This document shows positions 1-23,485 of a stretch of 23,485 bases of DNA, in pieces (position 1 is the first letter of the stretch; every line of letters starts with the position of its first letter). The notes beneath the pieces are model-generated. The model was not told the DNA's origin and did not search any database. It was given only the letters and a program-made list of their open reading frames with translations. Position numbers and translations under genes: made by a program. The stretch is from a bacterium (lineage in GTDB: Bacteria > Hinthialibacterota > Hinthialibacteria > Hinthialibacterales > Hinthialibacteraceae): assembly GCA_963663405.2 (NCBI GenBank), contig CAXXSM010000040.1:1-23485 (forward strand). The letters run 5' to 3'.

Positions 1-50
1 TCGGGCTTCCCGTCAAGGAACATCTGATCGTCGAATTGTATTCGAAGTAA
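1..50 (+). CDS. rpsD: 30S ribosomal protein S4, 3' end (partial)
   Basis: The frame starting at 3 reads GLPVKEHLIVELYSK-stop (TAA 48-50). IVELYSK is the typical S4 C-terminus, and the position directly before rpoA matches the alpha operon order. Confidence 0.93.
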   Translation, partial: GLPVKEHLIVELYSK

Positions 51-282
51 CACATCATTTGGGGAATGTAAAAATCAAAAATGTCCCTAAGTGGATTTCT
101 TGAATCCGGTTTGTAAGACTGTTGTATTTATCAATTTTGGCTGAGAAAACCATTCGGTTGAGTTGCGTTATAGGCTGGGAATCGAGATTCGAAGACCGGC
201 GCCGTAGCGATCCAGCGACCGGATGGGATATATAGATCGCCTTTCGATACTATTCTGCAAGCCAAATGGAGAAAAGTAACCC

Positions 283-1368
283 ATGAAATTTAAACCGGTT
301 GTGATGCCTGGTCGAATACTGTTCGATCAAGAAACATACACAGAACGGTATGGCAAGTTTGTTCTTGAACCCTTGGAACGCGGCTTTGGAACCACACTCG
401 GTAATTCTTTAAGACGTGTTTTACTCTCTTCCATTCAGGGATCGGCAGTGAAAGCCGTACGAATCACAGGTGTTCTCCAAGAGGCTTCTTTCATTCCGGG
501 TGTCGTGGAAGACGTCACGGATATCATACTTAATTTAAAACGGCTGCGAGTCAAGAATTTTCGGAATGGACCTGTTACTCTGTATCTTCAATCTAAAGGG
601 GAAGGTGAAATCACCGCCGCGCAGATTGAAGCGAATCCCGATATTGAGATTTTGAATCCCGATCTACACATCGCCACTCTCGATAAAGATGGGGAGCTGG
701 AGATGGAATTGTACGTGGATGTTGGGCGTGGGTATCTATCCTCCGACCGGCAGGCCAAACAGGCCGACACGTATCCTGTTAATACGATCCTGATGGATGC
801 GATTTTTACTCCGATCGAGCGGGTGAAATATACGGTGGAAAATGCCCGTGTCGGGGACATCACGGATTACGACCGCCTCATCATGGAGGTTTGGACGGAT
901 GGCGCCAATACACCGAAGGACGCAGTCGCCTTTGCGGCGAAGATTATGAAGGACCACTTGATGCTCTTCATTTACTTCCCCGATGAGGATGAAGCGCCTT
1001 TGGAAGGGAAGGATGAGGAAGAAGAAGTCGTCAATCCATATCTGTCAAAAGGTGTGGAAGAGCTGGAACTTTCCGTCCGCTCGTTCAATTGTCTCAAAGC
1101 CGCAAACATTAAATCCGTCGGAGAACTTGTGCAGAAGACGGAAAGCGAAATGCTGAAGTACCGGAATTTCGGAAAAAAGTCCTTAACGGAAATACGCGAA
1201 GTACTGACGAAATATAATCTCCGGCTGGGGATGGATATCTCTCAGCTCAAAAGCGGATCCACTCCTCCAAAACAGACACCTCTAGCGATCTTAGAGGAGG
1301 ATCTGGATGATGAAGAGTTTGAAAAAGCGATGCCTGGCGCGGACGAATTTGGTGAAGATGAAGAATAG
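283..1368 (+). CDS. rpoA: DNA-directed RNA polymerase subunit alpha
   Basis: Motifs EPLERGFGTTLGNSLRRVLLSS, GVVEDVTDIILNLK, DAIFTPIERVKYTVENARVG and the alphaCTD LELSVRSFNCLK...RNFGKKSL. Preceded by a GGAGA RBS. Confidence 0.99.
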   Translation: MKFKPVVMPGRILFDQETYTERYGKFVLEPLERGFGTTLGNSLRRVLLSSIQGSAVKAVRITGVLQEASFIPGVVEDVTDIILNLKRLRVKNFRNGPVTLYLQSKGEGEITAAQIEANPDIEILNPDLHIATLDKDGELEMELYVDVGRGYLSSDRQAKQADTYPVNTILMDAIFTPIERVKYTVENARVGDITDYDRLIMEVWTDGANTPKDAVAFAAKIMKDHLMLFIYFPDEDEAPLEGKDEEEEVVNPYLSKGVEELELSVRSFNCLKAANIKSVGELVQKTESEMLKYRNFGKKSLTEIREVLTKYNLRLGMDISQLKSGSTPPKQTPLAILEEDLDDEEFEKAMPGADEFGEDEE

Positions 1369-1477
1369 ACATTGACGTGGTTATGGATTCCTCTCAAGGA
1401 TGATATGCTTACATCTAATGTATACGCCGTCAGGTTTTAAAAACGTATAGCAAAAACTTTTGGAGAATAGTATAATC

Positions 1478-1852
1478 ATGAATCACCGCAAAGCAGGACG
1501 AAAACTAGGACGCACTTCTTCGCATAAAGAAGCGATGCTCGCGAATCAGGCGACCGCTCTCTTCCGTCATGGAAGAATCAAGACTACGTTAGCGAAAAGT
1601 AAAGAACTGCGGCGATACGCCGAACGGTTGATTACGGCCGCGAAGACCGACACCGTACACGCCCGCCGGCAGGTTGCGAAAAAGATCGGCGATAAATTGA
1701 TCGTGCGGAAGTTGTTTAATGAGATCGCGCCGGAATTCAAAGAGCGCCCGGGGGGGTACACGCAGATCTTTCAATTGGGACCACGCCCCAATGACGGCGC
1801 GCCGATGTCCTACATTCAATTGGTGGGATACGTTCCGCCCGAAGAAGAATAA
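1478..1852 (+). CDS. rplQ: 50S ribosomal protein L17
   Basis: MNHRKAGRKLGRTSSH...IKTTLAKSKELR...ERPGGYT...DGAPM. Start moved to ATG 1478, which has a GGAG RBS at about 1462-1465. Follows rpoA. Confidence 0.98.
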   Translation: MNHRKAGRKLGRTSSHKEAMLANQATALFRHGRIKTTLAKSKELRRYAERLITAAKTDTVHARRQVAKKIGDKLIVRKLFNEIAPEFKERPGGYTQIFQLGPRPNDGAPMSYIQLVGYVPPEEE

Positions 1853-1877
1853 TCCTGCATTTCCTGTAAGGAGAAAG

Positions 1878-1906
1878 AAAAGGGGCGCTGGTTTCGCGTC
1901 CCTTTT
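1878..1906. terminator. Probable bidirectional intrinsic terminator between convergent genes
   Basis: AAAAGGGGCGC-tggtttc-GCGTCCCTTTT forms an 11-bp stem (one G-U pair) with A/T runs at both ends. It lies between the rplQ stop and the convergent stop at 1941. Confidence 0.8.
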
Positions 1907-1940
1907 GTTATTTGTCAAATCCACTCGTTTCTAATTTCTT

Positions 1941-4300
1941 TTATTCAATAAAACCGTAGTAGAGTCCCATGTAATAGGGAAGCAGGAAGACGGCTCCACT
2001 GGCCAATCCATGGCCGTTTCCGCCGTAATTCAGCGTCCAGGGATCCGTATTCCAATGGTTGAAAAAGCGTTCCTGAACGGGGAGAACTTTTCCGTTTACC
2101 CGGTATCCTCTGGGACGGCTCAATCGTCCATACGGATCGGAGGCGGCGTATCGGGAAAGGGAGATCAAATCCAGACGATGGTCGTTGCGCCGCGCCCATT
2201 GTACCCGGTCTAAGGGGAATCCTTTTAATGTCGAAACCGCGTCATGCAGCCATCCATCCCAGGGGGAAAGATCGTTTTTTCCCCAAGGATCTTCATACGT
2301 GGCGTGAATTCCGCAGGCGGCGTAGGCGAAGTTGAAGAATGGATTCATCTCTGAAATTCGAGAATCCAGTATTGATAGAAGGCGTATGTCATCTCTTCGC
2401 GCAATTCCTCATCCTCTGTGTATTGGATAAGATTATAGAAATTCATGATGGCCATTTCATCATCGGATTGATTGCCGGAACCGATACCGCGTTGAATTTT
2501 AGCAACCATCGCGTTCGTGTCGAAGGCGTGTTTTTCCCGCAGTTCAAGGGACGCTTTTCCATATTTTGGATCGCCTGTTATGTGTTCCGCTACGGCTAAA
2601 TAAGAGAGGATGCTGAGGGAATTCAGGCCGCGTTCATTTTGCCAGTTGCGGTTATGATTAAGGGAGGCTGGAGAGTATATCGCCCAGCGCGTTGGTTTTC
2701 CATCGTGGTCGATCAGGCGATAATCATTTCGGACCAAGTGATCGGTGATGTTTTGGACCACTTCTCGCACCCGTTCTTTTTCTTCCGGCGTATCGGCTAC
2801 GAGATCGTAATAGAGGGGATAAAAGAAATAATGGCCATCGAGTTCATCCGAACTTGTATCGGTTTTGTACCAGTATTTTTTATCCTTTGTGAGCACCCAC
2901 CTGGGAGAATAGACTTTCCACAGCGCGTCTCCTTGGGCGCGTGTTTGTTTCATGCCTTCGATCGTGTTACCTCCGCGTTGGTTTGGATCAGGCTCGGTTG
3001 TGGGAACGACGGTTCGGGCGACAAATCCGGGTTGTTGTTTCACTTCTCCACCCACAGGGGCTGCGCTGAGAAATCGGAGCGCTTCAAACGCTTGCTTGGC
3101 GCGGGTTTTGGCTTGGGGATCTTTCGTAACGGCGTAAGCGAAACACTCACCCGCTCCATACATACTTGTCCAGAGCCCATCGTTGTCGCTGTCGGAATAA
3201 ATGATTTTGCTTTTATCACCTGGATTGGGCAGATGGACTTCGGAGGTATAACCGTATTCTGTCCGCTTAATGTATTTTTCTATCTCTTCTTCATAGAACG
3301 TGGCTTTTTGGGCGAGTGTCATGGGACGCCGCTCGATGAGGCCGAGTCCGGCGGGGGTGGCGAACCAGGCGTGTCCTTCTGGTGAGACCGCAATGTCCCG
3401 GACTTCATCATGGGGCAGCCACGCATGTCCTTGGCGGTAGGCCCACTCGTTTCCATCAAAGCGGATAGCTCCGATTTTTGTTCCGAACCAGAGTTCGTTC
3501 TTCCATCCAATGCGCAGGCAAGTGAAATCATTGTAGGGAAGTCCCTCGCGGCCTGTGTAAAGAGTCCAGGAGGAATCAAGGCAGCCAACGCCTTGTGGGC
3601 TAGCGAACCAGAGGCGGTCTTCCTGATCGAAGGCCACGCTCTTGACACTGCGGGGCGCCCAGCTGCGTCCTTCCTTGCTGGATGGATAGAGGGCGGTCCA
3701 TTTACCGCCTTTGTGTTTTAAGAATAAACCTGATTCCGCCGCTACGGCGATGGAATGCTGAGAGTTACAGGCGGCCGCGTAGACAATCTTGTTTTCTCCA
3801 AGAAGAGCGTGAAGTTCTTCATCAAGCCAGGAATGGTTGTTCCGAACGCGATAAAGACCGTCGCTAGAGGCTGCGTAAAGCAGATTGCTATCAGCGGCCG
3901 CTAGATCGTGGATCGTACCGGTTGGAAGACCAGCGATTTTACTTGCCGTTCCAGAACTGATGGAATAGAGTTCCTTGCCGTAAACCGCGAGGATGGTATC
4001 GCCTTGTGCGATTATTGCCTGGACGGCGGCATTGGGAATATCGGTAATCGTAGACCATTTCTCCTCATTCCATACCGCCAATCCGTTCGTTGTGCCAGCG
4101 TATACGGTTCCATCGGGCGTAATGGAAACACAAGTCACATCATTGGAAGGCAGACCGTCTTTTTGGGTGTAGATTGTAGAGACTTCCTGTTCGTAGACAC
4201 CGATTTTTTCGCAAGGGATATTAGTATCTTGGGCGTTGGAGTCTGTTCCCCATAGGGCGAATAAGATCAGCCAGGGGATGATATATCGATTCTGCGTCAT
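1941..4300 (-). CDS. Secreted protein with an N-terminal beta-propeller (two-component-regulator-propeller-like repeats) and a putative (alpha/alpha)-barrel glycosidase-like domain; split by a 1-nt frameshift near 2353
   Basis: ATG 4300 has an AAAGGA RBS and a signal peptide (YIIPWLILFALWGTDSNA). Repeats DGLPSNDVTCV..GTTNGL, EGLPYNDFTCL and WLPHDEVRDIAV..ATPAGL. The C-terminal half has the acidic motifs DSDNDGLWT, DTSSDELDGH and SDDEMA. ORFs 2345-4375 and 1941-2348 join as ...WILEF(P/S)EMNPFFNF if one base is added (about 786 aa). The barrel assignment is an inference. Confidence 0.7.
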
Positions 4301-4457
4301 TGAATTTCCTTTCTTTTTGAAGTATGCGTAAAAAAAAGAAATGTAAACATCAACAAGGTAATGTTTACATTTCATAGTGATTGCGATCTTTATATCAGCC
4401 TTATTGTATTGGTAATTGATATCAGATCAAAGGCGGTTCTAATATATCCGCGTTCCT

Positions 4458-5800
4458 TTATAAGTCGTATGGCTTTCGTTGTTCACGGTCGAGGTATTGG
4501 TTCGCTTCGGGATCGTTGACGAACATTTCCATTTCGGGATCCCATTCCAGTTTTCGTTTGACCCAGCCGCAGATGTTGCCTAAGTGGCAAACCGAGACGG
4601 AGCGGTGGCCGATCTCTACATCGCAGATCGGGCGTTGACGGGTTTTCATGCAGTTGACCCAATCTTGGAAGTGATCGTTGCTCTCGTATAGATGTACGTC
4701 GTTGGAGGTCAGCGGTTCTTTAGGATTTCTTCCGGTTCGCATTTGATCCGTCCCCGGTTGACGGAGATGGAGCCTTTCTCGCCGTTGAATGTGACGCCGT
4801 ATCCCGATCCCCCCATGTTGACATAGATTCCATTGTCGTACGTGTATTTGAATTTGAAACTTGTGAATGTTGTATAAAAACCGGGTTTGGTTTCGGCGGT
4901 ACCTTCGACGAAGCGGGGGCCGCTTCCATCCATGCCCAATCCCCACTGGGTGATATCGAGGTGATGGGCGCCCCAGTCGGTTACCATACCGCCGGAATAG
5001 TCGAAGAACCAACGGAAATTCACGTGGCAGCGCAGAGGATTGTAGGGAACTTTCGGCGCTTGACCGAGCCACTTTTCCCAATTTAGTCCCGGCGGAACCG
5101 GTTCATCCGGCACGCCTTCCCGCTGGGGGGCGCCGCCTACGGCGACGTCGACGTGGCTGATCTTGCCTAAGCGTCCGCTTCGGACATATTCGCAGGCTGT
5201 ACGGAATTTTTCATCGGAACGCTGCTGACTGCCGGTTTGGAAAATGCGGCCTGTTTCACGGGCTTTGCGCACGATGGCGCGGCCTTGGTTGATGGTCAGG
5301 GAGAGCGGTTTTTCTCCATAGACATCTTTCCCGGCGTCCATTGCGTCGATGTAGGTTTTCGCATGCCAATGATCCGGCACGGCGATCATGACCGCGTCGA
5401 TGTCTTTACGATCCAGAAGCCGTTCGTATTCGGCGTAGGCTTCAACCGCTTTATCCGGCATTGGGTAACGAACCGCCTCAGAACCCCGGCCTTGGATCCA
5501 TTTTCGGTCGACTCCCATCTGGTCGTCCAGGAAACTTTGCGCTTCCAGCAGGTAGGGGCGGTCCAAATCGCAGATCGCGGCGATCTCGCATTCTTTGCTG
5601 CGGAGGGGGCCGCCAATAATTTGCATGCCCCGCCAACCCAATCCAATCATACCGACTACGATCTTATCGTTAGGCGCAACTTCTCCAAATATGGAATTGG
5701 GGACAAACGCCGGCGCCGCGGTCAACGCTCCCAGGCCGGCCACCGTTTTCCCTGCTGTTTTCAAAAAAATACGGCGTGATGTTTTTTTTGTATCGGTCAT
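4458..5800 (-). CDS. Tat-exported Gfo/Idh/MocA family NAD(P)-dependent oxidoreductase; split by a 1-nt frameshift at 4719-4721
   Basis: ATG 5800 has a GAAAGGA RBS. Twin-arginine motif TSRRIFLK, Rossmann VGMIGLGWRG, PDHWH, YGEKPL, QTGSQQRS and DWGAHHLD. One extra A in the AAA run joins the frames as [48 protein letters not shown] (about 447 aa). Confidence 0.9.
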
Positions 5801-5873
5801 CAATACATTCCTTTCTTCCCGAACGTGGGATTCCATTATTCAATTGTAGAGGGAAGGAATTCATTTCTACAGG

Positions 5874-5887
5874 TTAGGCTAGCCTAA
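5874..5887. promoter_or_regulatory. Perfect 14-bp palindrome, candidate operator
   Basis: TTAGGCTAGCCTAA in the spacer between the two oxidoreductase genes, about 75 bp upstream of ATG 5800. Confidence 0.35.
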
Positions 5888-5913
5888 TCCAAACGATTCT
5901 CTTCATTCACAGT

Positions 5914-7212
5914 TTATAGCGCAGGTAACGCATAGGGCGCGCGGTATTCTTTGGTGAGATATTTATTGGCTTCTTTGTCGCTCCCAAAAGTTTCTGTTTT
6001 GGGATCGAAGACGACATCGCGTCCCAACCGGCCGCAGATGTTGCCGATATGGCAGATCGTCGTGCTGAGACGGCCGATTTCCACATCGGCGTTGGGCCGT
6101 TTACGGCTCTTGACGCAGTCAAAGAAATTCTTCATATGAGAACCGCCGGACGCTTCGTCACTCTCGATCACTTTTCCATCATCTTTGCTATAGACTTTCC
6201 ATCCCCTTGATCCGATAATCATTGTCGCGTCACTGCCGTAATAGCCGATTCCGCCGCCGATTTGTTCGACGGGGTGATGACTTTGGAAACTTCGCAGTTC
6301 CCATGCGAGCATCATGTTTCCATAGTCGTAGGTTAATGTTTGGGTGTCGGGAACCTCTTTGCAGTCATCGAGCCAATAGATTCCGGATTGGCCGGAAACG
6401 CGAGTGGGCAGGGCGTTGTCCATGCCGCGCATGGCTTCGATGACCCACATTGCGATATCCAGCATATGCACGCCCTGGTTGCCCAATTCGGTGTTGCAGT
6501 AGTCCCAGAAGAACCGCCAGTTGTAGTGAAACCGCAGTTTATTAAAGGGACGTTGTGGCGCGGGACCAAGCCAGCGGTCGTAATCGACGCCAGCGGGCAC
6601 GGCTTCATCCGGCGGATTCCCGAGGGAGCCGCGCACCTGGCACATCCACGTTTTAATCAAACACAACACGCCCAATTTTCCCGATGCGGCGTATTCGACA
6701 GCGGATCGAAAATGATTCATGCTGCGGCGTTGGGTGCCGACTTGGAAGACGCGGTTGTATTTTCGCGCCGCGTTGCGCATCAGATGGCCTTCGTGAATCG
6801 TGTGTGATAGGGGTTTTTCGCAATATACATCTTTACCCGCCTGACAGGCTTGGATGGCTTGGATCGCATGCCAATGATCGGGGGTGGCGAAAACCACCGC
6901 GTCGATGTCTTTGTCCTGCAGGGTTTCCTGATAGTCTTTGGTCGAGCCAATCGGTTGGTTTTGTTGCTTGGAGAATTCCGCGCAGAATTTTTCGATGATA
7001 GCGTCATCGATGTCACAGAACGTTTTGATTCTTCCACCTTGTTCAATCGCTTCTTTCGCGAGTCCACGTCCCCGGTTTTGACCTCCGATAAAGGCGAGAG
7101 TGACTCGGTCGTTGGCGCCGATCGCGGAGGGATTTAGATTAACGAGGCTTCCAGCCAGCAGGGAGGCGGCGCCGGTTTGTTTTACAAACGTTCGGCGGTT
7201 TTCGGGTTTCAT
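5914..7212 (-). CDS. Tat-exported Gfo/Idh/MocA family oxidoreductase
   Basis: ATG 7212 has an AAAAGGAG RBS. Tat motif ENRRTFVK, ATPDHWH, DVYCEKPL, QVGTQRRS, GNQGVHMLD and NFFDCVKSRKRPNADVE (432 aa). Confidence 0.93.
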   Translation of the reverse strand: MKPENRRTFVKQTGAASLLAGSLVNLNPSAIGANDRVTLAFIGGQNRGRGLAKEAIEQGGRIKTFCDIDDAIIEKFCAEFSKQQNQPIGSTKDYQETLQDKDIDAVVFATPDHWHAIQAIQACQAGKDVYCEKPLSHTIHEGHLMRNAARKYNRVFQVGTQRRSMNHFRSAVEYAASGKLGVLCLIKTWMCQVRGSLGNPPDEAVPAGVDYDRWLGPAPQRPFNKLRFHYNWRFFWDYCNTELGNQGVHMLDIAMWVIEAMRGMDNALPTRVSGQSGIYWLDDCKEVPDTQTLTYDYGNMMLAWELRSFQSHHPVEQIGGGIGYYGSDATMIIGSRGWKVYSKDDGKVIESDEASGGSHMKNFFDCVKSRKRPNADVEIGRLSTTICHIGNICGRLGRDVVFDPKTETFGSDKEANKYLTKEYRAPYALPAL

Positions 7213-7318
7213 ATTTGTTCTCCTTTTTAATTGTTTGTACATTCTGGAAAACACCACGCTTATTGAAATGATTGGAGTGAACAATGGAAGATTGCCCGTC
7301 ACGCGGTGTCTCGTTTTT

Positions 7319-7924
7319 TTAGTTAAACTTATTGTTTACGATCACATCCGCAAGGCTGAGTTGTCCTAGCCGGGGCCACGCTTCTTGTATCCCTTTTCCG
7401 ATCGCGACGTACATGGCGATGACATGATCTTGTGGGAGCTGAATCAGCTCCGCGACCTTGTCAAAATCAAAACCATCCATAGGGCAGGATTCATACCCCA
7501 TTGATTTGGCCGCCAGCATTAACGTTTGCGCGGCGATGCCACAGGAGCGCATGGCTTCGTCTCGTTGGACTTGATCCTTTCCCCTATAATATTGATCTAA
7601 AGCGGGAAGTATGAAATCCTGTATTTCCGCTGGGGCTCCCGCCCAGTACCGGTGGGGTTCTTTTTCCCAAGCCTTTAAATCCGCACAGAGTATGATAAAT
7701 AACGACGTGTCGGTCACTTGGGATTGATCCCAAGAAACAGCCCTGATTTTTTTTCGCAAGTCAGGATCATCGACCACAACAAATCGCCAGTTTTGAATAT
7801 TGAAAGCCGTGGGGGAGAGAATCGCTAATGATAAGATCTTTTCGATTTCTTCAGGGGGCATACGGTGGTTTGGGTCATAATGCTTAATAGCCCGGCGGGT
7901 TTGAATCGCTTCGATTGTATCCAT
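7319..7924 (-). CDS. Nitroreductase family FMN-dependent oxidoreductase
   Basis: ATG 7924 has a GGAG RBS. AIQTRRAIKHYD, SPTAFNIQNWRFVVV and AAQTLMLAAKSMGYESCPMDGFD are typical nitroreductase motifs. Confidence 0.93.
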   Translation of the reverse strand: MDTIEAIQTRRAIKHYDPNHRMPPEEIEKILSLAILSPTAFNIQNWRFVVVDDPDLRKKIRAVSWDQSQVTDTSLFIILCADLKAWEKEPHRYWAGAPAEIQDFILPALDQYYRGKDQVQRDEAMRSCGIAAQTLMLAAKSMGYESCPMDGFDFDKVAELIQLPQDHVIAMYVAIGKGIQEAWPRLGQLSLADVIVNNKFN

Positions 7925-7981
7925 CCTATCATCTCCACTCTTGCTTGCGTGGGTGTCTATAATATCAGACAAAGTGTCCAG

Positions 7982-8000
7982 TATGAATATTCATATTATA
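7982..8000 (-). promoter_or_regulatory. Perfect 14-bp palindrome abutting a -10 box upstream of the nitroreductase
   Basis: TATGAATATTCATA at 7982-7995, with TATAAT on the minus strand at 8000-7995. No clear -35. Confidence 0.4.
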
Positions 8001-8272
8001 TTGTTGACGCTTTAGGAAGAAGGCTTACACAAGGCGCCTTTTTTTTCTTTGTCTATGATGGCCGACGCTTCTTTTTTTATTCTTTCCTCTTTTCTAAGCC
8101 GTTGCTTGCCTTCGGCCCCGATAATACAATGGATGAAGATATTATCAGCGGGATCGCCGCTCTCTTGATCATAGAATACGGGATGAAACACGCGGCTTCC
8201 GTCAGGGGGGCGAACTGAAATAAATAATCAATCGCAGCTCCTTTGGTTTGATAATTTAATGGATTGAACGGT

Positions 8273-9037
8273 ATGGACCAGGATCGAAATATGGATGAAC
8301 TTTCACGGAATCTCTCGTTCGAAGCGTTGGAGAATGATGATCCCATTGGGGCGGAAACGCTTCGACGGATTTATAAATTGGATAATCTCAATCGTTGGAT
8401 GTGGTCCCGCATTGACGGCTGGATTGGCGAGCGGGTAATGGAGGCGGGTTGTGGCACGGGAACGATGACAGAATTTTTACTCTCCCGTTCCTATGTCTGT
8501 TGTGTTGATTTGAATGCGAAGCACCTTGAGCGGTTGAAAGAGAATCTTGGATCCAGTGGAAAACTGGAGACGTTTCAAAGCGATTTGCAGGATATCCGGT
8601 TGCGTGAATTGGCGGATCGAAAGATCGATACGATCGTTTGTTTGAATGTGTTGGAGCACATCGAGAATCAAGAGATTACACTGGATCATTTTCGCTCGAT
8701 CCTTCCTTCCGGGGGGCGGTTGATTCTTTTGGTGCCTGCGTACCGGCGCCTGTTTGGAACGCTTGATTCCGCGCTTTCGCATCACCGGAGGTATGACCGG
8801 AAGGAGTTAACAGGCCTTTTGGAAGCGCATGGTTTTAACCTTATTCATCACCGGTATTTGAACTCGTTTGGGATTCTCGGATGGTGGTTGAATGGAAAAG
8901 TTTTGAAGCGGGAACTTCTTCCATCCGGGCAGTTGAATTTATACAACCGGCTGGTACCCTTCTTCATGAAAATAGAGGATTGGACCGGACCGCCATGTGG
9001 GCTGTCGCATGTCGTATGCGCGGAGAAGGTTGATTGA
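8273..9037 (+). CDS. Class I SAM-dependent methyltransferase
   Basis: Motif I VMEAGCGTG, IDTIVCLNVLEHIE, ILPSGGRLILLVPA and HHRRY. The start could be 8264, 8273 or 8291. Confidence 0.88.
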   Translation: MDQDRNMDELSRNLSFEALENDDPIGAETLRRIYKLDNLNRWMWSRIDGWIGERVMEAGCGTGTMTEFLLSRSYVCCVDLNAKHLERLKENLGSSGKLETFQSDLQDIRLRELADRKIDTIVCLNVLEHIENQEITLDHFRSILPSGGRLILLVPAYRRLFGTLDSALSHHRRYDRKELTGLLEAHGFNLIHHRYLNSFGILGWWLNGKVLKRELLPSGQLNLYNRLVPFFMKIEDWTGPPCGLSHVVCAEKVD

Positions 9038-9133
9038 AGGATCGGCGGAGACGTTTAATCGATCGCAATTAACGCTGTATTCCACACGTTCTGTTCCTCG
9101 TCATTAGGCCCATCAGGAAGATTGATTTCTATC

Positions 9134-10183
9134 ATGAAACAAACACAGGATTTGCATGTTGTTGAAAGTATTGAACTTATTTCCCCTGGAGATTTGAAGA
9201 AAGAACTGCCCATGACCGAGACCGCGAATGAGACGGTCATCGAAGGGCGTTATACGATCAAGCGGATGCTGCGGGGGAAGGACAAACGAATGTTGGTGAT
9301 CGTTGGCCCTTGTTCCATCCATGACGAAAAGGCGGCGTATGAGTACGCTTCACGGCTGCTTGAGTTACGGCGAACGCTGGGGGATCGCTTGGAAATTGTG
9401 ATGCGGGTCTATTTTGAGAAGCCGCGCACGACTGTCGGCTGGAAAGGATTGATTTACGATCCCCATCTGAACGATACCGGTGATTTGGCGTATGGAATCC
9501 GAAAAGCGCGTGAGATTATGCTGACGATCAATGACATGGGGGCGCCGGCGGCGACGGAATTTTTAGATCCGATCGTTCCGCAGTACCTTTCCGATTTGGT
9601 GACCTGGGCGGCGGTCGGCGCGCGCACGATTGAATCGCAGACGCACCGCGAAATGACCAGCGGGCTCTCGATGCCGACGGGATTGAAGAACAATACAGAT
9701 GGCTATCTGCAGATCGCCATTGACGCGATGCTCTCTTCACGGGCGCCGCATAGTTTTCTGGGCGTGAATCAGAACGGCCATATTTCAATTTACAATACCA
9801 GCGGTAATCTTTGGTGTCATGTGATCTTGCGCGGAGGGCGCCAAGGGCCGAATTTCGACCGGATAAGCGTGGAGGAGGCGATCACGTCCTTGGAGAAAGC
9901 GGGATTGCCGCCGTATGTCATGATTGATTGCAGTCACGCCAATTCCAACAAGGATTACGCCAAACAGGAAATCGTGTTGAAAGATGTGACACAACAGCGG
10001 CTGGACGGCGCTGAAACTCTTTTCGGCGTCATGCTGGAAAGCAATCTGAATGAAGGCAACCAATCCATCCCGGACGATCTGTCTAAACTTCAATACGGTG
10101 TTTCCATCACGGACGCTTGCATTAATTGGGAAACGACCGAACGGCTTCTCACGCGGATGTATGAGAAGTTGGGCGCCTCTTAA
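9134..10183 (+). CDS. aroF: 3-deoxy-7-phosphoheptulonate (DAHP) synthase, class I (AroF/AroG/AroH type)
   Basis: IVGPCSIHD, MRVYFEKPRTTVGWKGLI, GARTIESQTHRE, HVILRGG, IDCSHANS and YGVSITDACINW. The isoenzyme (aroF/G/H) cannot be resolved by eye. Confidence 0.93.
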   Translation: MKQTQDLHVVESIELISPGDLKKELPMTETANETVIEGRYTIKRMLRGKDKRMLVIVGPCSIHDEKAAYEYASRLLELRRTLGDRLEIVMRVYFEKPRTTVGWKGLIYDPHLNDTGDLAYGIRKAREIMLTINDMGAPAATEFLDPIVPQYLSDLVTWAAVGARTIESQTHREMTSGLSMPTGLKNNTDGYLQIAIDAMLSSRAPHSFLGVNQNGHISIYNTSGNLWCHVILRGGRQGPNFDRISVEEAITSLEKAGLPPYVMIDCSHANSNKDYAKQEIVLKDVTQQRLDGAETLFGVMLESNLNEGNQSIPDDLSKLQYGVSITDACINWETTERLLTRMYEKLGAS

Positions 10184-10333
10184 TCTCTACACTCGCTATT
10201 CCCGCAAAACAGTATTTTCTATCCTTAAATCACTCTATCCATTTCGTTCGATTCGTGTATGGTATTTCATATTCGAAGATCCCCTGGATTGTTTTACAAT
10301 ACACGTACTCTGACTGGAAGAAAGGAATCGATC

Positions 10334-11173
10334 ATGCCGGAAATTGGATACCATACCGACGCGTTCAATAGCAGCAATTGGGATTTCAAACAGTGTTTAC
10401 AATGGGCGAAAGATCATGGAATGAATGTGATTGAATGCGGGGTGATTGATGGGACCGCGTACATTCAATCGCTGGGATATTATCCGCATATCTCGCTGCG
10501 GGAAGATCCGGCGCTGTGGCGGAAGACGATGGATTCGTATGGGATCCGGTTCAGCCAATTGGACGCCGCGTATCCCCTGAGCCGGATGGATGGATTGACC
10601 GTGGGGGTGGAGTATGTGAATAACGCGATTCGCTGGGCGAAGCTGATCGGCTGTCCAAACGTCGATACAACCGACGACAAAAAGAAAGCCGAGGGGATGA
10701 CCGATCAGGAAGGGCTTCAAATTTTGAAAATGGCCTATGGGGAGATCCTGAAGGTCGCTGAAGCGCATGAAATTACAGTGAATGTCGAACCTCACGGCTA
10801 TTTCACTACGAATCCGAAATTCATGGCGGAGATCCTGAATTTCTACGACAGCCCCTATCTGCGGATGAATATGGACACCGGCAATACGTTCATCGCTGGA
10901 GAAGACCCGGTCTCGTTTGTGGAACAGTTCAAAGACAAGATTTCCCACGTTCATGTCAAGGATGTCAGCGAATCCCTCGCCAAAGCCGCGCGCGGTGAAC
11001 TGACGGGCATCGCCATGAGCCAAAGCGCCATCGGTGATGGAGTGAACGCCGCTAACATCGAAAAGTGCATACAAATTCTTCTTGACAATGGGTATGACGG
11101 TGTGTTCAGCCTGGAGTGTGAAGGGGTGTGTTTGGAGAAATCGCTGAATTGGGTGCGGGGATTGTTGGGGTAG
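10334..11173 (+). CDS. Sugar phosphate isomerase/epimerase (xylose-isomerase-like TIM barrel, AP endonuclease 2 superfamily)
   Basis: ATG 10334 has an AAAGGA RBS. Metal-ligand motifs NVEPHG, NMDTGN, HVHVKD and GYDGVFSLE. Confidence 0.88.
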   Translation: MPEIGYHTDAFNSSNWDFKQCLQWAKDHGMNVIECGVIDGTAYIQSLGYYPHISLREDPALWRKTMDSYGIRFSQLDAAYPLSRMDGLTVGVEYVNNAIRWAKLIGCPNVDTTDDKKKAEGMTDQEGLQILKMAYGEILKVAEAHEITVNVEPHGYFTTNPKFMAEILNFYDSPYLRMNMDTGNTFIAGEDPVSFVEQFKDKISHVHVKDVSESLAKAARGELTGIAMSQSAIGDGVNAANIEKCIQILLDNGYDGVFSLECEGVCLEKSLNWVRGLLG

Positions 11174-11306
11174 GGGATCGTACACAGCATAATGTCATCA
11201 TAAAATTCTCATTGTAAATCCAGAATCTCCTCTGTTCATATTCAATATGACTAAACTTCATTAGTCTGCATTATCAATTGCGCTCTTGGTTTAGGATGAC
11301 TTTCTC

Positions 11307-11383
11307 GTCTGAACCATGATTCTAAAGATTATAGGATTTCCCTGATTAAAAATCTAGAAAATCAAGTAAATCAAGGTTCAGAC
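11307..11383. repeat. 77-bp intergenic inverted-repeat element with ~9-nt GATT/AATC periodicity (REP/MITE-like)
   Basis: GTCTGAACCATGATT (11307-11321) and AATCAAGGTTCAGAC (11369-11383) are complementary at 14/15 positions. GATT occurs at 11318, 11327, 11335 and 11344; AATC at 11351, 11360 and 11369. Confidence 0.7.
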
Positions 11384-11530
11384 AATGAAGAATCTCGCAT
11401 AGAAGCGTAGGACTTCAATACTTCCCACAAAAAGAGGATCGATTGTTGAGAAACGTATTCACTTTCCGGAAGAACAATTTTTATTATTAGAATCTCCATC
11501 GATGTACGTAGAAAATATTTGCCTCATCCC

Positions 11531-11560
11531 TTGAATTTTTTTTTGAGCATATGTTAGATT
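11531..11560 (+). promoter_or_regulatory. Putative sigma70 promoter for the lectin-domain gene
   Basis: TTGAAT (11531-11536), an 18-bp spacer ending in TGn, then TAGATT (11555-11560). An AGGGAGG RBS precedes ATG 11593. Confidence 0.4.
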
Positions 11561-11592
11561 GGATTTAATCCACAACGATAAGGGAGGGCGTC

Positions 11593-13066
11593 ATGATGCG
11601 AAGAATTCGTTTTGTAGCCGGTTTGTGTCTCTTTTTCTGTTTTGTGTCATCGATTTCTGTTTATTCACAGGAATGGATTGTTAATCCTGCTAATGGGCAT
11701 GGGTATATGATCGTTACTGAAAGAGGATGGGAAGAAGCGGAAGAATATGCGCAATCTCTCGGCGCACATTTGGTAACAATTAATAACCAAGAAGAAAACG
11801 ATTGGATCGTGGAGAATATTTTATCCAAATCACCAGGAGGTCGCTTGTGGATAGGTCTATATATGGATGATGGAAAATATAAGTGGTTGAGTGGAGAAAA
11901 TTCAACCTATTTCAATTGGCATGATAGTGAACCAGAAGGTGACAGATATGTGATTATTTCTAATGATATATCTACAAGGGGACGATGGGCTGATACCAGA
12001 GTAAATGGACAATATCTTTCAATTATCGAGATAGATAATCCACCAACATTAACACCAATACCAACAATCTCTCCTACGTTTACCCCTACCCCAACAGCCT
12101 CACCTCCATATTATCAACCTTTCGAAGGGACCGATCTCGCTTCCAATCAATTCGTCTCCGATCCTCCTGCTGGGTTTGTTTCTGGGAATGTCCGGTTTGG
12201 GGCGGTTCCGGAAGGGGAGGGGACGGATGGTGAGGGGATGTCGGTAGATCTGTTTCCGGGGAATGGGAATTTGATTGTTTCGCTGGAACCGGTTGAGGTG
12301 GATGGTTTGGCGCATATCTCCGGGTGGTTTAAATCATCGACATCGAACGTGTCTGTCGCGTTGATTGCGCTGAACAGCCCTATCGATGGGCAGCTGGCTT
12401 ATGTCAATTTGACGGAGGCGGAAGTGCCGCTGAATGATTACAAGCGGTTCGATCTCTATTACGCGCCTCCGTCTGGATTGTTGCAAGTGGCTGTCCAGGT
12501 GGTTAATTCACCTTTCTCGACTTTGTCATCGACCGTGTGGATTGATAACCTTGTCGTAGAGCCGCCTGCGCTTGAAATCGGCGAACCGGTTACGCTGGAA
12601 GTGGATGGGACTTTTGAAGAGGACTTGGATAACTTGATTGTCAATATGAATAACGTGGATGGCAATGTGATCCCCTTTTTTGAATCCCTTACAGATATCG
12701 CTGTTCGAATGAGCATCGAACCGGACAATATGGCCGCTAATATCGGAACTATCGTCACTGGCGTGGAGGATCATTATCCTTTCACACTGGTTGGAGAGGT
12801 GGAGGCTTATCGAGAAACACCATACAATAGTGGTGGGATAATGGCGTTTGTGATGACCAACGCGTATCAAAATGTAGGACTGTTCCGGAAGATCGGCGAA
12901 CTGCCCGGTCTAGAGACCAGTTTCGCACAGTTTGAACGCGTAATAGTGGGGGGAAACTTCACGGTAAAAAATCCCGAAACTCCAATCTATGTCATCATCC
13001 AAAACGGCGGCCCCTGGCGTGGAGTCTACACTCGTGATTGACAATTTGACATTGAGGAGACGTTGA
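11593..13066 (+). CDS. Secreted protein with a C-type-lectin-like domain, a Pro/Thr linker and two tandem beta-sandwich (CBM-like) domains; probable +1 frameshift at 13011-13014
   Basis: Signal peptide, then CTLD motifs NGHGY, WEEAEEYAQSLGAHLVTINNQEENDWI, LWIGL, YFNWHDSEP and GRWAD, then the linker PPTLTPIPTISPTFTPTPTASPP. Removing one C from CCCC gives GGPGVESTLVIDNLTLRRR* (stop 13064-13066), which parallels STVWIDNLVV at the end of the first domain. The uncorrected ORF stops at 13041. Confidence 0.75.
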
Positions 13067-13091
13067 GAGAATTTAAGGAGCGGAATGATTT

Positions 13092-13427
13092 ATGATCGAA
13101 AATCCGGATTTCATCACAGCCATTATCGGATTACTCTTGACCGGTGGATCGGCTTTGGCGCTTCTCATAGTGATTATTATACAGGCGGCAAAGATGAAAA
13201 AAACGTACAAAGTGGATGAGAATTCCTTTCGCGCGGCGCGGGAGACACTGTTCAAAACAGTGTCTGTATTAATCATTGTTCTCAGTGTGTTTCTTCTTAT
13301 TTTTTTAATCACATTTAATTTTGATATACCGGGAGGGACTGGATTTTTTATTGGCTTGGCGATATTTATTAGTGTTGTGGATTATCTAAAATGGACTTTA
13401 GGTTGGAAAGAGGAAGAGGGTAACTAA
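13092..13427 (+). CDS. Small membrane protein (3 predicted TM helices), unknown function
   Basis: AAGGAG RBS and three long hydrophobic segments separated by a basic loop. Confidence 0.75.
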   Translation: MIENPDFITAIIGLLLTGGSALALLIVIIIQAAKMKKTYKVDENSFRAARETLFKTVSVLIIVLSVFLLIFLITFNFDIPGGTGFFIGLAIFISVVDYLKWTLGWKEEEGN

Positions 13428-13469
13428 GGATTAATCGATTTCCCTAAAATCCTCTGTCCGTGGTTTTGT

Positions 13470-13775
13470 TTACGCATAAAATTCAACAATTTTCTGATAA
13501 TCATCAAAATTATTGAATTGGAACCCATCGGCTGTACCGTGCTTCATAATGTACAGTCTGAGTTCCAGCGTATGCCATCCTTCCGTTCCTTGTTTTTTAC
13601 ATTCTTGAACGCCGAGACGCCACCGCCGCATTCCTTCACTGCTGGTTTTAATTTTCAGCAGTTGTTTTTCTTTTCCTTTTAAACTTTTGTACTTGATTCC
13701 GTATCGGCCAAACCATACTTTCGGATCGATGTGACCATCATCTTTGACGATAATAGCTTGTTGTGGATTTGTCAT
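13470..13775 (-). CDS. Hypothetical basic protein (101 aa)
   Basis: ATG 13775 is preceded by AAAAGGAG. Lys-rich, no family recognised. Confidence 0.65.
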   Translation of the reverse strand: MTNPQQAIIVKDDGHIDPKVWFGRYGIKYKSLKGKEKQLLKIKTSSEGMRRWRLGVQECKKQGTEGWHTLELRLYIMKHGTADGFQFNNFDDYQKIVEFYA

Positions 13776-13909
13776 TTCTTTGATACTCCTTTTTAGTGAT
13801 ACATTTCGACTCACATTCGTATCAAGCAGTGACAGAGGCTTCTGTGGAGAGATTGTCTATGCTGGGAACGCGTCTCCAGTTGGGAAATCAGGTAATGGAA
13901 AGGACTGAG

Positions 13910-13949
13910 TGAAAACAAGGATTAAAGAAAACGTCAATCCTTGTTTTCA
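13910..13949. terminator. 14-bp perfect-stem hairpin downstream of the csp gene
   Basis: TGAAAACAAGGATT (13910-13923) pairs with AATCCTTGTTTTCA (13936-13949) around a 12-nt loop. A terminator role is inferred from position only. Confidence 0.5.
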
Positions 13950-13950
13950 T

Positions 13951-13978
13951 TTGCACGTTGTGATCTCAATCATGATGG
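13951..13978 (+). repeat. 28-bp direct repeat, copy 1
   Basis: TTGCACGTTGTGATCTCAATCATGATGG, 27/28 identical to 14462-14489. Confidence 0.92.
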
Positions 13979-13992
13979 TTTTCATGATTGAG
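13965..13992 (-). terminator. Hairpin immediately after the csp stop codon
   Basis: CTCAATCATGA-tggttt-TCATGATTGAG, an 11-bp perfect stem 11 nt after the stop. It has no classical U-tract, and one arm lies in direct-repeat copy 1. Confidence 0.5.
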
Positions 13993-14003
13993 GAACACTC
14001 ACC

Positions 14004-14207
14004 TTATTGAGCGGATCGGACGTTCACAGCTTTGGGCCCTTTTTGTCCTTGTTCGACATCGAAGAGAACGGATTCGTTTTCATTCAAGTTTTTAAATCCC
14101 TCGCCCGCGATGCCCGAATGGTGGACGAATAGTTCCTGTCCGGCGTCGTCTTCGATGAATCCATATCCTTTTTGCTCGCTAAACCACTTTACACGTCCTG
14201 CAGTCAT
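14004..14207 (-). CDS. cspA: Cold-shock protein (CspA family)
   Basis: 67 aa with GRVKWF, RNP1 KGYGFI, RNP2 LFVHHS and [17 protein letters not shown]. The paralog identity is uncertain. Confidence 0.95.
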
Positions 14208-14349
14208 AATCAGGTCTCCAACTTGTTAGAATGTTCACACAGTTTTAGTTTCTGAATGTTCCGGAGCCTTCATTAAAAGCAATGCAGGGTGAACGATAGA
14301 ATAGGGATGGGACCCGGTGATGCAGAAGATAAATTGTATGATATGTATT

Positions 14350-14377
14350 ATTATACTCAATTTTTTTTTATGAGCAA
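14350..14377 (-). promoter_or_regulatory. Putative sigma70 promoter of csp, implying a 5' UTR of about 135 nt
   Basis: On the minus strand: TTGCTC (14377-14372), a 16-bp spacer, then a perfect TATAAT (14355-14350). Long 5' UTRs are typical of csp mRNAs. Confidence 0.55.
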
Positions 14378-14461
14378 GGGAGGTGGAGACGTGGGCATTG
14401 TGGTCATTTCTGATGACGATAATTATATTGAAATGACTTGTTGTAACTATAAAAGAACAAC

Positions 14462-14489
14462 TTGCAGGTTGTGATCTCAATCATGATGG
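14462..14489 (+). repeat. 28-bp direct repeat, copy 2
   Basis: TTGCAGGTTGTGATCTCAATCATGATGG, offset 511 bp from copy 1. Confidence 0.92.
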
Positions 14490-14588
14490 ATAATTTAAAT
14501 AAAATAATTCGATTGTGGATTGCTCCTTCGTAAACTGCCGTATCATTTATTTCGTTCTTGTGTTTTTGGAATGCCGAAGCCGTGTTTT

Positions 14589-15725
14589 TCACCGTGGAAT
14601 AATCAGTTTCTGGCCTCTGTGAATTATATTGGGGGAGGGGAGTTTGTTGACTTCCATGAGTTGTCTGAGGTGGATTCGTTTTCCGTAGACTTTGAGGGCG
14701 ATGTCCGATAGGGTGTCGCCGGGTTGTACGATGTAGGTTCCAGCCAGTGTGACTCCGCTTAGATCGACGAAGTTCACTCCTGTGACGGAGCGGACTGTTT
14801 CTTCGACGAGATAGCGCATTTGTAAGTTCAACACTTCCCCTTTGATCTGGACGATCGAATCCGACTGCGTCACGGTGAGATCGTAAGAACCAAGGGTTTC
14901 GTGCGATTGGAGCGCCTGGGTGATTTGATCTTGGAGAGCCGTGGGATCCGGTTCGGATTTTTCGGTTTCCGGTGTGGGCTCTTCGACGACTGGCTCCGCG
15001 ATTTGGATTTCATACTCTGTGGTTGGTATATACGGCGGCTCTTCCCAATTTGTGTCTGAAATAGAGCCGCTATCGTGCATCGTTGGTTCTTGCTCGATGA
15101 TATCCGGATTTTCGGCCAGGGGATTCGTATCGTTTTGGGCGGGAAGGAAAGTCCGGTCTAGATCGATTGTGTCTATCGTGTAATTGGTCATTATGGGTGT
15201 GGGGAGAATGTGTTCTCTCTCCGCCGCCGCCGTGTCCTGTCCGGTTGTTATCGGTGTGGAAGCGTTTGAAAGTGCATTATTTTGTGTTATTTCTCCCCAG
15301 CGGGATACGGTATAAGCCACAGCGATGGACGCGAAGAGGCAGATCAGCAGAATGGGAGTCAGAAAGCTGATTTGAAACCGGTAGAGAGAGCGGTTTTGCA
15401 TGCGGGAGCATCGTTTAAGGGCCCGGCTGAATTCTTTGTTGAGGGGATCGAGTTCCAACGCGCGTTTCCACAGTGTTTTCGCCTCTTCGATCAATCCTTG
15501 CTGGGCGTAGATCCGGGCGAGGAGGTGGATGGCTTCAATGGAGTAATTGCCATCCTTGATCAACGCGGTGAGTAATTCTTCGGATTGAATCAATTGGCCT
15601 TTCCGGGCGAGCGCGGCGGCTTGGGCGAAGACCAAGGATTGAATAACGGTGGAAGCCGTCTCTTTTTTATGGATTTTGTTTTTGGGATCCGCGCCGGACC
15701 ATAAACGATTGGATAGAAGATCCAT
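14589..15725 (-). CDS. Bitopic membrane protein: N-terminal TPR repeats, TM helix, acidic linker, BON domain, LysM domain
   Basis: TPR AIHLLARIYAQQGLIEEAKTLWKRALELDPLN; TM ISFLTPILLICLFASIAVAYTV; P/T/E-rich linker; BON-like LQDQITQAL...LTVTQSDSIVQIKGEV...VRSVTGVNFV; LysM YIVQPGDTLSDIALKVYG...VNKLPSPNIIHRGQKLIIP. GAGGAG RBS. Confidence 0.88.
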   Translation of the reverse strand: MDLLSNRLWSGADPKNKIHKKETASTVIQSLVFAQAAALARKGQLIQSEELLTALIKDGNYSIEAIHLLARIYAQQGLIEEAKTLWKRALELDPLNKEFSRALKRCSRMQNRSLYRFQISFLTPILLICLFASIAVAYTVSRWGEITQNNALSNASTPITTGQDTAAAEREHILPTPIMTNYTIDTIDLDRTFLPAQNDTNPLAENPDIIEQEPTMHDSGSISDTNWEEPPYIPTTEYEIQIAEPVVEEPTPETEKSEPDPTALQDQITQALQSHETLGSYDLTVTQSDSIVQIKGEVLNLQMRYLVEETVRSVTGVNFVDLSGVTLAGTYIVQPGDTLSDIALKVYGKRIHLRQLMEVNKLPSPNIIHRGQKLIIPR

Positions 15726-15748
15726 TTTGCTTCTCCTCGGATAGCCTA

Positions 15749-18238
15749 TTATTTCAGAAGCGGCATCACGGTGCTGTGCAGGTTTTTGATTTCTTCATGT
15801 TCAGAGATCGGCAGAAGCGCGACAAGCCGCCGGACGGAGGATTCAAGCGCCTGGGCGTCTTGATTTTTCAACGCCCGTTCTCCTTGGCCGAATAAGCGGT
15901 TGGCCAGATCCTGATCTTTCATCATTGTTCTGCGTTCGTTCAAATAGTTATAATATTCTTTCCAAAAATCAGGCATCTGTGTGAACAATTCCATGTTGAT
16001 TTCCTGCAGTTTATTGATTTGCTGTTTTAGCAGGTCTTCATCGAGGGAGCGCAGGGCGTTATGCAATTCCCCTTCGATCTCGTTCAGATGTGGTCGTAGA
16101 ACGGAATTATCACACTGTTCAAACAAGTCACGGGTTTCCGCCATTAGTTGATGCGCTTCTTTGACTAAGGATGGCCATCTCAGACCCTGTTCCACTTCAT
16201 CCAATGAACTTTTTAGATCGAGAAGACGGCGTTGGCACGCGTCCGCCGCGTCACGGTCACTGGTGGCGGCGCCGTAGGAGGTTTTAATGTCGTTCATGGT
16301 TTGTTCGCGGTCGAGTTGTTGGATGATCCGCTCGCTGTGGGGGTGATGAATTTGGCTGAGGCTGGATTTAAGTTTTTCGAGCCGTGATTCCTCTTTCTCC
16401 ACATCTTGACCCAAAACTGTAGTGTCCACGTTTGGTTTTTCCAGATGCAGCACTTCTTCATATTCCTCATCAAGGATGGGAACGTAGGCCATGGTGTGAA
16501 TTTGCCGGGAATCGTCAACTACGATCGTGAGTTCGACTTCGCTGCCGATGGGCACGTCGCGTTTGACATCCGCGCCAGTGACGATTAAGTCACCGATCAG
16601 TTGGTTTCGATCGGCTTGGACGGCGTTTTCTCCTTCCACGACAGGGATGCGGAGGATCGCGCCTTTATTGCCTTTTTTCACTTCTTCCGTCGTGCGGAAA
16701 ATTTCCCGGCGCCGGGCGGGGAGTTCTTTTCCCTTTTCGAGGAAGACTTGCACTTCGTTGTTCGCCAGCGCGACGCCCACCGAGTGAATGAGAGGCTGCG
16801 CGGATATCGTCGCGCCAAGTGTATAGGTAAGACTATTCGGAACGGTTTCCAAACTTTGGCCGGATTGGTTTTTCAATTCGATTTGATATTCGTTCGCCCG
16901 GCCTCTTTCCGCCCGGAGATTCGTCATAAAACCACCGCTGGGAGAGATTTCAATCTGTCCGCTGCGCCATAGGCTTTTCGATTCGATGAATTCGATGGTT
17001 AAGTTACTCAGCGAATCGCCGTTCTGCGCGGATATTTTCCCCGCGACGAGGGGTTCAGGATCGTTGTCGATCGGTTTGTACTCCAGTTCAATCGCATATT
17101 GCCCATGAGAGAGGACTGGAAGCGCTGATTCTTTAAATGGCAGGGAGCCGGCGAAAACCGCTGCGCCGCGCGAGACGACTGTCAATGGATCGACGCTGAA
17201 ATCCAATTCGATCTGAAGCCGATCGTAGAGAGAATCTCTAAGCAGAGGAATCATTGTGGGGCCGCCGACGAGTAGTATTTTAGCAATGTCATCCGGGCCC
17301 AATCCTTCTTCCGTGAGAATTCTATCACAGATGTTGAGAGAACGTTCAATGAATGGTTCGATGAGAGGTTCGATGTCAGCGCGGCGGATGTCCCATTCGA
17401 ATTGCACCCAGTCTCCGTTGTCATCCTGGCAGAGGGGATCGATGAAGATTTGAGTTTCTTCATCGCGTGAGAGTTGGATTTTGGCCTCATCCGCGTGGTG
17501 TTTCAGTTTTGCGAAGGCGGCGCGCCAGGCGGGATTTCCCCGTTCGAAATTAGAGAGGGCGTATTCTTTGCGTAAAGCCGGGGCGAGCAACTGATCGACA
17601 ATCGCCCAGTCCATCAGCTTACCGCCAAGGTGATTGTCCCCCCGATGATTGACGACTTGAATCTCACCATCCTTCATGTGGATGATCGCGGCGTCAAACG
17701 TGCCACCACCCATATCATAAACGAGCCAAAACTCATTTTCGCTTTCACATTGAAATCCATACGCCAATGCGGCGGCGATGGGTTCTTGGAGCAGGGGGCT
17801 TGTTGTCATGCCGGCTAAGCGGGCGGCTTTATTTGTCGCTTCACACTGGGGTAGTTCGAAGGCCGCCGGCACGGTGATGACAGCGGCGTTCACTTCTTCG
17901 CCAATACGCTGACGCACATCGTTCCGGAGAGATTTGAGCACCTCGGCAGAGAGTTCTTCCGGGCGCATTTGCAGTCCACTACGCTGGAAGGTGTATGTGT
18001 GAGTTGTGCCCATTTGGAGTTTGAATTCTCCACAGGCGTTCTCAGGATCTCTTTCGAGTTGGTTTTTCGCTCTTCTTCCCACGTAGAGACGATCTTTTTT
18101 ATCAAGCCAAATCACCGAGGGCGTACATTTCTGCCCTTCGTTGTTTTCGATCATCTCGGTTTCAGTTCCGTTCAACAGCGCGACACTGCTATTGGTCGTC
18201 CCTAAATCGATACCAAAATCAATTGTTCTTCTCATCAT
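15749..18238 (-). CDS. Atypical Hsp70-family chaperone (829 aa), not the housekeeping DnaK
   Basis: NBD motifs GIDLGTTNS, AVITVPAAF, LLQEPIAAALAYG, VYDMGGGTFD, GDNHLGG, EAKIQLS, LLVGGPTMIP and DPLTVVSRGAA. An SBD-like segment starts at about aa 481 (HSVGVAL...EKGKELPARRREIFRTT...VVEGEN). There is an insert at aa 367-480 and a long helical C-terminus. Confidence 0.93.
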   Translation of the reverse strand: MMRRTIDFGIDLGTTNSSVALLNGTETEMIENNEGQKCTPSVIWLDKKDRLYVGRRAKNQLERDPENACGEFKLQMGTTHTYTFQRSGLQMRPEELSAEVLKSLRNDVRQRIGEEVNAAVITVPAAFELPQCEATNKAARLAGMTTSPLLQEPIAAALAYGFQCESENEFWLVYDMGGGTFDAAIIHMKDGEIQVVNHRGDNHLGGKLMDWAIVDQLLAPALRKEYALSNFERGNPAWRAAFAKLKHHADEAKIQLSRDEETQIFIDPLCQDDNGDWVQFEWDIRRADIEPLIEPFIERSLNICDRILTEEGLGPDDIAKILLVGGPTMIPLLRDSLYDRLQIELDFSVDPLTVVSRGAAVFAGSLPFKESALPVLSHGQYAIELEYKPIDNDPEPLVAGKISAQNGDSLSNLTIEFIESKSLWRSGQIEISPSGGFMTNLRAERGRANEYQIELKNQSGQSLETVPNSLTYTLGATISAQPLIHSVGVALANNEVQVFLEKGKELPARRREIFRTTEEVKKGNKGAILRIPVVEGENAVQADRNQLIGDLIVTGADVKRDVPIGSEVELTIVVDDSRQIHTMAYVPILDEEYEEVLHLEKPNVDTTVLGQDVEKEESRLEKLKSSLSQIHHPHSERIIQQLDREQTMNDIKTSYGAATSDRDAADACQRRLLDLKSSLDEVEQGLRWPSLVKEAHQLMAETRDLFEQCDNSVLRPHLNEIEGELHNALRSLDEDLLKQQINKLQEINMELFTQMPDFWKEYYNYLNERRTMMKDQDLANRLFGQGERALKNQDAQALESSVRRLVALLPISEHEEIKNLHSTVMPLLK

Positions 18239-18268
18239 TATTATCTCCCTGTCGAATGATTGGGAAAT

Positions 18269-18814
18269 TTATAGGCTTTCTCTAGTTTGAATGCTGGTCT
18301 TCCACGAAACTGGATTCCCGTTTCGGTTCTTTATCTCACTGGCGTTATGAAGAGGGGCCGATATTGGCTGACCGACAATCACTTCGCCCATTTGGATCAT
18401 TTTATCTTTGTAGTAGATTGTTGGCTTGACGGTTTCAATGACTTGATCGCAGGTTACTTGGTCTGAATGTTCGAATGAGATGATCCGCAGGGCTTCGCCA
18501 CCCGTGATTGTTTCACCGGTGTGGTTATGGATTTCAACACCGGATTGAGTCAGTGAATCCCATGTGGATTCAAGAAAGCGTTTCGCGCCGCGAATTTCCT
18601 TGGGTGGCACATCCAATTTTTCGAGACGGCCACGGATGCGCCACAGTCCGTTGCACACTTCTTTAAGAATCGGAAAGAATTCATTGCCATTCCCGCGTCT
18701 TGGTTGGAGAAGATTGGTGATTGTCTCTGTATTCTCCAGCAGTTTTGCGGGCCAAGCGGGAATCTCAATTCGAAATTCTTTTGGATATCTGTACTGCAAT
18801 AAACTTTCAAACAT
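18269..18814 (-). CDS. GrpE-like nucleotide-exchange-factor homologue
   Basis: A helical region followed by LTQSGVEIHNHTGE...DQVIETVKPTIYYKDKMIQMGEVIVG, which resembles the GrpE beta domain (L..GVE.I...GE.FDP...V.EV.Q.GY...DRVLRPA.V.V). Lies directly upstream of the Hsp70 gene. Confidence 0.7.
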   Translation of the reverse strand: MFESLLQYRYPKEFRIEIPAWPAKLLENTETITNLLQPRRGNGNEFFPILKEVCNGLWRIRGRLEKLDVPPKEIRGAKRFLESTWDSLTQSGVEIHNHTGETITGGEALRIISFEHSDQVTCDQVIETVKPTIYYKDKMIQMGEVIVGQPISAPLHNASEIKNRNGNPVSWKTSIQTRESL

Positions 18815-18835
18815 ATCATCGTCCTCGCTCTCAAT

Positions 18836-20413
18836 TTATCCGATACTCTCCGGTTGACCGTCCTGATTCCATTGTTCTTTGAAATGTTTTCTCGCTGCAG
18901 GAAATTCTTCTTTCGCGGATTCGGGTTTGATCCAATCGGGAAAGCGTTTTCGACCGATCGCGCGGCCGATTACCGAGCCAAGGGCGATTCCGAGCGCGGC
19001 GCAGAAGAAGAGAGTGATCCAAAACGCGGAACCGGTCAGTGAACCCAACGCGAACCAAGCCAACGCGATCGCCGATCCTCCACCGATACAATTCCCAACT
19101 GCCGTCCACTGGCGTATACGTTGATGCGCGTTTTGACACCGTGCGCAACGCGGGATTTCAATTGTGACCGGTTCCCCGTTTTCTTTTGAGCGTATTGTCC
19201 ATCTTAAATTGGTGGCGCCCCGCGCGAGATAATCGTCGCAGAACCAGCATGGGACGCATTCCATGCGATCTTTGAGAAGGCGGATGTTGTCCAGAATTCT
19301 CTGACGAACCGATTCCGTTTCGGCGATCGCGTAGGCTTGCTGGAGTAATTCGATCGTTTTTTTGGATTCTTTTATATCTTGTGAAGCGGCGATCAAACAT
19401 TCCAATATGGTTTGCGCCACATCATTGTTTACGGTTTCCCGGTATGGCGTTCCTTTTTTTGTGACGACGTTGATGACGGATAAGGGGAGATGGGTTTGCG
19501 CCAGGAACATTTGAAGGCGTGTTTCGACGTCTTCCGTTTTGTCTTCCAACTTGCTTTTTATGGCTTGACATTGAATCTTGAGTTGTTCGCGTATGGGAGC
19601 GCATCCCCGCTGAATGGCTTCATGGATATGCGCGCTGTCCATTCCGGCGTTATGGATTAATTGAAAATGGGAATCTGTTTCCGCTGGATCACCGCTTTCC
19701 AACGCCTGGATGCATCGTTTGACGTTGATTAGAAGCAGAATAACGGGTAGAGCGCTACGAATCCGGCGTACGAATCCTGTTGTAAGGCGTGGATCGTTGA
19801 TCTCCCGGACACGATCCCTCATGGCGCTCCATACCGCTTCCGGTTCTAAGCAGATTTTCCATTTCGAATAGGCGTAGTTCCAATAAAACGTTTTTTCTTT
19901 TTTTTGTTCTTCGGTTAAGTCTTCCAGTTGAATTTCCCGTTCCATCTCAATCGCAAGCGCGTGGGATAGGACGGCAAGGTTATGGCAGGTTATCGGATCG
20001 GTAATATGTTTCCCGTTTTCCAAGATTTGACGGTATGCGCCCGCTTTCATATTTGAAATGAAAATTTCGTTGATGTTGGATTGGGAAGACCATGTGGGCC
20101 AGAACCAGAAGAATTCATCGATTAGACGTAATTTTGGATCTCTCAATCGTTGGAGCGCATTTCGTATTGTTTCTTGGTCTGGAAGTGGAGTGAGAGGGAA
20201 AATGATGTCTTCTTGTGTATCATTTCTATTATCTGTATCCGCTAGGAAGTATAATTTTTGACTTTCCCGGTTAATTTGTCTGGAACAAGCATTGACCGGT
20301 ACGCCAAGAATCCGGAACGCATTTTTATTATATAGATTGAGATCCGCTTCGCTGAAGAGGATCCCGCATTGTTCAAGAGAATTTTGTTGAAAAGAATTGT
20401 TCGGATAAACCAT
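18836..20413 (-). CDS. Membrane protein with an N-terminal J-domain-like segment (no HPD), a helical/TPR-like middle, a CxxC...CxxC motif and two C-terminal TM helices
   Basis: NAFRILGVPVNACSRQINRESQKL resembles J helices I-II and IRNALQRLRDPKLR resembles helices III-IV. CWFC...CARC follows, then two Gly-rich hydrophobic helices. First gene of the operon, 21 bp before the next start. Confidence 0.65.
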   Translation of the reverse strand: MVYPNNSFQQNSLEQCGILFSEADLNLYNKNAFRILGVPVNACSRQINRESQKLYFLADTDNRNDTQEDIIFPLTPLPDQETIRNALQRLRDPKLRLIDEFFWFWPTWSSQSNINEIFISNMKAGAYRQILENGKHITDPITCHNLAVLSHALAIEMEREIQLEDLTEEQKKEKTFYWNYAYSKWKICLEPEAVWSAMRDRVREINDPRLTTGFVRRIRSALPVILLLINVKRCIQALESGDPAETDSHFQLIHNAGMDSAHIHEAIQRGCAPIREQLKIQCQAIKSKLEDKTEDVETRLQMFLAQTHLPLSVINVVTKKGTPYRETVNNDVAQTILECLIAASQDIKESKKTIELLQQAYAIAETESVRQRILDNIRLLKDRMECVPCWFCDDYLARGATNLRWTIRSKENGEPVTIEIPRCARCQNAHQRIRQWTAVGNCIGGGSAIALAWFALGSLTGSAFWITLFFCAALGIALGSVIGRAIGRKRFPDWIKPESAKEEFPAARKHFKEQWNQDGQPESIG

Positions 20414-20464
20414 TTGAATTCCGTTATTTATACATCATTTTTTACTCATTTTGTATATCATGAA

Positions 20465-20485
20465 GAATATCAATATCAGATATTC
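20465..20485. promoter_or_regulatory. Inverted repeat upstream of the Hsp70 operon, candidate operator
   Basis: GAATATC-N7-GATATTC, 52-72 bp upstream of ATG 20413, with TCATGA on both sides. The AT-rich context lowers its significance. Confidence 0.3.
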
Positions 20486-20918
20486 ATGAGAGCCATTTGT
20501 AGAAGAGAAATTAATTTACTTATTGTAAATATCTTTACCTATTCTAGCGCGGATTTTGGAGACCGCAAACAACTTTTCAGAAAAACTTTACCAAATCCAG
20601 TAAAGTTATGGTTCGATTTGGTTTGATAATTCGATTGAATTGAAGTAAAGGGAGAAGGAAATATTTGTATCTCTTACTATTTGGAAGTAAAAGATTTAAG
20701 GTCTTTTATTTGAGATTTTTTCTAATGAAGGATAACTATTAGTGAATTATGATGGATATAGAAAAGTTATAGAATGAGTGTTTGGTAAGATGAAGTTGTA
20801 AGGAGTAATTTGTTAAATTATTTAACGGTTGAAATCGGGATTCTGATCGTTTTTGTGATTATTATTTTACAGAAAATGATTGAGGGATGATTGTATTACT
20901 TCTTTTTGTAACGATTGA

Positions 20919-22031
20919 TTAGTAGAGAGCCCAATCGATCACAGATGTTGTTTCTTTGGTGACGGCGGCGCGGAAATTGTCTATGTAGAGGGGAACACCT
21001 GCATCGGCTGCATCATTATTTGTCGCGAACCAGAGTTGGAACCATCCACCTTCTTCTTCGAATGCGGGGGCGTGTTTGGCCATGTCTACCTTCCAGACGA
21101 TGGTTTTCCAATCGTCAACCGCATCATTGATGCCTAATAAACTATATTGATCCCAGCCGCCGCTGCCGGATTGGATGATAAGGGCGATCTGCGCCCAGCT
21201 TGTTGTTCCGCCGAGCTGCACGTCAAGGATAATCTCTTGTATGTCGGTCCATCGGTCGAAGGCTCCCATTGCGTCATCCGTTTGAAGGTAATTCGCCCAT
21301 CCGGGGCCAAGTTCCGTCACCATATAGTTTTCGCCTTCGGAAGGAGTGATTTCGCCTTCTCCAGGAATCGGCATCTGTACGTTCGCGTCGGTGGTTGTCC
21401 AGCCCGTTGAGAATGTCGTGTCGGGATCTTCCTCGTTAAAGCCATAAACCAAGACCATTTCCGTTTCAATGACGTCAGCGGGCCGATAGAAATAGATATC
21501 GTCGATATAGAGTTGTCCCCTTACAGTTCCGTCGCGGGGGCGATGAAACCTCCGAAATAGGAAATATCACTCAATCCGTGCTTGAGGTAAGTGAATCGAT
21601 CGGCCAGACCAACTCCACCCATTCACCGGTTATCTCAGTTCCTTGAACGCCCAGGTTTACGCTCCCGGTTTCAACGCGGATTTCGAACTGGTTGTTGTCG
21701 GGAAACGGGACGGAATCGGGGAGATAATAGACCCACATGTGAAGTTCCGTCATACCCGCCGCATCGATCGGGGTAACATCGGGGAGAAATTGAGTTGAGA
21801 CCATTGCCAAGAGGTACCCGCGTTATCGTATTCAACGTACAACGCGCTATCGCCATCTTTTGGAGTGACATCGATTAACGGCGATGTCTCCACGAGGGAT
21901 ACCTGAATCGAACCACCGGTGTATTGCCAGTTGTAATCGTCCTCGAAACTGGTCACATCGATGCGTTTTTCTTGTGAATGAGCGGCTCCAATAAGGATAA
22001 AGCATACTGCAAGAATCGTTATTCGTTTCAT
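20919..22031 (-). CDS. Secreted protein with two tandem CBM-like beta-sandwich domains; one gene broken by three 1-nt deletions
   Basis: AAGGAG RBS and signal peptide MKRITILAVCFILIGAAHS. Adding one base at about 21785, 21573 and 21535 fuses the ORFs into about 371 aa: ...WSQLNF(S/L)PDVTPIDAAGMTELHMWVY...SSTDLSDISYFGGFIAP(G)DGTVRGQLYIDDIYFYRPADVIETEMVLVYGF... Both halves end in LYID(D/N). Confidence 0.75.
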
Positions 22032-22196
22032 TTTTTACTCCTTGGCAAGAAGTTATTTTGTGAATCTTCGACCGGCTATCGGTCTTCGTTCCACACAGTA
22101 ATTTAATATTTTATCTAAAAATCCTTTTTGGTTCTATGACTCCAAGAGTGTGATTTTTGTAGGAACTATTATAAATGAAAGTACAACGCGCGAATG

Positions 22197-22248
22197 AAAA
22201 TGAGTTGTGGGAGATATCGCGAACGAGTAAGTCTCAGAAACTCATTTT
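22197..22248. repeat. Intergenic imperfect inverted repeat
   Basis: AAAATGAGTT (22197-22206) pairs with AACTCATTTT (22239-22248), with an inner GAGAT/GTCTC pairing. Confidence 0.45.
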
Positions 22249-22327
22249 TATATAAATTAACAATAATTTAACTTTTTCTATCCATTGATCCGCAGTAAAC
22301 TCATTTACTTATTTTCTGATTTTTGCG

Positions 22328-22356
22328 TTGACATCTCTATCGAAATAGTTTATGGT
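22328..22356 (+). promoter_or_regulatory. Putative sigma70 promoter
   Basis: Perfect TTGACA (22328-22333), 17-bp spacer, TATGGT (22351-22356). Confidence 0.55.
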
Positions 22357-22650
22357 CGTTTTGGGCGCTTGGGTTAACAACTAATTAAATTCATTGTTTT
22401 GGCTTGTCTTAAATAGTTGTTTTTTTTCGTAATAATCCGGTTTTTAGATATTAATGTCAAACGAAATTGTCTTTTTTAATAATTGGTATGGAAGAGAACA
22501 TCGAGTACCGGTGTGAGATAGAAAAGAGATTACTATCCTTTCTTTAAAGAGCGCTTATTACCGGAGCGGTTAATCACGGTTATGGCGTATAGCGTTAGGA
22601 ATAATGAAGCATTGTTTTTTTAGAATTTTAATTTTACAATGGTTGTAGTA

Positions 22651-23485
22651 ATGGGAATTTTTTCGTTCTTTAGTAAATCTAATACAAACAATAATCATCT
22701 TCTTTCATGGACGGCAGGGAATCGATTTATAACTATATTAAAGGAAATATTGATATAGAAACTGGACGTTTAAAAGACGGCGCAGGAAATCTGCCAGATG
22801 ATGAAAAGATCTTTAAGCCTGGTGAACTTCGATGGGTTGCGGGAGGTATGGATGGTGGTTTCGGTCACCACGGATCTGGTGGAAACGATTTAAAAAAAGG
22901 AAAGAAAATCGCAAACCTTCTACGATCGATTTCCAAAAAAGGTTCTACTAAGTCGAAAATCGAACTTTACAATATTCTCGTAGAGGATTCATTAATTGAT
23001 TGTATCGATACAGCTCTTGAGATGGCTATTAAGTCAGGATTATCAATAGAGCCATTTCTTCATGATTTCGCACAGTTTCTTACGACCAAATCTCCCGATC
23101 GAGGTCCAGTAAAATTTGGGATCGCGTTACTTGGTCTTATTCGCGATCCACAAGATTTAGATGTAATCAAGACTCTTGGTAAACATGAAGAATTTACTCT
23201 ATATTCGGCCGTTGCGATCACAAGCTCTTTAGAAAATCCGGACATTGAACTATTCAAGTTAGCCCAGTCTGTGGATGGATGGGGAAGATCCAATTGGTCG
23301 AAAGACTCGCACAAACAAGCGATCCATCAATCAAGGCATGGTTGATCCGGGAAGGCTACAAAAATGATATTATGTATGAATATCTAGCCTATACATGCGC
23401 AACTGCAGGTGATCTTCATCAAGCGCTTGACGCAGAAACGATCGATCAAGAACTCTTTGATGGAGCGGGTGATATCATTGAAGCG
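22651..23485 (+). CDS. Hypothetical alpha-helical (HEAT/ARM-like) protein, 3'-partial, with frameshifts near 23288 and possibly 22709
   Basis: Adding one A near 23288 extends ORF 22707-23345 as VDGWGRIQLVERLAQTSDPSIKAWLIREGYKNDIMYEYLAYTCATAGDLHQAL..., open to the window end. An upstream ATG at 22651 (MGIFSFFSK...LSW) joins DGRESIY if one G is added, which is less certain. PVKFGIALLGLIRDPQDLDVIKTLG is HEAT-like. Confidence 0.65.

Follow-up and report, generated by a model that had tools for sequence, protein, structure and literature searches.

The 23,485-nucleotide stretch analyzed here (contig CAXXSM010000040.1, hereafter the window) carries four genes for a membrane-anchored J-like adaptor, a GrpE-fold protein, an atypical Hsp70 and a TPR-TM-BON-LysM protein, and is the minority, kinase-less version of a usually five-gene cassette that includes a Hanks-type Ser/Thr kinase. 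With moderate confidence, we propose that the four genes encode a dedicated Hsp70 cycle held on the cytoplasmic side of the inner membrane, with a predicted function in membrane-proximal stress sensing or repair. The cassette is unnamed in every library tried, and a search of the literature outside subscription journals found no paper describing it. In PADLOC-DB 2.0, none of the four proteins had a match at E 0.001 (best JukA, E 0.014) and the window flanks had none. These searches, together with the comparison to HscC/DjlB/DjlC described below, agree with the initial annotation, which recognized no characterized system in the four-gene set.

All four open reading frames are intact and co-oriented on the minus strand, with spacings of 21, 30, and 23 nt (Table 1). 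Purine-rich RBS-like motifs (GAGG, GGGAG, and GAGGAG) precede the three downstream starts at a distance of 8–9 nt, and the motif ahead of the first gene, encoding the 525-aa protein, is weak. The closest homologs cover 91–100% of the query and all four frames align at or near full length; therefore, no frameshift is visible. The upstream intergenic stretch spans 505 bp at 27.9% GC, compared with 49.5% for the cassette. A scan for sigma-70-type promoters, a consensus that may not suit this host, did not exceed shuffles (6 found versus 9.1 expected) and revealed no promoter-like site in this region. The layout proposed initially, with four co-oriented genes at short gaps, RBS-like sequences before the three downstream starts, an AT-rich upstream region of ~500 bp and no frameshifts, thereby holds throughout, and its coordinates match the ORF list exactly.

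Table 1 Features of the cassette and its upstream region in the window (residue numbers refer to the respective protein).
Feature	Position	Strand	Basis
525-aa J-like adaptor, P0001	18836..20413	-	J-like domain, helical solenoid, zinc ribbon, membrane anchor
J-like domain without HPD, residues ~28-105	20099..20332	-	hhalign; predicted Hsp70 contacts at residues 43-60 and 81-91
Conserved D207-P208-R209 loop	19787..19795	-	Alignment of 45 sequences; predicted contact with Hsp70
Putative zinc ribbon, CVPC (386) ... CARC (423)	19130..19258	-	Two CxxC pairs and AF2
Hydrophobic membrane anchor, residues 437-490 (1 or 2 TM helices), then basic cytoplasmic tail	18944..19105	-	Hydropathy and AF2
181-aa GrpE-fold nucleotide-exchange factor candidate, P0002	18269..18814	-	AF2 and Foldseek
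829-aa atypical Hsp70, P0003	15749..18238	-	Pfam HSP70
Nucleotide-binding domain, residues 8-366	17141..18217	-	Pfam and family alignment
Family-specific 118-residue insert, residues 367-484	16787..17140	-	Unaligned to DnaK by hhalign
Substrate-binding beta domain (~485-590) and extended helical lid (591-829)	15752..16786	-	hhalign
378-aa TPR-TM-BON-LysM protein, P0004	14589..15725	-	Pfam, hydropathy, clustering
Cytoplasmic TPR module, residues ~30-105	15411..15638	-	Alignment of 35 members and Pfam TPR
Periplasmic BON (262-320) and LysM (331-377)	14595..14942	-	Pfam
AT-rich upstream stretch, presumed to hold the promoter	20414..20918	.	GC 0.279 versus 0.495 in the cassette

Sequence comparison strongly supports the 829-aa protein as a predicted ATPase-competent Hsp70 with a substrate-binding domain. 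The Pfam HSP70 model (PF00012) matches at E 6.5e-84 over the nucleotide-binding domain (NBD) only, and the cut-off of the DnaK equivalog TIGR02350 is missed (287.4 versus 822.55 bits). The ATPase motifs DLGTTNS, K73, E152, and DxGGGTFD are invariant in 21/21 family Hsp70s, as are D11, D175, T180, and D182. At position 148, Pro (20/21 family members) takes the place of an Arg found in 54/54 canonical DnaK proteins; in DnaK this Arg, part of the (K/L)R-I-I-N-E-P stretch, contacts the HPD Asp. Between the NBD and the part aligning with the substrate-binding domain, the insert replaces the short conserved linker of DnaK in hhalign comparisons, holds invariant residues and is predicted to contact helix II of the J-like protein. 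The C-terminal part, which Pfam leaves uncovered, aligns with the 54 canonical DnaK sequences (hhalign Prob 94.8%, E 4.9e-8, query columns 119–385). Metagenome relatives share 54–67% identity, and ESM Atlas yielded only unnamed or “Hsp70 family” clusters. A first contig search with the Hsp70 alignment picked up generic NBD motifs, with full-length relatives in 6 of 80 loci (L009–L014) and the rest matching by NBD only, mostly canonical dnaK; 54 canonical dnaK operons from this search were reused as controls.

The 181-aa protein has no match in Pfam or NCBIfam at E 0.1, GrpE (PF01025) included. Its AF2 model (pLDDT 84.5) displays the GrpE fold, in which a helical stalk leads into a beta domain at the C-terminus, and the top 11–12 Foldseek matches in the PDB are all GrpE (E 7.9e-6 to 4e-2), with the next match at E 0.48. 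The GrpE fold, anticipated by the initial annotation, is hence strongly supported at the level of the model. Alignment of the family with canonical GrpE by hhalign is collinear over 91 columns but weak (Prob 8.5%, E 0.0039). A family profile searched against PDB sequences did not find GrpE, the best match being a GTP pyrophosphokinase at E 0.006. The family is large, with 2132 cluster representatives at E 0.001 or better. As a candidate exchange factor, judged by its modeled fold, the protein would reset the nucleotide of Hsp70.

Searches of Pfam and NCBIfam with the 525-aa protein returned zero matches. Its 44 homologs (query excluded) share a conserved N-terminal core of ~400 aa and have variable C-termini, and the AF2 model (pLDDT 90.7) is all-helical to residue 385. 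Residues 15–110 align with 36 canonical DnaJ sequences over 61 columns spanning helices I–III (hhalign Prob 88.6%, E 2.7e-6). The HPD tripeptide, present in 35 of the 36 canonical DnaJ proteins, is absent from all 45 family members and from 51 locus ORFs, and because of this absence the protein is classed as J-like and not as a J-domain protein (PF00226). HPD-less J-like domains usually do not stimulate Hsp70, and therefore the Hsp70 cycle may run differently here. Within the DPR loop, D207 is invariant among the 45 J-like sequences, P208 is kept in 87% and R209 in 93%. Further downstream, the two CxxC pairs border two beta hairpins in the AF2 model and are kept in members of ~525 aa; the membrane anchor follows, placed at residues 456–487 by a Kyte-Doolittle scan and formed by AF2 helices at 424–455 and 462–490. 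Foldseek with the whole model gave generic helical-repeat matches only (best E 9e-3). Relatives carry fusions of the J-like protein to FHA (L149), CheY (two clusters), or DnaJ_C (L166). These data support a membrane-anchored J-like adaptor, and the J-like character first suggested for this protein stands on the DnaJ alignment, with the HPD missing, and on a predicted complex with Hsp70.

Modeling of the Hsp70/J-like pair yielded an ipSAE of 0.69, compared with 0.00 for the best of three controls. Of 157 solved complexes, 116 attain the ipSAE mark applied, as do 2 of 215 mismatched pairs; these counts hold only roughly here since our own alignments were used. Runs of the complex share at least 91% of contacts with a partner pLDDT of at least 81. 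The model supports binding at a predicted site comprising Hsp70 lobe IIA and the interdomain region, with the DPR loop predicted to contact Hsp70 residues 170 and 311–317; the pass may mirror likeness to the solved DnaK/J-domain complex. Conservation is not enriched at the interface relative to the remainder of either protein (0.67 versus 0.73 in Hsp70, 0.48 versus 0.42 in the J-like protein, the latter value being matched by 1302 of 10000 random sets). Loss is coupled in both partners, with the Hsp70 Arg changed to Pro in 20/21 and the HPD found in 0/45 J-like proteins.

The 378-aa product of the fourth gene groups with products of the gene that follows Hsp70 in 34 metagenome loci. LysM, proposed initially, scores well above its Pfam cut-off (48.6 versus 20.9 bits) and TPR_2 just reaches its own (27.8 versus 27), with BON at 25.0 bits under a cut-off of 27; in the relative L148, BON attains 64.3 bits. 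A hydropathy scan places the TM helix at residues 114–143, so that both membrane-anchored members postulated by the initial annotation have visible anchors. The data strongly support a TPR module on the cytoplasmic side, a single TM helix and a BON-LysM end in the periplasm, the last of which should, by its domain content, bind peptidoglycan. Periplasmic ends of relatives consist of BON and LysM (L148), LysM (L091, L175, L176), OmpA (L123, L109), or nothing. An OmpA, LysM, or BON-LysM end occurs in 13 of 28 loci and a TPR-TM protein without periplasmic domain in the other 15; therefore, family members can do without the link to the wall. The question raised initially, whether the fourth gene is fixed or variable, receives a split answer, as the TPR-TM part is fixed and only the periplasmic end varies.

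A metagenome search seeded with the 181-aa protein alone gave 80 loci; in 48 of them the J-like gene and Hsp70 accompany it with the gene order unchanged, and most of the others are short contigs. Because of this retention, the gene arrangement is far beyond chance. The same kinase-less order occurs in five other genomes of the same family; three of their Hsp70 genes are complete and intact (829, 832, and 843 aa) and two are cut by contig ends. Co-occurrence of Hsp70 with the other three genes, which the initial annotation proposed to check, is found across relatives. Distribution is patchy, the cassette being present in 5/19 other same-family genomes and 0/15 in the remainder of the phylum, and likewise across the many phyla over which the family is spread, where Hsp70 identity is ~50%. 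A short Hanks-type Ser/Thr kinase lies directly upstream in 31 of the 37 loci with room for it. The window contains no kinase and its genome (82% complete) no orthologous one, the best match scoring 85 bits versus ~540–680 for full-length cassette kinases; therefore, the signaling part is unreadable from the window locus. Other neighbors adjoin the cassette in subsets of loci: PP2C and FHA-wHTH genes (L093, L114), two HSP20 genes in the closest long-contig relative (L091), ClpB-like AAA+ genes downstream (L123, L138, L150), CHAT or caspase genes in 5 of 26 loci scanned (L114, L122, L146, L151, L156), and, in 10 loci where the TPR-TM gene is short, a conserved 297-aa protein of secreted type encoded after it. 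A search of viral contigs gave 49 pattern matches, none of them a relative. The window flanks are AT-rich and conserved in no other locus, with BLAST of seven flanking ORFs against all relatives’ ORFs returning self matches only.

A separate canonical set, as expected by the initial annotation, is encoded outside the window, with a grpE-dnaK pair on contig C76 and three dnaJ genes elsewhere in the genome. The cassette shares with DnaK-DnaJ-GrpE an Hsp70 with intact ATPase and substrate-binding beta domain, a GrpE-fold factor and a partner that, by hhalign, resembles J-domain helices I–III. It differs in co-chaperones that are invisible to Pfam and NCBIfam, in the absent HPD and the Pro replacing an invariant Arg, in the insert in place of the linker and a longer lid, and in having two membrane-anchored partners. 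Other accessory Hsp70 operons of the same genome (C165, C129, C89) follow the logic J - GrpE - Hsp70 (- TPR). On C165, co-oriented genes encode a DnaJ-TPR protein, GrpE, a full Hsp70 and a TPR protein. Pfam recognizes the DnaJ and GrpE of these operons, whose Hsp70s are of ordinary length (388–606 aa). Of all the sets, that of the window diverges most, and it alone is matched by the family profiles. E. coli HscC is similar as a specialized Hsp70 whose gene adjoins, by annotation, those of J-proteins of ~480 aa (DjlB/DjlC) and TPR-like repeat proteins (Sel1-repeat ybeQ, ybeT). DjlB and DjlC have C-terminal membrane anchors and an HPD, and no GrpE is known at the HscC locus. No specific relation emerged on either side: the J-like family has no detectable relation to DjlB or DjlC (hhalign Prob 0.4% and 0.2%, respectively), and the match between HscC and the 829-aa Hsp70 is confined to the NBD at 31% identity. 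Extra HSP70s with GrpE and DnaJ- or TPR-fused partners occur in the patchy, multi-gene GAP1-N2 and DO-GTPase conflict systems, which are centered on TRAFAC GTPases, with tubulin as an optional component (Kaur et al. 2020, PMC7159879). No GTPase domain was found among the window ORFs or 102 flanking ORFs from 26 loci of relatives.

In the membrane-fixed Hsp70 cycle that we favor, the J-like protein would recruit Hsp70 via helices II and III onto NBD lobe IIA and the family-specific insert. Recruitment would proceed without the HPD-Arg contact, lost from both partners, and may involve the conserved DPR loop. The assembly would be tied to one site on the wall by the TPR protein. At the membrane, the chaperone machine would bind or remodel clients, and it would report or repair envelope stress or damage to membrane-proximal proteins. 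In most relatives, the state of the machine would be coupled to the co-encoded Hanks kinase, with FHA, PP2C, and wHTH partners added in some loci; in the lineage of the window, the chaperone core would work without a dedicated kinase.

Patchy distribution, Hsp70 identity near 50% across many phyla and AT-rich flanks shared with no other locus would also suit a conflict or defense module, in which a tethered Hsp70 senses invader proteins or damage caused by infection and sets off a kinase, caspase-like proteases, or growth arrest; the window would then hold a sensor core that lost or never gained its output. Adjoining CHAT or caspase genes are in line with this idea, as is a 2025 preprint reporting DnaK-like domains fused to protease-effector defense modules (PMC12642450). 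Neighbors match PADLOC models (ZacC at 1e-172 in L138, GajB-like in L118, AriA/OLD-like in L155 and L140), but they were hand-picked and lack a background control, and therefore show no defense enrichment; matches of the cassette kinase to the PADLOC kinase models mad6 and PD-T4-6 may mirror the shared kinase fold alone. Since all four proteins miss E 0.001 against PADLOC, no toxin or nuclease domain occurs in the conserved core, the viral contigs searched contain no relative and Hsp70 conservation is unusually high for a defense gene, we consider a defense role unlikely. Absence of a kinase that 31 of 37 relatives with room possess could alternatively mark the window as a decaying remnant of the five-gene cassette. 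Decay after kinase loss is, however, extremely improbable given four intact, full-length ORFs, a kinase-less order repeated in five other same-family genomes with three complete Hsp70 genes intact, metagenome relatives at 54–67% identity and invariant catalytic residues.

The mitochondrial import motor (mtHsp70, Tim44, Pam18, Pam16, Mge1) combines a membrane-held Hsp70 with a J-like subunit that lacks the HPD and an exchange factor of the GrpE type. By analogy with Pam16/Pam18/Mge1, the cassette has a comparable list of parts, and could be a pulling or assembly motor that acts on a specific envelope component, extracting, translocating, or assembling it, while the subunit bound to peptidoglycan serves as the fixed anchor. 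The predicted wall-binding ends (OmpA, LysM) and the conserved 297-aa secreted-type protein are compatible with such a motor. The likeness concerns the outline of parts, and a motor of this kind is quite unlikely: no conserved translocon, secretin, or other channel gene lies beside the cassette, no client is evident, 15/28 relatives lack any periplasmic domain and such motors have nothing that corresponds to the frequent kinase. Alternatively, the long Hsp70 might not act on clients itself and instead pair, as an Hsp110-like co-chaperone, with canonical DnaK, boosting exchange or disaggregation. A 2026 review proposes an Hsp110-like role for bacterial DnaK derivatives and characterizes Hsp110 by linker divergence and lost J-domain stimulation (PMC13580251), features that recall the insert in place of the linker and the lost J-contact Arg; the long lid and the ClpB-like genes adjoining some loci fit as well. 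A GrpE-fold factor of its own, a co-inherited J-like partner predicted to bind Hsp70, a still recognizable substrate-binding beta domain and two membrane-anchored partners make a co-chaperone role very unlikely.

Returning to the membrane-fixed chaperone cycle, its parts resemble BiP with IRE1/PERK, by analogy only, in that Hsp70, a J-type recruiter and an exchange factor are co-encoded with a membrane-associated signaling kinase in 31/37 relatives; unlike that system, the window is kinase-less and the bacterial kinase is a short Hanks-type protein. A more speculative extension, which we regard as doubtful, would make the cassette a bacterial counterpart of eukaryotic membrane-tethered Hsp70 switches (BiP with IRE1/PERK, or the mitochondrial import motor). 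Here, a peptidoglycan-anchored Hsp70 would be recruited by an HPD-less J-like protein through another contact, possibly the DPR loop, and client load would gate the Hanks kinase and, in some lineages, caspase-like proteases, turning envelope damage or infection into a cellular decision. The cassette represents a large, multi-phylum family whose private co-chaperones are labeled hypothetical by annotation pipelines. If the mechanism is true, it would constitute a second way of coupling a J-type partner to Hsp70 and would offer a testable path by which envelope or proteotoxic stress leads to Ser/Thr phosphorylation in bacteria. Retention of the chaperone core by itself is evident from the kinase-less form in the window.

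Four genes make up the cassette (table), encoding a J-like protein, a GrpE-fold protein, an Hsp70 and a TPR-TM-BON-LysM protein separated by 21, 30 and 23 nt. ORF listing reproduced the gene set, coordinates and 21–30 nt gaps of the initial annotation, and two further claims were borne out: RBS-like sequences (GAGG, GGGAG and GAGGAG) are placed 8–9 nt before the starts of the three downstream genes, and the ~500-bp AT-rich upstream region measures 505 bp (20414-20918), with 27.9% GC compared with 49.5% across the cassette. The start of the first gene has a weak RBS-like motif at most, and a scan of the AT-rich region for sigma-70-type promoters gave no excess over shuffles. Both flanks (13001-14588 and 20414-23485) have a GC content of ~0.40, compared with 0.49 in the window's first 11.5 kb, and hold small ORFs exclusively, none with a family match; a 179-aa and a 93-aa ORF upstream of the operon share its orientation. 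None of the window's seven flanking ORFs matches an ORF of any other locus compared, hence the conserved unit here is exactly the four genes. PADLOC likewise matched none of the seven, and Pfam matched one, a gene at 11593-13041 (+) whose 482-aa product has an N-terminal hydrophobic stretch, read from the translation, and carries one C-type lectin domain (Lectin_C, E 4.4e-10). Metabolic genes of ordinary type lie on one side of this gene, and the AT-rich stretch preceding the cassette on the other. At the contig start, rpoA and rplQ (ribosomal protein L17; 283-1852, +) are followed by genes for a 676-aa Reg_prop propeller-repeat protein, two GFO/IDH/MocA oxidoreductases, a nitroreductase, a methyltransferase, a DAHP synthase and a xylose-isomerase-like TIM barrel; this end of the window is ordinary chromosomal context.

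Table. Genes of the cassette in the window, and further accessory Hsp70 operons on other contigs (C) of the same genome
Feature	Position	Strand	Remark
J-like protein (P0001), 525 aa	18836-20413	-	ORF listing
GrpE-fold protein (P0002), 181 aa	18269-18814	-	ORF listing
Hsp70 (P0003), 829 aa	15749-18238	-	ORF listing
TPR-TM-BON-LysM protein (P0004), 378 aa	14589-15725	-	ORF listing
DnaJ-TPR (425 aa), GrpE, full Hsp70 (592 aa), 530-aa TPR protein	C165:3500-12000 (L180)		one direction
DnaJ (107 aa), GrpE (301 aa), Hsp70 (606 aa)	C129:29500-36500 (L181)		
GrpE, 124-aa ORF, 388-aa Hsp70 fragment-like protein	C89:88500-93112 (L182)		

The Pfam HSP70 match of the cassette Hsp70 is confined to residues 8-366, the nucleotide-binding domain (E 6.5e-84), and its 287 bits against the DnaK equivalog lie far under the cut-off of 822. 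ATPase motifs are invariant across 21 aligned family members. As reference we used 54 canonical DnaK proteins out of dnaK operons found in an Hsp70-seeded scan. When residues 367-829 were compared with this set by profile-profile alignment, the match (Prob 94.8%, E 4.9e-8) to DnaK's substrate-binding beta domain and its lid started at residue ~485, and a family-specific insert (367-484) occupies the place of DnaK's short linker. In DnaK, the Arg of the (K/L)RIINEP stretch is the partner of the Asp in the DnaJ HPD motif. This Arg, present in 54/54 canonical DnaK proteins, is Pro in 20 of the 21 family members, and the Asn after this position is Gln in 20/21. Relatives of ~830 aa and ~50% identity number in the thousands, with Dehalococcoidales, Gammaproteobacteria, Calditrichota, Armatimonadota, Acetobacteraceae, Longimicrobiales and Vicinamibacteria as the named sources of some; the Hsp70-seeded scan added Actinomadura, Pseudonocardia and Reyranella.

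The J-like protein has no family match in Pfam or NCBIfam and shares an N-terminal core of ~400 residues with its 44 homologues. Residues 15-110 align with the J-domain of 36 canonical DnaJ proteins (hhalign, Prob 88.6%, E 2.7e-6) with the HPD position gapped, and the motif occurs in 0/45 family members and 0/51 locus ORFs compared with 35/36 canonical DnaJ proteins. The first description as a J-like membrane protein is supported by the J-domain alignment, by the lack of HPD and by a hydrophobic segment (marked by hydropathy at 456-487). HPD in the J-like partner and its Arg partner in the Hsp70 are lost together. An AF2 model (pLDDT 90.7) predicts a helical solenoid through residue 385, then two beta hairpins flanked by CVPC (386) and CARC (423), and helices at 424-455 and 462-490; Foldseek on the entire model returned generic repeat proteins and nothing else. 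C-termini vary within the family, from a putative zinc ribbon plus hydrophobic anchor, as in the window, to RDD, DUF4190 or LysM. Two family clusters carry an N-terminal CheY receiver, and longer forms in metagenome loci have added HEAT repeats (5 loci) or Sel1 repeats. Variants with an N-terminal FHA domain (L149:1729-3870) and an N-terminal DnaJ_C substrate-binding domain (L166:6311-8539) hint at phosphorylation readout and client binding, respectively.

Co-folding of residues 1-600 of the Hsp70 and 1-390 of the J-like protein gave an ipSAE of 0.69, compared with 0.00 for the best of three controls, with contact agreement between runs of at least 91% and a partner pLDDT of at least 81. The ipSAE mark is attained by 116/157 solved complexes and 2/215 mismatched pairs, a benchmark that is approximate here, with our own alignments supplied. 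The model supports binding without showing it, and its pass may reflect likeness to the solved DnaK/J-domain complex. On the J-like protein, the predicted contacts fall in helices II and III (43-60 and 81-91) and at 206-209; on the Hsp70, they fall at 168-194, 311-317 and 479-509 and within the insert (386-400, 434-438). Residues 207-209 of the J-like protein form a DPR motif, with D207 invariant and R209 present in 93%; as a set, the predicted contact residues are no more conserved than the remainder of either protein.

For the GrpE-fold protein, Pfam, NCBIfam and PADLOC gave no match, and a profile search of PDB sequences returned no GrpE among its matches. In a Foldseek search with a structure model built from 47 homologues (pLDDT 84.5), ranks 1-12 were GrpE chains exclusively, with E from 7.9e-6 to 4e-2, and E rose to 0.48 at the match after these. 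hhalign against 38 canonical GrpE proteins was collinear over 91 columns and weak (Prob 8.5%, E 0.0039). On the predicted structure we accept the GrpE fold first proposed for this protein, its sequence likeness being weak, and it would probably act in nucleotide exchange. Its profile detects 2132 cluster representatives among 1.84 billion at E ≤0.001, 1171 at ≤1e-10 and 451 at ≤1e-30.

The fourth protein exceeds the Pfam cut-offs for TPR (27.8 bits, cut-off 27) and LysM (48.6 bits, cut-off 20.9) and falls slightly under that for BON (25.0 bits, cut-off 27). A basic stretch ahead of its one TM segment (114-143) suggests that TPR lies in the cytoplasm and BON-LysM in the periplasm. By the script's rule, the gene 3' of Hsp70 falls in this family in 28/31 loci; two of the three misses (L114 and L116) yet carry a 152-aa member overlapping the Hsp70 stop. 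TPR is common to the family and is followed by a TM helix in nearly all members, whereas a periplasmic end is missing in 15 loci and comprises OmpA, LysM or BON-LysM in 13. As to whether the fourth gene is fixed or variable, this comparison reveals a fixed cytoplasmic half and a variable outer part. In 10 loci (including L125, L140, L141, L144, L152, L156, L160, L162 and L167; e.g. L140:11508-12401), the gene after a short (143-aa) TPR-TM gene encodes a conserved 297-aa protein that combines an InlB B-repeat with a 3-keto-disaccharide hydrolase domain (DUF1080).

Conservation of the cassette was traced by a metagenome scan seeded with the alignment of the GrpE-like family, its most specific part, yielding 380 relatives and 80 kept loci that were annotated by ORF calling and family HMMs. 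A single gene order emerged: a ~365-aa gene, J-like, GrpE-like, Hsp70 and a gene of 143-334 aa. All three core genes were detected in 48 of the 80 loci, counts that are non-independent because several loci are near-identical copies (e.g. L140/L142/L144 and L114/L116); the remainder are mostly 1–4 kb contigs. The ~365-aa gene encodes a Hanks-type kinase (Pkinase E 1e-41 to 1e-46, 5/5 tested) and lies immediately upstream in 31 of the 37 loci where 1300 nt or more of upstream sequence is available; in L122 it stands at a distance of 2 kb, and L091, L109, L112, L134 and L159 are without it. Large CHAT-protease proteins are encoded immediately upstream of the cassette kinase at L151:1289-5125, L122:1193-3211 and L146:306-3098, that of L151 (1279 aa) combining CHAT with Clp_N and two AAA+ domains. 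The neighbour scan covered 26 loci and, among their 170 flanking ORFs with a length of 140 aa or more, 102. Signalling-type neighbours are PP2C (L093, L114), two FHA-wHTH proteins (L114) and an FHA-kinase (L093). Of proteostasis type are two HSP20 genes adjoining the cassette in L091, the window's closest long-contig relative, a ClpB-like AAA+ gene that lies downstream in L123 and, judged from BLAST clustering, also in L138 and L150, a Clp_N-AAA gene (L114) and an AAA-AAA-M41 protein (L147).

The window makes up an entire contig (C40). Its genome (8.4 Mb, 170 contigs, 82% complete) holds the cassette in single copy and yielded no orthologous cassette kinase, its best match scoring 85 bits compared with ~540-680 for full-length cassette kinases. 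The collection represents the phylum by no more than 35 species genomes; the GrpE-like gene occurs in 5/19 other genomes of Hinthialibacteraceae and in 0/15 from the remainder of the phylum. Two of the five (G005 and G003) have the complete kinase-less four-gene order, G006 has it except that its J-like gene runs off the contig, and G019 and G016 present the core genes alone on short contigs. Two same-family TPR-TM proteins end in LysM (L175 and L176), and a third has TPR alone in Pfam. At least six Hinthialibacteraceae genomes carry the four-gene form, which shows that the core is useful without a dedicated kinase. A separate canonical set, whose presence the initial annotation had left to be confirmed, comprises a grpE-dnaK pair on contig C76 and three full dnaJ genes on C80, C27 and C132. 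Three further accessory Hsp70 operons lie apart from it (table), and the window's cassette is the most divergent of the accessory operons.

The cassette fails the Pfam/NCBIfam cut-offs of the canonical DnaK system and is therefore distinct from it. Identity with HscC/DjlB/DjlC was rejected after comparison with the E. coli proteins. The E. coli K-12 hscC locus (676000-690000), where Sel1-repeat (TPR-like) ybeQ, ybeT and two DUF1266 genes are interleaved with djlB and djlC, is unrelated to the cassette, yet its neighbourhood is of similar build. GTPase-centred HSP70-GrpE systems, as described by Kaur et al. 2020 (PMC7159879), were rejected because no GTPase was seen in the window or the 102 flanking ORFs. 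DnaK-like domains fused to protease-effector modules, reported in a 2025 preprint (PMC12642450), differ in architecture from the cassette, and a 2026 review regards bacterial DnaK derivatives as largely unexplored (PMC13580251). The cassette is not represented in PADLOC, and the literature searched, subscription journals lying outside, contained no description of it.

The folds and domains of the cassette proteins, their membrane segments and their conserved synteny stand as observations; how the assembly works is inferred. In the reading we prefer, the J-like protein would tether the Hsp70 to the membrane and set its position, recycling of the Hsp70 would fall to the GrpE-fold protein, the TPR-TM-BON-LysM protein would anchor the assembly to the wall, and the machine would act on clients at the membrane's cytoplasmic face. 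Links to kinase, FHA, CheY, PP2C and wHTH argue that most lineages read the machine's state through phosphorylation, and those to HSP20, ClpB-like and DnaJ_C argue for misfolded protein as the input. Taken whole, a membrane-tethered Hsp70 cycle on membrane-side clients, with misfolded-protein input and, in most lineages, phosphorylation readout, has in our judgement an even chance of being right.

Conflict-type neighbours also occur, namely CHAT (L122, L146, L151), caspase (L114, L156), vWA, Schlafen and FGE-sulfatase proteins, and hand-picked neighbours match the PADLOC models ZacC, GajB-like, AriA/OLD-like and caspase; selected with no background control, these matches show association in some loci, not enrichment. 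The viral contigs searched contained no cassette relative. That the cassette would serve as a conflict or defence trigger seems rather unlikely to us, that it would be a pulling or assembly motor improbable, and that it would be an Hsp110-like helper of DnaK quite improbable. The cassette is a real, intact and conserved operon, and the chance that it is a decaying remnant appears very slight. Not found described, it is an Hsp70/J/exchange-factor set distinguished by its unusual partners and its envelope tether.
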